Part shown: one piece after another, positions 1-64,000 of the stretch | Layout: each line of letters starts with the position of its first letter | Numbering within the stretch: position 1 is the first letter of the stretch | Origin: Trueperaceae bacterium | GTDB taxonomy: Bacteria; Deinococcota; Deinococci; Deinococcales; Trueperaceae | Reading direction: 5' to 3' | Assembly: GCA_034521815.1 (NCBI GenBank) | Contig: JAXHLW010000013.1 | Span: 512,001-576,000, forward strand | DNA: 64,000 nucleotides | Translations under genes and position numbers: made by a program | Notes under the pieces: generated by a model | What the model saw: the letters and a program-made list of their open reading frames with translations, nothing else | Told to the model about the DNA's origin: nothing | Databases searched by the model: none

Positions 1-1127
1 TGGGCACGGGCCAGCTCGGACGGATGTTCGCCGCGGCAGCGGTCCGGATGGGGTACCGCGTGCACGTGTTCGGGCCGGACGCCGAGCGGGCGCCTGCCGC
101 CGCCCACGCCCAGCGGGTCGTGTCCGCGGGCTGGGACGACGAGGAGGCGCTCGCGTCGTTCGCACGGGGCGTCGACGCGGTCACGCTGGAGTTCGAGAAC
201 GTGCCGACCGCGGCGCTCGACCTGGTCGCCAGGCACGCGCCGGTCCGGCCCGGCCCCCAGGCGCTGCACGTCGCGCAGAATCGCGGCCGTGAGAAGGCGT
301 TCCTGGAGCGCCTCGGCGTGCCGGTGGCCGCCTGGTCGCTGGTCGAGAGCGCGGACGCGGCGGCCGAGGCGTCGGCGCGTCTCGGGGGACCGGGGCTGCT
401 CAAGACCGCCGGCTTCGGCTACGACGGCAAGGGACAAGCGGCGCTGGACCAGCCCGGCGACGCCGGGGCCGCCTGGCGCGCCATCGGCGGGGGACCGGCC
501 GTGCTCGAAGCTCGTATCGCGCTGGAGCTCGAGTTCTCGGTGGTCGCCGCCCTCGACGTGAGGGGCCGCTTCGTGCCGTTCCCTCCGACCGCGAATCGTC
601 ATGTGAACGGGATCTTGGACCTGTCCTCGACGCCGCTGGCGCTTCCGCCGGCCGTTCTGCAGGAGGCGACCGAGGCGACCGAGGCGGTGCTGCGTGGCCT
701 GGAGCTGGTCGGGGTCGCGTGCGTCGAGTTCTTCTTCGGCGAAGGCGGTCGGCTCACGGTGAACGAGGTCGCGCCGCGGCCGCACAACTCAGGTCACTGG
801 ACGATCGAGGGCGCCGCGGTGTCGCAGTTCGAGCAGCAGGTCCGCGCCGTCGCCGCCCTGCCGCTGGGCGACCCTTCGCCGCACGGGGCGGCGGCGATGG
901 CGAACCTGCTGGGCGACGCCTGGACGGCCGGCGAGCCGGACTGGCCCGCCGCGCTGAGCGTGGAGGGAGCGACCCTGCACCTGTACGGCAAGCTCGAGGC
1001 GCGTCCCGGCCGGAAGATGGGTCACCTCACCGCCGTCGCGGCCACCTCCGCGGACGCGGAACGGACGGTGCTCACGGCGCGAGCGGCGCTGGCCGGCCGA
1101 GGCAGGGGCCCGCAGCGGCTACGGTAG
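1..1127 (+). CDS. purK: N5-carboxyaminoimidazole ribonucleotide synthase (5' truncated by window)
   Basis: GTGQLGRM N-terminus read from position 3; motifs TLEFENV, GYDGKGQ, NEVAPRPHNSGHW, LHLYGK..RPGRKMGH. Confidence 0.95.
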   Translation, partial: GTGQLGRMFAAAAVRMGYRVHVFGPDAERAPAAAHAQRVVSAGWDDEEALASFARGVDAVTLEFENVPTAALDLVARHAPVRPGPQALHVAQNRGREKAFLERLGVPVAAWSLVESADAAAEASARLGGPGLLKTAGFGYDGKGQAALDQPGDAGAAWRAIGGGPAVLEARIALELEFSVVAALDVRGRFVPFPPTANRHVNGILDLSSTPLALPPAVLQEATEATEAVLRGLELVGVACVEFFFGEGGRLTVNEVAPRPHNSGHWTIEGAAVSQFEQQVRAVAALPLGDPSPHGAAAMANLLGDAWTAGEPDWPAALSVEGATLHLYGKLEARPGRKMGHLTAVAATSADAERTVLTARAALAGRGRGPQRLR

Positions 1128-1137
1128 TGTTTGGCTC

Positions 1138-3093
1138 ATGCAGAACGTCCTGCACCTCGACCCCGAGGCGCGTGATCTCTTTCTCGAAGCCCGCGCGGCC
1201 GCCCAGCGGCCGCTGGCCCGGCTGTCCGAGCGAGACCGGCAGATCTTCGTGTTGCGCCTCGAGCGCTGGTTCCAGAACCTCGTGGACGGGCTGCGGCCGG
1301 TGTACGGTCGACGGCCCGACTTCCGGAGCTTCGTCGTCAACTTGTGCCGCGAGATGGCCGAGGCGTACGCCGAGCGACCCGAGGCGCTCAAGGAGCTCGA
1401 CCTGGAGCGGGACCTCACCCCGGACTGGTTCCAGCGCGAGTCGATGCTGGGCTACGTGTTCTACGTCGATCGCTTCGCCGGCACGCTCCGCGGCGTGCGC
1501 GAGCGCCTGGACTACCTGACGGAGCTCGGCGCGACCTACCTGCACCTGATGTCCACGCTCCAGGCGCGCGAGGGAGCGAGCGACGGCGGCTACGCGATTC
1601 GCGACTACCGCGAGGTCGAGCCGGCGCTGGGCGACCGGGACGACCTCCGTGACACCTGCACCGTGCTTCGCGAGAAGGGGGTCAGCGTCTGCATCGACCT
1701 GGTCCTGAACCACTGCGCCGATCAGCACGAGTGGGCGCGTCGTGCCTTGGCCGGCGAGCAGCGCTACCAGGACTACTTCTACATGTACGAGGACCGCGCA
1801 GCCCCCGACGCGTACGAGCGGACGCTGCCCGAGATCTTCCCGGACATGGCGCCCGGAAGCTTCACCTACCGTCCCGAGATCGACCGCTGGGTGTGGACCA
1901 CGTTCCACGAGTACCAGTGGGACCTGAACTGGTCCAACCCGCAGGTGTTCCTCGAGATCGTCAGGATCATGCTGGACCTCGCGAACCTCGGCGTCGAGGT
2001 GTTCAGGCTCGACGCCGTGGCGTTCCTGTGGAAGCGTCTCGGCACGAACTGCCAGAACCAGCCGGAGGTGCACGACCTGCTCCAGGGTCTTCGCGCCTGC
2101 AGCAAGATCGCCACGCCCGCCGTGGCGCACAAGGCGGAGGCGATCGTCAGCCCGGACGATCTGGTCCACTACTTCGGCACCGGCCGGCGCTACGGCAAGG
2201 TGAGCAACATCGCGTACCACAACAGCCTGATGGTCCACTTCTGGTCCGCCCTGGCGAGTCGCGACACGCGCTTGATGACGCACACGCTGCGCGAGTTCCC
2301 GCGGACCCCGACCTCGATCGCCTGGGGCACGTATCTCCGCGGTCACGACGACATCGGCTGGGCGATCACCGACGCGGACGCCGCGGCGGTGGGCCTGGAC
2401 GCGTTCGCGCACCGCGCGTTCCTGTCCGACTTCTACTCCGGCCGGTTCCCGGGCAGTCACGCCCGAGGTCGCGTGTTCGGGTTCAATCCGCGAACGCAGG
2501 ACCGTCGCATCAGCGGCTCGGCCGCCAGTCTGGCCGGGCTCGAGAAGGCCCTCGAGACCGGCGACGAGCGGCTGGTGGCGCTGTCGATCGAGCGGATCCT
2601 GCTGGGCCACGCGCTGATCCTGGGCTTCGGGGGCATCCCGCTGCTGTACATGGGGGACGAGCTGGGGATGCGGAACGACTACGGCTACGAGCACGAGCCG
2701 CACGAGCTCGGCGACAACCGCTGGATGCACCGGCCTCGCATGGATTGGCGCGCGGCCGAGCGGCGCGACCTGGAGGGGACCGTCGAGGAGCGCATCTTCC
2801 ACGGCATCCGGCGCATGGTGAGGGCGCGCTCGCGGACGCCGCATCTGCACGCCTCGTACGCCACCGACGTCCTGGACATCGGCCATTCGCACGTGTTCGC
2901 GTACGCCCGGCCCCATCCGCTGGGGACGATGGTGGCGCTGATGAACTTCAGCGAGCAGGTGCAGACGGTCGACGCGGAGGTGCTCACGTCGCACGGGATC
3001 GAGCAGCCGTACGACCAGATCCAGCAGGCGTTCGTCGGGATCGAGGCCGGAGAGCTGGCGTTGACGCCGTACCAGCGCTACTGGCTCATCTGA
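1138..3093 (+). CDS. Amylosucrase-like GH13 glycoside hydrolase
   Basis: SDGGYAI, DLVLNH, WVWTTFHEYQWDLN, RLDAVAFLWK (nucleophile), KAEAIV, GHDDIGW, DNRWMHRP; leaderless TAGTGT-N7-ATG. Confidence 0.85.
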   Translation: MQNVLHLDPEARDLFLEARAAAQRPLARLSERDRQIFVLRLERWFQNLVDGLRPVYGRRPDFRSFVVNLCREMAEAYAERPEALKELDLERDLTPDWFQRESMLGYVFYVDRFAGTLRGVRERLDYLTELGATYLHLMSTLQAREGASDGGYAIRDYREVEPALGDRDDLRDTCTVLREKGVSVCIDLVLNHCADQHEWARRALAGEQRYQDYFYMYEDRAAPDAYERTLPEIFPDMAPGSFTYRPEIDRWVWTTFHEYQWDLNWSNPQVFLEIVRIMLDLANLGVEVFRLDAVAFLWKRLGTNCQNQPEVHDLLQGLRACSKIATPAVAHKAEAIVSPDDLVHYFGTGRRYGKVSNIAYHNSLMVHFWSALASRDTRLMTHTLREFPRTPTSIAWGTYLRGHDDIGWAITDADAAAVGLDAFAHRAFLSDFYSGRFPGSHARGRVFGFNPRTQDRRISGSAASLAGLEKALETGDERLVALSIERILLGHALILGFGGIPLLYMGDELGMRNDYGYEHEPHELGDNRWMHRPRMDWRAAERRDLEGTVEERIFHGIRRMVRARSRTPHLHASYATDVLDIGHSHVFAYARPHPLGTMVALMNFSEQVQTVDAEVLTSHGIEQPYDQIQQAFVGIEAGELALTPYQRYWLI

Positions 3094-3101
3094 GCACGTC
3101 C

Positions 3102-3161
3102 CTCTGATCACGTGCGCTCTGATCGCGTGCGCTCTGATCGCGTCGGCTCTGAACGCGTCCG
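3102..3161. repeat. 15-bp tandem repeat x4 (CTCTGAtcgcgtgcg-like)
   Basis: ctctgatcacgtgcg/ctctgatcgcgtgcg/ctctgatcgcgtcgg/ctctgaacgcgtccg. Confidence 0.9.
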
Positions 3162-3199
3162 CGAGGCGCGCCTCCATCCGCGGCTCCGTCACCTGGGCC

Positions 3200-3229
3200 T
3201 TGTGCTGACCCGCCCGGAGAGGCTATACT
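3200..3229 (+). promoter_or_regulatory. Sigma70-type promoter of the str/S10 superoperon
   Basis: TTGTGC-N18-TATACT about 200 nt upstream of rpsL. Confidence 0.6.
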
Positions 3230-3431
3230 GCACCGGTTTGCGTCCCCCTGGCTCGCAACGACGGGTCTGGGGGCTGGTCTGTCGCATGCGCCCCGGTGGC
3301 GCAAGAGCGGGCCGAAAGCACCATCCTGAAGGGGCGGACGGTCCGTCCCACCGAACCCAGAAGCGAGGCCCGAGCCACCGCGCCGGACGTCGCATCGACG
3401 CCGGCGACGCCGAGTACGAGGAGTGATCACG

Positions 3432-3821
3432 CTGCCCACCGTCAACCAGCTGCTCCGCAAGGGGCGCAACAAACTGAGCAAGAAGAACAAGACCCCCGCC
3501 CTGAAGGGCAGCCCGCAGCGCCGTGGCGTCTGCACGGCGGTCAAGACCCAGACGCCGAAGAAGCCGAACTCCGCGCTTCGCAAGATCGCCCGCGTCCGGC
3601 TGTCCACCGGCTACGAGGTCACCGCCTACATCCCGGGCGAGAAGCACAACCTCCAGGAGCACTCGGTCGTGCTGATCCGCGGCGGCCGCGTGAAGGACCT
3701 GCCGGGCGTCCGCTACCACATCGTCCGTGGCGCGCTCGACGCTCAGGGCGTCGAGGTCGGTCGCTACGTCCAACGCAACCAGGGCCGAAGCAAGTACGGC
3801 ACCAAGAAGCCGAAGAAGTAG
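3432..3821 (+). CDS. rpsL: 30S ribosomal protein S12 (probable CTG start)
   Basis: [42 protein letters not shown] at 3418-3423 lies 8 nt before CTG at 3432. Confidence 0.97.
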
Positions 3822-3832
3822 GGGGAGCCAGA

Positions 3833-4303
3833 ATGGGTCGCAGAAGACGCGCCGAGATCCGCAAGCTCGAACCGGACCTGGTCTACGCCGACACCACCGT
3901 GACGGCGTTCGTGAACAAGCTGATGCGTGCCGGGAAGAAGAACCTCGCCAGCCGCATCTTCTACGGGGCGTGCCGCCTCATGCAGGAGCGCAGCGGCCAG
4001 GAGCCTCTCAAGGTGTTCCGCCAGGCGCTGGACAACGTCCGCCCGCGCACGGAGGTCAAGAGCCGACGCGTCGGCGGCGCCACGTACCAGGTGCCGGTCG
4101 AGGTCGGTCCGCGCCGTTCGCACTCGCTGAGCATGCGTTGGCTGGTCGCCGCGTCGGACTCGCGTCCGGAGCGCACCGCCGTCGAGCGCGTCGCGGGCGA
4201 GCTGCTGGACGCCTCGCAGGGCCGCGGCGGCGCCGTGAAGAAGAAGGAGGACGTCGAGCGCATGGCGGAGGCGAACCGAGCCTACGCCCACTACCGCTGG
4301 TAG
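3833..4303 (+). CDS. rpsG: 30S ribosomal protein S7
   Basis: MGRRRRAE..., [28 protein letters not shown]; 156 aa. Confidence 0.98.
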
Positions 4304-4319
4304 TCGCCGACAAACGATC

Positions 4320-6389
4320 ATGACGACCGAGACCAAGATCGATCTCCATATGACGCGCAACATCGGGATCGCCGCCCATATCGACGCGGGCAAGACGACC
4401 CTGACCGAGCGCATCCTGTTCTACGCCGGCCGCATCCACAAGATGGGAGAGACCCACGAGGGGGGCTCCCAGATGGACTGGATGGAGCAGGAGAAGGAGC
4501 GCGGCATCACCATCACGTCCGCGGTGACGCAGTGCGCCTGGAACGGCTACACGATCAACATCATCGACACGCCCGGCCACGTGGACTTCACGATGGAGGT
4601 CGAGCGTTCGATGCGCGTTCTGGACGCGGCCGTGGCCGTGTTCGACGCTTCGCAGGGCGTCGAGCCTCAGTCCGAGACGGTCTGGCGTCAAGCCGATCGC
4701 TACAAGGTGCCCCGCCTCGCGTTCGCGAACAAGATGGACAAGACGGGCGCCGACTTCCAGCTGGTGCTCGACTCGATGGACGAGCGCCTGGCGGCCAACG
4801 CCGTGGCGATCCAGTGGCCGATGGGCGCCGAGGACGACTTCCTGGGCGTGATCGATCTGGTCGAGCTCAAGGCCTACACGTACGGCGACGATCTCGGTCA
4901 GGACATCCGCGTCTCCGAGATTCCCGACGAGTACGTCGAGCTGGCCAACGAGAAGCGCACGCTGATGATCGAGAAGCTCGCCGACGTCGACGACGAGGTC
5001 GCGATGAGCTTCCTCGAGGGCGAAGAGATCGCCGTCGACGTGATCAAGAACGCGATTCGTCAGGGCGTCATCGATCTCGCGCTGTTCCCGGTCATGTGCG
5101 GCTCCGCGCTGAAGAACAAGGGCGTGCAGCGGGTGCTGGACGCGGTGACCTACTACCTGCCGAGCCCCCTCGACGTGCCGCCGATCCACGGCGTGCTCGA
5201 GGACGGCACGGAAGAGGTCCGGCCGGCCGACGCCGACGCGCCCACCTCCGCTCTGGCGTTCAAGATCGCCGCGGATCCGTACGTGGGCCGCCTGACCTTC
5301 GTCCGGGTGTACTCGGGCGTGCTCGAGGCCGGCAGCTACGTGCTGAACGTGTCGAAGGGCAAGCGCGAGCGCATCGGGCGGCTGCTCAAGATGCACGCCA
5401 ACAGCCGTGAAGAGGTGGACCGCATCTCCGCAGGCGATCTGGGCGCCGTGATCGGTCTGAAGGACACCAGCACCGGCGACACGCTGTCGCACGTCGACCA
5501 CCCGATCGAGCTCGAGTCGATCGAGATCCCCGAGCCGGTCATCACGGTCGCCATCGAGCCCGTCTCGAAGGCGGACCAGGACAAGCTGGGCGCGGGGCTC
5601 GCGAAGCTCGCCGAGGAGGATCCGACGTTCCGCGTCGAGACCGACCCGGAGACCGGACAGACGAAGATCTCGGGCATGGGCGAGCTGCACCTCGACATCC
5701 TCGTCGACCGGCTCAAGCGCGAGTTCAAGGTCAACGCCCACGTCGGCGCGCCCCAGGTGGCGTACCGCGAGACGATCACCCGCCACGTCGAGGTCGAGGG
5801 CAAGTTCGTCCGCCAGACCGGTGGCCGCGGCCAGTACGGCCACGTCAAGATCAAGGCCGAGCCGCGCGAGCGGGGCGAGGGGTTCGAGTTCGAGAACTCC
5901 GTCGTCGGCGGGACGATCCCGAAGGACTTCATCCCCGCCGTCCAGAAGGGCGTCGAGGAGTCGATGCAGAGCGGTCCGTTGCTCGGCTTCCCGATCGTGG
6001 ACATGAAGATCTCGCTCTACGACGGCTCCTACCACGAGGTCGACAGCTCCGAGATGGCGTTCAAGATCGCCGCCTCGATGGCCGTGCGCAACGCGATGGA
6101 GAAGGGTGGCGCGGTCGTGCTGGAGCCGGTGATGCGCGTCGAGGTCGTCACGCCCGAGAACTACATGGGCGACGTCATCGGCAACCTGAACTCCCGGCGC
6201 GGCCAGATCCAGGGCATGGAGCCTCGCGGCAACGCGCAGGTCGTCACCGCCCACGTTCCGCTGGCCGAGATGTTCGGCTACGCGACCGACCTCCGCAGCC
6301 TGAGTCAGGGCCGCGCGACCTTCACGATGTTCCTCGACCACTACACCGCGGTGCCCAAGGGCATCCAAGAAGAGCTCACCAAGAAGTAA
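4320..6389 (+). CDS. fusA: Elongation factor G
   Basis: [52 protein letters not shown]. Confidence 0.99.
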
Positions 6390-6417
6390 TCCCCAGGGAT
6401 TCAGAGGAGAAGCTGTC

Positions 6418-7635
6418 ATGGCGAAAGCTACGTTCAACCGTACGAAGCCGCATGTGAATGTTGGGACGATTGGGCATGTGGATCATGGGAAGACGACGTT
6501 GACGGCGGCGATTACGTTTGCTGCTGCGGCGATGGATCCGTCGGCGACGACGATGTCGTATGACCAGATTGATAAGGCGCCGGAGGAGAAGGCGCGTGGG
6601 ATTACGATTAATACGTCGCATGTGGAGTATCAGACGGAGTCGCGTCATTACAGTCATGTGGATTGTCCGGGGCATGCGGATTATGTGAAGAACATGATTA
6701 CGGGTGCTGCGCAGATGGATGGTGCGGTGTTGGTGGTGTCGGCTGCGGATGGTCCGATGCCGCAGACGCGTGAGCACATTTTGTTGGCTCGGCAGGTGGG
6801 GGTTCCTTACATTTCCGTGTTTTTGAACAAGGTGGACATGGTGGATGATGAGGAGTTGTTGGAGCTTGTGGAGATGGAGGTTCGTGAGCTTTTGTCTAGT
6901 TACGAGTTTCCTGGGGATGATGTGCCTGTGGTGTCTGGGTCTGCGTTGAAGGCGTTGGAGGCGTTGTCGGCGAATCCGAATGTGCAGCGTGGTGAGGATG
7001 CGTGGGTGGATAAGGTTTGGGAGCTTCTTGATGCGGTGGATGCGTATATTCCGACGCCTGAGCGGGATGTGGATAAGCCGTTTTTGATGCCTGTCGAGGA
7101 TGTGTTCACGATTACGGGTCGTGGGACGGTGGCGACGGGTCGTGTTGAGCGGGGTGTTGTGAAGACGGGGGATGAGGTTGAGGTTGTTGGTCTTGTCGGC
7201 GACGCGGAAGACGGTTGTGACGGGTGTGGAGATGCATCGGAAGACGTTGGATAGTGGGATGGCTGGGGATAATGTCGGGGTTTTGCTTCGTGGTGTGGCG
7301 CGGGATGATATCGAGCGTGGGCAGGTGCTTGCGAAGCCGGGTTCGATTACGCCGCATACGAGGTTTTCTGGGAGTGTGTACATTTTGAGGAAGGAGGAGG
7401 GGGGCGTCATTCGGCGTTTTTTGCGGGGTATCGTCCTCAGTTTTACTTTCGGACGACGGATGTGACGGGGGTTTGTACGTTGCCGTCGGATGTGGAGATG
7501 GTGATGCCGGGGGATAATGTGGAGTTGTCGGTGGAGTTGATCAAGCCGATTGCGATGGAGGAGGGTCTTCGGTTCGCGATTCGTGAGGGTGGTCGTACGG
7601 TGGGTGCGGGCGTCGTGACGGGAATCCAGGAGTAA
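6418..7635 (+). CDS. tuf: Elongation factor Tu, with two compensating frameshifts (+1 at ~7192-7195, -1 in G run 7399-7404), probably sequence errors
   Basis: [21 protein letters not shown]; reading across both shifts gives [16 protein letters not shown]...[24 protein letters not shown]...[15 protein letters not shown] (405 aa). Confidence 0.95.
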
Positions 7636-7639
7636 TCTC

Positions 7640-7960
7640 GTGGCGACCCCGAAGATTCGTATCAAGCTCAAAGCGTTCGATCACCGCAGCCTCGACAGCT
7701 CGGCGACGCGAATCGTCGACACGGTGCGTCGAACCGGTGCGGACGTGGCCGGCCCCGTGCCGCTACCGACCCGTACCCGGCGCTTCTGCGTGTTGCGCGG
7801 CCCCTTTACCGACAAAGACAGCCGCGAGCACTTCGAGATCCGTACCCACAATCGGTTGATCGACATCAAATCGCCGACGAAGAGCACGATCGACAGCCTC
7901 ATGCACCTCGACCTCCCGACCGGGGTGGACATCGAGATCAAGACGGTCGGAGGGCGGTAA
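7640..7960 (+). CDS. rpsJ: 30S ribosomal protein S10
   Basis: [30 protein letters not shown]. Confidence 0.98.
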
Positions 7961-8583
7961 TGAAAGGACTCCTCGGCACCAAGGTGGGCATGACCCAGGT
8001 CTGGCGCGGTGAGCGGCTCGTACCCGTCACCGTCGTCCTGGCCGGGCCGTGTCCCGTGGTGCAGCGCAAGAATCAAGCGACCGACGGCTACGACGCCGTC
8101 CAGCTCGGCTGGCACGAAACGTCGGGCAAGGCCGCCAACAAGCCTGCGCTGGGCCACTTCAAGATCCACGGGGTCGCTCCGCAGCGGCATCTCGTGGAGT
8201 TCCGCGACTACGTCCCCGACGGCGACGCCGTCACCGTCGAGATCTTCGAGGGTGGCGAGACCGTCGACGTGACCGGCACCAGCAAGGGCCGCGGCACGGC
8301 GGGCGTCGTCAAGCGCTGGGGGTTCGCCGGCATGCCCGCGACCCACGGCACGAAGAAGAAGCATCGTCACGGCGGCTCGATCGGCAACCGCAAGTCGCCC
8401 GGCCGCGTGTACAAGGGCAAGCGCATGGGCGGTCGGATGGGCGCGAAGCCGGTCACCACCGTCGGCCTCGAGGTCGTCGAAGTGCGCAGTGACGACAACC
8501 TGCTTCTGATCAAGGGCGCTCTGCCCGGCCCGAACGGCGGCCTGGTCGTCGTCAAGGCTTCGAACCGGAAGAAGGTGAGCTGA
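7960..8583 (+). CDS. rplC: 50S ribosomal protein L3
   Basis: [28 protein letters not shown]. Confidence 0.97.
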
Positions 8584-9182
8584 TGCCGGTCACGCTGGAC
8601 GTCGTCGGTAGCGGCCGCACGGTGACCCTCGACCTGCCCGAGCCGCAGGAGTCGGTGCTCCACGAAGTGGTGCGCTGGCAGCTGAGCAAGCGGCGCCGCG
8701 GCACGGCGTCGACGAAGACGCGCGGCAAGGTCGTCGGCTCGACCGCCAAGATCTACCCGCAGAAGGGCACCGGCCGCGCGCGTCACGGCAGCCGCAAGGC
8801 GCCGATCTTCGTCGGCGGGGGCATCGCCTTCGGTCCCCAGCCGCGCGACTACGCCTACACCCTTCCCAAGCGCGTGCGCCGGCTGGGCCTGCACATGGCC
8901 CTCGCCGCCCGCGCCGAAGAGGGCAAGCTGACGCTGGTCGAGTCGTTCGACCTGAGCGGCAAGACCAAGGAGTTCGTCGCCTGGGCCGGTCAGAACGGCT
9001 TCGACGGCAGCGAGCGGGTGCTGCTCGTCACCGACGACGAGCTCGCCCGCCGCGCGGCCCGCAACCTGCCGTGGGTGGACGTGCTGCCCGGACGCGGGAT
9101 CAACGTCTACGACATCCTGCGCAACCAGGCGATCATCGCCGACGCCGCGCTGTTCGACCTGGACGAGGAGGAGGAGCGATGA
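8583..9182 (+). CDS. rplD: 50S ribosomal protein L4
   Basis: RRGTASTKTRG, QKGTGRARHGS. Confidence 0.97.
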   Translation: MPVTLDVVGSGRTVTLDLPEPQESVLHEVVRWQLSKRRRGTASTKTRGKVVGSTAKIYPQKGTGRARHGSRKAPIFVGGGIAFGPQPRDYAYTLPKRVRRLGLHMALAARAEEGKLTLVESFDLSGKTKEFVAWAGQNGFDGSERVLLVTDDELARRAARNLPWVDVLPGRGINVYDILRNQAIIADAALFDLDEEEER

Positions 9183-9466
9183 ACCCGCACGACGTGATTC
9201 TCCGCCCCGTCCTGAGCGAGAAGGCGGTCATGGAGATCGAGAACGGCAAGTACGCGTTCTTCGTCCACCCGCACGCCAACCGCAGCCAGATCAAGGACGC
9301 GGTCGAAACCGTCTTCGAGGTCACGGTCGAGAAGATCAACCTGCAGAACGTCGGCGGGAAGACCAAGCGGATGGGCCGGTACGCCGGCAAGCGTCCCGAC
9401 CGCAAGAAGGCCATCGTCACCCTCGCTGCCGGAGAGAAGATCCAGCAGCTCGAGGGTCTCACCTAA
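9179..9466 (+). CDS. rplW: 50S ribosomal protein L23
   Basis: [15 protein letters not shown]...[12 protein letters not shown] overlap with rplD stop. Confidence 0.96.
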
Positions 9467-9479
9467 GGGAGGGGCGCGC

Positions 9480-10316
9480 ATGCCGACCAAGAAATACAGA
9501 CCGTATACGCCCTCTCGCCGCTTCATGACGACGTCCGACTTCGCGGAGGTCACCAAGGACCGGCCCGAAAAGTCGCTGGTCGTTCGGATGAAGAAGAGCG
9601 GGGGCCGCAACAACCGCGGCCGGGTCACGTCGCGCTTCCGCGGCGGCGGCCACAAGCGTCGCTATCGCCTGATCGACTTCCGTCGTCGCGACAAGGAAGG
9701 CGTCCCGGCCAAGGTCGCCAGCATCGAGTACGATCCGAACCGCACCGCGAACATCGCGCTGCTCCACTACCTCGACGGCGAGAAGCGCTACATCATCGCG
9801 CCCGAGAGGCTCGAGGTGGGCATGCGGATCGTGGCGGGCGCGGACCAGGAGCCGATCGTCGGCAACGCCTTGCCGCTGCGCTTCATTCCCGTCGGCACGG
9901 TCGTCCACGCCGTGGAGCTCATTCCCGGCAAGGGCGCCCAGCTGGGCCGTAGCGCGGGCACCGGCATCCAGATCCAGGGTCGCGACGGCATCTACGTGAC
10001 GTTGCGGCTCCCCTCGGGCGAGCTGCGCCGGGTGCACGGCGAGTGCTACGCCACCATCGGAAACGTCGGCAACGCGGAGCACAAGAACCTGGTGCTCGGC
10101 AAGGCCGGCCGCAAGCGTTGGATGGGTCGCAAGCCCCACCAGCGCGGCCGGGCGATGAACCCGGTCGACCACCCGCACGGTGGTGGCGAGGGTCGTTCGA
10201 CCAGCGGTCGTCCGCCCGTCAGTCCGTGGGGCCAGCAGTCCAAGGGGCTTAAGACCCGCAACAAGCGCAAGGGGTCGAGCCGCTTCATCGTGCGTCGTCG
10301 GAAGGGGAGGAAGTAA
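9480..10316 (+). CDS. rplB: 50S ribosomal protein L2
   Basis: [26 protein letters not shown]. Confidence 0.99.
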
Positions 10317-10579
10317 TGTCCCGGAGCATGAAGAAGGGTCCGTTCATCGACGGTCACCTGCTGAAGAAGGTGGACGCCGCGAACGCTTCGGGCGACCGCC
10401 GCGTGATCAAGACCTGGAGCCGCCGCTCGACGGTCGTGCCCGAGATGGTCGGTCACACCATCGGCGTCTACAACGGCCGTCAGCACGTGCCGGTCTTCGT
10501 TCAGGAGAACATGGTCGGGCACAAGCTCGGCGAGTTCTCGCCCACCCGCACCTTCCGCGGACACGGCCGGAGGGACTGA
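10316..10579 (+). CDS. rpsS: 30S ribosomal protein S19
   Basis: [24 protein letters not shown]. Confidence 0.98.
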
Positions 10580-10580
10580 C

Positions 10581-10922
10581 GTGCAGGCCAAGGCGTCCCT
10601 TCGCATGCACCGCGCCACGCCGCGCAAGACGCGCCTGGTCGTCGACCAGATCCGCGGCAAGAACGTGGCCGAGGCGGAGTCGATCCTTCGCTTCACCGAC
10701 AAGCGCGTGGCGAAGCCGGTGCTCAAGCTGCTGAAGAGCGCGAAAGCGAACGCCGTCAACAACCACGACATGTTCGAGGACTCGCTGTTCGTCTCGGACG
10801 TGCAGGTCGGCGACGGCCCGACGCTCAAGCGCTTCCTGCCGCGGGCACGCGGCCGCGCCGACATGCTGCGCAAGCGCACGAGCAACATTTCGATCACGCT
10901 GGAGGAACGCAGTGGGGAATAA
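10581..10922 (+). CDS. rplV: 50S ribosomal protein L22
   Basis: PRKTRLVVDQIRGK, LKRFLPRARGRA. Confidence 0.97.
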   Translation: MQAKASLRMHRATPRKTRLVVDQIRGKNVAEAESILRFTDKRVAKPVLKLLKSAKANAVNNHDMFEDSLFVSDVQVGDGPTLKRFLPRARGRADMLRKRTSNISITLEERSGE

Positions 10923-11667
10923 GATCAATCCACTCGGTTTCCGCCTGGGGGTCAACAAGGTCGCGTCGGCGCGTTGGTACGCCGGCCGGGCCGACTACCC
11001 GCGGTTGCTCGAGGAGGACGAAAAGATCCGGACGTTGATCCACAAGGACGTGGGTCACGCCGGCATCGCGCGCATCGACATCGAGCGCGCCGCCCACAAC
11101 CTGAACATCACCATCTTCACGGCCAAGCCGGGCGTGGTGATCGGGCGCGGTGGCGAGTCGATCAAGGCGCTGCGCGCCCGTCTCGACAAGGACATCGACG
11201 GCACCGTCGGCGTGAACGTTCAAGAGGTGCCGAACGCGAACACGAACGGCATGCTGGTCGCCCAGCGCATCCGCGACCAGCTCGAGCGACGCTTCGCCTT
11301 CCGGCGCGCCATGAAGCAGGCCGTGCAGCGCACCATGGAGTCCGGCGCCAAAGGGGTCAAGATCCGCTGCTCCGGCCGCCTCGGCGGGAGCGAGCAGGCC
11401 CGCCCCGAGTGGTACGCCGACGGTCGCGTGCCGCTGCAGACGTTGCGTGCGGACATCGACTACGGCACGGCCGAAGCCAAGACCAGCTACGGCATCGTGG
11501 GCGTCAAGGCGTGGGTGTTCCACGGCGAGATCGTCGGCGACCGGCAGCGCCAGGCCGCCGTGCTGCCCCGGGTCCGGACCGACGAGGACAAGAAGAAGCG
11601 CCGCCGCCCGGCTCGCAAGCGTGACCAGGCCGGTGGCCGCCGTACCCGCGTGAAGAGGGAGTCCTGA
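10912..11667 (+). CDS. rpsC: 30S ribosomal protein S3
   Basis: [37 protein letters not shown]. Confidence 0.98.
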
Positions 11668-12092
11668 TGCTTCTTCCCAAGCGCGTCAAATACCGCAAGC
11701 AGTTCCGCGGTCGCATGCAGGGTGATACCAAGGGCGGCGACTACGTCGCGTTCGGCGACTACGCTCTGGTCGCGATGGAGCCCGCCTGGATCAAGTCCAA
11801 CCAGATCGAGGCGTGCCGCATCACCATGAGCCGCTACTTCCGGCGCGGCGGCAAGATCTACATTCGGATCTTCCCCGACAAGCCGGTCACCAAGAAGCCG
11901 CAGGAAGTGCGGATGGGGAAGGGCAAGGGCGCGGTCGAGTTCTGGGTCGCCGTCGTCAAGCCCGGCCGAATCCTGTTCGAGGTCGCCAACGTGACCGAGG
12001 CGCAAGCCAAGGAAGCGTTCCGCCTCGCGGCGCACAAGCTGCCGATCCAGACCAAGATGGTCTCGCGGGAGATCTACGATGAAGCCCAATGA
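11667..12092 (+). CDS. rplP: 50S ribosomal protein L16
   Basis: [20 protein letters not shown]. Confidence 0.98.
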
Positions 12093-12270
12093 GATCCGCA
12101 ACCTGACGGCCGAGGAGATCACGGCCGAGGTGGACGCCAGGCGCGAGGAGCTCCTCGACCTGCGGTTCCAGGCGGCGGTCGGCCAGGCCTCCAACCCGCG
12201 GCGCATCCGCGAGGCCAAGCGTGAGATCGCACGCCTGATGACGATCGCCTCGGAGAAGGAGAACGCGTGA
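12079..12270 (+). CDS. rpmC: 50S ribosomal protein L29
   Basis: [23 protein letters not shown]; operon position. Confidence 0.95.
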
Positions 12271-12512
12271 AGAAGGTCATGCAGGGGCGCGTCGTCAGCG
12301 ACGCGGCCGAAAAGACGGTGACCGTCTCGGTCGAGCGGCGCTTCAAGCACCCGCTCTACGGGAAGGTCGTGAGCACCAACAAGAAGTACCTCGCGCACGA
12401 CGAATCGAACGCCTACGGCGTCGGCGACCTGGTCGAGATCGTCTCGGCCCGTCCGCTGAGCAAGCGCAAACGATTCGTGGTCACGAGGCTTCTCGAGAAG
12501 GCACGCAGCTAA
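12267..12512 (+). CDS. rpsQ: 30S ribosomal protein S17
   Basis: [22 protein letters not shown]. Confidence 0.97.
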
Positions 12513-12526
12513 GCCCCGGAGGCATC

Positions 12527-12895
12527 GTGATTCAACAGGAGACCTATCTCGACGTCGCCGACAACTCCGGTGCGAGACGCATTCAGTGCATCCGCGTGCT
12601 CGGGACCGGCCAGCAGTTCGTCGGTGGCGTGGGCGACGTGATCGTCGCCGCGGTGAAGGACGCCATCCCGCAGGGCCAAGTCAAGAAGGGCGAAGTGGTC
12701 CGCGCCGTCGTCGTCCGCACCAAGAAGGAGATCAACCGCAAGGACGGCTCGTCGATCCGATTCGATACGAACGCCGCCGTCCTGATCAACCCGCAGAACG
12801 AGCCGCGCGGAACGCGCGTGTTCGGGCCCGTCGCGCGGGAGCTGCGTGAGAAGCGCTTCATGCGCATCGTCTCGCTGGCGCCGGAGGTGCTGTGA
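12527..12895 (+). CDS. rplN: 50S ribosomal protein L14
   Basis: [29 protein letters not shown]. Confidence 0.98.
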
Positions 12896-13236
12896 TGGCC
12901 GCCACGACCAAAGCCGCCAAGACCAAGCTGAAGACGGGCGACCAGGTCCGCGTCATCGCCGGCAAGCACAAGGGGCTCGAGGGCGAGGTCATCGCCGTCC
13001 ACCGCGACACCGGTCGCGTGCTGGTCGAAGGCGTGAACGTGATCAAGAAGGCCCTGCGCCCCACGCAGGAGAACCCGCGCGGAGGCTTCCGCGAGCAGGA
13101 GGCCCCGATTCACGTCAGCAACGTGCAGGTGCTCGACCCGTCCTCGGGCGAGCCGACCCGCATCGGCGTGAAGATCGGCGAGGAAGGCCGCAAGGTCCGC
13201 GTCGCCAAGAAGAGCGGGGTGGAGCTCGATGGCTGA
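12895..13236 (+). CDS. rplX: 50S ribosomal protein L24
   Basis: [22 protein letters not shown]. Confidence 0.97.
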
Positions 13237-13246
13237 GGAGGCCGTC

Positions 13247-13795
13247 ATGACCAAGGTGGAGCTGCCGATCAAGGCGCGCTACGCCGACATCCGCGAGACG
13301 CTCGTCGAGCGCCACGGCTACGCCAATCCGATGGCGATTCCGAAGGTGAGCAAGATCGTCCTGAACATGGGCGTCGGCGAGGCGAAAGAGGACAAGAAGG
13401 TCCTCGACAAGGCCTCCTCGGACCTCGCTCAGATCGCCTTGCAGCGTCCGGTCGTCACCAAGGCGAAGAAGTCGGTGTCGAACTTCAAGATCCGGGCCGG
13501 CATGCCGGTCGGCGTGAAGGTCACGCTGCGCGGCGAGCGCATGTGGGCGTTCCTCGACAAGCTGATCAACGTCGCGCTTCCGCGCGTCCGCGACTTCCGC
13601 GGCATCAGCGCCAACAGCTTCGATGGGCGCGGCAACTACAACCTCGGGCTCCGCGAGCAGCTGGTGTTTCCCGAGCTGAGCTACGATTCCGTCGACGCGA
13701 TCCGCGGTCTGGACTGCGTCATCGTCACCTCCGCCGAGACCGACGAAGAAGCGCGCAGCCTGCTCGAGCTTCTCGGCATGCCGTTCAGGAAGTAA
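13247..13795 (+). CDS. rplE: 50S ribosomal protein L5
   Basis: [36 protein letters not shown] before ATG 13247. Confidence 0.97.
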
Positions 13796-13804
13796 GGAGG
13801 CCCC

Positions 13805-13990
13805 GTGGCCACCAAAGCGAAGATCGCCAAGTCCAAGAGGACGCCCAAGTTCGAGGTTCGAGGCGTGAGCCGCTGCAGCCGCTGCGGTCGGGCCCGTGCC
13901 TACATGCGGGATTTCGGCCTGTGCCGGATCTGCATGCGGGAGATGGCCCACAAGGGGTACCTCCCGGGCGTCACCAAGTCGAGCTGGTAA
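13805..13990 (+). CDS. rpsN: 30S ribosomal protein S14 (type Z, zinc-binding)
   Basis: 61 aa with CSRC and CRIC motifs, LPGVTKSSW. Confidence 0.96.
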
Positions 13991-14065
13991 GCACAAGACA
14001 GACATCCCGTTCCAGGGGTGAAGGCCGGCGATATGGTCGCCGGTACCTACTCCACGGAGGCAAAC

Positions 14066-14461
14066 GTGCACTCTGATCCCATTGCAGACATGCTGAACCG
14101 GATCCGCAACGCGGTGGCCGTCGGCCACGCGCATGTGGACGTCCCCGCCAGCAACTTCAAGAAGGCGCTCGCGACCCTGCTGGTCCGCGAGGGCTACCTC
14201 AAGAACGTCGCCGAGGTCGAGGTGGAAGGCCGCCCGCAGCTCCGTATCGGGCTGAAGTACGGTCCGAAGCGGCGACCCATCATCAACAAGATGACGCGGG
14301 TGTCGAAGCCCGGCCGGCGCGCCTACACGAAGTCCAAGCACGTCCCCGTCGTCCGCGGCGGCCTGGGCGTCGCGGTCGTCTCGACCTCCCAAGGCCTTCT
14401 CGCCGACCGCGAAGCGCGCCGCAACGGCGTCGGTGGCGAGATCGTCTGCGAGGTGTGGTGA
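14066..14461 (+). CDS. rpsH: 30S ribosomal protein S8
   Basis: SD GGAGG then [32 protein letters not shown]. Confidence 0.97.
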
Positions 14462-15006
14462 TGTCTCGCATCGGTCGCAGCCCCATTTCGGTGCCCAGCG
14501 GCGTCGAGGTCGCGGTCGAGGACCGCGGCGCCACCGTGAAGGTCAAGGGACCCAAGGGCGACCTGACGATCACGATCGATCCGCGCATCACCATCAAGAA
14601 CGACGACGGCGTCCTGGCGTTCGAGCGCCCCAGCGACCACCGCGAAGACCGTGCCCAGCACGGCTTGGCGCGCAGCCTGGTGGCGAACGCGATCGCCGGC
14701 GTGACCGAGGGCTTCACCAAGAAGCTCGAGATCCAAGGCGTCGGCTACCGCTGCCAGATGAAGGGCCAGAACCTCGAGCTGGCGCTCGGCTACTCGCACC
14801 CCGTCGTGATCACGCCGCCCGATGGCGTCACGATCCAGGCGCCGGAGCCGACCCGGATCGAAGTGAGCGGCATCGACAAGCAGCTCGTGGGCCAGGTCGC
14901 GGCCGACATCCGTGCCAAGCGGCCGCCCGACAGCTACCACGGCAAAGGCGTCCGCTACGCCGGCGAGTACGTCCGACTGAAGGCCGGCAAGGCCGCGTCC
15001 CGCTGA
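14461..15006 (+). CDS. rplF: 50S ribosomal protein L6
   Basis: [29 protein letters not shown]. Confidence 0.98.
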
Positions 15007-15026
15007 CCCCGGAAGGGAGCGAAACG

Positions 15027-15374
15027 ATGAACCAGCTCAATGCCAAGCAACGCCGCACCTTCCGCACGCGGCGCTCCATCCGACGGCCGGTCGACAACGG
15101 TCGCCTGCGCCTGACGGTGTTCCGCAGCGCCCGCTACATCTACGCCCAAGTGATCGACGATCGCACCGGTCGCACGGTGGCCGAAGCCAACAGCAAGACG
15201 CTCTCGGTCGACGGCGACAAGACCGCGCAGGCCAGCGCCGTCGGCAAGGCGGTCGCCGAGCGCGCCCGCACCGCCGGCGCCACGCGCGTCGTGTTCGACC
15301 GGGGACCGTACCGCTACCACGGCCGCGTCAAGGCTCTTGCCGACGGCGCACGCGAAGGAGGACTCGAGTTCTGA
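15027..15374 (+). CDS. rplR: 50S ribosomal protein L18
   Basis: [43 protein letters not shown]. Confidence 0.97.
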
Positions 15375-15847
15375 TGGCTGAACAGGATTTCGAAGACAAG
15401 GTCATCTTCATCAGGCGTACCGCCAAGACGTACAAGGGCGGACGCAGGTTCCGTTTCGGCGCCATGGTGGTCATCGGTGATCGCCAGGGACGCGTCGGCG
15501 TCGGCCTGGGCAAGGCGAAGGAAGTCCCGATCGCGGTGCAGAAGGGCCAGTACGTCGCGCGCCGCAACCTGATCGAGGTGCCCATCGAAGAGCCCGGCAC
15601 GATTCCGCACGAGGTGCTCGGTGCGCACAGCACCAGCCGCGTGATGCTGAAGCCGGCCGGAGCGGGTACCGGCGTGATCGCCGGCAGCGTTCCCCGCGCC
15701 ATCGTCGAGCTCGCCGGCTACCGCAACCTGCTCACCAAGGAGCTGGGCTCGCGCAACCAGACGAACGTCGCGTACGCGGTCATCGACGGGCTCAAGCAGC
15801 TCAAGACCTTCGCCGAGTCGAAGGCCGAGCGGGACCGGGCGGAATGA
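15374..15847 (+). CDS. rpsE: 30S ribosomal protein S5
   Basis: [22 protein letters not shown]. Confidence 0.98.
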
Positions 15848-16023
15848 TGCGCATCACCCTCACACGTAGCCTGATCGGCGTGCCGAAGGACCAGAAGGCC
15901 ACCGTCCACGCGCTCGGTCTGCGCAAGACCGGCGACACGCGCGAGGTGAAGGACACGCCCGACGTCCAGGGGATGGTCGACAAGGTCGCCTACCTCCTGA
16001 CCATCGAAGGGAACCCCTCGTGA
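15847..16023 (+). CDS. rpmD: 50S ribosomal protein L30 (absent from ORF track)
   Basis: Manual translation [58 protein letters not shown]. Confidence 0.95.
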   Translation: MRITLTRSLIGVPKDQKATVHALGLRKTGDTREVKDTPDVQGMVDKVAYLLTIEGNPS

Positions 16024-16475
16024 AACTGAACGATCTCAAGCCCGCGAAGGGCGCCACCAAGGCCCGTCGCCGTGTCGGCCGAGGCCTCGGCAGCGGTCGC
16101 GGCAAGACCGCCGGCCGCGGCCAGAAGGGCCAGGCCTCGCGCAGCGGATTCAGTCAGGGAGCCGGCTGGGAAGGCGGCCGCTCGCGGCTGGTCATGCGCC
16201 TGCCCAAGCGCGGCTTCACCCGCGTGAAGGAGCCCGTCCAGATCGTGAACGTCGGCGATCTCGAGGCGTTCGACGACGGCACCGTGGTGACTGCGGAGCT
16301 GCTCGCAGATGCCGGCCTGGTGCGTCGTCTCGATCGGCCGGTCAAGCTGCTCGGCGACGGCGAGCTCACCAAGAAGCTCCAGATCGACCTAGACGCCGTC
16401 AGTCGCGGTGCCGCCAGCGCGGTCGCCGCCGCCGGCGGTTCCGTGAAGGGCGCGGCGGCCGAGGAGTCGGCCTGA
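16020..16475 (+). CDS. rplO: 50S ribosomal protein L15
   Basis: RVGRGLGSGRGKTAGRGQKGQ, RLPKRGF. Confidence 0.97.
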   Translation: MKLNDLKPAKGATKARRRVGRGLGSGRGKTAGRGQKGQASRSGFSQGAGWEGGRSRLVMRLPKRGFTRVKEPVQIVNVGDLEAFDDGTVVTAELLADAGLVRRLDRPVKLLGDGELTKKLQIDLDAVSRGAASAVAAAGGSVKGAAAEESA

Positions 16476-17794
16476 TGCTCGCGGCCTTCCGCAACGCCGC
16501 GGCCATTCCGGCTCTGCGCGCGAAGCTGCTGGTGACCATCGGCCTGCTGTCGGTGTACCGGCTGCTGGTGTTCATCCCCACGCCGGGGATCGACATCGAC
16601 CGACTGCGGGAGGGGAGCTTCGGACAGGGCGACATCTTCACCCTGCTCAACTTCATCTCGGGCGGCAACTTCGAGGTGTTCTCGATCGCCGCTCTCGGTG
16701 TCATCCCGTACATCACGGCGAGCATCATCGTGCAGCTCCTGCAGTCCACCTGGCCCCCGCTCGAGAAGCTGGCCAAGGAGGGCGAGGAGGGCCGTCGCAA
16801 GATCACCCAGTACACCCGCTACGGCGCCACGGCGCTCGGGGCGGTCCAGGCGGTGTTCCTCGCGATCGCGCTGCTCGGTCCCTCCGGCGCCCTCAAGGTC
16901 GGCTGGAGCAACGGCCCGTTCTTCTGGTTCATCGTCCTGGTCACGCAGGTCGCCGGCGTCTCGCTGGTGATGTGGCTGGGCGAGAAGATCAGCGAGCACG
17001 GCGTCGGCAACGGCATCTCGCTCATCATCTACGCCGGCATCGTCGCCGCCTTCCCGGGCGCCATCACGCAGCAGTTCGCGCTGATCGGCCGCGGCGAAGG
17101 GAACCTGTTCGGACTGCTGTTCTTCTTCGCGCTGCTGATCGTGGCGCTCGCGGGGATGGTGCTCATCCAACAGGCCGAACGGCGGATCCCGGTCCAGTAC
17201 GCACGCAAGGTGGTCGGGCGGCGCGTCATGGGCGGCCAGTCCACCTACATTCCGCTGCGCCTCAACGCCGCCGGCGTGATTCCGATCATCTTCGCGGTGT
17301 CGATCATCATCCTGCCCCAGACGCTGATCGGGGCGTTCCCCGACATCGGCTGGCTCCAGGCGATCGGTGCCTGGTTCAACCCCGCCCAGTGGCAGGGCCT
17401 GATCACCTCGACCGCGCTGATCGTCGCGTTCACCTACTTCTACACGCAGATCAGCTTCGACCCGCGGCGGATCAGCGAGAACCTCCGCGAGTACGGCGGC
17501 TTCGTGCCGGGCGTCCGTCCCGGCCAGCCCACGACCGATCACCTGACCCGGATCACCAGCCGGATCACCCTCTGGGGGGCGTTGTTCCTGGGCGCCGTGA
17601 ACGCGCTTCCGCAGACGCTCGCCTGGATCACCGGCGCCGGTCAGCTGTCGTTCGTGTTCAGCGGCATCGGCCTGCTCATCATGGTCGGCGTCGCGCTCGA
17701 CACGCTGCGGCAGCTCGAGTCGCAGCTGATGATGCGGCACTACGAAGGGTTCGTCTCGAAGGGGCGGATCCGCGGTCGCGGACGGCGATTCTGA
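16475..17794 (+). CDS. secY: Preprotein translocase subunit SecY
   Basis: ALGVIPYITASIIVQLL, GVGNGISLII, RRIPVQYA, GGFVPGVRPG; many TM helices. Confidence 0.98.
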   Translation: MLAAFRNAAAIPALRAKLLVTIGLLSVYRLLVFIPTPGIDIDRLREGSFGQGDIFTLLNFISGGNFEVFSIAALGVIPYITASIIVQLLQSTWPPLEKLAKEGEEGRRKITQYTRYGATALGAVQAVFLAIALLGPSGALKVGWSNGPFFWFIVLVTQVAGVSLVMWLGEKISEHGVGNGISLIIYAGIVAAFPGAITQQFALIGRGEGNLFGLLFFFALLIVALAGMVLIQQAERRIPVQYARKVVGRRVMGGQSTYIPLRLNAAGVIPIIFAVSIIILPQTLIGAFPDIGWLQAIGAWFNPAQWQGLITSTALIVAFTYFYTQISFDPRRISENLREYGGFVPGVRPGQPTTDHLTRITSRITLWGALFLGAVNALPQTLAWITGAGQLSFVFSGIGLLIMVGVALDTLRQLESQLMMRHYEGFVSKGRIRGRGRRF

Positions 17795-18360
17795 TGGCGT
17801 CCGAAGTGATCCTGCTGATGGGACCGCCCGGAGCCGGCAAGGGCACGCAAGCCGCTCGCCTGGCGTCGGCCGAGGGCCTGCGCAAGATCTCGACGGGCGA
17901 CATGCTGCGCGCCCACGTGGCCGAGCGCAGCGAGCTGGGCACGAAGGCGGAGGCGATCATGAAGGCCGGCGATCTGGTGCCGGACGACCTGATCGTCGCG
18001 ATGGTCCGGCGCGAGGTCGAGGCCATGGACACCGTCCGCATGCTGCTCGACGGCTTTCCCCGCACGCCGGGGCAAGCGAAGGCGCTCGACGAGCTCCTCG
18101 CCGAGTTCGGCACGGAGATGACCGCCGCGGTTCTGCTCGAGGTGCCCGAGGACGAGCTGGTCCGGCGCCTGGTGCTCCGCGCGGAGGAAGAGGGCCGTGA
18201 GGACGACGACGAGGCCACCGTGCGCAAGCGCATGGAGGTGTACCGGTCCTCGACGCGTCCGCTGATCGAGTTCTACGAGAAGCGCGGTCTGCTGAAGCGT
18301 GTGGACGGCGTCGGCGATGTCGACGAGGTGACCGGACGGATTCAAGGGGTGCTTTCTTGA
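17794..18360 (+). CDS. adk: Adenylate kinase (short-LID type)
   Basis: GPPGAGKGTQA, ISTGDMLR, LLDGFPRT. Confidence 0.97.
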   Translation: MASEVILLMGPPGAGKGTQAARLASAEGLRKISTGDMLRAHVAERSELGTKAEAIMKAGDLVPDDLIVAMVRREVEAMDTVRMLLDGFPRTPGQAKALDELLAEFGTEMTAAVLLEVPEDELVRRLVLRAEEEGREDDDEATVRKRMEVYRSSTRPLIEFYEKRGLLKRVDGVGDVDEVTGRIQGVLS

Positions 18361-19142
18361 TCCTCAAGCGGCCCAGCGAGATCGCCGCCATGGCGGACGC
18401 CGCGGTGATCAACCGCGAGGCGCTCGAGGCGGTCGAGGCCGCCTTGGCGCCGGGCGTCACCACCGCCGAGTTGAACGCAGTGGCCGAAGAGGTTATCCTA
18501 CGGAGCGGTGGCCGCCCTGCATTCAAGGGCTACCGCGGATTTCCCGCGACGCTGTGCACCTCCGTCAACGAGGTCGTCGTCCACGGCATACCGGACGACC
18601 GACCCCTGAACGAAGGCGACATCGTCTCGATCGACGTCGGAACGTTCTACAAGGGCTACGCCGCCGACCAGGCGAAGACCTACGCGGTCGGCGAGATTCC
18701 CGAAGCGACCCGGCGTCTGCTCGACGCGACCGAGCGCTCCCTCTACGCCGGTATCGAGCGAGCACGACCGGGAAACCGCCTGGGCGACGTGTCCGCGGCC
18801 ATTCAGGACGTCGTCGAGGAGGCAGGGATGTGGGTGGTACGCGAGTTCGTGGGGCACGGCATCGGCCGTGAGTTCCACGAAGGACCGGACGTGCCCAACT
18901 TCGGCCGCGCCGGCACGGGACCCGTGCTCCGGCCCGGTCTGGTCCTGGCGATCGAGCCGATGGTGACGCTCACGCGCACCTCGGTCATCGTTCTGGACGA
19001 CGGATGGACGGCGCCCACCGAGAACGGGGCTCCGGCCGCGCACTTCGAGCACACCGTGGCCGTCACCGAGGACGGACCACGCATTCTGACCGCGAAGGAG
19101 ACGATGGCGCAGACTGCACAGGGAGGACACGATGGCGCGTAG
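18357..19142 (+). CDS. map: Methionine aminopeptidase type I
   Basis: [34 protein letters not shown]. Confidence 0.97.
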
Positions 19143-19425
19143 ACGAGGTGGCGGACGAGGCGGCCGACGAGGCGGCCGAGGACGCACGGAGAACCGCCAG
19201 AAGGGGAACGAGACCACGCAGGACTCGATCCGAACCGAAGGCGTGGTCCTCGAGGCGCGCCCCAATACGACCTTCCTGGTGCAGCTCGACGCCGGGCCGG
19301 AGATCCTGGCCCACGTGGGCGGAAAGATGCGCCGACACTACATCCGCATCCTGCCCGGCGACCGCGTCGTCGTCGAGATCAGCACCTACGACCCGGAAAA
19401 GGGTCGGATCGTGTACCGAAAGTAG
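19132..19425 (+). CDS. infA: Translation initiation factor IF-1 with Arg/Gly-rich N-terminal extension
   Basis: [40 protein letters not shown]. Confidence 0.96.
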
Positions 19426-19432
19426 GGGTGTC

Positions 19433-19549
19433 ATGAAAGTACGGGCCAGCGTCAAACCGATGTGCTCCAGCTGCAAGGTGATCCGGCGAGCCGGGCGGGT
19501 CTACGTCATCTGTTCCTCCAATCCGAAGCACAAGCAGAGGCAGGGGTAA
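19433..19549 (+). CDS. rpmJ: 50S ribosomal protein L36
   Basis: [38 protein letters not shown]. Confidence 0.97.
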
Positions 19550-19553
19550 GCGA

Positions 19554-19934
19554 ATGGCACGAATCGCAGGAGTCGATCTTCCACGGGACAAGCGCGTCGA
19601 GCATGCGCTGCCCTACATCTACGGCATCGGCCTCACACGGTCGCGCGCCATTCTCGAAGCGACCGGCGTCGATCCCGACACCCGGGTGAAGGACCTCGCC
19701 GAGTCCGAAGTCGCCAAGCTGCGCGACATCGTCGACAGCCAGTACAAGGTCGAAGGCGATCTGCGCCGCGAGGTGCAGCTCAACATCAAGCGTCTCATGG
19801 ACATCGGCTGCTACCGCGGTCTCCGTCACCGCCGCGGCCTTCCCGTGCGGGGCCAGTCCACCAAGACCAACGCCCGCACCCGCAAGGGACCGCGTCGCAC
19901 CGTCGCCGGCAAGAAGAAGGCGCCGAGGAAGTAG
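19554..19934 (+). CDS. rpsM: 30S ribosomal protein S13
   Basis: [25 protein letters not shown]. Confidence 0.98.
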
Positions 19935-19946
19935 GGGTAGACCACC

Positions 19947-20354
19947 GTGGCCAAGCAGACCACCAAAACCGCGAAAGGCAAGGCGCCGCGCAAGCGCGTC
20001 AGGCGCAACCTCGTCGAGGGCAAGGCGTACATCCACGCCAGCTACAACAACACCATCATCACGATCACCGATCCTGATGGCAACACGGTGGCGTGGTCGT
20101 CGTCCGGATCGATCGGCTACAAGGGATCGAAGAAGGGCACGCCGTACGCCGCCCAGCTCGCGGCCGCCGATGCGACCCGCAAGGCGCAGAACATGGGCCT
20201 CTCGACCCTCGACATCGTCATCCGCGGGACCGGCTCGGGCCGTGAGCAGGCGATCCGATCGATCCAGGGCACCGGCGTGAACGTGCGCTCGATCATCGAC
20301 GACACCCCGACCCCGCACAACGGCTGCCGCCTCAGCAAGCGGCGTCGGCAGTAA
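19947..20354 (+). CDS. rpsK: 30S ribosomal protein S11
   Basis: HASYNNTII, KGTPYAAQ, PTPHNGCR. Confidence 0.98.
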   Translation: MAKQTTKTAKGKAPRKRVRRNLVEGKAYIHASYNNTIITITDPDGNTVAWSSSGSIGYKGSKKGTPYAAQLAAADATRKAQNMGLSTLDIVIRGTGSGREQAIRSIQGTGVNVRSIIDDTPTPHNGCRLSKRRRQ

Positions 20355-20366
20355 GGCAGGAGGATC

Positions 20367-20984
20367 ATGGGCCGATACCGAGGACCGATCGTCAAGCTCA
20401 GCCGCCGCGAAGGGGTGAACCTCGCCGAGACCCCCAAGGTGCAGAAGTACATGGAGCGCCGCCCCTACCCTCCCGGAGAGCACGGGCAGCGTCGTCGCCG
20501 GCGTATCAGCGACTACGGCGTCCGTCTGCGCGAGAAGCAGAAGCTTCGCTTCCTGTACAACATGAGCGAGAGGCAGTTCGCGAGCCTGTTCGTCGAGGCC
20601 TCCAAGGCCGAGGGCGCGACCGGCACGGTGTTCCTGCAGCTGCTCGAGCGTCGTCTCGACAACGTCGTGTACCGCATGGGCATCGCCCACACGCGGCGTC
20701 AGGCGCGCCAGTTCGTCGGGCACGGCCACATCGCCGTGAACGGGCGGCGGATCGACTCGCCCTCGTACCGGGTGCAGCCCGGCGACGCGATCACCGTCGT
20801 CGAGCGTGCGCGCAAGAACCCGCACATCAAGCAGAACGTCGAGGAGCGCCGCCGCGGCAAGACCCCGCCGTGGCTCGAGTTCGACGGCGAGACGCTGAAA
20901 GGCGTGTTCAAGGCCGTCCCCTCGCGCGAGGACATCGTCGTCCCCGTCAACGAGCTGCAGGTCATCGAGTACTACTCGCGTTGA
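20367..20984 (+). CDS. rpsD: 30S ribosomal protein S4 (non-zinc form)
   Basis: [31 protein letters not shown]. Confidence 0.98.
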
Positions 20985-21001
20985 GCCGCTAGGAGATCAC
21001 C

Positions 21002-21943
21002 GTGCAGATCATCCCCGAATTCAAGGCCAAATCCACGGACCGTTACGGCGAGTTCGTGGTGGAGCCTCTCCAGCGCGGTTTCGGCGTCACCCTGGGGAAC
21101 CCCCTCCGGCGCGTCCTGCTCTCGTCGATCCCCGGCACCGCGGTCACCAGCGTGTACATCGAGGACGTGCTCCACGAGTTCTCGACGATCACCGGGGTCA
21201 AAGAGGACGTCATGCAGATCGTCCTCAACCTCAAGCAGCTCGTCGTCAAGCTCCACGACGGCGAGCCGGTGACCCTGACCCTCCGAGCCGAGAAGGCCGG
21301 GACCGTCACCGCGGGTGACCTCGACGTGCCGATGGGCGCCGAGGTCGTGAACCCGGAGCTGACCCTCGCCACGCTGGGCGAAGGCGCCAAGCTGGTGATG
21401 GAGGTCCGCGTCGATCCCGGCGTGGGCTACGTGCCCGCCGAGCTGCTCCACGGCCACAAGGACCGGATCAACTCGATTCCGATCGACGCCGTGTTCACCC
21501 CGGTGCGCCGCGTCGCCTACCGCGTCGAGGACACCCGCGTCGGCCAGAAGACCGACCTCGACCGCCTGGTCGTCCGCGTCTGGACCGACGGCAGCGTGCT
21601 CCCCAAGGACGCGCTGGACCACGCCGTCGAGATCCTCCGGACGCAGCTGAACGTGTTCGGTGGCGACGGCGTCCAGGTCGAGGAGGACGTCCCCGTCGTG
21701 ACGGTGCCGTCCGCCGCCGGCGAGCCGATCCCGGCCGAAGAGGAGCCGCCCCGCCTCAACCTCGAGAGCCTCGAGCTGTCCAACCGCGTGCTGCACTCGC
21801 TGCAGGAGGAAGGGATCGACTCGGTCAATGCGCTCATGGCGCTGTCCGAGCGCGACCTCAAGCGGGTCAGCGGCATCGGGGAGAAGTCGCTCGACGAGAT
21901 CCGCGAACGCCTTTCGGCGCGCGGCATGAAGCTGAAGGAGTAA
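21002..21943 (+). CDS. rpoA: RNA polymerase alpha subunit
   Basis: [47 protein letters not shown]. Confidence 0.98.
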
Positions 21944-21945
21944 CG

Positions 21946-22308
21946 ATGCGTCACCTCTCCGCCGGCCGCAAGCTGAACCGGAACAGCAGCCACCGCATCG
22001 CCTTGGCCCGCAGCCAGGCGACGGCGCTGTTCCGACACGGCCGCATCAAGACCACCCTCGTCAAGGCCAAGAACCTCCAGCCGTACGTCGAGAAGCTCAT
22101 CACCACCGCCCGCGGCGGCGACCTGCACGCCCGCAGACTGGTGGCCAAGGAGATCCACGACGTCGAGGTGCTGCGCAAGATCATGGACGAGATCGGCCCC
22201 GCCTACCTGGAGCGCAAGGGCGGCTACACCCGCATCTACCGCCTCGGTCACCGTCGCGGCGACGCGACCCAGGAAGCGCTGATCGAGCTGGTGCAGGCCG
22301 AAGCCTGA
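21946..22308 (+). CDS. rplQ: 50S ribosomal protein L17
   Basis: MRH...[21 protein letters not shown]. Confidence 0.98.
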
Positions 22309-22328
22309 GCCCCGCCACGTCCGCGGCA

Positions 22329-22352
22329 GCGCGGCCTTCGGGCCGCGTTTCG
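22329..22352 (+). terminator. Probable intrinsic terminator of the ribosomal superoperon
   Basis: GCGCGGCC-TTCG-GGCCGCGT then TT; cUUCGg tetraloop, short U tract. Confidence 0.6.
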
Positions 22353-22381
22353 TGCGTCCGCTCCGGCCTCCGGAGCGGACG

Positions 22382-23548
<1,167 letters not shown>

Positions 23549-23627
23549 GCCCCAGCATACCGGCGCCGGACGCGCCGCCCCTCGCGCGCTGCGGGACGGC
23601 AGCGGCGAGGCCTGCGATACTGGACCG

Positions 23628-25307
23628 GTGACACCCCCCGTCCCCATGGAGGAGAGCGTCCGCGCGGCGCTGCGACGCCTCGCTCCCGAGGCGCGGCGCG
23701 TCCTGCTGGCCGTCTCGGGCGGCAGCGACTCGGTCGCCCTGCTACGCGCCCTTCACGGCGCACCGAGGCTCGAGGTGGTGGTCGCGCACCTCGACCACGG
23801 GCTCCGCGACGACGCCGAGGAGGACGCCGCCTGGGTCCAGGCCACCTGCGCCGGTCTGAACGTGCCGTTCGTGCTGGAATCGGCGCCGATCGGGGAGGTC
23901 GCCAGCCGCGAGGGTCGCAACGTCGAAGAGGTCGGGCGCACCGTCCGCTACGCGTTCCTGGCGCGCATCGCCCGCCAGCGCGGCTGCGACGTCGTCGCGA
24001 CCGGGCACACCCGCAGCGACCAGGCCGAGTCGGTGCTGCTGCAGCTCCTTCGCGGCGCCGCGCACCCGCGCGGCATCGAGCCGCGTCGGGGCCGGGTCGT
24101 GCGCCCGCTGCTGGAGCTGTCCAAGGACGACCTGCGCGGCTGGCTGGACGGGCTGGGCCAGGGCTGGCGCGAGGACGCCTCGAACCGCGACATGAGCAGG
24201 GACCGCGCCTGGATCCGTCTTCAGGTGATGCCGCGGCTCGAGCGGCGCAGGCCCGGCGCGGTGGCCCGCCTGGCGCGGTTCGGCCATCTGCAGCGCGAGC
24301 AGGCCGACCTGCTCGCGGACGAGGCTCGCCGCCGCTTCGGCGACGGTCCCCTGGCTCGGGACGCCCTGCTGGCCGCGCCCCCCGCGCTGCAGCGCGAGGC
24401 GCTGGCCCGGCTGATCCGGGCCGCCGGCGGGGAGGCCGAGAGTCTCCACCTCGACGCCATCCTCGCCGCGCTTCGCGGCGAGGGTGCGATCCGGCGCGAC
24501 CTGCCCGGTGGCGTGCGGGTCCGCGTCCTGCCCGACGTGGTGGACGTCGTTCGGCCTCACGACGGTCGCCCTGGGCCCGACCGGCCCGCGGTGTCCGAGC
24601 GGACGATCCGGACGCCCGAGGAGCTGCCCGCAGGACTGCCCGCCAGCCTGCTGGACGACGGGCCCTGGACGCTCCGGACGCCGCGTCCGGGCGATCGGAT
24701 CCGCCTGCCGGGCGGCCGCAGGAAGGTCTCGGACGTGCTGACCGACGCGAAGGTCCCACGCGAGGACCGGCCGGCGATCGGCGTGCTGGCCCGCGGCGAC
24801 GAGGTGGCGTGGATCGAGGGCACGGCCGTCGCCGCCGGCCTCGACGAGGCGGCAGCCGATCCCGACCGGCCGTGGATGCGCCGCGCCTTGGAGCTCGCCG
24901 ACGAGGCGGCCGAAGCGGGCGAGCTGCCCGTCGGCGCGGTCGTGGTGCGCGACGGACGGATCGTCGGCGAGGGCAGGAACGTGCGCGAGTCCGCCGCCGA
25001 CCCGAGCGCGCACGCCGAGATCGAGGCGATGCGCGACGCGGCGACGCGCGAGGGCGACTGGCGTCTGGCGGACGCCACCCTGTACGTCACCCTGGAGCCG
25101 TGCCCGATGTGCGCCGGCGCCGTGCTGCAGAGCCATCTGGGCCGTGTGGTGTGGGGCGCCGCGAACCGCCGCGACGGCGCGTTCGGAAGCGTGGTGGATC
25201 TCGCCGCCGGACCGTGGAAGCGGGTGCCGGAGCGTCGCGGCGGCGTGCTGGCCCGCGACGCGGCCCGGCGGCTCGAACGGTTCTTCGCCGCCAGGCGCGA
25301 CGCCTGA
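23628..25307 (+). CDS. tilS: tRNA(Ile)-lysidine synthetase fused to C-terminal tRNA adenosine deaminase (TadA) domain
   Basis: [10 protein letters not shown]-loop, [17 protein letters not shown]-terminal [19 protein letters not shown]; start chosen from GATACT-N6-GTG. Confidence 0.92.
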
Positions 25308-25419
25308 GGCGGCGGCCGGACGGGGACGGGACGTCCGCGCGGATGCGCGCCACGAGACGCGTCCGGAACGGCGTTCATGGCGTCCGGCGCGCAGCCACGC
25401 CGCATGTATGATGACCGGG

Positions 25420-27207
<1,788 letters not shown>

Positions 27208-27218
27208 GCGGCCGGGCG

Positions 27219-28280
27219 ATGGCGCTGGGTCGACGCCGGTTCAGGCCGTCCTTGCGGGCCCAGCTGGGCCTGGTGATCGCCCTGCTCTCGCTGCTTCCCA
27301 ACCTGGTGATGGCCGGCCTGGTGTTCCTGCCCGCCGTGCGCGAGCTGGGCGGCCTGGCGCCACGCGTCACGGCGGGCCTGATCGGCTGGCTGGTGGCGAT
27401 CGTGATGCTGTCGGTCACGATCGGCGGGGTGCTGGCGCGGGTGCTGCTGGCCCCGTTGACCCGCGTGATGCGGGACGCGGACGCGCTGCCGCGCACCTCG
27501 CGCCGGCTGGGTCTGGCGCGCCTGCCCGTCGCCGACGACGATCCGCCCGAGATCACCTCGCTTCGCAACGCGATCAACCGCCTGCTGGCGCAGGTCCAGA
27601 CCCAACAGCGACGTCGCAGCACCTTCAGCGCGACGCTGATGCACGACATGAAGACGCCGCTGCTGGCGCAGGGCAACGCCCTTCGGCTGTTGAGAGACGA
27701 GCGTAGCGGACTGAGCGAGATCGACGTCCAGGCGCTGCTCACGCAGGCGGCCGACGAGACCGACGCGCTGCGCGCGCTGGTGCAGCAGCTCGTCGACGCG
27801 CACCGCTTCGAGCAGGGCGAGGTCGTGCCCAAGTCGACCGAGGTCGGCGTGCGCGACCTGGTCGAGGGCGAGGTGGCGCGCCTGCACGAGGTCGCCCGCG
27901 AGCGTGGCGTGCGGGTCGAGGTGCACGGCGCCGCCGACGCCCGCGTCGATCCGGACCTGATGGCGCGTGCGGTGGGCAACCTGCTGGGCAACGCCGTGCG
28001 CTACGCCTCGTCGTCCGTCCAGGTCGAGATCCGCCCCGGCCTTCTCCGCATCGCCGACGACGGCCCGGGGCTGCCCGCGCCGCTCGAGGAGCTGGCCCGG
28101 CCGTTCAACGACCAGCCGGCCGTGATCGCGGGGCATCGCTACCGTGTGGGCAGCGGCGGTCTGGGCCTGTACGTCGCGCGCAGCATCCTCGAGGCGCACG
28201 GGGGGCGCCTGGTGGCCGAGTCGTACGGGCCCGGCGGCACCGTGCTGCTGGCCTACCTGGGCCGAAAGGGGTTCGCATGA
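27219..28280 (+). CDS. Membrane sensor histidine kinase
   Basis: Two TM helices, H-box LMHDMKTPL, NLLGNAVRY, DDGPG, GGLGLY. Confidence 0.88.
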   Translation: MALGRRRFRPSLRAQLGLVIALLSLLPNLVMAGLVFLPAVRELGGLAPRVTAGLIGWLVAIVMLSVTIGGVLARVLLAPLTRVMRDADALPRTSRRLGLARLPVADDDPPEITSLRNAINRLLAQVQTQQRRRSTFSATLMHDMKTPLLAQGNALRLLRDERSGLSEIDVQALLTQAADETDALRALVQQLVDAHRFEQGEVVPKSTEVGVRDLVEGEVARLHEVARERGVRVEVHGAADARVDPDLMARAVGNLLGNAVRYASSSVQVEIRPGLLRIADDGPGLPAPLEELARPFNDQPAVIAGHRYRVGSGGLGLYVARSILEAHGGRLVAESYGPGGTVLLAYLGRKGFA

Positions 28281-28861
28281 TCCGCGTCCTGATCGCCGAC
28301 GATCATCCGCTGTTCCGGGTCGGGCTGGCGCACGCGCTCAGGGCCCGCGGATTCGAGATCGTGGCCGAGGCCGAGAACGGTCGGCACGCCGTCGAGCTCG
28401 CTCGCACGCACCGGCCCGACCTGGTGGTGCTGGACGTGAGGATGCCCGAGATGGACGGGATCGAGGCGTGCGAGGCGCTCTGCGCCATGGACGACGCGCC
28501 CAGCGTGGTGATGCTGACGACGTTCGACGAGCCGGCCCTGGTGTCGGCCGCCGCCGCGGCCGGCGCCACCGCGTACCTCTCCAAGGAGACGGATCCGAGG
28601 CGTCTGGCCGAGAGCCTCGAGCGGATCGCGGTCGAGCCGGGCCGCGACTGGATGCCGCGGGTGGCGCTGCCCGAGCTGACGCGCCGCGAGCGCGAGGTGC
28701 TGGCGCTGCTGGCCGACGGGCTCACGAACCGCGAGATCGCCCAGCGCCTGGGCATCGGGCCCGAGACGGTGAAGGACCACGTCGCCTCGCTCTACCGGAA
28801 GCTGGACGTGCGCGACCGCGTCAGCGCGGTGCGGGAGGCCGATCGGTTCGGCTTCGTCTGA
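28277..28861 (+). CDS. NarL/LuxR-family response regulator
   Basis: VLIADDHP, LDVRMPEMDG, LTRREREVL...TVKDHVASLYRKL. Confidence 0.93.
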   Translation: MIRVLIADDHPLFRVGLAHALRARGFEIVAEAENGRHAVELARTHRPDLVVLDVRMPEMDGIEACEALCAMDDAPSVVMLTTFDEPALVSAAAAAGATAYLSKETDPRRLAESLERIAVEPGRDWMPRVALPELTRREREVLALLADGLTNREIAQRLGIGPETVKDHVASLYRKLDVRDRVSAVREADRFGFV

Positions 28862-28875
28862 GGCGGCGTGGCCCG

Positions 28876-28911
28876 CGCCGCCGTGCGCGCCACCGTGCGC
28901 GCCGCCGTGCG
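28876..28911. repeat. 12-bp tandem repeat x3 (CGCCRCCGTGCG)
   Basis: Direct inspection; intergenic after the response regulator stop. Confidence 0.8.
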
Positions 28912-29053
28912 CCGAGGCTCGGCGGTCGGACGTGCGCCGTAGCGGAGCGGTCCGCCGCACCTGCCCAGATCGACCGCAGCGGATGATCAGCGTGCAGCGG
29001 CGCGTGGCGCAGCGTCCGCCGCTCGCCGGGGCGTCGTCCTCTAGCGTACGGGC

Positions 29054-29503
29054 ATGCGAGCTCGCTCCGGTTTCACGCTTCTCGAGACGATCGTCGTGCT
29101 GGCGGTGCTGGCCGTCGTCCTCGGCCTCGCCTGGGCGGCGTGGACGCCGTCCGCCGCGAAACGGACCGCGCGGGGCTACCTCCAGACCGTTCAGGGCGCA
29201 CGGATCGCCGCCTTGGCGGGGACGCCGGCCTCGGTCCGCTGGGATCCCGACCGGCACGCGTTCCTGGTGCGTCACGGCGATCCCGGCTGCAGCGGCGATC
29301 CGCGCCAGGTCTTGGCGCCCGACCCTCCGGTGGCCGTGACCCGTCGGCTTCGCGACGGGGTCGCCTGGCTTCCCGACGGCACCGGTCGGGCGTGCAGCGG
29401 AGGCGGCGTGTTCGGCGGCCGCGTGCGGTTCGAGGATCGCCGCTCCGCCTGGGACGTCGTCGTCGCCAGTACCGGGCGGCTGCGGCTCGAGGCGGCTCCG
29501 TGA
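29054..29503 (+). CDS. Type IV minor pilin, FimT/GspH-like
   Basis: Class III signal SG|FTLLE plus hydrophobic helix; leaderless TAGCGT-N6-ATG. Confidence 0.8.
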   Translation: MRARSGFTLLETIVVLAVLAVVLGLAWAAWTPSAAKRTARGYLQTVQGARIAALAGTPASVRWDPDRHAFLVRHGDPGCSGDPRQVLAPDPPVAVTRRLRDGVAWLPDGTGRACSGGGVFGGRVRFEDRRSAWDVVVASTGRLRLEAAP

Positions 29504-29910
29504 CCGCGCGCACGGCGGGGCCGGTGGGATGGACCCTGGTCGAGGTGCTCGTCGCGCTGGTCGTGTTCGCCGTGCTGTCGACGGCGGCGTCGGGGCTGCT
29601 GATCGGCGCGGCGCGTCTGCAGGCCAGCGCCGCGACGAAGGCGGCACGCGTGGAGGCGCTCGATCCGTACCTGCTCGTCGCCGGCGCGCGGATCGGGGCG
29701 TTATCCGCCTGTCCCGCCCCGTCGGGTGCGGCGGAGATGGCGGAGACGGCCTCGACGACGCCCGTCGCCTGTCACGCCGGATCGCGCCGCTGCCGCCTGG
29801 ACGCCGGCCGGATCGTGTGCGACGGTGGACCGATCGTGCGATCGCGCCTTCGGACGTGGGCCGGTGGCCAGCTGGGACCCGAGGTCGAGGTCTGGAGCGT
29901 CGCGCCGTGA
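29500..29910 (+). CDS. Type IV minor pilin, PilV/GspI-like
   Basis: VG|WTLVEVLVALVVF; GTGA overlap; four Cys in the globular part. Confidence 0.72.
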   Translation: MTARTAGPVGWTLVEVLVALVVFAVLSTAASGLLIGAARLQASAATKAARVEALDPYLLVAGARIGALSACPAPSGAAEMAETASTTPVACHAGSRRCRLDAGRIVCDGGPIVRSRLRTWAGGQLGPEVEVWSVAP

Positions 29911-30563
29911 GACGGCGGCGCTCCCTGGAGGCGTTCACGCTGGTGGAGCTGCTCGTCGCCCTGACGTTGGCGGCGTTCCTGGCAGGCCTGCTGGGATCCA
30001 CGCTGGCGGGAGGGGCGTCCGTCGCCGGCCGGGTCGGTCGCGCCTCCGAGGCCGCCCAGTTGCGGATTCTCGCATCGAGCCTGCTGAGGTCCGAGATCGA
30101 GCTTGCCGGGCGGGGCTCCGCGACGAGCGGCCTGGCGCTCGAGCTCGATCCGGCGGGGGAGGGCGGCGACCGGATCGTCGTCCGTTACCTCGCTGACGCG
30201 TACCGGGCCGAGCCGCTCCTGGTCGAGGCCACCTTCTTCGCGGCCGTGGACGGCCGGGGCCGACCCAACCTGTATCGGCAGCCCGACGACGGCGTTCGGC
30301 AGCCGTGGCTGCTCGGGGCGACCGGCGTGCACGTGCTCGGCGGGCGTGGCCCGGACGGCGCGACGCTGGCGCGGTCCGAGCTTACGCCTGGAACGAGGAT
30401 CGCAGCGCTGGAGGTCGAGGTCCGCTTCGCGGCGGGACGGCCGGTTCGTGGCTGGGCGGCGACGGCGCGATCGGGAACGCTGAGCGACGCCCCCCTGCCT
30501 TCGCTGCCCGTGTCGCCGACCGCGTCGCCGACCGCCTCGCCGACCGAGACCGGACCGGGCTGA
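29907..30563 (+). CDS. Type IV minor pilin, PilW/GspJ-like
   Basis: RRRRSLEA|FTLVELLVAL; GTGA overlap. Confidence 0.75.
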   Translation: MRRRRSLEAFTLVELLVALTLAAFLAGLLGSTLAGGASVAGRVGRASEAAQLRILASSLLRSEIELAGRGSATSGLALELDPAGEGGDRIVVRYLADAYRAEPLLVEATFFAAVDGRGRPNLYRQPDDGVRQPWLLGATGVHVLGGRGPDGATLARSELTPGTRIAALEVEVRFAAGRPVRGWAATARSGTLSDAPLPSLPVSPTASPTASPTETGPG

Positions 30564-30931
30564 TGAAGAACGATCGTCGTGGCCTGATCCTGGTGGCGGT
30601 GCTCAGCGGCGGCGTCGCGCTGCTGCTGATCGCCACGTTCACCCTCACGGTCGCGCTTCTGCAGCTACAGGGGGCCGAGTACCAGCAGCGGATGCAGCGC
30701 GCCCGGGCCACCGCCGAGGCCGGCGTCGTCCTGCTGGACGCCGTGCTGCGCGAGCGCTGGAGCCGCGGCGAGGGGCTGCCGGACACGGCGCCGCCGCTGC
30801 CCGGTGGGCACGGCCTGGAGCTGCGCGTGATCGGCTACCGGCCGCTGGCGGTCGGCCTGGTCGAAGTCGAGGTGGAAGGCGGGGAGGCCGGCGCCATCGC
30901 CGTCGCAGGCGCCGAGCTGCGCTACCCGTGA
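30563..30931 (+). CDS. Type IV minor pilin, PilX/GspK-like (no Glu5)
   Basis: MKNDRRG|LILVAVL..., ARATAEAG motif; TGATG overlap. Confidence 0.7.
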   Translation: MKNDRRGLILVAVLSGGVALLLIATFTLTVALLQLQGAEYQQRMQRARATAEAGVVLLDAVLRERWSRGEGLPDTAPPLPGGHGLELRVIGYRPLAVGLVEVEVEGGEAGAIAVAGAELRYP

Positions 30932-30961
30932 CGCGGCACCGCGACGCGGTATCGTGCCGCC

Positions 30962-31486
30962 GTGAGCGTGCGATCCCGTCTCTGCGCGGCGCTGCTGGCC
31001 GCTGGTCGTCCGGTGAGCGCCCCCGACCTGGCGCGGGCGCTGAGCATCGCGCCCGACGCGGTCGAGGAGGCCACCAGGGAGCTCCAGCGCGTTCTCGACG
31101 AGGCCGATCTCGGCCTTCAGGTCGAGGCCGTCGCCGGCGGCTACCGTCTCGTCGTCCACCCCGCGGTGGTGCCCGACCTGCAGGCGTTCCTGGCCCCGGC
31201 GCCGCTCCCGCAGCTGTCCAACGCCGCGATCGAGACCCTCGCCCTCGTGGCGTACCACCAGCCGATCGCCCGCGGCGAGCTCGAGGCCGCCCGTGGCGCA
31301 TCGTGCACCTCGACGCTGGACACGTTGCAGGAGCGCGAGCTCGTCAAGGTCGTCGGCCGCAAGGAGGTCGTCGGCCGCCCCCTGCTGTACGGCACGACCG
31401 ACCGGTTCCTGATCGAGTTCGGACTGGCTTCGCTGCACGATCTGCCAGCGCTGGGCGACGCGCCGGAGGCGTTCCTGCGAGGCTGA
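30962..31486 (+). CDS. scpB: SMC-Scp complex subunit ScpB
   Basis: VAGGYRL, LSNAAIETLALVAYHQPI, GRPLLYGTTDRFL.FGL. Confidence 0.93.
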   Translation: MSVRSRLCAALLAAGRPVSAPDLARALSIAPDAVEEATRELQRVLDEADLGLQVEAVAGGYRLVVHPAVVPDLQAFLAPAPLPQLSNAAIETLALVAYHQPIARGELEAARGASCTSTLDTLQERELVKVVGRKEVVGRPLLYGTTDRFLIEFGLASLHDLPALGDAPEAFLRG

Positions 31487-31525
31487 CCCGTCCTGCTCGC
31501 GACATGCTCGCGTCCTGCTCGGTCC

Positions 31526-31954
31526 TCAGTCGCGGACCAGCGCCTCGATCGCGGCGCGGTACCCGACCGGCCCCAAGCCCGACACCGTCCCGGCGCAGAC
31601 GGGGGCCAACAGGCTGGCTCGCCTGAACGACTCGCGAGCGTGCACGTTCGACAGGTGCACCTCGATCACCCGGGTCGGCACCGACGCCACCGCGTCCCGG
31701 AGCGCGACGGAGGTGTGCGTGTAGCCGCCGGCGTTCAGCACCACGCCGACCGCGCCCTCCTGCTCGGCGTCCTGGACCCAGCCGATCAGGTCGCCCTCGT
31801 GGTTCGACTGGCGGCATTCGACGACGGCGCCGAGGGCGCTGCCCCAGTCGCGACAGAGGCCGTCCAGCTCGGGAAGCGTGGTGGTTCCGTACACGTCCGG
31901 CTGGCGCGTGCCCAACAGGTTCAGGTTCGGGCCGTTCAGGACAAGGATCTTCAC
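31526..31954 (-). CDS. aroQ: Type II 3-dehydroquinate dehydratase
   Basis: LNGPNLNLLGTR, QSNHEG, HTSVALRDA, EVHLSNVHARE. Confidence 0.97.
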   Translation of the reverse strand: MKILVLNGPNLNLLGTRQPDVYGTTTLPELDGLCRDWGSALGAVVECRQSNHEGDLIGWVQDAEQEGAVGVVLNAGGYTHTSVALRDAVASVPTRVIEVHLSNVHARESFRRASLLAPVCAGTVSGLGPVGYRAAIEALVRD

Positions 31955-33120
31955 GAGTCGCTCCTCTCATCGGGCAGCACGGCGCCCAGGGTGGACGCTG
32001 GACGAAGCGCCGACACGTCGTGCATGAACGCCGTCCAGGCGGCGAGCTCCCGTTCGGGCGGAACGTCGCTCGCCATGCGGGCTTCGCCCGGCGCGTCCGC
32101 CAAGATCCAGCGGCGGCGCCCCGCGCGGTTCTTCTTGTCCAAGCCGAGGTACGGCTCCAGCTCGGACCACGCCAGCTCGGGGGGCGGGGCCGGCCGGACG
32201 GTCTCGATCAGCCGCCGGACCCGGTCGGTCCAGTCGGTCCCCGTCCTGCCGCGGGCGTCCGCGTCCAAGCGGGACAGATGCGCCGCGTAGAGCAGGCCCC
32301 AAGCCACCGCTTCGCCGTGCGCCAGGGCGTGCTCCGTGACCGCCTCGAGCGCGTGGGCCACGGTGTGTCCCAGGTTGAGGGTGGCCCTGGCCTCGCCCTC
32401 CTCGCGCTCGTCGCGACCGACGACGTCCGCCTTCACCCGCGCGGATGCGGCGATCCACCGCGTCATCTCGGCCGGTTCGGCGTCCTGGGCCAGGCGCCCG
32501 TCCAGCACGGCGTCGGCCAGCTCCGGGTCGGCCAACAGGCCGTGCTTGAACACCTCGACCGAGCCGTGACGGAACACCTCGGCAGGAAGCGTTCGCAGCG
32601 TCGACACGTCCATCAACACGGAGCGCGGCTGCCAGAAAGCGCCCACCAGGTTCTTGCCTTCGGGGAGGTTCACGCCCGTCTTGCCGCCGATCGCGGCGTC
32701 GGCCATCGCCAGCAAGCTGGTCGGCGCCTGCACCACCGCGATCCCTCGCGCGTACGACGCGGCCACGAACCCCGCCAGATCGCCGACGACGCCGCCCCCG
32801 AGCGCCAGCACGGCGTCGTCCCGCCCGAACCCGGCGCCGGCGAGGGCGCGGAGCAGATCGCCCCACACGGCGACCGACTTGCTGCGCTCGCCGGCGGGGA
32901 CGACGAGCCGCATCACGCTCCGACCGTCGTCCTCCAGCCTCTCGGCGACGGCGGCCGCGTACAGCGGCGCGACGTGCGCATCGCTCACCAGCGCGACACG
33001 GCCGCCGGGAAGGTGCTCGCCGGCTTCGGCCAGCACGCCGGGACCGATGCGGACCTCGTAGGGCGGAGCGACGCGGACCTCCACCGTGGTCGTCGCCGAT
33101 GTCGTCGCCGCTGTCGTCAC
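31951..33120 (-). CDS. aroB: 3-dehydroquinate synthase
   Basis: ALGGGVVGDLAGF, DAAIGGKTGVN, GKNLVGAF, LNLGHT. Confidence 0.97.
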   Translation of the reverse strand: MTTAATTSATTTVEVRVAPPYEVRIGPGVLAEAGEHLPGGRVALVSDAHVAPLYAAAVAERLEDDGRSVMRLVVPAGERSKSVAVWGDLLRALAGAGFGRDDAVLALGGGVVGDLAGFVAASYARGIAVVQAPTSLLAMADAAIGGKTGVNLPEGKNLVGAFWQPRSVLMDVSTLRTLPAEVFRHGSVEVFKHGLLADPELADAVLDGRLAQDAEPAEMTRWIAASARVKADVVGRDEREEGEARATLNLGHTVAHALEAVTEHALAHGEAVAWGLLYAAHLSRLDADARGRTGTDWTDRVRRLIETVRPAPPPELAWSELEPYLGLDKKNRAGRRRWILADAPGEARMASDVPPERELAAWTAFMHDVSALRPASTLGAVLPDERSDS

Positions 33121-33761
33121 GGGATCTCCTCGCGCCGGGACGTTTCGGGGGCGGGCGGGGTGGGTCCGTCCGATCCACGTAGGCGGGCCAGGCCAGGGTG
33201 AAGCTGCGCCCAGCGTCCGAGCTCCGCCACGATGTCCTCGACCACGTCGGTCGAGACCCGATCGTCGCCCGAGACCTTGATCGATGCGACGTCGTCGTAG
33301 GCGGAGGCCCGCTCGCTCAACAGCTGGCGGATCCGTTCGGTGGGGTCGCCGATCTCGAGCAGCGGGCGCTTGTGACGCCGCGTGCGCTTGTAGATCGTTT
33401 CCGGGGTCGCTTCGAGCACGACGACGGGGCCCCGGCTTCTAAGCAGACGCCGGTTCGCCTCGCGGAGGACCGTCCCCCCGCCCGTGCTCACGACGACCTC
33501 GTCCAGCCGCAGGCAGCGCCTGACGACCTCGGTCTCGTAGTCACGGAACACCGACTCGCCGTACAGCTCCATGATTTCGGGAATCCTCAGGCAGGTCACC
33601 CGCTCGATCACGCGGTCGGTGTCGATGAACGTGAGGCTCAGTCGCCGCGACAGCTCCCAGCCGATCCGGCTCTTGCCGGTGCCCATGAACCCCGCCAGGG
33701 CGACCCAGGTGACGGGCCGGTCGCCGGGAAGGTGTCGCCTGCGGACCCGACGGCGGTTCAT
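33117..33761 (-). CDS. aroK: Shikimate kinase
   Basis: GFMGTGKS P-loop, FIDTD, VSTGGG, RPLL. Confidence 0.94.
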   Translation of the reverse strand: MNRRRVRRRHLPGDRPVTWVALAGFMGTGKSRIGWELSRRLSLTFIDTDRVIERVTCLRIPEIMELYGESVFRDYETEVVRRCLRLDEVVVSTGGGTVLREANRRLLRSRGPVVVLEATPETIYKRTRRHKRPLLEIGDPTERIRQLLSERASAYDDVASIKVSGDDRVSTDVVEDIVAELGRWAQLHPGLARLRGSDGPTPPAPETSRREEIP

Positions 33762-33766
33762 CGCGC

Positions 33767-34921
33767 TCAGTAATCCGCCACGTACGCCCGGTGCGCGACG
33801 GTACGCTCGCGGATCTCGCGCACCGTGTCGGCGCCGAACTTCTCGAGCAGCGCGTCCGCCACGACCAACGAGGTCATCGCCAGCAGCACGATCGAGGCGG
33901 CCGGCACCGCGGTCGTGTCGCTCCGCTCGCGTGCGGCGTCGGCGGGCTGGCCGGTGGCGACGTCGATGGTCGGAAGCGGCTTCATCAGGGTCGCGATCGG
34001 CTTCATCGCGGCGCGCACGACGAGCTCCTCGCCCGTGGTGATCCCGCCCTCCAGGCCCCCTGCGCGGTTGGTCCGGCGGTAGATGCCGTCGTCGTTCGCG
34101 TACACCGCGTCGTGCACCGAGCTGCCGGCGACGGTGGCGGCGTGCCAGCCGTCGCCGATCTCGACGCCCTTCATCGCCTGGATGCTCATCGCCGCCTGCG
34201 CCAGGCGACCGTCGAGCTTCCGGTCCCACTGAACGTGGCTACCCAGGCCCACGGGAACGCCGCGGAAGCGGGCCTCGATGATGCCGCCCAACGTGTCGCC
34301 GTCGCGCTTGGCGGCGTCGATCCTGTCGATGATCCGCTCTTCGGCGTCGGAATCGAAGGTCCGCAGCGGGCTCTCGTCCAGCGCGTCCAGCGCGTCCCAG
34401 TCCATGCCGCCGTCGCATGGAATCCCGCCTAGCGACACCACGCGGGCCGAGCCTTGAACGCCGGCCACCTCGAGCAGACGCAGCGCGACGGAGCCGGCGG
34501 CGACGCGGGCGGCCGTTTCGCGCGCGCTGGCGCGCTCCAGCACGTCGCGCAGGTCCTTGTGTCCGTACTTGATCCCGCCGGCCAGGTCGGCGTGTCCCGG
34601 CCTTGCCTCGGTGAGGGCCCGCTTGCGAGGCTCGCCCCCAGGCTCGGGGCTCATGATCTCGGTCCAGTTGCGCCAGTCGCGATTCTCGATCTGAAGCGAG
34701 AGGGGGGCTCCGGTGGTGCGACCGGCGCGGACGCCCGCCAGGATTCGCGCGGTGTCCTGCTCGATCACCTGGCGGCGGCCACGGCCGTACCCGCCCTGCC
34801 GGCGACGGAGCCACGGATCGACGTCGCGCTCGGCGACGAGCTCCAGGCCGGCCGGGACACCGTCGAGCAGGACGGTGAGCGCAGGACCGTGCGATTCACC
34901 AGCGGAAAGGAAGCGCAGCAT
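33767..34921 (-). CDS. aroC: Chorismate synthase
   Basis: AGESHG, RPGHAD, ERASARETA, MKPIATL, RERSD; leaderless TGgTACGCT-N6-ATG. Confidence 0.98.
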   Translation of the reverse strand: MLRFLSAGESHGPALTVLLDGVPAGLELVAERDVDPWLRRRQGGYGRGRRQVIEQDTARILAGVRAGRTTGAPLSLQIENRDWRNWTEIMSPEPGGEPRKRALTEARPGHADLAGGIKYGHKDLRDVLERASARETAARVAAGSVALRLLEVAGVQGSARVVSLGGIPCDGGMDWDALDALDESPLRTFDSDAEERIIDRIDAAKRDGDTLGGIIEARFRGVPVGLGSHVQWDRKLDGRLAQAAMSIQAMKGVEIGDGWHAATVAGSSVHDAVYANDDGIYRRTNRAGGLEGGITTGEELVVRAAMKPIATLMKPLPTIDVATGQPADAARERSDTTAVPAASIVLLAMTSLVVADALLEKFGADTVREIRERTVAHRAYVADY

Positions 34922-35070
34922 GCCGGGAGCGTACCACGCTCCCCGCTTCGCGCCGGCCGTGCAGGTGGCGCGAACGCCGTCCAGGCCGAGACAGCGACGG
35001 CCGCCCGGCGGTGGCCGGGCGGACGCTGGATCGGGCGGATCTGTCGCGCGCTCTGCGCGCAGGCGGACGC

Positions 35071-36564
35071 TCAGTCGATCACGTCGGCGTTCACGACGAG
35101 GAGCAGCTCGGTGTTGTCGTCCTCGACCTCGGTGCTGCCGAACAGCGCTCCGATGATCGGGATATCGCCCAGGATCGGAACGCGACGCTGGGTCTGCGAG
35201 AAGCTGTTCTGCAGAAGCCCGGCGAGCAGGACGGTCTGGCCCTGCCTGAGCGTGACGGTGGAGGAGACCTCGCGGGTCGAGAAGTCGATCCGCTCCGGGA
35301 TCCCGCCCTCGCTGAGCGGAACGAGCACGTCGGACACCTCGGCCGACACGTCGAGAACGACGGTGCCGTCGCTCGAGACGCGGGGCGTGACTTCGATGAT
35401 CACGCCGAACTCGATCGTACGGGTCGCGATCTCGCCGTCGCCGCTCGGGTAGGTGATCTCGATCCGGCCACCGGACTGCATCCGGCCGGTCGCGTTGTTC
35501 AGCACCGTCAGCGTGGTGTCGTCCACGCGGGTCGACAATCCTTGGCTCTCGAGCGCGTCCAGAACGGCCGAGATGTTCAGCTGACTGACCGCCTGCTGCG
35601 CGTCGAAGATGAACTGCAGGCCGGTGCCCAGGACGCTCGCGGCGAAGTTGCCGCTGGCCGCGCCCAGGTTGATGCCGAAGCTGTCGACCGTGCGGCGGTT
35701 CACTTCCTGGATCCGGACCTGGACGTTGACCTGCTGCTGCGGAACGTCCAGCTCGGGGATCAGCTCGGCGATGCTGCGCTGCACCGGGAGCGAGGCGGTC
35801 ACGATGAGGCTGTTCGTGCGGACGTCGGCCACGACGGTGAAGCCGCGCTCGGACGCTCCTTCGCCGTCGGCCGAGGTGGCGCCCGAGACGACGACGTCGC
35901 TGCTCTGCAGCACCTCCGCCAGCTCTTCGGCGTCGGCGTTGCTGAGGGCGTACACGCGCTGCTCGAGCTCGACTTCCTCGGCGGCCGTGTCGAACTCGTT
36001 CAGGACCTCGCGGACCTGAGCATGCTGCTCTTCGGTGCCGAGCACCACGACGCTTCCGACACCGGGAAGCGCCTCGACTTCAATGCCGGCCACGGCGCGC
36101 GACAACAGGGTGACGATCTGGTCGGGCTCGGCGATCACGCGGTAGAAACGCTGCACCACATCGGCGCCGGGCTCCTGCTCGGCGACCTCGGGGGCCGCCG
36201 GGGCCTGCCGCGCCACGAGCGGCGCCAGGGACGCCTCGGTGCCGACGACGACCACGTCGTTCTCCTGCAGGATGAAGTCGAGGTCGTTGAGCGTGAGCAC
36301 CAGGTCCCACACCTGCCGGAACGGCTTCGGATCGCCGATGTCGTACTGGATCAGCGTGTCGGGAACACCGTCCACGATGGGCGTGAGGCCGACGGAGCGG
36401 GCCAGCGCCGACACCATGGTCGAGAGCTGCTCGCCGCCGTTGCTGGTCGAGAACTCGACCGGCTGGTCGAAGCGGGCGTCGTCCGGCAGGGTCCCCGTCT
36501 GAGCGACGGCGACCCCCGCCAGAAGGACGGCCGCGAGGAGCAGAAGGTTCGTGAGTCGTTTCAT
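35071..36564 (-). CDS. pilQ: Type IV pilus / DNA-uptake secretin
   Basis: Signal peptide, DVRTNSLIV, GVIIEVTPRV, VPILGDIPIIGALF secretin signature. Confidence 0.92.
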   Translation of the reverse strand: MKRLTNLLLLAAVLLAGVAVAQTGTLPDDARFDQPVEFSTSNGGEQLSTMVSALARSVGLTPIVDGVPDTLIQYDIGDPKPFRQVWDLVLTLNDLDFILQENDVVVVGTEASLAPLVARQAPAAPEVAEQEPGADVVQRFYRVIAEPDQIVTLLSRAVAGIEVEALPGVGSVVVLGTEEQHAQVREVLNEFDTAAEEVELEQRVYALSNADAEELAEVLQSSDVVVSGATSADGEGASERGFTVVADVRTNSLIVTASLPVQRSIAELIPELDVPQQQVNVQVRIQEVNRRTVDSFGINLGAASGNFAASVLGTGLQFIFDAQQAVSQLNISAVLDALESQGLSTRVDDTTLTVLNNATGRMQSGGRIEITYPSGDGEIATRTIEFGVIIEVTPRVSSDGTVVLDVSAEVSDVLVPLSEGGIPERIDFSTREVSSTVTLRQGQTVLLAGLLQNSFSQTQRRVPILGDIPIIGALFGSTEVEDDNTELLLVVNADVID

Positions 36565-36566
36565 GA

Positions 36567-37742
36567 TCACCGCCTGAGATCCAGATTCAAGACGTGCGTC
36601 GTATCGCCCAACGTGAACTGGGCCGCTTGGCCGCGAAGGTCCGTCAGCACGATGTCGGTGTCGGGCAGGGGCTGCCCGAGCGCCAGGACGATCGGCGAGC
36701 TCGTGCCGTTGACGCGGAACACGCCGACGCCGACGGAGCCGACGACCGAGCCTGTGAACGACACGTTCCGGTCGCGCAGGTACTGCGACAGGGTGTCCGC
36801 GCCGCTGACCAGCGGACGGTCGGGAATCCCGGCGGAAGCCACCTCGCCCGGGGCGAGGGGCGCCGGCTGCGTCGCGCCGTCGGCCGACGCTTCGGCTCCG
36901 CCGATGGGGCGAAGCGTGGGAGCGTCGCCGGGCGTGGACGGCTCGCGGATCACGGCTCGCGCCGAGAGGTCGGGGGGAGCGATCTGGCGCGGCTCCGATC
37001 GGGAGGACGTCAGCACGTCCGGCGCCACCGGCAGCGTGCCACCGGGGAGTGCGCGCGGAAGCGAGGTGGTGCGGGGCGAAGCGGGTGCCAGGGCGGACGG
37101 TGCCGGAGCACGGGGCGCCTGCGGGGCGGCCTCCACGGTCTGGACCTCGGGGGCGCTCGGGACCTCGACGTCGACCACCTCGGGCGAGGCGGGCTCGGCC
37201 GGAGGCGCGGCGGCTTGCGCCGGCTCCTGCACGACGATGGGGGAGAACGGGTTCACGCTGGCGCGCGTTCCGAACCCGGGCCGAGCCGCGCCAGAGGCGG
37301 CGGCCTCCGCTTCGGCCTCGGTCGCGGCCGCGACCGCTGGCGGCTCCGTGATCAGGAAGGGGAGCTCCGCGACGACGACGTCGCGTCCGACGACGTCCAC
37401 GTCGGCCGGCGCGACGACGGTGGGCGGTCCTGCCTCGCTCCCTGGTGCCGCTTGCGCACCAGCGTCGTCGGTAGCGTCGGTCGCGTCGGCGGTCGCGCTC
37501 GGGGTCGGTGGCGTCGGCAGTGGCGTCGCGTCGCCGTCCACCGTGACACCGTCCGCGCCGTCACCGTCCGCGCCGTCGCCGATCACGGCATCACCGTCCG
37601 CCGGCGTCGCGGGCGCCTCGACCGTGGGCGCACCGATGGGCGGCGTGTCCGGGGTCTCGGCGAAGAAGTTGATCCACACGAACGCGGCGGCCGCCACGAG
37701 AAGCAGCGCGATCAGGATGCGTGCGGTACGAGAGAGCGTCAC
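36567..37742 (-). CDS. Membrane-anchored Pro/Ala-rich pilus/competence protein (Thermus PilW-like position)
   Basis: N-terminal TM, long low-complexity linker, NPF motif, small C-terminal beta domain; lies between pilO and pilQ. Confidence 0.65.
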   Translation of the reverse strand: MTLSRTARILIALLLVAAAAFVWINFFAETPDTPPIGAPTVEAPATPADGDAVIGDGADGDGADGVTVDGDATPLPTPPTPSATADATDATDDAGAQAAPGSEAGPPTVVAPADVDVVGRDVVVAELPFLITEPPAVAAATEAEAEAAASGAARPGFGTRASVNPFSPIVVQEPAQAAAPPAEPASPEVVDVEVPSAPEVQTVEAAPQAPRAPAPSALAPASPRTTSLPRALPGGTLPVAPDVLTSSRSEPRQIAPPDLSARAVIREPSTPGDAPTLRPIGGAEASADGATQPAPLAPGEVASAGIPDRPLVSGADTLSQYLRDRNVSFTGSVVGSVGVGVFRVNGTSSPIVLALGQPLPDTDIVLTDLRGQAAQFTLGDTTHVLNLDLRR

Positions 37743-38332
37743 GGTCGCACCTCCGACTCGCCTGGGTCGTCGCCCGTGAAGACGTACACGGTGAATCCGA
37801 AGTTGGCGTTCAGGGGCGGATCGTCGACCTGCTCGGAGACGGACAGCTGCACCTGGTTGATCTTGGTGAAGCGCTGGAGCGTCTCGAGCGTGGAGAGGAA
37901 CTCCATCGTCTCCACGAACGTACCGGACGTGGCCATCGAGAAGCCGATGGGGCGGACGTCCTGGATGTTCTCGCCGCCGCCGCCCTGACCGAGGCTGTTC
38001 ACGATCACGTCGGCGTCGGACGCGGAGAGGCGCAGCGAATCGAGCAGATCGGCGACGTCGCTCTCGGTGGGGAGCTCCGCGAGGAACTCGCGGCGGTCCT
38101 GCTCGAGCTCGGCGACGGCGAGCCTCAGAGCGGGCAGGTTGCGCCTGGCCGCTTCGCCCCGCTCGATCTGCGTGTCGAGGCGGGCGATCTCGTCCTCGAG
38201 CTGCGTGATCGTCTCCTGCGTGGGTCGGTACATGAACCAGTACCACAGCCCCGCGGCGACGACCGAGAGCACGATGAAGATGATCGCCCAGTCGCGCTGC
38301 CGAAGACGGGAGAGGGAGAATCGCGACGTCAT
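37739..38332 (-). CDS. pilO: Type IV pilus assembly protein PilO
   Basis: TM plus coiled coil, LPTESDVADLL, GTF...FL..LE; gene order. Confidence 0.85.
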   Translation of the reverse strand: MTSRFSLSRLRQRDWAIIFIVLSVVAAGLWYWFMYRPTQETITQLEDEIARLDTQIERGEAARRNLPALRLAVAELEQDRREFLAELPTESDVADLLDSLRLSASDADVIVNSLGQGGGGENIQDVRPIGFSMATSGTFVETMEFLSTLETLQRFTKINQVQLSVSEQVDDPPLNANFGFTVYVFTGDDPGESEVRP

Positions 38333-38961
38333 GGCGACGCCTCGCTTCCGTCACCGATGGCGCCGACGGTGAGGCTGTAGCCGTAGAGGGCGTCGAGCCC
38401 CTCCTCGCCGTCCTGACGGCTGGCGTTCTGGAACAGCACGCCGAAGTCGGAGGACGTCTCGAGGTTCCGTACGAACGAGGCGAGCACCTCGAGATCTTCC
38501 ACGTTCCCTCCGATCGACAGCTCGGCCACGATGGGGGCGCCCTCGTAGCGGGCCGGGTCGGACTGGGGCGGGACCACGGAGCGCATGCTCAGGTTCCGGA
38601 AGTCGATCGTCGGGCGCGGACCGCCGCCCTGCCCCGGAAGGGTCTCGAGCAGCGAGACGATCTCGCCGGTCCAGACGATGCGGTTCTCACGGACGGCGTC
38701 GGCGACGGCGATCAGCTCGTTCAGCTGCCGCTGGCGTGCCTGCAGCGCTTCCTGCTCGTCGAGGAACGGGCGCAGCAGGGCCAGCTGTTCCTGGCGGGCC
38801 TGCACGTCACGTTCCAGGTTCTGCGTCGTCTGCCAGGCCAGGTACTGGACCACGAACACGACGCCGAACACGAGCAGGGGAACCATCACGGCCAGCAGGC
38901 GCCAGTACCCCGGCTCGCGCACGCGCTGAAGATTCTTCGGAAGTAGGTTGACGTTAATCAA
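38329..38961 (-). CDS. pilN: Type IV pilus assembly protein PilN
   Basis: INVNLLP N-terminal motif plus TM plus coiled coil; TTG start. Confidence 0.88.
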   Translation of the reverse strand: MINVNLLPKNLQRVREPGYWRLLAVMVPLLVFGVVFVVQYLAWQTTQNLERDVQARQEQLALLRPFLDEQEALQARQRQLNELIAVADAVRENRIVWTGEIVSLLETLPGQGGGPRPTIDFRNLSMRSVVPPQSDPARYEGAPIVAELSIGGNVEDLEVLASFVRNLETSSDFGVLFQNASRQDGEEGLDALYGYSLTVGAIGDGSEASP

Positions 38962-40141
38962 GGCCGCGCACCCCCCGAAGGGCCAGGCCCAGCGCGACCG
39001 ACAGCTCGGGGCCGACCTTGTCCAGGTACTGCTCGTCGAAGTTGCGCTCGTCGACGGTGACGCTCAGCCACGGGTCGCCGACCTCGACGCGGAAGCCCAG
39101 GGCGTCGCCGATCGCTTCGGACAGGCCGCGGAGCTTGGAGCCGCCGCCGGTCGCGAGCATTCGGTTGATCGTGGCGTCGCCGGTCTGGACGCGGAAGAAC
39201 TCGAGGCTGCGCCGGATCTCGGTGGTGAGATCGACCAGGACGGGCCGGAGCGCCTCGTACACGCGGCTAGGGCTGAACTGTTCGCGTTTGGCGTCGAAGT
39301 TGAGCAGCTCCTCTTCGTCCTCGGTCGGGATGGTCGCGGTGCCGTACTCGAGCTTGACCTCCTCGGCACTGTCGAAGTCCAGGCCGAAGCTGCGCTGCAC
39401 GGCGGCGGTGAAGTCGTCGCCGGACACGCCGATGTTCCGGTTCATCAGCACGCGGTCGCCTCGGACCAGCGTGATGGTGGTGGAGGTGGCGGCGATCTCG
39501 AGCACGACGCCGACCTCGTTGCCTTCGGTATAGCCGGCGCGGGTCAGCGTGACCTTGTTCAGGTGCTCTCCGAGCAACGCTCCCTTGAGGGAGCGGAGCA
39601 ACGCGAACGGCTTGACGTCGATCACGACCGGCTCGAGTCCGGCGAGCTTCAGGTACTCGACCTGCTGCGTGACGAGGTCCAAGCGCGCGGCGGCGATGAC
39701 CACCTCGAGCTGGCCGCCCTCTTCGATGTCGTCGGGGTTGTCCAGGACGTAGTAGTCCAGCACGACCTCGTCGATGGCGAACGGGATGTAGCGCTCTGCT
39801 TCCCACTTGATCGCCTCGTCGAGCTCTTGCAGCGACATCTTGGGGACGTGAATGTTACGGGTGATCGCCTGGCGGTTGCCGACGGCGGTCACCACGTAGC
39901 GCGTCGAGATGCCGGCCTCGTTGAACAAGGCCTTGATCTCGTCGGCCAGGCCTTGCGGGTCGACGACCTGATCCTCCTGGACGAGGCCAGGGGGCATGGG
40001 ACGCACCGCGAGGGTGGACAGGCTGGGCGGGCTGCCAGCGCGAAGCTCGACGACCTTGAGGTTGGCGGTACCTACCTCGAGGCCGACCGCTTCGATCTTC
40101 GGGCTGAGCAAGCGCGAGAATCGGTCGCGCAACGAGGCCAT
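38954..40141 (-). CDS. pilM: Type IV pilus assembly protein PilM
   Basis: VGLEVG..LKVVEL, IKWEAERYIPF, EIRRSLEFF, TGGGSKL, VALGLALR; SD GGAGGAG. Confidence 0.93.
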   Translation of the reverse strand: MASLRDRFSRLLSPKIEAVGLEVGTANLKVVELRAGSPPSLSTLAVRPMPPGLVQEDQVVDPQGLADEIKALFNEAGISTRYVVTAVGNRQAITRNIHVPKMSLQELDEAIKWEAERYIPFAIDEVVLDYYVLDNPDDIEEGGQLEVVIAAARLDLVTQQVEYLKLAGLEPVVIDVKPFALLRSLKGALLGEHLNKVTLTRAGYTEGNEVGVVLEIAATSTTITLVRGDRVLMNRNIGVSGDDFTAAVQRSFGLDFDSAEEVKLEYGTATIPTEDEEELLNFDAKREQFSPSRVYEALRPVLVDLTTEIRRSLEFFRVQTGDATINRMLATGGGSKLRGLSEAIGDALGFRVEVGDPWLSVTVDERNFDEQYLDKVGPELSVALGLALRGVRGLD

Positions 40142-40237
40142 GATGACTCCTCCCACAGATTCTCTAGGGAGGCTAGCATGGTGCGATCGAGGCGATTGGT
40201 GAAAAACCCCCGCCCCACGCGCGTTCGCCGCGTCGGC

Positions 40238-42142
<1,905 letters not shown>

Positions 42143-42196
42143 GATCCGAGTGTATCCCCGCCGGGACCGACCGGACGGTGTGCCCGCGCCCGAGCC

Positions 42197-43543
42197 CTAC
42201 GGCGCGCCGCGCGCCAGGTCGTTGAAGCGCACGTGAGCGCCGTGGAACTGCAGGTCGACCGCGCCGACCGGCCCGTTGCGCTGCTTGCCGATCAGGATCT
42301 CCGCGATGCCCTGCTTCTCGGAGTGGGGATCGTAGTACTCGTCGCGGTAGATGAACATCACCAGGTCGGCGTCCTGCTCGATCGCTCCCGACTCGCGCAG
42401 GTCGGACAGCATCGGCCGCTTGTTCGGCCGACTCTCGACCGCGCGCGACAGCTGCGAGAGCACCAGGACGGGCACGTCCAGCTCGCGAGCCAGCGCCTTC
42501 AGGCCGCGCGAGATGCTGCTGATCTCCTGCTGGCGGTTCTCGGAGCCGAAGCGGCCGGCGGTGTGACCCGACATCAGCTGCAGGTAGTCGACCACGATCA
42601 GCCCCAGGTCGTGCTCCGCCATCAGCCTTCGCGACCGGCTGCGCAGCTCCATCACCGTCATGTCGGCGTGATCGTCGATGAAGATCTTGGCCTCGCTCAT
42701 CCGTCCCGCGGTGTCGGCCAGGCGCTGGAAGTCGCGATCGGTGAGCTGACCGTTGCGGACACGGCTCATGTCGACCCGCGCCTCGCTGCAGATCATGCGC
42801 GTGACGAGCTGAACCCCCGACATCTCCAGACTGAACAGCCCGACCGTCTTCTTCTCGCGGAGCGCCACGTTCAGGGCGATCGACAACGCCAGCGCCGTCT
42901 TGCCCATGCTGGGCCGCGCAGCCAGGACGTTCAGGCTGGAGGGCTGCAGCCCGGCGGTCAGCTGGTCGAGCTCCTTGAATCCCGTTCGGATGCCCGAGAC
43001 CGGATTGGGGTTCGCGAACAGCTCGTTGATGTGAGCGAACGTCTCGGTGACCAGCTCGCTCATCGAGCCGAACCCGTCGGACCGCTTGCTGCTGGCCAGC
43101 TCGAAGATGGCCTTCTCGGAGGCGTCCAGCACCTCCTCGAGCGGCATCGACTGGTCGTACGCGGTCTGCATGATCTGTCCGCTAGCGGAGATCAGGTCCC
43201 TGAGCACCGCCTTCTCGGTGACGATGCGGGCGTAGCTCTCGGCGTACGCGGCGGTGGGCACGCCGTCGGCCAGGCCGATCAGGTACGGGACGTTGCCGAC
43301 CTCGTCGAGCTCGCTGCTCTGGCGCAGCTCCTCGGTGAGGGTGACGAGGTCGATCGGGTCTCCGCGATGGAACAGGCGCTCCATGCCCCGGAACACCTTG
43401 CGGTGTCCCTCCTTGTAGAAGTGCTCCGCGCGGAGCGTGCCCTCGAGGGTGGCGTACACCTCGTTGTCGAGAAGGATGCTGCCGAGCACGCTCTGCTCGG
43501 CGTCGAGGTTCTGCGGGGGGGTCCGGCTCTCCACGGCGGTCAT
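42197..43543 (-). CDS. dnaB: Replicative DNA helicase
   Basis: PPQNLDAEQSVLG, AARPSMGKT, DYLQLM, LSDLRESGAIEQDAD, KQRNGP; no intein. Confidence 0.98.
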   Translation of the reverse strand: MTAVESRTPPQNLDAEQSVLGSILLDNEVYATLEGTLRAEHFYKEGHRKVFRGMERLFHRGDPIDLVTLTEELRQSSELDEVGNVPYLIGLADGVPTAAYAESYARIVTEKAVLRDLISASGQIMQTAYDQSMPLEEVLDASEKAIFELASSKRSDGFGSMSELVTETFAHINELFANPNPVSGIRTGFKELDQLTAGLQPSSLNVLAARPSMGKTALALSIALNVALREKKTVGLFSLEMSGVQLVTRMICSEARVDMSRVRNGQLTDRDFQRLADTAGRMSEAKIFIDDHADMTVMELRSRSRRLMAEHDLGLIVVDYLQLMSGHTAGRFGSENRQQEISSISRGLKALARELDVPVLVLSQLSRAVESRPNKRPMLSDLRESGAIEQDADLVMFIYRDEYYDPHSEKQGIAEILIGKQRNGPVGAVDLQFHGAHVRFNDLARGAP

Positions 43544-43626
43544 CGTACCTGCGCGGCGGTCGGGCGGGTCGGCGGCTGCGCGTCACGTACCCGGGCGCGC
43601 CGGGCCCGGCCGGTACACTGTCGACG

Positions 43627-45309
43627 ATGACGCCGCTCTGGATGGTCCTCGTGTCGCTGGTCGCAGGCTGGGCGATCGGCTCGGCGCCGCTGGGCGCGTG
43701 GTGGATCCGCCGTGCCGCGGGGCGCGATCCGCGCGACCTGAACCCGTCCCTGCTGGGCGTCGAGAACGTGTTCCGGCTGCTCGGACCGCCCGTCGCGGCG
43801 GTCGGCTTCATCCTCGACGTGCTCAAGGGCGCGGTGGCGGTGGTGATCGCGCCCGCGGCCGGCGCGGCGGCGGTGGGCGTCCTGGCGGGCCACGTCCTTC
43901 CGCCCCCCTGGCCCGGCGACGCGCGCGCCCCGCGAGGCCGCGGCAACGGCGTGCTGGCGGGGGCGCTGACGGCGCTGGTCGCTGCGGGCGACATGCCGTT
44001 CCTGGCGGCGGGCGCGGGGGCGGCCGTGTACGCCGCGGCGTTGGCGCAGTGGGGGTTCGCGACGCCGGCGACGCTGCTGGGGCTGCTGACGATGCTGATG
44101 TGGCCCGGTGCCCCCGTGGGCGTCTCCGCGGGCTGGCTGGCGCTGTTGACGGTGCGCGGCCTTCCGTCGCTGGCGCGCATCGCGGACGGCACCGAGCCAC
44201 GGCTGGGCGATCCTCCCCCGGTGCGGGGTCTGGCACCGGGCCGGGTGCGCGCGGCGTTCATGATCCATCCGATGACGCTGGACGACATCTGGCAGGTCCC
44301 GAGCCAGCGCTGGGTGCATCTCCTTCACCGGCGGGGCTGGCTGCCCGAGCCCGCGCTTCGGCGGGTCTTGCCGTGGCTGCGTCCCCAGCTCCACGGGATC
44401 GTGCGCGGCGTCGAGCTGGCCGACGGACGGACGCTGGAGGTGGTGCTGATCGGCGGTCCGATGCTTCCCGACCAGATCCGCGCCGACCCGGCGACGGCGA
44501 CCCGAATGGCGATCCGGGGCGCCCAGCTGGCCCGCGAGATGGGCGCCGAGGCGTTCGGTCTGGGCGCGTTCTGGTCCACGGTGGGCGACAAGGGACGGAG
44601 GGTCCAGGAGGCGGTGCCGGACCTGCCCGTCACGCACGGTGGCAGCTACACCGCCGCGACCGTCGGAGCGGCGATCCCCGGTCTGCTGGAGCGGTTCCGC
44701 GAGGAGGGCGGGACCTTGGCGCGCAGCACCGCCGCGGTCGTGGGCGCCAACGGCGTGGTCGCGTTCGGCGTCGCGCGCACGCTGGCGGAGCACGTCGGCG
44801 AGCTGATCCTGATCGGGACCGATCCGGTTCGCCTGGAACGGAGCGCCGCGACGCTACGGCACAAGCATCCGACGCTGGAGGTCCGCACCTCGACCGACCC
44901 GGCGGACGTGGCTGCGGCCGACCTGGTGTTCACGGCCACCAGCGATCCGGGCGTCGTCATCCGGCCGGAGCATGTCCGGCCGGGCGCCTGGATCTACGAT
45001 CTGGGTCGTCCGGCCGACGTCGATCCCGCCGTCCGCGAGGTGCCCGGCGTGCAGCTCGTGCCCGGCGGCGTGGTTCGGCCGCCCGGGCGAAGCGTGAGCG
45101 ACCTGGACCTGCACTTCGGCGACGGGCTGGTGCCCGCCTGCCTGGCGGAGACGATGATCCTGGCGGCCAGCGGCGAGCCGCACCGCGCCAAGACCGGTGG
45201 CACGGCCCGGGCGGCCGACGTGGCCTGGTTCCTGCAGGAGGGGCAGCGCCTGGGGTTCGAGATCGTGACGCGCGACGACCGGGTGGTGCGCGCCGAGGTC
45301 GTGCCTTGA
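43627..45309 (+). CDS. PlsY-like membrane domain fused to an acyl-ACP-reductase-like NAD(P)-binding domain
   Basis: N-terminus: GSAP, LDVLKG, LAGHVLP, GTEPRLG; C-terminus: AFMIHP, GLGAFWSTVG, THGGSYTA, VVGANG, DLGRP, PACLAETM. Confidence 0.7.
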   Translation: MTPLWMVLVSLVAGWAIGSAPLGAWWIRRAAGRDPRDLNPSLLGVENVFRLLGPPVAAVGFILDVLKGAVAVVIAPAAGAAAVGVLAGHVLPPPWPGDARAPRGRGNGVLAGALTALVAAGDMPFLAAGAGAAVYAAALAQWGFATPATLLGLLTMLMWPGAPVGVSAGWLALLTVRGLPSLARIADGTEPRLGDPPPVRGLAPGRVRAAFMIHPMTLDDIWQVPSQRWVHLLHRRGWLPEPALRRVLPWLRPQLHGIVRGVELADGRTLEVVLIGGPMLPDQIRADPATATRMAIRGAQLAREMGAEAFGLGAFWSTVGDKGRRVQEAVPDLPVTHGGSYTAATVGAAIPGLLERFREEGGTLARSTAAVVGANGVVAFGVARTLAEHVGELILIGTDPVRLERSAATLRHKHPTLEVRTSTDPADVAAADLVFTATSDPGVVIRPEHVRPGAWIYDLGRPADVDPAVREVPGVQLVPGGVVRPPGRSVSDLDLHFGDGLVPACLAETMILAASGEPHRAKTGGTARAADVAWFLQEGQRLGFEIVTRDDRVVRAEVVP

Positions 45310-45349
45310 CGGGTCCTGCCTCGAGCGGGCCGCCTCCGAAGGCGGCCCC

Positions 45350-46129
45350 ATGAAAGCGTTCCGGTTCGCCGGCGATCTGGAGGCCGATCCTCCGGCGGCG
45401 GCCGCGCTGTGGGCGGCGGGGTGCCGCGGGATGCAGCAGGAGGGCGAGGAGATCGTCGCCTGGTTCGACGACGAGCGGGCGCTGCCGGTGCGCGGCCGCT
45501 GGGAGGAGGCGGACGACACCGACTGGGTGGCCAGCTACTTCGCCGGCCTGAAGCCGGTGCGGCTCACCACCTTGGTGGTCGCGCCCACCCACGCGGAGGT
45601 GGCGCTGACGGCGGGGCAGAAGCCGCTGTGGCTGGATCCCGGCATGGCGTTCGGCACCGGCCACCACGAGACGACGCGCATGGCGCTGTCGCGACTGGAA
45701 CGGGCGGAGCTGACCGGAGCACGCGTGCTGGACGTCGGGGCGGGGTCGGGGATCCTGGCCATCGCGGCGGACCTGTTGGGCGCGGCGTCGGCGCTGGGTG
45801 TCGACGTCGATCCTGCGACGCTGCCGGTGGCCGCGGAGAACGCCCGGCTGAACAGGTCGCGGGCACGTTTCGAGCTGGCCACCGTGGACCGGGCGCGACC
45901 CGAGCAGCGCTGCGACGTGCTGGTCGCGAACCTGTTCGCCGAGCTCCATGCCGAGCTCGCCGGCGAGTACGCGGCGGTGCTCGCACCGGGAGGCGCAGCG
46001 TTTCTGACGGGCATCCTGGACGATCGGGCCGACCTGGTCGAGGCGGCGCTGCCGGCCTCGCTGCGCCTGCTGGCCAGCGAGGCCGACGGCCCGTGGCGCC
46101 TGATGGCGCTGCAGCGGGTCGGATCGTGA
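45350..46129 (+). CDS. prmA: Ribosomal protein L11 methyltransferase
   Basis: LDPGMAFGTGHHETT, VLDVGAGSGILAIAA, VANL. Confidence 0.95.
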   Translation: MKAFRFAGDLEADPPAAAALWAAGCRGMQQEGEEIVAWFDDERALPVRGRWEEADDTDWVASYFAGLKPVRLTTLVVAPTHAEVALTAGQKPLWLDPGMAFGTGHHETTRMALSRLERAELTGARVLDVGAGSGILAIAADLLGAASALGVDVDPATLPVAAENARLNRSRARFELATVDRARPEQRCDVLVANLFAELHAELAGEYAAVLAPGGAAFLTGILDDRADLVEAALPASLRLLASEADGPWRLMALQRVGS

Positions 46130-46542
46130 GGTCGCACGTGGGCAGGACCGTGGCACGCTGGCTGGCCCTGGCGCTGGTGGCGGCCAGCTCCGCCTGCACG
46201 CCGCTGTACCTTCCGCCGGTCCCGCAGCAGCTGCCCACGCTGGAGACGCGCCTCCGCTTGCGCGATGTGCGCGTCGACCGGCTGGGCGGCCAGCCTGCGC
46301 TGGCGTTCGTCGCTGCCGAGGTGCCCACGCCGGGGTGGGCGGCCGTGCAGTGGTTCCCGCCCAGCGGGGGCGAGGTGGCGTCGGCCAGCGTGTGGCTGGA
46401 CGAAGCGTCGCTGGGCAGGGTGACGCGCGTTCCGTTCCCGGACGACGTCGCCCGCGAGCGTCCCGGCCGCTGGCGGGCGGTGCTGTCGTTCGGCGACCGC
46501 ATCGTCCGTCAGCTCGAATGGGACGAGCCCGCCGGACCGTAG
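46126..46542 (+). CDS. Hypothetical lipoprotein
   Basis: Hydrophobic leader with lipobox-like SSA|C; overlaps prmA stop; start uncertain. Confidence 0.6.
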   Translation: MRSHVGRTVARWLALALVAASSACTPLYLPPVPQQLPTLETRLRLRDVRVDRLGGQPALAFVAAEVPTPGWAAVQWFPPSGGEVASASVWLDEASLGRVTRVPFPDDVARERPGRWRAVLSFGDRIVRQLEWDEPAGP

Positions 46543-46579
46543 CGGTCGGGCGGGCTCGTGACGGACGGATCGTCGGACG

Positions 46580-48772
46580 TCAGGCGGCTCGGCGAGCTCC
46601 TCTGAGCGAGTCGCGCTGCCGGCCCTTGAACCAGACCACCAGCGGCGAGAGGATGAAGATGCTCGAGTACGTCCCGACGCCGATGCCGATCAGCAGGGTG
46701 GCCGAGAAGTCGCGCAGCACGCTCCCCCCGAACAGCAGCAGGGCGATGACCGGCAGCAGGGTGGTGCCGGAGGTCATCAGGGTGCGCGACAGGGTCTGGT
46801 TGACCGACAGGTCCACGATCTCCTCGTAGCTGCGGTCGCGGACCTTGCGCAAGTTCTCGCGGATCCGGTCGGCGATGATGATCGAGTCGTTCAGCGAGTA
46901 GCCGACGACGAACAGCATCGCGGCCAGGACCGGAATGCTGAACTGGGCGTTCAGCAGGTCGATCACGCCCAGCGTGATGCCGACGTCGTGGATCGCGGCG
47001 ATGACCGCGGCGATCGCCACGATCCAGGTCGGCCAGAAGCGCCACGACACGTACAGCAGGATCAGCGCCAGCGCCACGCCGACGGCGTACAGCGCACCGC
47101 GGCGCAGGTCGGCCCCGACGGCGGGCCCGACGAAGTCGGCCTGCAGCAGCGAGGCGTTCAGGGCGCTCGCCAGGTCGGTGGGGAACTGGTCGGCGACGTC
47201 CTCGTTCTCGGTCAGGCCCACGCGGACGCTCATCAGGTTCTCGCCCAGCACGTCGTCCTGCACCTCGACCACGGTCGCTTCGTCGCCCGACACGCCTTCG
47301 AACCCGAGCGCGTCGATCGCGGACCGGACGCCGCCGACGGTCAGCGGCTCCTCGCCCTGCATCAGCACCGCGGTGCCGCCGGTGAAGTCGGTGGAGAGCT
47401 GCAGCCCCTTGATCGCCACGGTGGCGATCGCCCCCAGCGCCAGCACGGCCGAGATCGCCATGACGACCGGGGCACGCCGGACGAAGCGGAAGCGGAGGCC
47501 GGTCGCGTAGAACCCTTTGGGCATCATCGGACGGCGGATCTTGGTGCTGGCCAGGTCCAACATCCAGGGGACGACCACGGTGTTGACGAACACCGCGGCG
47601 ACGATCCCGATCGCCAGCGTGATCGCGAAGCCCCGCACCGGACCGGCGGTGTACTGGTACAGCGTTCCGGCGGCCAGCAGGGTCGTGACGTTGGCGTCGA
47701 TGATGGCCGAGAGCGAGTTGCCGAAGCCGTGCTTCATCGACAGCCTGAGCCCGCGTCCGGCGCGGAGCTCCTCCTTGATGCGCTCGAAGCTGATCACGTT
47801 GCCGTCGACGGCGGCTCCGATGGTCAGCACCAGGCCGGCCAGGCCGGGCAGCGTCAGCGCGGCGCCCAGGCCGGCGAGCACGCCGAACACGAACAGCAGC
47901 GCCAGCATGACGCCGACGGTGAGAATCCCGCCGAACAACGGACCGTAGTACGCCAGGATCACAACGATCACCGCCGCGCCGCCGATCAGCGCCGCGTTGC
48001 GGCCGGCCCGGATCGAGTCCTGGCCCAGCGTCGGCCCGATCGAGCGGACCTCCTGGACCTGGAGGTTGATCGGCAGGCTGCCGCTGCGGAGCACCAGCGC
48101 GATGTCGGTCGCCTCGTCCAAGCTCTCGATGCCGGTGATCTGGCCCGAGTCGCTGATGCGCGACTGCAGCGTGGGGGCGGTGATGATGGTCCCGTCCAGC
48201 ACGATCGCCATCCGGCGGCCGGTGTTGCTGCCGGTGAAGTCGCCGAAGTCGGACGCGTTCTCGCGCTTGATCTCGAAGAACACGGCCGGCCCCATCGAGG
48301 CGCCGCCGACCCGCTCGAAGTCCGCGCTGGCGGTGCGGACGATCTCGCCCGTGAAGGCGGTCTCCTCGAGCTGCTCCAAGGTGAGCTGCGAGGTCAGCAG
48401 ACTGTTCGCCTCGGGCCGCACGAGCGCGAACTCGAGCTGCGCCTGCTGGCCGATCAGGTCCAGCGCGCGGTCCTGATCGCTGGAGGTGAGCCCGGGCAGC
48501 TCGACGATGATGCGATCGCCGCCGCTGGTCTGGATCAGCGGCTCGGCGACGCCGAACTCGTTCACGCGGTTCTCGATGATGTTGCGGGCGGCCTGCAGAT
48601 CCTGAGGTGCGGGGTCGGGCAGCTCGGACTGCAGCACGACGCGGAGGCCGCCCTGGAGGTCGAGGCCGAGCTTCAGGGCGTCCGCGTCAGGCGTCCACGG
48701 TTTCCAGAGGTAGGCCAGCGAGGCGAGGATGGCGGCCAGCACCAGCAGGCCGGTGAACAATCGTTGGGTCAT
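46580..48772 (-). CDS. secDF: Fused protein translocase subunit SecDF
   Basis: LGLDLQGG, LVLRSGSLP, AVDGNV..FERIKEE, DFTGG, GYSLNDSIII.DRIRE. Confidence 0.96.
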   Translation of the reverse strand: MTQRLFTGLLVLAAILASLAYLWKPWTPDADALKLGLDLQGGLRVVLQSELPDPAPQDLQAARNIIENRVNEFGVAEPLIQTSGGDRIIVELPGLTSSDQDRALDLIGQQAQLEFALVRPEANSLLTSQLTLEQLEETAFTGEIVRTASADFERVGGASMGPAVFFEIKRENASDFGDFTGSNTGRRMAIVLDGTIITAPTLQSRISDSGQITGIESLDEATDIALVLRSGSLPINLQVQEVRSIGPTLGQDSIRAGRNAALIGGAAVIVVILAYYGPLFGGILTVGVMLALLFVFGVLAGLGAALTLPGLAGLVLTIGAAVDGNVISFERIKEELRAGRGLRLSMKHGFGNSLSAIIDANVTTLLAAGTLYQYTAGPVRGFAITLAIGIVAAVFVNTVVVPWMLDLASTKIRRPMMPKGFYATGLRFRFVRRAPVVMAISAVLALGAIATVAIKGLQLSTDFTGGTAVLMQGEEPLTVGGVRSAIDALGFEGVSGDEATVVEVQDDVLGENLMSVRVGLTENEDVADQFPTDLASALNASLLQADFVGPAVGADLRRGALYAVGVALALILLYVSWRFWPTWIVAIAAVIAAIHDVGITLGVIDLLNAQFSIPVLAAMLFVVGYSLNDSIIIADRIRENLRKVRDRSYEEIVDLSVNQTLSRTLMTSGTTLLPVIALLLFGGSVLRDFSATLLIGIGVGTYSSIFILSPLVVWFKGRQRDSLRGARRAA

Positions 48773-48886
48773 CGGGGCTCCCTATCGACGCGTCGTCGTC
48801 GAGGCGTCGTCATGTCGGTGGTGTTCAGAGCTGTGGTGTTCAGAGCTGTTCGGGATGCGGGCGTGTCGTGCCATGCCGCCCGACCC

Positions 48887-49309
48887 TCAGCCGCCTTCCA
48901 AGTTCCTTCGGGCGAACCACCGTTGCGCGCGGGTTCGCACGGCCCCGCGCGATCCCAGGAGGTGCCTGCCGGCCGGCGTGGCGGGCCGGGTCACGGCCGC
49001 GCGCCGCACCGTGCCGGCGAGCCGGTGATGGCTGGCCGGCGCGCTCGCGGACGACACCGGGGCCGTCCACAGCAGCGTCGTGGGCGTGGCGGTCAGGCCC
49101 GGATCGGCCGGCCCGTCGGCCGGCCGGTCGGCTCGGCTCGCGTCCGGGTGCAGCTGCAGCCCGGCCAGCGCCACCGACGTCGCCAACAGGAGCGCGACCG
49201 CCAGCGTCACCGTCGCCGCCACCATCGCCGCCACCGCGACGCCGGACGGGTCGCGGGATCGCACGCAGGGGCGCGATCGAGCGGGGCGGGGAGGACGGGC
49301 GCGGATCAC
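48887..49309 (-). CDS. Upstream ORF of secDF with TM/signal segment; candidate translation-arrest monitor peptide
   Basis: TAGGAT-N7-GTG leaderless start; Arg-rich N-terminus, ~30-aa hydrophobic stretch, low-complexity linker, C-terminus AQRWFARRNLEGG*; ends 114 nt before secDF. Confidence 0.65.
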   Translation of the reverse strand: MIRARPPRPARSRPCVRSRDPSGVAVAAMVAATVTLAVALLLATSVALAGLQLHPDASRADRPADGPADPGLTATPTTLLWTAPVSSASAPASHHRLAGTVRRAAVTRPATPAGRHLLGSRGAVRTRAQRWFARRNLEGG

Positions 49310-49374
49310 GCGCGCCATCCTACCCCGCCCCGCGGGAGCGACGGTCGGTCCGTCGCGCTCCCGGGTCCGCGCGC

Positions 49375-51231
49375 TCAGGCGAGCGGGATCTCGACCATCT
49401 CGTAGACCTCGATCACGTCGCCTTCCTGCACGTTGTCGTAGTTCTGCAGGTTCACGCCGCACTCGAACCCCTGCGTCACCTCGCGCACGTCCTCCTTGAA
49501 GCGCTTGAGGCCGGCGACCGTGCCCTTGTACACCTCTTTGCCGTCGCGGGTGACGCGCGCCTTGGCGTTGCGCCTGAGCACGCCGTTCGTGACGTACGAG
49601 CCGGCGATGTTGCCGCTCCGGGGGACGCGGATGACCGCGCGGACCTCGGCGTGCCCGATGACCTTCTCTTCGAACTCGGGCTCGATCTGGCCGCGGATCA
49701 TCCGCTGCACGTCCTCGATCAGCTGGTAGATGATCTTGTACGTCTTGAGCGGAATGCCCTGGCGCTCGGCGGACTTCTTGACCGCGCCGGAGGGGTTGAC
49801 GCCGAAGGTGATCACCTGGGCGTCGGCGGTGGAGGCCAGCAGCAGGTCGGACTCGGTCGGGGCGCCGACCTCGGCCAGCATGATGTCGAGGTCGACTTCC
49901 TCGGTCGCCTCGGACTCGCGCTCCAGCACGCCCTTGATCGCTTCGAGCGTGCCTTGCGTGTCGGCCCTCAGCACCAGCGGAATCACCGTCTTGGTGGTCT
50001 TGCCGAACAGATCGGCCAGCGTGATGTTCTTGCGCCCGATCGCCTCGCGCTCGATCGTCTCGCGCTCGTCTTGGCGCGTTTCGGCGAGCTCCTTGGCGGC
50101 GGCCTCGTTCGGTGCCGCCTCGACCAGCGCGCCGGCCTGCGGCTGGCTGCTGAAGCCGAGGATCTGGACCGGCGTCGAAGGACCGGCCTCCTTCAGCGTC
50201 TTGCCGGTGTGGTCGGTGAGCCGGCGGATCTTGGCCCACGCCTCGCCCGAGACGACGTAGTCCGCGACGTGGAGCGTGCCGCGCTGCACCAGCACCGTCG
50301 ACAGCACGCCGGCCTGCTTGTCGAGGATCGACTCGATCACGACGCCCTTGGCGCGTCCGCGCGGATCGGCACGAAGGTCCTCGACCTCGGCGACCAGCGC
50401 GATCATCTCGAGCAGGTCGGGAATCCCCTCGCCCGTCTCGGCGCTGATCGGCACGGTGATCGTCTCGCCGCCGTAGTCCTCGGGCACCAGCTCGACCTGC
50501 ATCAGGTCGCGCTTGACGCGATCGGGGTCGGACTGCGGCAGGTCGATCTTGTTGATCGCCACCAGGATCGGCACGCCGGCGGCCTTGGCGTGGGCGATCG
50601 CCTCGCGCGTCTGCGGCATGATGCTGTCGTCCGCGGCGATGACGATCACGGCGATGTCGGTGGCGTTGGCGCCGCGCTGGCGGATGGCGGTGAACGCCTC
50701 GTGGCCTGGCGTGTCGAGGAAGGTGATCGGCCCGTGCACCGTGTCGGCGATGTACGCGCCGATGTGCTGGGTGATCCCGCCCGCCTCGCCCGCGGCGACC
50801 CGCGTCTTGCGGATATGGTCCAGCAGGCTGGTCTTGCCGTGGTCGACGTGGCCCATGACGGTCACGACCGGCGCCCTGAGCGGGAACGGCTGGCCGTCCT
50901 CGTCGAGCTCGGGACCGGCGTCGGCCGTGGCGACCGGCTCGGCCGGCTCGCCGGGCGAATCGGTCGTGGCGGCTGCGGCGGCCTCGTCCTGGTCCGCCTC
51001 GTCCGCGGCGGCCTGATCCGGGCTGGCCTCGTCGGGGCTGGCCTCGGCGCTGGAGGACTCGCCGTCACGGTCGGCCTCGACCAGGTCACGCACGGTGCTG
51101 GCGGTGTCGGCGTCCAAGGTGCTGGAGTGCGACTTGTACTCGACCCCCATGTCGTCCAGGATGGCGAGCAGCTCCTTGGATTCGACGCCTAGGTCTTTCG
51201 CGAGTTGGTAGATCCGGACTTTCGTGGGCAT
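49375..51231 (-). CDS. infB: Translation initiation factor IF-2 (short form)
   Basis: [48 protein letters not shown]. Confidence 0.98.
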
Positions 51232-51552
51232 TCATCCCTCCCTGACGGGGCGTTCCCTGACGGGACGTTCGGTCACCTGCCGATCGAGCTCCGCCGCCAC
51301 CTCGGGGGCGGAGGCTCGAAAAGCGCGCCTGAGGTCTTTTTCGCTGGCCCGGGCCGCGCACGACGCGCACAGCCAAGCGCCTCGTCCACCGGCCTTGCCG
51401 GCCGGGTCGAGATGCCAAGCTCCGTCCGCCGTGCGCGCGACGCGCAGCAGCTCGGCCTTGGGCGCCGAGGTGCGGCAGCGAACGCAGCGTCGCATGGGGA
51501 CGTGTCGCGTGCCGACGTGTCGCTTGGGGACGTGGGGAGTGCGCGCCGTCAC
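51232..51552 (-). CDS. ylxR: YlxR (DUF448) family RNA-binding protein
   Basis: PMRRCVRCR, LLRV, GRGAWLC; lies between nusA and infB. Confidence 0.88.
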   Translation of the reverse strand: MTARTPHVPKRHVGTRHVPMRRCVRCRTSAPKAELLRVARTADGAWHLDPAGKAGGRGAWLCASCAARASEKDLRRAFRASAPEVAAELDRQVTERPVRERPVREG

Positions 51553-51554
51553 GG

Positions 51555-52961
51555 TCAGGACCCGCCGCCGCTCGTGTCCTTGTCGGAGAGGCCGTGCTCG
51601 GGCACGTCGTCCTCGGTGCGCTCCGCCTCGGCGTCGTCGAGCATGTCCTCGGCTACGGCGTCAGGGGCGGCCTCGGGGATCTCCTCCTCGAGCAGCTCGG
51701 TCTCGGTGCGCGGCGGCTGGTCCTCCCCTTCGGTCCCGGGCTGGGGGCCTGAGACCGTCCCGGGCTCCGACGCCGCGACGATCTCGGCGTCGGTGGGGAC
51801 GCCTCCGGGCTGGCCGCTCCCGAACAGCGCGTCGAACCGGGCACGCGAGCCGGCCTGCGGAGCGTACGGGTCGTCCAGCCGGGTGGCGGCCGCCTGCATC
51901 GCCGCGTCCAGGTCGCTGGTCGTGTCCGACGCCTCGAGGTCGATCTTGTAGCCGGTCAGCTTCACCGCCAGGCGGACGTTCTGCCCGCCCTTGCCGATCG
52001 CCAGCGAGAGCTGGTCCTCGGGAACGAGGACGCGCGCCTGCATCTCCTCCGAATCGAGCTCGATGGTGCCCACCTTGGCGGGGGAGAGCGCGTTGCGGAT
52101 GAACTCGCGCGGGTTGGCGTCCCACATGATGATGTCGACCCGCTCGCGCTGCAGCTCGGCGGTGACCGCCTGGATGCGGCTGCCGCGATGGCCGATGCAG
52201 GCGCCGATCGGGTCCACGTTCGGGCTGTTGCTGGTGACGGCCACCTTGCTGCGTGCGCCGGCCTCGCGGGCGGTCGCCTTGATCTCGACGGTGCCGTCGG
52301 CGACCTCGGGAATCTCCTGGCGCATCAGGTAGGTGAGCAGCTCGCCCGCCGCGCGCGACACCAGGATGCTGGGACCGCGGGTCCCGAGCTCGACGCTGGC
52401 GACGTACACCTTCAGGCGCATGCCCACCATGTAGCGCTCGCCCTGGATCTGCTCGCGCGGCGGCATGATCGCCTCGCCGCGGCCCAGGTCCACGAACACG
52501 TTGCGCTTGTTGTCGACGCGGCTGACGACGCCGGTGATGATCTCGCCGGCACGGTCCTTGTACTCCTCGTACACCAGCGCGCGCTCGGCCTCGCGGATCT
52601 TCTGGGTGATCATCTGCTTCGACGTCTGGACGGCGATGCGGGTGAACTTCTCGGGATCGACCGGGAACTCCATCTCCATGCCGACCTCGACGTCGGGATC
52701 GAGATCCACGGCCTCGCCCAAGAGGATCTCCTTCTCGTGCTCGTCCTCGTCCTCGTTGGGCTCCTCGACCACCTTGCGGATCTCGAGGACCTCCATCTCG
52801 CCGGACTCGGGGTCGATCGTGACCTCGATCCGCCGGCCGGGCATGACGTTGCGCTCGAACGCGTGCTCGAGCGCCTCCTCGAAGCTGACCAGCAGCTGGT
52901 CCTTGTCGAGGTTGCGTTCCGCCGCCATCATGTTGAGGGCGTCGATGAATTCCTTGTTCAT
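51555..52961 (-). CDS. nusA: Transcription termination/antitermination factor NusA
   Basis: MNKEF, QKIREAER, AREAGARSKVAV, DQLSLAIGKGGQNVRLA. Confidence 0.97.
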   Translation of the reverse strand: MNKEFIDALNMMAAERNLDKDQLLVSFEEALEHAFERNVMPGRRIEVTIDPESGEMEVLEIRKVVEEPNEDEDEHEKEILLGEAVDLDPDVEVGMEMEFPVDPEKFTRIAVQTSKQMITQKIREAERALVYEEYKDRAGEIITGVVSRVDNKRNVFVDLGRGEAIMPPREQIQGERYMVGMRLKVYVASVELGTRGPSILVSRAAGELLTYLMRQEIPEVADGTVEIKATAREAGARSKVAVTSNSPNVDPIGACIGHRGSRIQAVTAELQRERVDIIMWDANPREFIRNALSPAKVGTIELDSEEMQARVLVPEDQLSLAIGKGGQNVRLAVKLTGYKIDLEASDTTSDLDAAMQAAATRLDDPYAPQAGSRARFDALFGSGQPGGVPTDAEIVAASEPGTVSGPQPGTEGEDQPPRTETELLEEEIPEAAPDAVAEDMLDDAEAERTEDDVPEHGLSDKDTSGGGS

Positions 52962-52996
52962 GGGGTGTCCGTCTCCTTCGTCGTATTCGGTTGTCG

Positions 52997-53440
52997 TCAG
53001 CGCGGCTCGTCGGGCCATTCGGCCAACCGCGCGGTCTCGATGTCGTCCAGGTCCAGCACGATCCGCTCGCCGTCGACCTCGAACGTGACCCGGTCTCGCT
53101 CGACCTCGCGAACGACGCCGGTGAAGGCGCGATCGGCGGTACGGACCTTGGCCCGCAGGTCGTGGAACCGTTCGAAGTGCCGCGCCCGGAAGAGCGGCCT
53201 CTCGGCGCCGGGCGACTCGATCTCGAGCTGGTACGCAGCGGCGATCGGGTCGAGCCGGTCGAGCTCCAGCCCGAACGCCTCGCCCGCGATCTGCACGTCC
53301 TCGACCGAGACGAGCTCTTCGTCCAGACGGTCGATGCGCACCAGGACTCGCGGCGTGCGTCCCTTCCGGGACATCGTGGCCTCGAGCACCTCGTAGCCGA
53401 GCGGCGCGAGAACCTCGCGAGCGGCCTGCGCCAGATCCAT
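52997..53440 (-). CDS. rimP: Ribosome maturation factor RimP
   Basis: LDRLDPI..AYQLEIESPGAERPL; SD AGGAGGT. Confidence 0.93.
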   Translation of the reverse strand: MDLAQAAREVLAPLGYEVLEATMSRKGRTPRVLVRIDRLDEELVSVEDVQIAGEAFGLELDRLDPIAAAYQLEIESPGAERPLFRARHFERFHDLRAKVRTADRAFTGVVREVERDRVTFEVDGERIVLDLDDIETARLAEWPDEPR

Positions 53441-53513
53441 GCTACCTCCTAAGGTCCGCGCCGCCCCGCGGCCTGCGTTCGGCGATGCGTGCGGCGATGC
53501 GTGCCAGGCAACG

Positions 53514-53541
53514 AAAAAGGCGGGCTCTGGAACACCCACCC
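53514..53541 (-). promoter_or_regulatory. rimP leader terminator-like hairpin
   Basis: Minus strand GGGTGGG-loop-CCCGCC-TTTTT in the rimP 5' UTR, like the widespread rimP leader. Confidence 0.65.
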
Positions 53542-53572
53542 GTCACGGCAGCCGGACCGTCGTCCGTTCACC

Positions 53573-53602
53573 ATCCTAGCGCTTCGCGGCCGCCAGGTAC
53601 AA
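53573..53602 (-). promoter_or_regulatory. Sigma70 promoter of rimP-nusA-infB
   Basis: Minus strand TTGTAC-N18-TAGGAT. Confidence 0.55.
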
Positions 53603-53673
53603 GGCCGGTCGCGACGGCGCCGCAGCGCGAGGCGTCGCGACCGGCGTGCACCGCCTACGTGCACCGCGTTCGC

Positions 53674-53702
53674 TTTACAGCCTGCACGCGCGCAGGTAGC
53701 AT
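53674..53702 (+). promoter_or_regulatory. Sigma70 promoter for the aminotransferase leader
   Basis: TTTACA-N17-TAGCAT. Confidence 0.7.
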
Positions 53703-53709
53703 GCGGCCC

Positions 53710-53739
53710 ATGTCGGTTTCGGTCCGAGCTACCTGCTAG
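53710..53739 (+). CDS. Putative leaderless leader peptide MSVSVRATC
   Basis: ATG 7 nt after the -10 box; followed at once by a hairpin and a terminator. Confidence 0.55.
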   Translation: MSVSVRATC

Positions 53740-53767
53740 CGACGCGCCCCTCAGCGCGTCGCCCGAC

Positions 53768-53801
53768 GGATGACCCTCATCGCAGGGTCGTCCTTTTTGT
53801 T
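53768..53801 (+). terminator. Attenuator-type intrinsic terminator in the 5' leader of the aminotransferase
   Basis: GGATGACCCT-catcgc-AGGGTCGTCC-TTTTTGTT. Confidence 0.8.
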
Positions 53802-53862
53802 GGTCGCGACGCCAGATCGCGACCGCTCGGGCTCTCCGCTTCCGACCGTCTGGAGGATCATC

Positions 53863-55020
53863 ATGCGACCGACCGGCGAGGTCCTGCTGCTCACCCCGGG
53901 TCCGACCCCCATCCATCCGCGAGCCCTCGCCGCCATGCAGTGGCCGATGCGGGGCCACATGGATCCCGAGGTGTTCGCCTACAACGACCAGGTCGTGGCG
54001 GACCTGACCGAGCTGTACGGCGCGCCCGAGGGCGCGTTCGCGAGCCTCCTGTCGGGCACCGGGTCGCTGGGGATGGAGGCCGGGCTGGCCAACCTGCTCG
54101 AACACGGCGACCGGCTGCTGGTCGCGTCCAACGGCGTGTTCGGCGAGCGGATGATCGAGATGGGCCGGCGGCTGGGCGCCGAGGTGAGCGTGGTGCGCGC
54201 CGAGCCGGGCGCCGCGATCGATCCGGCCGTCGTGGGCGAGGCGGCGCGGCGGCTCGAGCCGAAGGTCGTCGCGGTGGTGCACGGCGAAACCAGCACCGGG
54301 GTGCTGAACCCGCTGGCCGAGATCGCGGCCGCGGTCCGCGGCAGCGGAGCGCTGCTCTCGGTCGACGCGGTCACCACCGTCGGCATGATGCCGTTCGACA
54401 TGGCGGCGCTCGGGGTGGACTACGCCTACACCGGCTCGCAGAAGTGCCTGTCCGCGCCCCCCGGGCTGGCGCCCGTCGTGTACGGACCGGCCGCGATGGA
54501 CGCGGTCGTCGCGCGGCGCACGCCCGTCACGAGCTGGTACGCCGACGCGACGGGGATGCAAGCGTACTGGCAGCCGGGCGGCGCCCGCGCCTACCATCAC
54601 ACCGTGCCGGTGCAGCTTCATTGGGCCACCGGCGAGGCGATCCGAGCGGCGCTCGAGGAAGGCCTCGTCGCCAGGGAGGCGCGTGTCCGCTGGCTGGGAC
54701 GCGCGATCCTGGACGCCCTCGCCCCCGAGGGGTTCGCTCCGTTCGTGCCCGAGCCGCACCGGCTCCCGACCGTGCTGGCCCTGCGCCTGCCCGTCGGGCT
54801 CGACGACGCGGCGGTGCGCGGGGCGCTGCGCGGCCGGTACGCGATCAGCGTGACCGGCGGCCTCGGTCCGACGGCGGGGCGGATCTGGCGGCTGGGCCTG
54901 ATGGGCGAGAACGCGCGCTACCAGCATTACCTGCGCCTGATGGAGGCGCTGGCCGAGCTGCTGCCCGCACCGGAGCTGCCCGCCCGGTTCGAGCGCGCCG
55001 CCGCCCCGGTGGCCGCGTGA
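53863..55020 (+). CDS. Class V PLP aminotransferase (serine-pyruvate/alanine-glyoxylate family)
   Basis: [42 protein letters not shown]. Confidence 0.9.
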
Positions 55021-55643
55021 CCGACGACGACGACGCCCGCAACGACGCCCGCAACGCCGAGCGAGACGACGTTCGCGAGCACCAGGCCAGCGAGCTGGCC
55101 CGGCGGCGCGCCGCGCGGGCCGGCCTGGATCTCGACACGCTCAGGCGCGACGCGCCGGACCAGTACCGGATGCTGAACGCCGAGGAGATCGTCCGGGTCT
55201 CGCCCGAGCTGGCCGAGGTCGCGGCCGAGCTGGTGTGGGAGATGTTCGAGGAGCGGCGCATCTACCGCGTGCCCGGCGAGGGCGTGGAGCGGCTGCTGGC
55301 CTTTCCGCCGCTCTCCGAGCAGGAGCTCGAGCGCTTCGACGACGCGGCGGCGGATCTGGTCGCCCGGCCGGCGTACGAGACCGAGCTGGCGTTCTTTCGC
55401 ACCGTGCGGGATCTGCGCGGCACGCGGCGCGAGCTGATGCTGCCCACCCCGCCCGAGGCGTGGCGTGGCGAGGCCGTCCTGGTCGGCCCGTTCCGCGACC
55501 GGGAGGAGGCGGAGGGCTGGCCCGCCGGACGGCTTCCGCCCGAGCTGGTGGCCGATCCGTTGCCGTACCGGGGCCGCTGGTTCTGCGACGTGTTCCGCGG
55601 TGACGAAGACCTGCTCTTTCCAGGGGACGGCTCCGCGTCGTGA
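55017..55643 (+). CDS. Hypothetical protein
   Basis: GTGA overlap with the aminotransferase stop; typical codon usage; 208 aa. Confidence 0.6.
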
Positions 55644-55668
55644 GCCCAGGCGCCGACGAGCCGCGCGC

Positions 55669-55697
55669 TTGACGCTCGTCCGGGCCGGGGCTACAGT
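55669..55697 (+). promoter_or_regulatory. Sigma70 promoter of the pheST leader
   Basis: TTGACG-N17-TACAGT. Confidence 0.75.
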
Positions 55698-55703
55698 CTG
55701 TCG

Positions 55704-55742
55704 ATGACGCGATTCGCTCGGACTGAAGCGTTCGTTGACTGA
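55704..55742 (+). CDS. Putative leaderless Phe-containing leader peptide MTRFARTEAFVD
   Basis: ATG 6 nt after the -10 box; two TTC codons; upstream of a terminator and pheS. Confidence 0.65.
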   Translation: MTRFARTEAFVD

Positions 55743-55768
55743 GCGGCGCGGGCCCACCGCGTCGCAGC

Positions 55769-55801
55769 GCCGCCGTTCCCGCTAGGGGACGCGGCTTTTT
55801 T
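55769..55801 (+). terminator. pheST attenuator terminator
   Basis: GCCGC(C)GTTCCC-gcta-GGGGACGCGGC-TTTTTT. Confidence 0.8.
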
Positions 55802-55863
55802 GTGGTCGCGGAGCGGCCGCCGGCCCGCCGGGTTCCGCGCCCGACCGTCCCCGAGGAGGAACG

Positions 55864-56850
55864 ATGCACGACGAAGCCCGCGCCGAGATCGAAGCCGCGA
55901 CCGACCTGCGCGACCTGCAGCAGGTCCGGGTCCGCTGGCTGGGCAAGAAGGGGCGCATCACCGCCGAGCTCAAGGGCCTCGGCCAGCTCCCGCCGGAGCA
56001 GCGTCGCGAGGCCGGGCAGCGGATCAACGTCGTGAAGCAGGAGATCCAGCAGGCGATCGAGGACCGCAAGGACCAGCTCGAGCGGGCCGAGCTGGCCCGC
56101 CGACTCGCGGCCGAGCGGGTGGACGTCACCCTGCCCGGGACCCGCGGTCCGGGCGGCGGCCTCCACCTCCTCACCAAGGTCACCAACAGGCTTCTGGACG
56201 TGTTCAGCGGCCTGGGGTACGAGGTCGTCACCGGTCCCGAGCTCGAAAGCGACCACTACAACTTCGGGGCGCTCAACTTCCCGCCCGAGCACCCCGCACG
56301 CGACGAGCAGGACACCTTCTGGGCGGAGGACGGCCGGCTGCTGCGGACGCACACGAGCCCGATGCAGGTGCGCTACATGGAGACGCACGCCCCGCCGTTC
56401 AAGGTCGTCGTGCCCGGGAAGGTGTTCCGCAACGAGGCGGTCGACGCCACGCACGAGGCGCAGTTCCACCAGCTCGAGGCGCTGGTCGTCGGTGAGCGGA
56501 TCACGATGGCCGACCTGCGCGGCGCGATCCAGGAGATGGCGGACGCGCTGTTCGGCGAGGGCACCCGGACCCGTCTGCAGCCCAGCTTCTTTCCGTTCGT
56601 CGAGCCGGGCGCCGAGTTCGCGATCTGGTGGACCCACCCCAAGACCGGCAAGGAGGAGTGGCTGGAGCTGGGCGGGTGCGGCATGGTGCACCCCAACGTG
56701 TTCGCGGCCGCCGGCTACGAGGGCGTGACCGGCTTCGCGTTCGGGTTCGGGATCGAGCGGCTGGCGATGGTGCCCTACGGCGTGCCCGACATCCGCTGGT
56801 TCTACCAGAGCGACCTGCGCGTGCTGCGCCAGTTCCGGGGCTCGCTGTGA
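55864..56850 (+). CDS. pheS: Phenylalanine-tRNA ligase alpha subunit
   Basis: HPARDEQDTF, LLRTHTSP, FPFVEP, WLELGGCGMVHP, GFAFGFGIERL. Confidence 0.98.
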   Translation: MHDEARAEIEAATDLRDLQQVRVRWLGKKGRITAELKGLGQLPPEQRREAGQRINVVKQEIQQAIEDRKDQLERAELARRLAAERVDVTLPGTRGPGGGLHLLTKVTNRLLDVFSGLGYEVVTGPELESDHYNFGALNFPPEHPARDEQDTFWAEDGRLLRTHTSPMQVRYMETHAPPFKVVVPGKVFRNEAVDATHEAQFHQLEALVVGERITMADLRGAIQEMADALFGEGTRTRLQPSFFPFVEPGAEFAIWWTHPKTGKEEWLELGGCGMVHPNVFAAAGYEGVTGFAFGFGIERLAMVPYGVPDIRWFYQSDLRVLRQFRGSL

Positions 56851-59289
56851 ACGTTCCCGTCTCCTGGCTGGCCGAGCTGGTCGGCGATCTTCCAGACGTG
56901 GCGCGCCTGACCGACCTGCTGCCCGGCCTGGGCCTGGGGGTCGAGGCGGTCCACGAGCTGCCGGCCGCGCCGGCGGGCGTCGTGGTGGCGCGGATCGTCG
57001 AGGCCGAGCCGATTCCCGGCTCGGACCACCTGACCAAGACCGTGGTCGACGACGGCAGCACGCGGCGCACCGTCGTGTGCGGCGCGCCGAACGCCCAGGT
57101 CGGCGTGCTGTCGGCGCTGGCGCTGCCGGGGACGACGCTTCCTGGCACGGGTCTGCCTGGGGGCGCGCAGTCGGGTCGAGGCGACGCCGGTTCGAGCGCC
57201 GGTTCGAGCGCAGGAGCGACGGTCGAGCGACGCGAGGTGCTGGGCGTTCCGAGCGACGGGATGCTGTGCAGCCCCCGGGAGCTGGGCGTGTACGACTACG
57301 CCGGCGGCCTGATCGTGTTCGCGGACGACGTCGCGCCGGGCACCGAGCTGAGCTCGGCGTGGCCCGCGGAGACGGTGCTGGAGCTGGAGCTCACGCCCAA
57401 CCGGGCCGACGCGTTCGGCATGCTGGGCGTGGCCCGCGACCTGGCCGCCAAGCTGGACCGTCCGCTGCGCCACCCCGCCGAGCACGACGCGCCCGGCGAC
57501 GAACAGGGCGACGACGGGCTCACCGTCGAGATCGAGGACGCCGCGGGATGCCCCCACCTGGTGCTGCAGCGCATCGACGGCCTGACGATCGGGCCCAGCC
57601 CGATCTGGCTGCAACGCAGGCTGGCGGCGCTGGGGTTGAGGCCGCGCAACAACGTCGTGGACGTCACGAACTACGTCACCTACGAGCTGGGGCAGCCGTC
57701 GCACGCGTACGACCTGCGCGTGCTCGAAGGCGGCGTGCTGCAGGTCCGCGGCGCCCGTCCCGGCGAGGAGGTCGAGCTTCTCGACGGCGAGCGCTACGAG
57801 CTGGACCCCGCCGACCTGGTCATCGCCACCGGCGCCCAGGACGGGCACGGCTCCAAGGCGGTCGGGCTGGCCGGCGTGATGGGCGGCCTGCACGACAGCG
57901 TGCGAAGCGACACGAGCTCGGTCGCGCTCGAGGTGGCGCACTTCGATCCGGTCCGGGTGCGCAAGACCGCCAAGCGGCACGGGCTTCACACCGACGCGCA
58001 CCTCCGCTTCGAGCGGGGCGTCGACCCGGCGCTGCCGCCGCGCGCCGCGGCGCACTGCGCGCGCCTGATCGCCGAGGTCGCGGGAGGCACCGTGCACCCC
58101 GCCACCAGCCGCGTGGGCGACAGCGGTCCCAGGGCCGCGATCGCGTTCCGCCCGTCGCGCGTGGAGTTCGTCATGGCGTTCGACGTGCCCGCCGAGACGC
58201 AGCGCCGCTACCTGGAGGCGCTGGGCTGCACCGTCCACGAGACCGTCCACGAGACCGTGCGTCAGGACGGCCCCGACGCCTGGTCGGTGCGAGCCGCCCA
58301 GCTGGCGGTTCGACCTGTCGATCGAGGAGGACCTGATCGAGGAGGTCGCGCGGCTCCACGGCTACGAGCACATCGGCGCGACCCGCCCCGACCTGGCGTT
58401 CGTGCCGCCCAGGACCGATCCGACCCATCGCGCCCTGCGCGACGAGCTGGCCGCCGCCGGGCTGCAGGAGACGATCGCGTACGTGTTCACCGGCGACGAG
58501 GAGCTGGCCCGCGCCCGTGCGCCCCAGGCACGCGTCCGACTCTCGAACCCGCAGGGCGTCGAGCGGTCGCGGCTGCGGACCGCGCTTCATCCCGGCCTTC
58601 TGGCGGCCGCCGCGACCAACCGGGGCGTGGACGGCCTGGCGCTGTTCGAGATCGGGCGGGCGTTCCTGGAGCACGAGGAGGAGCGGCTGGGCGTGCTGCT
58701 CTCGGGCGCCTGGGAGCGGGGAGGCTGGCGCGAGGGCACCACGGTCGACCTGTGGCGCCTGAAGGGCCTGCTCGAGACCCTCGCCGATCGGCGCCGGGTC
58801 CAGCTGACGTTCCGGCCGGCGCTGGCCGAGGAGGCGCCCATGCTTCATCCCGGCGTCGCGGCGATCGTGGCGTGGAACGGGCGCGAGATCGGCGTCGCGG
58901 GCCGGGTGCACCCCGAGGTGGAAGGGGCGTACGAGCTTCCCGAGACGTACCTGGCGGAGGTGGCGCTTCCCCTGGAGGCGCGGCGTCTCGTCGTCGGCGA
59001 GGTCGCGCGGCAGCCGTACGCCGAGCGCGACGTGGCGATCGTCGTGCCGGACGAGGTGCCGTACGCGGAGCTGGAGCGGCTCGTGGTCGACGCCGCGGGC
59101 CCGAGGCTCATCGAGGCGTTCCCGTTCGACGTCTACCTTGGAGCGCCGCTTCCCAGCGATCATCGCAGCGTGGCGGTCCGGATGCGTTGGCGCGACCCCG
59201 TCCGCGCGCTGCGCGACGAGGAGGTCGACGCTCGCCTGAGCGACGTGGTCGCGGCGGTCCGCGACGCGGGGTACGAGATTCGCGGTTGA
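56847..59289 (+). CDS. pheT: Phenylalanine-tRNA ligase beta subunit, with +1 frameshift at ~58290 (probably a sequence error)
   Basis: VVCGAPN, GMLCS..ELG, LTPNRAD, NNVVDVTNY, RFERGVD; after the shift PSWRFDLSIEEDLIEEVARLHGY...FDVY...GYEIRG*. Confidence 0.93.
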
Positions 59290-59318
59290 CGCGCGAATCC
59301 GTGGGGTAGTGTGACGCC

Positions 59319-59870
59319 GTGAGCTGGATCGATCCGATCTTCGCCGTGGTGGTGGGCGTGATGACCGCGTTCGGCGCCACGCGTCGCATCGCCGGCCTCT
59401 GGGTCGGCGTGGGCGGCGCGATCCTGCTCCGGCCGCTGCTCGGGCTCGCGGACCAGGCGCCGTTCGCCGCGATCGGCGCCGCGCTGCTCGGGGGGCTGAT
59501 CCTGGCGCTGTTGGGCCGAAGCCTGTTCGCAGGCACGCGTACCGGCGACTGGTGGAAGCGGACCGCGGGCGCGCTGGGCGGCGCCGTGCTGGGCACGGCG
59601 CTGGTGCTGGCCCTGGTCACGTCGCTTCCGATCCAGCGCAGCCCGTTCGATCCGAATCAGCTGTACTACCCGCCCCGCGACCTCCCGGCTCTGGTCCAGG
59701 GCGCCAGCCAGCGCTCCTGGACGGTCGGCGTCGGTCGCGACGTGTTGCTGTTCCCGCTGCTGGACGCTCAGGGCGTGGTGCCCGAGCGGAGCGCTCCGGT
59801 GTTGCGAGGCCTGCACCGCTTGTTCGTGGTGGGACAGCCGTGGCGGCAGGGAGGAGGCGCAGGGTCCTGA
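59319..59870 (+). CDS. Hypothetical integral membrane protein (possibly CvpA-like)
   Basis: MSWID start, about four hydrophobic helices, GALGG; leaderless TAGTGT-N6-GTG. Confidence 0.6.
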   Translation: MSWIDPIFAVVVGVMTAFGATRRIAGLWVGVGGAILLRPLLGLADQAPFAAIGAALLGGLILALLGRSLFAGTRTGDWWKRTAGALGGAVLGTALVLALVTSLPIQRSPFDPNQLYYPPRDLPALVQGASQRSWTVGVGRDVLLFPLLDAQGVVPERSAPVLRGLHRLFVVGQPWRQGGGAGS

Positions 59871-59888
59871 AGCCAGTCGACGCGAGGT

Positions 59889-60021
59889 AGCGCAAGCCCG
59901 GCCCACGGCCGGTGACGAGGTGGAGGGCCCCCGAGGTCGCGACGACACGCGACGGTCGGGGGACAGGCGCCCGCCGCGAGGCGGCGCGCCGAAAACGCGA
60001 AACGTCTGCGGGCCCCTCCCG
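59889..60021 (+). ncRNA. glmS ribozyme, divergent variant
   Basis: AGCGCAAG...P1 hairpin...GACGAGG-TGGAGGG...TCTGCGGGCCCCTCC in the glmS 5' UTR; P2 GGAGGG/CCCTCC; P2.2 CGCA/TGCG. Confidence 0.75.
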
Positions 60022-60136
60022 AGACGGATCCCTCGCTCGCGTACGCATGCGGATCCCCAGACGCACCATCCGGACCGACCCTCCGGACGCACGGCACACC
60101 CCGAGACACCGACTTCGAGCCCGCAGAGGAGACGTC

Positions 60137-61951
60137 ATGTGCGGCATCGTCGGATACGTCGGCCCGCGAGATGCGGCGGCCGTCGTGCTGGATGGACTGA
60201 AACGACTGGAGTACCGAGGGTACGACTCGGCAGGCATCGTCACGATCGACCCGGGCGGCCTGGTGGCCGTGAAGCGCGCCGGCAAGCTGGCCGTGCTGAC
60301 CGGCGCGCTGGCCGACACGCCGCTGTCCGGTCGCTCGGCGCTGGGGCACACCCGCTGGGCGACGCACGGCCGCCCGACGGACGCGAACGCGCACCCGCAT
60401 TTGAGCGAGGACGGCCGGCTCGCGATCGTGCACAACGGCATCATCGAGAACCATGCGGCGCTGCGCGAGCGGCTGCGCGAAGCAGGGCACCGCTTCGACA
60501 GCGAGACCGATAGCGAGGTCCTGGTGCACCTGATCGAGGAGCACTACGGCGGCGACCTGGAGGCCGCCGTGCGGGCCGCTCTGGGCGAGGTCGAGGGCGC
60601 CTACGCGCTGGTCGTCGCGCACGAAGGCCACCCCGAGATCATCGCCGCGCGGGCCACGAGTCCGCTGGTGATCGGCCTGGGCGAGGACGAGACGATCATC
60701 GCCAGCGACGTCCCCGCGCTGTTGCCGTACACCCGCACCGTCATGTTCCTGCGCGACGGCGAGATGGCGGTCGTCCGGCCGGACGTCGTCGAGGTGTCCG
60801 AGCTGGACGGCACGCCGACGGCGTTGCGGCCCGAGGAGGTGGAGTGGGACGCCGAGGCGGCCGAGAAGGGCGGCTGGCCGCACTTCATGCTGAAGGAGAT
60901 CTTCGAGCAGCCAGGCGTCCTGCAGGCCACCTTCGGCGGACGGTTCGACAGTGCGGGCGACGACGTGGAGCTGGGTCTCGACCTCGATCCGACCGAGGTG
61001 AACCGCGTGGTGATCGTGGCCGCCGGCACCGCCTCGTACGCCGGCCTGGTGGGCGAGACGCTGCTGGAGCGGCTCGGTCGCGTGCCCGCCGAGGTGGAGG
61101 TCGCCAGCGAGTTCCGCTACCGGCGGCCGGTCCTGGACGAGCGCACGCTGGTGGTGGCGGTGAGCCAGTCGGGCGAGACGATCGACACGCTCGAGGCGCT
61201 GCGCGAGGCGCAACGCGCCGGGGCTCGCACGATGGGCGTGCTGAACGTGAAGGGGTCGTCCATCGCGCGGGAGGTGGACGACGTGCTCTACATCCACGCC
61301 GGACCGGAGATCGGCGTGGCCAGCACCAAGGCGTACGTCGCGATGCTGGCCGCGTTCGCGTTGCTGGCGATCCGCTTCGGGCGGGCCCGAGGAACGCTGG
61401 CCGAGGGCGACGCGCGCGAGCTGATCGCCGCCCTGCGCGAGACGCCGCGTCAGGTCGAGGAGGCGCTCCGCCGCCGCGACGCGGTGCGCGAGGTGGCCGC
61501 CGTGGTGGCCCGGGCACGGAGCGTGCTGTACCTGGGTCGCGGACCCAACGTCGCGTCGGCCTACGAGGGGGCGCTGAAGCTGAAGGAGATCAGCTACCTG
61601 CACGCCGAGGCCTACCCGACCGGCGAGATGAAGCACGGGCCGATCGCGCTGATCGACGAGGTCACGCCGGTCGTCGCGATCGCGCCGTACGGCGAGCTGC
61701 ACGCCAAGACGCTCTCGAACCTGCAGGAGGTCCGTGCCCGCGACGGACGCGTCATCGCGATCGCCAGCGACGGCGACGACGCGATCGACTCGCACGCCGA
61801 TCACGTGCTGCGCGTCCCGAGGGTGCCCGAGCTGCTGTCGCCGATCGTGGTGGCGGTGCCGATGCAGCTGCTCGCGTACGAGGTGGCGACGCTGCTGGGG
61901 CGCGACGTCGATCAGCCGCGCAACCTCGCGAAAAGCGTCACCGTCGAGTAG
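60137..61951 (+). CDS. glmS: Glutamine-fructose-6-phosphate aminotransferase
   Basis: MCGIVG, LEYRGYDSAG, GHTRWATHG, SQSGET, EGALKLKEISY, PRNLAKSVTVE. Confidence 0.99.
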   Translation: MCGIVGYVGPRDAAAVVLDGLKRLEYRGYDSAGIVTIDPGGLVAVKRAGKLAVLTGALADTPLSGRSALGHTRWATHGRPTDANAHPHLSEDGRLAIVHNGIIENHAALRERLREAGHRFDSETDSEVLVHLIEEHYGGDLEAAVRAALGEVEGAYALVVAHEGHPEIIAARATSPLVIGLGEDETIIASDVPALLPYTRTVMFLRDGEMAVVRPDVVEVSELDGTPTALRPEEVEWDAEAAEKGGWPHFMLKEIFEQPGVLQATFGGRFDSAGDDVELGLDLDPTEVNRVVIVAAGTASYAGLVGETLLERLGRVPAEVEVASEFRYRRPVLDERTLVVAVSQSGETIDTLEALREAQRAGARTMGVLNVKGSSIAREVDDVLYIHAGPEIGVASTKAYVAMLAAFALLAIRFGRARGTLAEGDARELIAALRETPRQVEEALRRRDAVREVAAVVARARSVLYLGRGPNVASAYEGALKLKEISYLHAEAYPTGEMKHGPIALIDEVTPVVAIAPYGELHAKTLSNLQEVRARDGRVIAIASDGDDAIDSHADHVLRVPRVPELLSPIVVAVPMQLLAYEVATLLGRDVDQPRNLAKSVTVE

Positions 61952-62076
61952 GGCGGACGGCCGCGATCGTGCGTCACGTCATGCGACCGTCCGCTCGCAC
62001 CGCGTAGGCTGCGGCGTGCACTGCGGCAGCGACCGCGTCACGGCTGCGATGGAGCCGGAAGGAGCCACGGCACGGA

Positions 62077-62277
62077 ATGGATCTCGACACGTTGACGGTG
62101 AAGAAACGGCTGCTGGCGCGCCTGATGCGCTGCGAGGACGCGGAGCTGCTGCACGCCATCGAGCTGCTTCTCGAGCGGACGGAGGCCACGGGCGGGGCTC
62201 CGAGCGCGATGGAGCTCGAGGCGATCCTGGGCGCCGTCGCGCACGCGCTGCGTGGCGGCGCGAGCCCGGCCAGCTGA
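62077..62277 (+). CDS. Small helical hypothetical protein
   Basis: 66 aa, typical codon usage; resembles the next ORF. Confidence 0.55.
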   Translation: MDLDTLTVKKRLLARLMRCEDAELLHAIELLLERTEATGGAPSAMELEAILGAVAHALRGGASPAS

Positions 62278-62386
62278 GCGCGGAGCTGAGCGCGGACGTA
62301 CGACCATGCGCGCGGTCCAGCGCCGCGCATCCGTCACCGCACGGCGAGGAGCGGTCCACGTATCGTCGCCGCATGGACACTTGGCC

Positions 62387-62602
62387 ATGATCGCGGCGGC
62401 CGGGAACCTCTCGCCGTCCGAGCGTCAGCTGCGCATCATCAATATGATCAGCGGCATCGACGATTCCGACCTTCTCGACCGGATCGAGCACATGATCGAT
62501 CTGCATCGCAGCGGCCTCAGGGCGATCGACGAGGCCGAGATGCAGGCGATCCTCGACGATCTACGGCCGGAGGGCGAAGACCGCTCGAACGCCGACGACT
62601 AG
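62387..62602 (+). CDS. Small helical hypothetical protein, apparent paralog of the upstream ORF
   Basis: 71 aa; LRIINMISGIDDSDLLDRIEHMID aligns by eye with KRLLARLMRCEDAELLHAIELLLE. Confidence 0.55.
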   Translation: MIAAAGNLSPSERQLRIINMISGIDDSDLLDRIEHMIDLHRSGLRAIDEAEMQAILDDLRPEGEDRSNADD

Positions 62603-63414
62603 CTTCCTCGCTCCAGCAGGATCCAGATCACGACGGCTGCGGCCGCTCCCCACAGCAGCCAGCGGCCGGTGCGTCCCTTCAGGCGCTGGCCGAGGCCACG
62701 GACCTCCTCGCGCGCCGCGCGCGTGTCGTGGCTGCGCTCGACGCGTTGCGCGCGCCTGAGGGCCTGCACGCTCTTGCCGACCTGGCCCTTGCGCCGGTAC
62801 GCGACGCCCAGGTTGTGGTGCGCGTTCGCGAACGCGTCGTCGATCCTGAGCGCGGCCTCGTACTGCGCGATCGCGTCATCGACCCGTCCGTCCTCGAGGG
62901 CGACGTTGCCCAGGTTCACCATCGCGCGCGGGTGCCTCGGATCGAGCTCGAGCGCGCGCTCGAAGCAGGCACGGGCGGCGTCGGCGTCGTCGTCCAGGAT
63001 GCGGGCCGTCCCGAGCTGCGTGAGTCGCTCGGCTTCGAACGGCCCGTCCTCGCGGCCCTCGAACGCGGCCAGCGCCTCGAGCGCCTCGTCGACGTCGCGC
63101 CGGTCCAGCGCCGTGCCGGCCGCCGCGAGCGTGACCAGGTCGTTCTCGACCTCGGACCAGTCGATCCAGTCGGGTTTCGCGTCGACCTCGGCCACGACCC
63201 GCTGGGCGCGGGACCACGCCTTCTCGCGCAGCAGCCCCTGGGCGTCGGCCAGCGCACGAATCGCGCCGCGGTCCTTCTCGCTGTCCGTCTCGGCGCCTTC
63301 GCCGACCGCGATCACGCGCAGCCGCGCGGCGTCCTCGAAGCGCCCGTCCTGGGCCACCTCGCGCCAGCGGCGTGGATCGGCCGACAGGGCTGAAACGGGG
63401 GCGTCGGCGCTCAC
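62599..63414 (-). CDS. Tetratricopeptide-repeat protein with C-terminal membrane anchor
   Basis: FERALELDP.HPRAMVNLG, YEAALRIDDAFANAHHNLG; C-terminal WLLWGAAAAVVIWILL. Confidence 0.85.
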   Translation of the reverse strand: MSADAPVSALSADPRRWREVAQDGRFEDAARLRVIAVGEGAETDSEKDRGAIRALADAQGLLREKAWSRAQRVVAEVDAKPDWIDWSEVENDLVTLAAAGTALDRRDVDEALEALAAFEGREDGPFEAERLTQLGTARILDDDADAARACFERALELDPRHPRAMVNLGNVALEDGRVDDAIAQYEAALRIDDAFANAHHNLGVAYRRKGQVGKSVQALRRAQRVERSHDTRAAREEVRGLGQRLKGRTGRWLLWGAAAAVVIWILLERGS

Positions 63415-64000
63415 GCCGCCTCTCCCGTCAGCTCCCGGTACACGTCCTGGTAGCGCTCGGCGGACCTCGACCAGCCGAAGTCCTCGCTCATCGCCTCGTG
63501 GCGCATCCCCTGGGCGCGGCCGTCCTCGATCGCGACGCGGGCCTCCTCGGCGGCCCAGAGCAGCCCGTCCGTGGTGGCGTGATCGAACAGGAAGCCGGTC
63601 CGGCCGTGGCGGATGGTGTCGCGCAGGCCTCCCGTAGCGCGGGCGACGGGAAGCGTGCCGTAGCGCATCGCGATCATCTGCGACAGGCCGCACGGCTCGA
63701 ATCGGCTGGGGATCGCCAGCGTGTCGGCGCCACCGTAGATCCGGTGAGCGAGGTCCTCGGCGTAGGCCAGGCGGACGCCGATCGCGCCGGGGTGCGCCGC
63801 CGCGAGCGCCTGGGCCCGTGCCTCGAGCTCGGCATCTCCCGAGCCGAGGATCGCCAGTCGCCAGCCGCGCTCCACCAGGGCGCCCGCCGCGCCGAAGAGG
63901 ACGTCGATCCCCTTCTGATCGGCGAAGCGCGACACCACGCCCATCAGCGGTCCGTTCGCGTCCAGGCCCAGCTCGTCGCGAACGGCGACGCCGGCGGCGC
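63411..64000 (-). CDS. glgA: Glycogen synthase (5' truncated by window)
   Basis: VSRFADQKG, PSRFEPCGLSQMIAMRYG, TGGLRDTI. Confidence 0.92.
   Translation of the reverse strand, partial: AAGVAVRDELGLDANGPLMGVVSRFADQKGIDVLFGAAGALVERGWRLAILGSGDAELEARAQALAAAHPGAIGVRLAYAEDLAHRIYGGADTLAIPSRFEPCGLSQMIAMRYGTLPVARATGGLRDTIRHGRTGFLFDHATTDGLLWAAEEARVAIEDGRAQGMRHEAMSEDFGWSRSAERYQDVYRELTGEAA

Follow-up and report, generated by a model that had tools for sequence, protein, structure and literature searches.

Gene and domain architecture

What is the use of a membrane protein that joins an altered copy of PlsY to a fatty-acyl reductase-like domain, in a genome that also carries an ordinary PlsY? This question is raised by one gene of the window, by which we mean the whole 64,000-nucleotide stretch of Trueperaceae DNA analysed here, and all features described below lie on its + strand. 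The ORF (P0002) runs from 43627 to 45309 as one gene, opens with ATG and encodes 560 aa and a stop codon, and it is supported by full-length homologues and by a GC3 of 0.92, which is similar to that of the real genes alongside. The start at 43614 given in the initial annotation was abandoned, since it lies 13 nt upstream of this ATG and out of frame, and the frame read from there is Arg/Gly-rich nonsense. A scan for promoters and terminators returned 0 sites. Judged from sequence and structural model, the product is a conserved, predicted membrane protein in which an altered PlsY copy is joined to a fatty-acyl reductase-like domain, and its function is a prediction. In the literature searched, supplements aside, we found no description of such a fusion, and the public annotation of its relatives is ‘glycerol-3-phosphate acyltransferase’.

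The initial annotation proposed a PlsY scaffold followed by a domain resembling acyl-ACP reductase (AAR), and this two-domain organization is borne out, with residues 1–196 taking the PlsY fold and residues 210–552 the AAR fold. All motifs quoted for the two parts are present in the translation, namely GSAP (18–21), PSLLGVEN (40–47), LDVLKG (63–68), LAGHVLP (86–92), RGLPSL (177–182) and GTEPR (188–192) in the N-terminal part, and LGAFWS (312–317), THGGSYTA (336–343), VVGANG (371–376), DLGRP (458–462), GGVV (480–483) and ACLAE (504–508) in the C-terminal part. The membrane domain (43627–44214) is defined by Pfam PF02660, the PlsY family (residues 14–159, E 8.4e-18, 65.4 bits against a cut-off of 24.1), by hydrophobic segments, and by VIA-align of the AlphaFold2 model (pLDDT 92.4, pTM 0.89) with PlsY 5xj7 (Z 18.4, rmsd 2.8, 176 of 193 residues, model residues 4–193). 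A short Pro-rich linker of aa 197–209 (44215–44253), a block of pLDDT 78–84 without secondary structure, leads to the AAR-family domain (44254–45282), which starts with an invariant AFMIHP. The initial annotation had suggested comparing each half with known structures; as PlsY was matched by the N-terminal half, so AAR was matched by the C-terminal half, both in VIA-align (Z 31.2, 322 of 341 residues, model 208–551 against chain 1–341) and in Foldseek (E 1.5e-17). Sequence matches agree with this assignment: PF01488 covers residues 362–477, a search of PDB chains found the PigE N-terminus (4ppm, E 4.2e-15) and AAR (6jzu, E 3e-8), and a profile match to the PigE N-terminal reductase region reached E 3.2e-24. 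When the two domains were predicted as a complex of separate chains, the score was 0.00 against a mark of 0.32, which speaks neither for nor against docking.

The PlsY-derived domain

The N-terminal domain shares with Aquifex PlsY (5XJ5–5XJ9) the seven-helix fold, LDxxKG, the GH histidine, a glycine-rich loop 3, and Arg45, Arg183 and Glu189, whereas it has lost the pocket residues S35, S142, H177 and N180, carries Glu for T41, His for G36 and Arg for G102, and is followed by a 350-residue reductase. The structural account of PlsY (PMC5700162) describes the glycerol-3-phosphate binders, a ‘phosphate hole’ at His92 and a contact of Thr41 to the acyl-phosphate carbonyl; it reports that mutation of S35, H177 or N180 reduced the activity of Aquifex PlsY by >90%, and that the motif-3 His binds the 2-OH of glycerol-3-phosphate and is not the catalytic base.

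Motif 1 of the fusion, PSLLGVEN (aa 40–47, 43744–43767), replaces the GSGNxGATN of the canonical PlsY of the same genome, and its Glu46 occupies the position of Thr41. In LAGHVLP (aa 86–92, 43882–43902), His89 is the counterpart of His92 and is His in 144/144 relatives of the fusion, the set in which all residues were counted. RGRGNG (aa 103–108, 43933–43950) is the equivalent of PlsY loop 3 (GGKGxA), in which Arg103 is present in 144/144 and the Lys at K104 has become Arg, here Arg105, in 141/144. The remnant of motif 3, RGLPSL...GTEPR (aa 177–192, 44155–44202), has Gly178 for His177 and Ser181 for Asn180, and keeps Arg184 and Glu190. Taken together, the glycerol-3-phosphate pocket S35/R45/K104/N180/H177 reads P40/R50/R105/S181/G178 in this protein. 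The remodelled PlsY motifs noted initially are thus real, and the glycerol-3-phosphate-binding residues are lost across the relatives: the position of S35 holds P in 83, A in 55 and S in only 2, that of N180 holds A in 72, S in 50 and N in 15, and that of H177 holds Q in 58, H in 47 and G in 19. The claim that the catalytic His is gone stands only in that Gly178 takes its place here, because this His is not a catalytic residue and is present in 47 of the relatives. Newly fixed substitutions turn T41 into Glu in 137 of the relatives, G36 into His in 117 and G102 into Arg in 144. At the acyl-phosphate site, neither His89 nor the loop RGRGNG varies, and the position of the Thr41 hydroxyl is the one taken by Glu. 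From these residue patterns, the glycerol-3-phosphate pocket appears to be lost or rebuilt while the acyl-phosphate anion hole is retained, and the fusion would be an example of the core lipid enzyme PlsY with a rebuilt substrate pocket.

Could the fusion nevertheless be a redundant glycerol-3-phosphate acyltransferase, as the public annotation of its relatives and a PF02660 match above the gathering score would have it? We consider this very improbable, because S35, H177 and N180, each of which is needed for most of the activity in Aquifex, are replaced, and because the fusion scores 32.5 bits with the PlsY equivalog TIGR00023 (cut-off 137.2). The fusion is moreover a paralogue of a true PlsY: the same genome carries PlsX and a canonical PlsY that reaches 161 bits with TIGR00023, and hence the fusion is not the housekeeping acyltransferase. 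Three to five PF02660 matches per genome were found in 61/61 high-quality genomes of the phylum.

The reductase domain

The C-terminal domain is alike to cyanobacterial AAR (6JZU, 6JZY) in fold over all 341 residues, in the acyl-accepting Cys, in the first two glycines of the dinucleotide loop and in R193, residues whose roles are known together with that of R189 (PMC7089970). ACLAE of the fusion aligns with ACFAE of AAR, so that Cys505 (codon 45139–45141) corresponds to Cys294; it is Cys in 144/144 relatives and in 118/118 of an Armatimonadota/Bacillota set, and the candidate catalytic Cys pointed out in the initial annotation is indeed retained. The loop VVGANG (aa 371–376, 44737–44754) aligns with AAR 162-GATGDIG-168, and G373 and G376, the counterparts of G162 and G165, are present in 144/144; compared with GxxGxxG, the loop reads GANGVVA, with the first two Gly invariant and the third replaced by Ala in 138/144. 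For the arginines that hold the 2′-phosphate, R193 is kept in 143/144, this protein included, and R189 in 125/144, with Thr here. The fusion differs from AAR in its 22% identity, in the attached membrane domain and in this Thr, and it scores 31.9 bits with the AAR equivalog TIGR04058, whose curated cut-off is 449.7.

The initial annotation would have been contradicted by a grouping with shikimate or glutamyl-tRNA reductases. Such enzymes align with the model at Z 13–16, over ∼130 Rossmann residues or with rmsd >5, against Z 28–31 for AAR and for the carmabin TAD (VIA-align). An identity as glutamyl-tRNA reductase was rejected: hemA models gave 25–36 bits against cut-offs of 209–429, and the fold match is limited to the Rossmann part. 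The carmabin TAD (9E4S and others; Z 28.5, 18–19% identity to the fusion) shares the AAR-like fold with the nucleotide next to an invariant Cys, and is described as the end of an NRPS module that prefers NAD, without demonstrated chemistry (bioRxiv 10.1101/2024.10.28.620694). The best sequence match is to the reductase domains of PigE, TamH and KecF, aminotransferase-fused members of the AAR family that yield aldehydes and then amines, including a C12 fatty amine; unlike these, the fusion has a PlsY-fold partner domain and lies in a core-genome setting, not in a secondary-metabolite cluster. No class-III aminotransferase domain was found by Pfam in the fusion protein and none is adjacent, and longer, triple-fused proteins with it were also not found, which is weak evidence.

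A simpler view is that the PlsY-like part does no more than tether an AAR of soluble type to the membrane, with the aldehyde put to some other use. The membrane domain is indeed the less conserved one, with 26% of positions conserved at ≥80% among the 144 relatives against 52% in the reductase domain, and AAR-like domains often occur as standalone proteins (61 of the 129 domains placed in the tree); standalone copies were also present in 5/5 Armatimonadota genomes examined. However, the invariant residues of the membrane domain, D64, K67, H89, R103, G106 and E190, are the polar ones of the PlsY active site and not bulk hydrophobic ones, and new polar residues, Glu46 and Arg103, have been fixed. 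Moreover, the partner of cyanobacterial AAR, aldehyde-deformylating oxygenase (PF11266), had no match in this 83.5% complete genome or in the Thermus thermophilus and Deinococcus radiodurans controls. An anchor and nothing else is, therefore, in our judgement improbable.

Distribution and gene neighbourhoods

A match to the fusion is present in 297 of 301 Deinococcota genomes, and 288 of them (E ≤1e-100) carry a near full-length copy, so that chance occurrence of the ORF is excluded by far and the proposed phylum-wide conservation is upheld. A restriction to Deinococcota is not, since Armatimonadota and some Bacillota MAGs have relatives too, and Patescibacteria a sister group. Four Trueperaceae-level genomes are without any reductase domain, one of them being a single contig of 97% completeness.

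In the window, the gene lies between genes for DnaB, FtsH and PilMNOQ upstream and for PrmA, SecDF and IF-2 downstream. Sixteen loci, drawn from five families of the phylum, revealed no lipid partner. In Trueperaceae, Thermaceae, Deinococcus and Armatimonadota-like contigs, housekeeping genes flank the fusion, and none of the conserved neighbours is an aminotransferase, glycosyltransferase or phosphatidyl transferase. The order seen in Thermaceae and the related family f4 is infC, rplT, a small export protein, the fusion, a PNP_UDP_1 phosphorylase-family gene, which is possibly mqnB, and mqnA where annotated (L017). Eighty metagenome loci are mostly close to these two families, and at Armatimonadota-like metagenome loci the fusion is flanked by upp, SHMT and RF-1. 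A PLD-like gene that occurs with lytB near the fusion at three Deinococcus loci was dropped as a partner, because a query with this PLD protein found no match in this genome.

A predicted function in reduced-chain lipids

N-glyceroyl-alkylamine phosphoglycolipids are the chemical signature of Deinococcus, Thermus and their relatives, and no enzyme for the alkylamine chain was named in the literature searched; the gene is a concrete candidate for it. T. thermophilus and D. radiodurans are both genetically tractable. Going by the title of Bale et al. 2025, these lipids are reportedly dominant in the lipidome of some Bacillota as well, and a table entry exists for Moorella thermoacetica. The glyceroyl-alkylamine phosphoglycolipid is given as an unambiguous chemical marker of the Deinococcus/Thermus lineage in one account (PMC3035268). 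Precedents for amine formation within the AAR family have been described: the TamH reductase domain, with the acyl-carrier enzyme TamA and the TamH transaminase domain, converts a C12 fatty acid to the C12 amine (PMC9594044), thioester reduction precedes transamination in PigE (PMC8341465), and the same sequence of steps is predicted for KecF (PMC6498172).

We tentatively favour, though with less than even confidence, a membrane-bound NADPH-dependent enzyme whose fatty aldehyde product would go into lipids with reduced chains, N-glyceroyl alkylamines among them. In such a two-domain enzyme of the inner membrane, the AAR-type reductase would be cytoplasmic, a long-chain acyl group, supplied by either acyl-ACP or acyl-phosphate, would be loaded onto Cys505, and NAD(P)H would reduce the thioester to the aldehyde. 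The PlsY copy, with glycerol-3-phosphate binding gone and the buried anion hole and lipid groove kept, may hold lipid at the membrane face, and would either deliver the acyl donor, as acyl-phosphate made by PlsX, or take over the aldehyde, or something derived from it, for a further reaction. The product would enter the reduced-chain lipids of the lineage, most plausibly as the alkylamine of the N-glyceroyl-alkylamine phosphoglycolipids. We infer that the protein is active as a reductase, and likewise which acyl donor it uses, what its membrane domain does and how it connects to these lipids; what speaks for the reading as a whole is the two folds, the AAR residues, the lost PlsY pocket, the distribution, the amine precedents and the marker lipid. 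Against it stand the lack of a lipid neighbour and of a triple fusion, the Thr at R189, the score far below the TIGR04058 cut-off and the four genomes without reductase, and also the presence of the family in Armatimonadota, for which the literature consulted gave no alkylamine lipid. In the loci and literature examined, we met no neighbour, fusion or experiment that connects the gene with either alkylamine or diol lipids.

Two variants of this scheme change the product or the role of the membrane domain. The aldehyde, or the alcohol derived from it, may be used for long-chain 1,2-diol or alkyl-ether lipids and not for alkylamines, which we hold to be unlikely. The myxobacterial enzyme ElbD, which makes ether lipids, is likewise built from a reductase and a glycerolipid acyltransferase. 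From Truepera radiovictrix, compounds are reported that would fit iso-C18 and iso-C15 1,2-diols (PMC3072082), and diols are described from some Thermus and Meiothermus (PMC3072082; PMC3035268). In these same accounts, however, diols are minor and unknown in Deinococcus, yet the gene is present in 112/112 sampled genomes of the family of genomes sampled as Deinococcus (f2), and ether lipids of this phylum were not met in the literature consulted. Equally doubtful to us is that the fusion is itself the missing N-glyceroyl-alkylamine synthase, in which the aldehyde would receive its amino group in place or from a separate transaminase, and the remodelled PlsY domain would carry out PlsY chemistry with swapped roles, with 1,3-bisphosphoglycerate as the acyl-phosphate donor, bound by the phosphate hole and the arginines, the membrane-bound alkylamine as nucleophile, its ammonium bound and deprotonated by Glu46, and an amide analogue of lysophosphatidic acid as product. 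Such a donor is chemically plausible, as 1,3-bisphosphoglycerate is reported to acylate amino groups (PMC10915168, PMC8795555).

Sister fusions with an intact PlsY

At least four loci of Patescibacteria, collected by a contig scan with the PlsY motif that was dominated by ordinary PlsY genes, encode fusions with the same architecture and linker motif (AF.xH...D.xQ). Their reductase domains form the sister clade of those of the present fusion (support of the joint clade 100), and they differ from it in that PlsY motifs 1 and 3 are intact, with 24–28% identity between the two. PlsY–AAR-like fusion has arisen at least twice independently, and fusions of PlsC to an AAR-like domain also exist. In three of four Patescibacteria genomes the fusion is the sole PF02660 match and hence the only PlsY; PlsX was found in one of the four, FakB/DegV in none, ACP in one and ketoacyl synthase in none, with completeness given for one genome only. 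In genomes that gave no match for a fatty-acid synthase, PlsX or FakB, a reductase that forms aldehydes makes little sense, which counts against the reading we favour.

This leads to a different reading of the present fusion, which we rate as rather unlikely. The thioester on the AAR-like Cys, formed from an acyl-thioester or from aldehyde and NAD(P)+, would be converted to acyl-phosphate by phosphorolysis of the GAPDH or aspartate-semialdehyde-dehydrogenase type with no aldehyde released, and the PlsY-derived domain would hand the acyl group on to some acceptor that is not glycerol-3-phosphate, which would make the protein a membrane acyltransferase of a new, self-feeding kind. The intact sister fusions with their gene content and the gpsA overlap given below, the repeated fusion to acyltransferases and the phosphate hole as the invariant part of PlsY in the present family point in this direction. 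Against it, PlsX and canonical PlsY are already present in this genome, Glu replaces Thr41, the binder of the acyl-phosphate carbonyl, and the missing completeness values weaken the gene counts of three Patescibacteria genomes. Also counting against it, we know of no characterised member of the AAR family that carries out phosphorolysis.

The Patescibacteria fusions suggest an unrecognised supply of acyl donor to PlsY where neither fatty-acid synthase nor PlsX was found, and if the fusion of Deinococcota were an N-glyceroyl-alkylamine synthase, the form with an intact PlsY would allow phospholipid synthesis to begin independently of PlsX. On a complete Berkelbacteria chromosome (locus L033), the gene for such a fusion overlaps gpsA by 4 nt.

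The fusion gene and its reading frame

The fusion gene is one 560-aa ORF on the forward strand of the window (43627–45309, ATG start), with a GC3 of 0.92 and codon-position G+C like that of real genes. The start at 43614 proposed in the initial annotation lies 13 nt upstream of this ATG and out of frame, and translation from it gives Arg/Gly-rich nonsense; the motifs quoted there were all found, and in the order given. Long spurious ORFs are plentiful because the G+C content of the window is ∼72%, and a 1560-aa open frame at 38948–43630 (+), antisense to the minus-strand PilM, FtsH and DnaB genes, was rejected as a high-G+C artefact. One 403-aa relative (P0015), 99% identical across 70% of the query, begins with the same residues as the frame translated from 43614, so a frameshift in its assembly or a wrongly called start has probably removed most of the PlsY-like domain.

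A PlsY-fold membrane domain joined to an AAR-type reductase domain

Pfam placed the PlsY family PF02660 at residues 14–159 (65.4 bits versus a cut-off of 24.1) and the Rossmann-type PF01488 at residues 362–477. The top NCBIfam match was the N-terminal reductase region of PigE (E 3.2e-24), followed by glutamyl-tRNA reductase, PlsY and the cyanobacterial acyl-ACP reductase (AAR), all far under the equivalog cut-offs. Among PDB sequences the C-terminal part matched PigE (4ppm, E 4.2e-15) and AAR (6jzu, E 3e-8), and ACLAE of the fusion aligned onto ACFAE of AAR; thus Cys505 is the counterpart of AAR Cys294, which bears the acyl-enzyme thioester according to the AAR structure paper (PMC7089970). 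An AlphaFold2 model built from a 56-row alignment (pLDDT 92.4, pTM 0.89) was compared with known structures by Foldseek and VIA-align. AAR was the first match (Z 31.2, 322/341 residues, model 208–551) and the carmabin terminal amidation domain (TAD) the next (Z 28.5), the N-terminal part matched PlsY (Z 18.4, 176/193 residues, model 4–193), and a linker of ∼13 residues joins the two domains. Hence the PlsY scaffold and AAR-like C-terminus recognized in the initial annotation are both borne out, and the C-terminal domain does not group with glutamyl-tRNA or shikimate reductases, since these reached only Z 13–16, by the Rossmann part alone or with an rmsd >5. No description of a PlsY-AAR fusion was found in the literature searched, and the protein is a new, uncharacterised variant assembled from two known domains.

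Residues with roles given by the structure papers on PlsY (PMC5700162) and AAR (PMC7089970) were counted in 144 aligned relatives, comprising 120 database matches, 14 translations from genomes of the phylum's other families and 10 distant representatives. Cys505, aligned to Cys294 and already marked as the candidate catalytic residue, is Cys in 144/144; the first two glycines of the dinucleotide loop are equally invariant (144/144), and its third position is Ala in 138/144. Arg occupies the AAR R193 position in 143/144 and the R189 position in 125/144, the latter being Thr in the window protein. The fused AAR-type domain is complete, with catalytic Cys and nucleotide loop. In the PlsY-like domain, residues of the acyl-phosphate 'phosphate hole' persist: the His92 position is His in all 144 relatives, and loop 3 is RGRGNG, where K104 has given way to Arg in 141/144 and G105 is kept in 143/144. 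At the glycerol-3-phosphate binders we found mainly Pro (83), Ala (55) and Ser (2) for S35, Gln (58), His (47) and Gly (19) for H177, and Ala (72), Ser (50) and Asn (15) for N180, and newly fixed residues are Glu at T41 (137/144), His at G36 (117/144) and Arg at G102 (144/144). The membrane domain has thus kept the anion hole and rebuilt the glycerol-3-phosphate pocket. Positions conserved in at least 80% make up 26% of this domain versus 52% of the reductase domain, and its invariant residues are polar and lie at the active site. Of all branches the window's genus has diverged most, with VRGLPSL versus WRxKENL in most relatives. The motif-3 His is indeed absent here, as first noted, but calling it a lost catalytic His does not hold, because in the account of PMC5700162 this residue is no catalytic base but holds the 2-OH of glycerol-3-phosphate in position; therefore 'glycerol-3-phosphate pocket gone' is the correct wording.

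Distribution and genomic context

The window's genome (2.63 Mb, 13 contigs, 83.5% complete) encodes PlsX and has three PF02660 matches, namely a canonical PlsY (GSGNIGATN and HRENL; TIGR00023 161 bits versus a cut-off of 137.2), a standalone paralogue under that cut-off (98.6 bits) and the fusion (TIGR00023 32.5 bits). All 61 Deinococcota genomes at least 95% complete carry 3 to 5 such matches. The fusion is a paralogue and not the housekeeping PlsY. The standalone paralogue lies outside the window (G000:C13:1091330–1091872; L002:1468–2070 +, in the excerpted locus) and has GSGNMGAMN as motif 1 and no HxxN motif 3.

Among 301 genomes sampled evenly across Deinococcota, including the window's genome and G252 (flagged unpublished), the fusion was matched at E ≤ 1e-5 in 297, of which 288, as read from the table, reached E ≤ 1e-100, i.e. 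near full length; nine matched weakly only, four had no match, and all five families of the phylum are covered. In four genomes of the window's family (G142, G189, G238 and G298) the profile search gave standalone PlsY only and no AAR-like domain, and one of these, G238, is a single contig and 97% complete. Moreover, the family reaches beyond Deinococcota, with close relatives in MAGs named by their sources as Armatimonadota and 'Bacillota/Firmicutes bacterium' (46–60% identity to a Bacillota MAG protein). In this set (n = 118) motif 1 is near-canonical in about 51 and H177 is kept in 102, and the changes of G36 to His (108/118) and G102 to Arg (117/118) are common to it and the Deinococcota proteins. 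Five Armatimonadota genomes found by another route encode an AAR-like protein and PlsY only as separate, unfused proteins.

At every locus examined the fusion gene is flanked by housekeeping genes, which fits a core membrane function, and these neighbourhoods point to no partner gene. No longer fused form was found in the search, and no aldehyde-deformylating oxygenase in the window's genome at its 83.5% completeness or in the two control genomes, T. thermophilus and D. radiodurans. Three Deinococcus-family genomes have lytB and a 520-aa PLD-like (PLDc_2) protein beside the fusion or close to it (L022:6360–7922 (−), L023:5087–6694 (+) and L024:10765–12318 (+)); a search with this PLD-like protein gave no match in the window's genome.

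Possible role in alkylamine lipids

The chemistry known or proposed for AAR-family domains, in the sources consulted, is reduction of carrier-bound thioesters to aldehydes, which are then deformylated, as for AAR (PMC7089970), or transaminated, as for PigE (PMC8341465), TamH, which yields a C12 amine (PMC9594044), and, by prediction, KecF (PMC6498172); carmabin TAD binds NAD beside its invariant Cys, its chemistry being described as unproven (bioRxiv 10.1101/2024.10.28.620694). A 2'-O-phosphatidyl-3'-O-glycosyl-N-glyceroyl alkylamine has been called an unambiguous chemical marker of the Deinococcus-Thermus lineage (PMC3035268), and N-glyceroyl alkylamines are reported in Bacillota too, including Moorella thermoacetica (PMC13274423). 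As stated in 2022, the enzymes for the T. thermophilus-specific third hydrophobic chain and those replacing the polar head of its phosphoglycolipid were unidentified (PMC9636437). For Truepera, compounds consistent with 1,2-diols were described, its polar lipids being then uncompared with those of relatives (PMC3072082).

We tentatively favour, at somewhat less than even chances, a role of the fusion in making the reduced chain of alkylamine lipids, because it is conserved across the whole phylum, its reductase family offers precedents for amine formation, and no enzyme is known for this step. In this scheme Cys505 of the reductase domain would take up a long acyl chain, NAD(P)H-dependent reduction at the membrane surface would turn it into an aldehyde, and the PlsY-derived domain would deal with the head group of the lipid, either before that reduction or after it. 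The boldest reading compatible with the data is that the rebuilt PlsY site might join an alkylamine to the acyl-phosphate 1,3-bisphosphoglycerate; the fixed Glu, at the head-group-binding spot of PlsY, would then hold the ammonium group. The initial annotation was right about the fusion itself, and its interpretation as acyl reduction for unusual lipids is partly supported. An open question of lipid biosynthesis becomes a single-gene experiment.

Intact-PlsY fusions and the wider family

In an exhaustive search, HMMER returned 1880 relatives (E ≤ 1e-3); Pfam, run on 26 of them, showed the reductase domain also fused to intact PlsY. A quick maximum-likelihood tree was inferred for 129 reductase domains (rows with <260 matched profile positions excluded, midpoint root only). 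Its Deinococcota-type fusions (11 rows and one fragment) make up one clade (support 99), and the sister clade comprises 18 intact-PlsY fusions (support 99; joint clade 100). Carriers of the latter are named in sources or record titles as Berkelbacteria, Saccharibacteria and 'Patescibacteria group', with intact PlsY motifs at L033:7962–9728 (+), L034:7935–9854 and L039. At the first of these, on a complete Berkelbacteria chromosome, gpsA (9725–10708) and the fusion gene overlap by 4 nt. The fusion is the sole PF02660 match in 3/4 Patescibacteria genomes; searches of the four gave PlsX in 1/4, ACP in 1/4, FakB/DegV in 0/4 and ketoacyl synthase in 0/4. In these organisms the PlsY domain must be the real acyltransferase; an obvious candidate source of its acyl donor is the AAR-like domain fused to it, and the fusion may be a PlsX-independent route feeding PlsY. 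From this sister group stems the strongest rival to the alkylamine-chain role, that the domain pair is built around acyl-phosphate (GAPDH-like phosphorolysis or the reverse) and the Deinococcota protein is a self-feeding acyltransferase with a new acceptor, which we consider rather unlikely. Both readings agree that the Deinococcota fusion is not a glycerol-3-phosphate acyltransferase.

Other architectures join the AAR-like domain to PlsC-type acyltransferases (P0170, P0210), to START/polyketide-cyclase lipid-binding domains, in many cases accompanied by PilZ (P0161, P0168, P0176, P0193, P0207), and to class-III aminotransferases, some of which also have an adenylation domain (P0189, P0254, P0272). 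Four PlsY-AAR-like fusions (P0180, P0188, P0256 and P0261) lie outside the main fusion clade of the reductase-domain tree, a placement that suggests a separate fusion event, and one of them is named 'fatty aldehyde-generating acyl-ACP reductase' by its source.

Follow-up and report, generated by a model that had tools for sequence, protein, structure and literature searches.

Between infB and secDF, the analysed DNA (a stretch of 64,000 nucleotides, hereafter the window) carries a small gene that is real and under selection as a protein. Judged from its sequence, the most likely role of this upstream open reading frame (uORF) is to monitor protein export through ribosome arrest upstream of secDF, a reading to which we give a probability of about 0.55. 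Fujiwara et al. 2024 (PMC10987492) set out four sequence criteria for arrest peptides that monitor Sec or YidC, and the corresponding features are all found here (4/4): an unannotated uORF directly 5' of secDF and in the same orientation, an N-terminal signal or transmembrane (TM) segment, a conserved C-terminus, and a spacing of more than 30 residues. An earlier sequence-only reading of this DNA had claimed a secretion-monitor layout upstream of secDF, and these four features bear it out.

A protein-coding gene between infB and secDF

The infB stop codon (49375) and the secDF ATG (48772) enclose an intergenic gap of 602 nt, close to the roughly 600 nt given by the sequence-only reading. The 140-codon ORF that it placed on the minus strand was also found, from GTG 49309 to TGA 48889-48887, inside a listed 450-aa ORF (48887..50239), and its translation ends in the tail reported at the time, AQRWFARRNLEGG followed by the stop. 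Absent from that reading was a second start candidate, an in-frame ATG at 49318 located three codons 5' of the GTG, from which we number the residues of the peptide. Nor is the uORF hidden, as it had been called: protein collections already contain a 140-aa call starting at the GTG (P0002).

46580..48772, minus strand: secDF, fused, 730 aa, the presumed regulated gene (SecD_SecF_C, SecDF_P1_head, SecD_1st, Sec_GG)
48887..49309, minus strand: uORF, 140 codons plus TGA from the GTG, or 143 codons if ATG 49318 is taken as the start
48887..48889, minus strand: stop codon TGA, directly after Gly-Gly, a candidate site for a stall in which the stop codon occupies the A site

The peptide has 22 non-self homologues of 95–154 aa, all unnamed or labelled 'hypothetical', and one of these is named as coming from a Trueperaceae MAG. 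The family is small, a point against the arrest reading: at 50% identity, 1.84 billion representatives include 5 clusters of it. Every one of the 23 sequences ends in R-x-Q-R-[WL]-[FY]-A-R-R-[NL]-L-[ED]-G-G-stop, and nine positions within the last 14 are invariant throughout (R130, Q132, R133, A136, R137, R138, L140, G142 and G143; 23/23). Residues 121–143 are invariant in the close clade (11/11 sequences), and distant homologues keep the tail motif at an overall identity of 29–50%. Searches of the family against Pfam, NCBIfam and PDB sequences gave nothing beyond chance level; the matches discarded on this ground were GSK-3_bind (E 0.062, 1/23 members), an anti-sigma model (E 0.0016, 1/23) and a BON-domain chain (E 0.5). 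The top feature score in the ESM Atlas was 0.85, below the lead level of 0.9, with unnamed Actinomycetota clusters, and structural TM-scores did not exceed 0.40. An Rfam scan of 48500-49600 at E ≤1 returned 0 matches.

A genome scan with two close-clade peptide patterns (TRAQRWFA and ATS[LV]ALAGLQ) confirmed 1 locus, L001, from 53 pattern matches; these patterns would miss RAQRWYARRLLEGG-type tails in GTDB genomes, Truepera radiovictrix included. Among the 23 members, the order infB-uORF-secDF on one strand was seen in 2/2 loci with readable DNA (the window and L001). The GC content of the uORF by codon position is 0.76/0.70/0.90, its GC3 in L001 is 0.913, and the GC3 of infB, secDF and nusA is 0.945–0.96. 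At 70% GC, a frame that stays open this long is by itself nothing unusual.

Comparison of the two loci separates the tail from the rest of the peptide. The last 23 codons comprise 13 identical and 10 synonymous ones with 0 amino-acid differences, whereas codons 1–120 comprise 59 identical and 15 synonymous ones with 44 amino-acid differences (Fisher p = 9.6e-6 against the tail). In the tail pS is 0.60 and pN 0.02; elsewhere, the TM included, dN/dS is about 0.6–0.75. All tail residues (23/23) are kept only in the uORF frame, the five other frames keeping 12–19 of 23–24, and codon swaps in the tail such as CGA/AGG and TTG/CTC preserve the residue in the uORF frame only. By the measure of these codon and frame comparisons, selection on the C-terminus targets the peptide, not the RNA.

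The placement in Deinococcota made by the sequence-only reading is plausible, given the SecDF structure matches and the family member from a Trueperaceae MAG. Among structures, the best matches to the window SecDF were the Thermus and Deinococcus proteins (3AQP, 1.2e-189; 5XAM, 2.7e-173).

The peptide and its relation to known arrest peptides

The Arg-rich N-terminus and the hydrophobic segment of about 30 residues described by the sequence-only reading correspond to an N-terminal flank of net charge +7 and a helix at residues 24–56. From this helix onwards the peptide is made up of the following segments, the core being part of the C-terminal one:

49151..49249, minus strand: hydrophobic helix, residues 24–56, AlphaFold2 pLDDT about 94, with an Arg-rich flank before it (+7) and an acidic stretch after it (-2)
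48959..49150, minus strand: linker, residues 57–120, disordered by prediction and evolving fast, with the exception of a D-P-G-L-T...T-L-L patch at 72–84
48890..48958, minus strand: conserved C-terminal segment, residues 121–143 (LGSRGAVRTRAQRWFARRNLEGG), candidate arrest sequence
48890-48931, minus strand: family-wide core R130–G143, with a predicted short helix at 130–140 (AlphaFold2)

The top 19-aa hydropathy window spans residues 27–45 (mean KD 2.59), and the charge distribution around the helix predicts an N-in/C-out orientation. The helix, which ends in A-L-A-G-L-Q-L (invariant within the close clade), may act either as a signal anchor or as a signal that is cleaved off. All full-length members (22/22) have a 19-aa hydropathy window with a KD of at least 1.58 and a positively charged N-terminal flank, and in these 22 the distance from the hydrophobic window to the C-terminus is 80–107 aa of poorly conserved, predicted disordered sequence.

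The disordered linker that had been claimed agrees with a block-mean pLDDT of 45–55 across about residues 57–120 (AlphaFold2). Mean column identity is 0.43 for residues 57–71, 0.74 for residues 72–84 and 0.54 for residues 85–127. The more conserved patch in the middle, in which D72 and G74 are invariant, lies about 60–70 residues from the C-terminus. Being beyond tunnel length, it counts against a pure arrest role and suggests that the peptide also functions outside the ribosome.

When the homologues are aligned from the stop codon, as the sequence-only reading had proposed, the TM is kept, the linker varies, the C-terminus is invariant and (E/D)GG-stop is present in 23/23, the outcome that it had named as support. 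Conservation reaches right up to the stop codon, which points to termination as the step arrested; such arrest would be of a kind already known from the NAP-stop, NSP-stop and DGMK-stop peptides. In the window as in L001 (a DNA comparison of 2 loci), the TGA is followed by G. According to the toeprinting passages of PMC10987492, a ribosome stalled by NSP-stop or NAP-stop peptides has the stop codon in its A site, which is most likely also true of DGMK-stop. Among the last residues tested in PMC10802582, release was slowest after glycine, and the rates closely correlate with the bacterial RF1 and RF2 rates of Pierson et al. 2016.

The three stop-type classes resemble the window family in several respects that PMC10987492 sets out in its account of them: they are small unannotated uORFs 5' of secDF or secA, they encode a localisation signal at the N-terminus, they are conserved up to the last residue, and each class is limited to narrow lineages. 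By the same account, NAP and NSP peptides end in Pro and DGMK peptides in Lys, and their sources are Bacteroidota or Clostridia, whereas the window family ends in (E/D)-G-G and is Trueperaceae-like. They have no sequence similarity to it, and their arrest is experimental while that of the window family is proposed from sequence alone.

LudP, like the window uORF, lies directly 5' of secDF and belongs to a genus-level clade. Its arrest element, compact and C-terminal, spans 15 residues, comparable to the 14-residue invariant core found here; its nascent chain is alpha-helical in the tunnel, where the window peptide has its predicted helix at 130–140, and introducing a stop codon at the site lets it arrest termination as well. 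LudP differs in that it mainly arrests elongation, at Asp133 in a DGEK-type motif and on Gram-positive ribosomes only, and its sequence is unrelated to the window family.

The RAPP-like peptides ApdA, ApdP, ApcA and SecM (RQH family) share the layout, as passages of PMC10987492 describe it: a signal or TM, a spacer of more than 30 aa and a conserved C-terminus, 5' of secDF, secA or yidC. However, the R/Q/H-A/G-P-P/G motif of the RQH family is missing from the window peptide and 18 other members. RAPP occurs in 4/23 members, 18 residues before the end, and the element common to the family is RxQRW[FY]ARRxL[ED]GG. Where the sequence-only reading suggested an LEGG-stop in place of RAPP/RAGP, the window peptide has no RAPP-type motif and (E/D)GG-stop is found in 23/23. 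A point against the arrest reading is that the secDF of the window sits in a core region; ApdA and ApdP, the published secDF monitors, precede a second paralogue, secDF2, in the relevant part of PMC10987492.

Start region, spacer and proposed coupling to secDF

Two overlapping elements mark the start of the uORF:

49281..49333, minus strand: near-perfect 5' hairpin or palindrome, 53 nt, with UGAUC as its loop and 23 bp split into stems of 11, 7 and 5 bp
49317..49322, minus strand: TAGGAT, a -10-like TANNNT hexamer 7 nt 5' of the GTG, from which a leaderless uORF-secDF mRNA is probably transcribed

The TAGGAT-N7-GTG arrangement proposed by the sequence-only reading is present (TAGGAT at 49322-49317, 7 nt, then GTG). 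TAGGAT is the sole TANNNT of the infB-secDF gap, in the window (602 nt) and in L001 (676 nt) alike, and a search of the uORF-secDF spacer in both for TANNNT found none, which favours a single transcription unit. As to the broader claim that many genes here use this pattern, TANNNT precedes 9/45 high-GC3 ORFs (5–9 nt before any of the first six in-frame start candidates, a raw count), and the exact TAGGAT occurs 3 times in the window. In D. radiodurans, TANNNT about 6–7 bp 5' of ORFs is found in nearly one third of genes and is the -10 element of leaderless genes, as stated in a passage of PMC12340547. Leaderless genes with a -10 box 6–7 bp upstream are typical of the phylum, according to the portions of PMC12340547 and PMC4007540 that deal with them.

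The 5' hairpin, which the sequence-only reading had overlooked, begins 42 nt after the infB stop and contains the TAGGAT box, ATG 49318 (in the stem) and GTG 49309 (at the loop). It folds at -54.1 kcal/mol (z -5.6), and 0/200 shuffles were as stable. The hairpin of L001 is 100% identical, part of a 72-nt identical block, and uORF codons 1–13 are identical at every base between the two loci (13/13); as far as this comparison goes, the region of codons 1–13 is constrained at the nucleic-acid level. The hairpin, which has no U-tract, probably serves the rimP-nusA-ylxR-infB transcript as a terminator-like structure and overlaps both the promoter and the start of the uORF. A scan of 48400-49800 for consensus sigma-70 promoters and intrinsic terminators gave 0 and 0, the consensus being ill-suited to the promoters of this phylum. 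Because both conserved start codons lie inside the -54 kcal/mol hairpin, the uORF can plausibly be translated only if its transcript has its 5' end within that structure.

Between the uORF and secDF lies a 114-nt spacer with the following elements:

48858..48882, minus strand: stop-proximal hairpin CGGGCG/CGCCCG with a 13-nt loop; z -1.5, 16/200 shuffles as stable
48818..48849, minus strand: C-rich, G-poor spacer core, a 15-nt tandem repeat in 2.1 copies
48786..48809, minus strand: hairpin proximal to the Shine-Dalgarno (SD) sequence; z -2.2, 3/200 shuffles as stable; ends 2 nt before the SD
48778..48783, minus strand: SD of secDF, AGGGAG, 5 nt before ATG 48772; conserved in L001 and predicted mostly unpaired

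Its composition (A 27, C 43, G 33, T 11) agrees with its earlier description as C/A-rich. The C-minus-G value of its 78-nt core stands at the 98th percentile of minus-strand windows; in L001 the skew is weak (C/G 1.05 overall), and the spacer holds 5.7 copies of a related 15-nt unit, beginning at the stop codon. The two spacer hairpins that had been proposed both appear in the minimum-energy fold, but neither is clearly beyond what shuffled sequences give (z -1.5 and -2.2). At the place of the stop-proximal hairpin, 3–4 nt after the stop, L001 has a different one (z -0.8). It keeps the outer stem GACGC/GCGUC of the SD-proximal hairpin, with an inner stem of GUCUC/GAGAC where the window has UCG/CGA (z -1.2 in L001). 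Folds of the whole spacer did not exceed shuffles in stability, with z values of -0.02 for the window and -0.29 for L001.

We simulated a stall by folding the spacer with and without a 28-nt ribosome footprint, using three upstream lengths and two genomes. The unpaired probability of the SD was 0.52–0.78 (window) and 0.61–0.62 (L001) in the free state, and 0.42–0.66 (window) and 0.61–0.62 (L001) under the simulated stall. Coupling through SD unmasking was rejected as a supported mechanism, since SD accessibility did not rise on the simulated stall. The picture of an SD gated by a hairpin, as drawn by the sequence-only reading, likewise found no support in folding, the SD being 0.5–0.8 unpaired without a stall and showing no rise with one. 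As modelled here, the folding result counts against a classical SD-sequestering device, but not against regulation via another route.

VemP (5' of secDF2) and MifM (5' of yidC2) are described as force-sensitive monitors. MifM uses a TM anchor instead of a cleaved signal, and both peptides arrest elongation and melt a stem-loop that sequesters the SD; no such stem-loop is predicted at the window locus. TnaC, the leader peptide of the E. coli tryptophanase operon, stalls with UGA in the A site and has a critical Trp about 10 residues upstream. The TnaC-stalled ribosome adjoins a C-rich unstructured spacer and blocks Rho, so that the downstream genes are transcribed. The likeness to the window lies in W134, 9 residues before G143, and in the C-rich spacer after the UGA, which together offer a possible coupling model. 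TnaC is a cytosolic peptide of 24 residues without a TM that senses free tryptophan and ends in Pro; it differs from the window peptide in sensing tryptophan rather than export, in lacking a TM and in its Pro end. Rho-based coupling at this locus, suggested by the C-over-G skew, is speculation.

In the mechanism that we propose, transcription from the TAGGAT box would yield a leaderless mRNA with its 5' end at GTG 49309 or close by, which runs on into secDF. The Arg-rich N-terminus and the hydrophobic helix would direct the nascent chain to the Sec/YidC machinery in an N-in/C-out orientation. Once translation reaches the last codon, the helix would be about 85 residues away from the peptidyl-transferase centre, with the invariant last 14–23 residues (R-x-Q-R-W-F/Y-A-R-R-N/L-L-E/D-G-G) in the exit tunnel and UGA in the A site; the Gly-Gly-ended peptide would then slow or block peptide release, resulting in termination arrest. 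Ongoing translocation would pull the chain and relieve the stall, and when export is compromised, a longer stall would lead to higher secDF expression. As to coupling, the alternative that we prefer is a TnaC-like block of Rho loading at the C-rich spacer just past the stop.

A fully specified version of the arrest mechanism strikes us as improbable. In that version, Gly-Gly-UGA would be read by RF2 and held by a basic, Trp-containing tunnel helix, and the leaderless start would be buried in the infB terminator hairpin. A housekeeping secDF would be controlled transcriptionally, through a Rho site in the C-rich repeat spacer that is masked as in TnaC, with the SD not unmasked, and the peptide would stall ribosomes of the Thermus or Deinococcus type.

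Alternative explanations and significance

The uORF might instead encode an ordinary small membrane protein with a single pass, or an exported one, whose tail is a binding or recognition motif with no programmed arrest, an explanation that we hold to be rather unlikely. The tail could then bind SecDF, as a YajC-like accessory would, or serve as the ligand of a periplasmic PDZ-type protease, and the gene's place next to secDF would stem from a common function or from an operon order due to chance. YajC is a small membrane protein encoded just 5' of secDF in many bacteria. The explanation fits a gene that is real and conserved, the conservation of the D-P-G-L-T...T-L-L patch beyond tunnel range, and the lack of any predicted SD-sequestering structure. 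Yet the family has no match to YajC (window peptide in Pfam at E ≤0.01; 23 members at E ≤0.1) or to any other Pfam or NCBIfam family, and no folded domain is predicted, with a block-mean pLDDT of 45–55 over residues 61–120. The pattern of selection also argues against it, as dN/dS is about 0.6–0.75 over most of the protein, TM included, and the last 23 codons alone are frozen. A very basic tail whose conservation ends exactly at the stop in 23/23 is, moreover, typical of stop-type arrest peptides.

GG ends occur in ubiquitin-like and ThiS/MoaD-type modifiers, and the (E/D)-G-G end that follows basic residues in 23/23 members could, as in those proteins, be a handle for conjugation or processing. 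We regard this as very unlikely: neither a beta-grasp nor any other fold is predicted, no family matches, the charges place the C-terminus outside the cytoplasm and away from ATP-dependent activating enzymes, and the neighbours are infB and secDF, with no adjacent E1-like gene. It is scarcely credible, finally, that the uORF is a shadow ORF in a GC-rich non-coding spacer, its conservation being that of an element acting as RNA or DNA. At 70% GC, frames often stay open over long distances, and the first 13 codons, conserved at every base, coincide with the 5' hairpin. However, the tail shows 10 synonymous against 0 amino-acid differences and the other frames lose identity (12–19 of 23–24), codon-difference and frame comparisons by which a shadow ORF is already contradicted; the GC3 of 0.90–0.91, the lack of an Rfam match and a motif kept in distant homologues at 29–50% overall identity point the same way.

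We searched the literature on arrest peptides, secDF and Deinococcota and found neither the tail motif nor a peptide of this sort from Deinococcota reported. In the accessible portions of the supplements of PMC10987492, NLEGG, EGG-stop, QRWFARR and QRWYARR had 0 matches and ARRNL one unrelated match. LEGG occurs 10 times in these portions, 3 among the matches listed sitting in the downstream-protein column, and 'Deinococ' and 'Truepera' occur there in the genome list only. This 2024 survey took in Trueperaceae genomes, and no Deinococcota class is listed in the available part of it (PMC10987492). Narrow families can escape surveys built on annotation and cluster size.

If ribosomes stall on this peptide, Deinococcota would have their first reported arrest peptide that monitors secretion. 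The terminal motif of the peptide, RxQRW[FY]ARRxL[ED]GG-stop, would then join the short list of termination-arrest peptides as a new member, stalling at Gly-Gly-UGA would fit the intrinsically slow release after glycine, and the peptide could give a natural substrate for nascent-chain inhibition of RF2. Thermus and Deinococcus ribosomes are standard material for structural work on the ribosome, and a peptide native to the phylum may work on either, which would be favourable for such studies. As no obvious SD-masking stem-loop is present, the route from the stall to secDF may differ from the scheme of SecM, MifM and VemP.

Reading frame between infB and secDF

The 602-nt gap between infB and secDF, on the minus strand of the window (70% GC), holds the 140-codon ORF (hereafter uORF) that a sequence-only reading had placed there. 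Around it runs a longer open frame of 450 aa, which overlaps infB in a different reading frame. The best structure matches of the downstream SecDF are 3AQP (E 1.2e-189) and 5XAM (E 2.7e-173), from Thermus thermophilus and Deinococcus radiodurans SecDF.

Features of the locus in the window
49375, minus: end of infB
49333-49281, minus (L001 4295-4347): 5' hairpin, 53 nt, 23 bp, -54.1 kcal/mol
49322-49317, minus: TAGGAT, followed by 7 nt and GTG
49318, minus: alternative in-frame ATG, three codons upstream of GTG; residue 1 in our numbering
GTG 49309 to TGA 48889-48887, minus: uORF, 140 codons
48772, minus: start of fused secDF, 730 aa

An open frame of this size says little at 70% GC; codon composition is informative, and the GC content of the uORF by codon position (0.76/0.70/0.90) can be set beside GC3 values of 0.945-0.96 in infB, secDF and nusA. 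Because its 140-aa GTG-start version (P0002, the window's own protein) is already in protein collections, the uORF was overlooked and not, as the sequence-only reading had it, hidden. Word-seeded searching of 5.8 billion proteins recovered 10 homologues (60-81% identity), and a profile search of all 1.84 billion representatives gave five clusters at E <=0.001, of which four were new and far more diverged. After a second profile search the non-self homologues numbered 22 (95-154 aa), all unnamed or "hypothetical protein", one labelled as from a Trueperaceae MAG. Sequence searches matched the family to no Pfam, NCBIfam or PDB family, and an Rfam search of the uORF region gave no match. DNA-level comparison was made between the window and L001, a MAG contig from a genome scan with the same gene order (infB 2416-4257, uORF 4310-4756, secDF 4934-7126) and an orthologue of similar composition (GC 0.81/0.70/0.91); genomic context thus comes from these 2 of 23 family members.

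Two further open frames of the window, both on the plus strand, each carry domains of two kinds. At 23457-25304, TilS domains (PP-loop ATP_bind_3, TilS_C) precede a cytidine/deoxycytidylate deaminase domain (residues 470-581), which may be a fusion or two genes sharing a frame by chance. The 560-aa frame at 43627-45306 carries PlsY-type glycerol-3-phosphate acyltransferase (residues 14-159) and shikimate dehydrogenase (362-477) domains, which would be an uncommon combination unless two genes share the frame.

Conservation of the peptide and its C-terminus

We aligned the window peptide with its 22 homologues (n=23), leaving out P0002, since that entry is the window protein itself. All 23 sequences end in [ED]-G-G, hence Gly-Gly, within the motif R-x-Q-R-[WL]-[FY]-A-R-R-[NL]-L-[ED]-G-G-stop; D72, G74, R130, Q132, R133, A136, R137, R138, L140, G142 and G143 are invariant.

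Mean column identity in the 23-sequence alignment
Residues 1-13: 0.65
Residues 14-26: 0.37
Residues 27-56 (hydrophobic helix, TM): 0.57
Residues 57-71: 0.43
Residues 72-84: 0.74
Residues 85-127: 0.54
Residues 128-143: 0.88

All full-length members (22/22; P0023, a 95-aa fragment, is not counted among them) have a 19-residue hydrophobic stretch (mean KD 1.58-2.59) whose N-terminal flank is positively charged, and this stretch ends 80-107 residues from the C-terminus. Relatives therefore have the retained TM, conserved end and poorly conserved linker that the sequence-only reading had anticipated. With the family alignment as input, AlphaFold2 confidently predicts a helix over residues 24-56 (pLDDT about 94) and another, short one over 130-140 (averaging pLDDT 88 across 131-140); for residues 57-120 it predicts no structure (block-mean pLDDT 45-55). 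Net charge falls from +7 ahead of the TM helix to -2 over the 20 residues that follow, so an N-in, C-out topology is predicted.

Just outside the membrane lies a family-conserved patch, D-P-G-L-T-A-x-P/E-T-x-L-L (residues 72-84, window 49067-49105), which includes the invariant D72 and G74. It is too distant from the C-terminus to sit in the exit tunnel during a stall, and this position hints at an additional role.

The C-terminal tail is selected as a peptide, judging from codon substitutions between the window and L001. The last 23 codons comprise 13 identical and 10 synonymous codons with 0 amino-acid differences, against 59 identical, 15 synonymous and 44 amino-acid differences in codons 1-120 (Fisher's test, p = 9.6e-6). 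Nei-Gojobori estimates were pS 0.60 and pN 0.02 in the tail, dN/dS about 0.6-0.75 in the rest of the uORF, and pS about 0.2 with pN 0.04-0.05 in infB and secDF. Tail swaps such as CGA/AGG and AGG/CGA (Arg) or TTG/CTC (Leu) keep the residue only in the uORF frame, and the five other frames lose identity (12-19 of 23-24 residues kept). Codons 1-13 show the opposite pattern, being identical at every base inside a 72-nt block of complete identity.

The last 23 codons (window 48890-48958; L001 4685-4753) are unusually rich in codons rare for the genome. In the window these are CGA, AGG, TTG, CAA, GAA and GGA; L001 has GTA, AGG, CGA and GAA. Their codon adaptation index is 0.43 and 0.51, respectively, vs a reference-gene mean of 0.775 (about the 4th-5th percentile). 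In each genome R137 and R138 are both encoded by rare Arg codons, with the order reversed between the two. Codon selection may be relaxed here, or translation may be deliberately slowed ahead of the stop.

Start of the uORF and possible coupling to secDF

The 72-nt identical block folds into the 5' hairpin, an element that the sequence-only reading did not mention. Beginning 42 nt past the infB stop and unchanged between the two genomes, it is far more stable than shuffled sequence (z -5.6; 0/200 shuffles fold as well). TAGGAT lies within it, ATG in the stem and GTG at the loop; the latter two are the only in-frame starts upstream of the TM common to both genomes, and in a transcript carrying the full hairpin both would be locked away. 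The TAGGAT-N7-GTG arrangement is present as claimed, and TAGGAT is the sole TANNNT hexamer of the infB-secDF gap in both genomes, none lying between uORF and secDF. According to PMC12340547, leaderless genes of D. radiodurans have TANNNT as their -10 element, 6-7 bp upstream of the ORF; the box precedes nearly a third of that species' genes, and the arrangement is widespread in the phylum. 60% of D. deserti mRNAs are given as leaderless in PMC4007540. In the window, 9/45 high-GC3 ORFs have TANNNT 5-9 nt before an early start candidate, a raw count that may include chance occurrences. The hairpin looks like a U-tract-less terminator overlapping the next gene's leaderless promoter and start: the infB transcript would end there, the uORF-secDF mRNA would begin inside it at about 49309, and the uORF would be translated from a leaderless message. 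A leaderless start is also what the sequence-only reading proposed. A second TAGGAT (53573-53578, minus strand) stands just upstream of rimP-nusA-ylxR-infB (GCTAGGATGGTGAAC); because it shares the TAGGATGG-start arrangement of the uORF, it suggests that this operon also has a leaderless or near-leaderless promoter.

The uORF-secDF spacer (114 nt in the window, 177 nt in L001) shows little conservation outside an SD-proximal hairpin and the secDF Shine-Dalgarno site (SD), AGGGAG. Both hairpins described in the sequence-only reading appear in the minimum-energy fold, but neither is clearly distinct from shuffled sequence, and the spacer as a whole is no more stably folded than its shuffled versions (z -0.02 and -0.29).

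Spacer hairpins against shuffled sequence
Stop-proximal, window: z -1.5; 16/200 shuffles as good
Stop-proximal, L001: z -0.8; a different hairpin in the same place
SD-proximal, window: z -2.2; 3/200 shuffles as good
SD-proximal, L001: z -1.2; outer stem kept, inner stem different yet paired (two sequences are too few for covariation)

A stall on the stop codon was simulated by forbidding pairing across a 28-nt footprint. Mean SD unpaired probability went from 0.52-0.78 to 0.42-0.66 in the window and stayed at 0.61-0.62 in L001. As it did not rise in either genome, the classical device, in which a stall melts an SD-masking stem, is unsupported, and with it the proposed hairpin gating of secDF.

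With the tryptophanase leader peptide TnaC, a ribosome that stalls at UGA keeps Rho from loading beside the stop codon. The spacer resembles this system in being C-rich and G-poor directly after the uORF stop; C minus G of its 78-nt core is at the 98th percentile in the window and weaker in L001 (C/G 1.05 overall). With low confidence, a TnaC-like Rho block may be a likelier coupling route than SD unmasking. The spacers also contain tandem repeats of 15 nt, with 2.1 copies in the window (48818-48849) and 5.7 in L001 (4752-4837, from the final uORF codon and the stop onwards), whose units share a core resembling CTGA[AG]CACC; a Rho or protein binding site is speculation.

A putative Sec-monitoring arrest peptide

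Fujiwara et al. 2024 (PMC10987492) searched 30,175 genomes for small uORFs of unknown function upstream of secA, secDF or yidC that encode an N-terminal signal or TM segment, have a C-terminus conserved among homologues and leave >30 residues between the signal and the point where conservation ends. Each of these properties is found here (4/4; gene context from 2/23 members). The observation made in the sequence-only reading is confirmed and far beyond chance, and its interpretation is partly supported: the comparative signature of a Sec-monitoring arrest peptide is complete and strong, but hairpin gating finds no support. We estimate a probability of about 0.55 that the uORF encodes a Sec-monitoring ribosome arrest peptide, which would stall the ribosome, be released by force and control secDF. 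A small membrane protein of ordinary type, with a tail that has a function of its own, is possible though rather unlikely; other explanations jointly share a few per cent.

Because conservation stops exactly at GG-UGA, arrest at termination would be the natural reading for such an arrest peptide. Glycine as last residue gave the slowest release in a eukaryotic assay whose rates correlate with those of bacterial RF1 and RF2 (r 0.98 and 0.94; PMC10802582), so slow termination at Gly-Gly is plausible. LudP, upstream of secDF in Lacrimispora, was shown in a 2026 preprint to use a 15-residue element that becomes helical inside the tunnel, and to be capable of termination arrest as well.

Assignment to the RAPP-like peptides was rejected: 19/23 members, the window's included, lack an R/Q/H-A/G-P-P/G motif. 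One subclade (homologues P0014, P0019, P0022 and P0023) has canonical RAPP 18 residues before the C-terminus, where two sister sequences have RRPP or RQPP and the window's clade SRGAV. This RAPP could be an additional or an ancestral element of arrest, or it could simply follow from a composition rich in Arg, Ala and Pro.

In the available supplements of PMC10987492, "Deinococ" and "Truepera" occur in the genome list only and in no entry of the classified-peptide tables, and NLEGG, QRWFARR and QRWYARR have zero occurrences. Full-text searches found nothing relevant tying arrest peptides to Deinococcota or secDF uORFs to Deinococcus. The survey's miss can be explained by its reliance on annotated CDSs and cluster size. 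Sec-monitoring arrest peptides are already known as a kind, and it is the motif and the Deinococcota lineage that appear new. If confirmed, the uORF family would add a new motif class and a new phylum to them.
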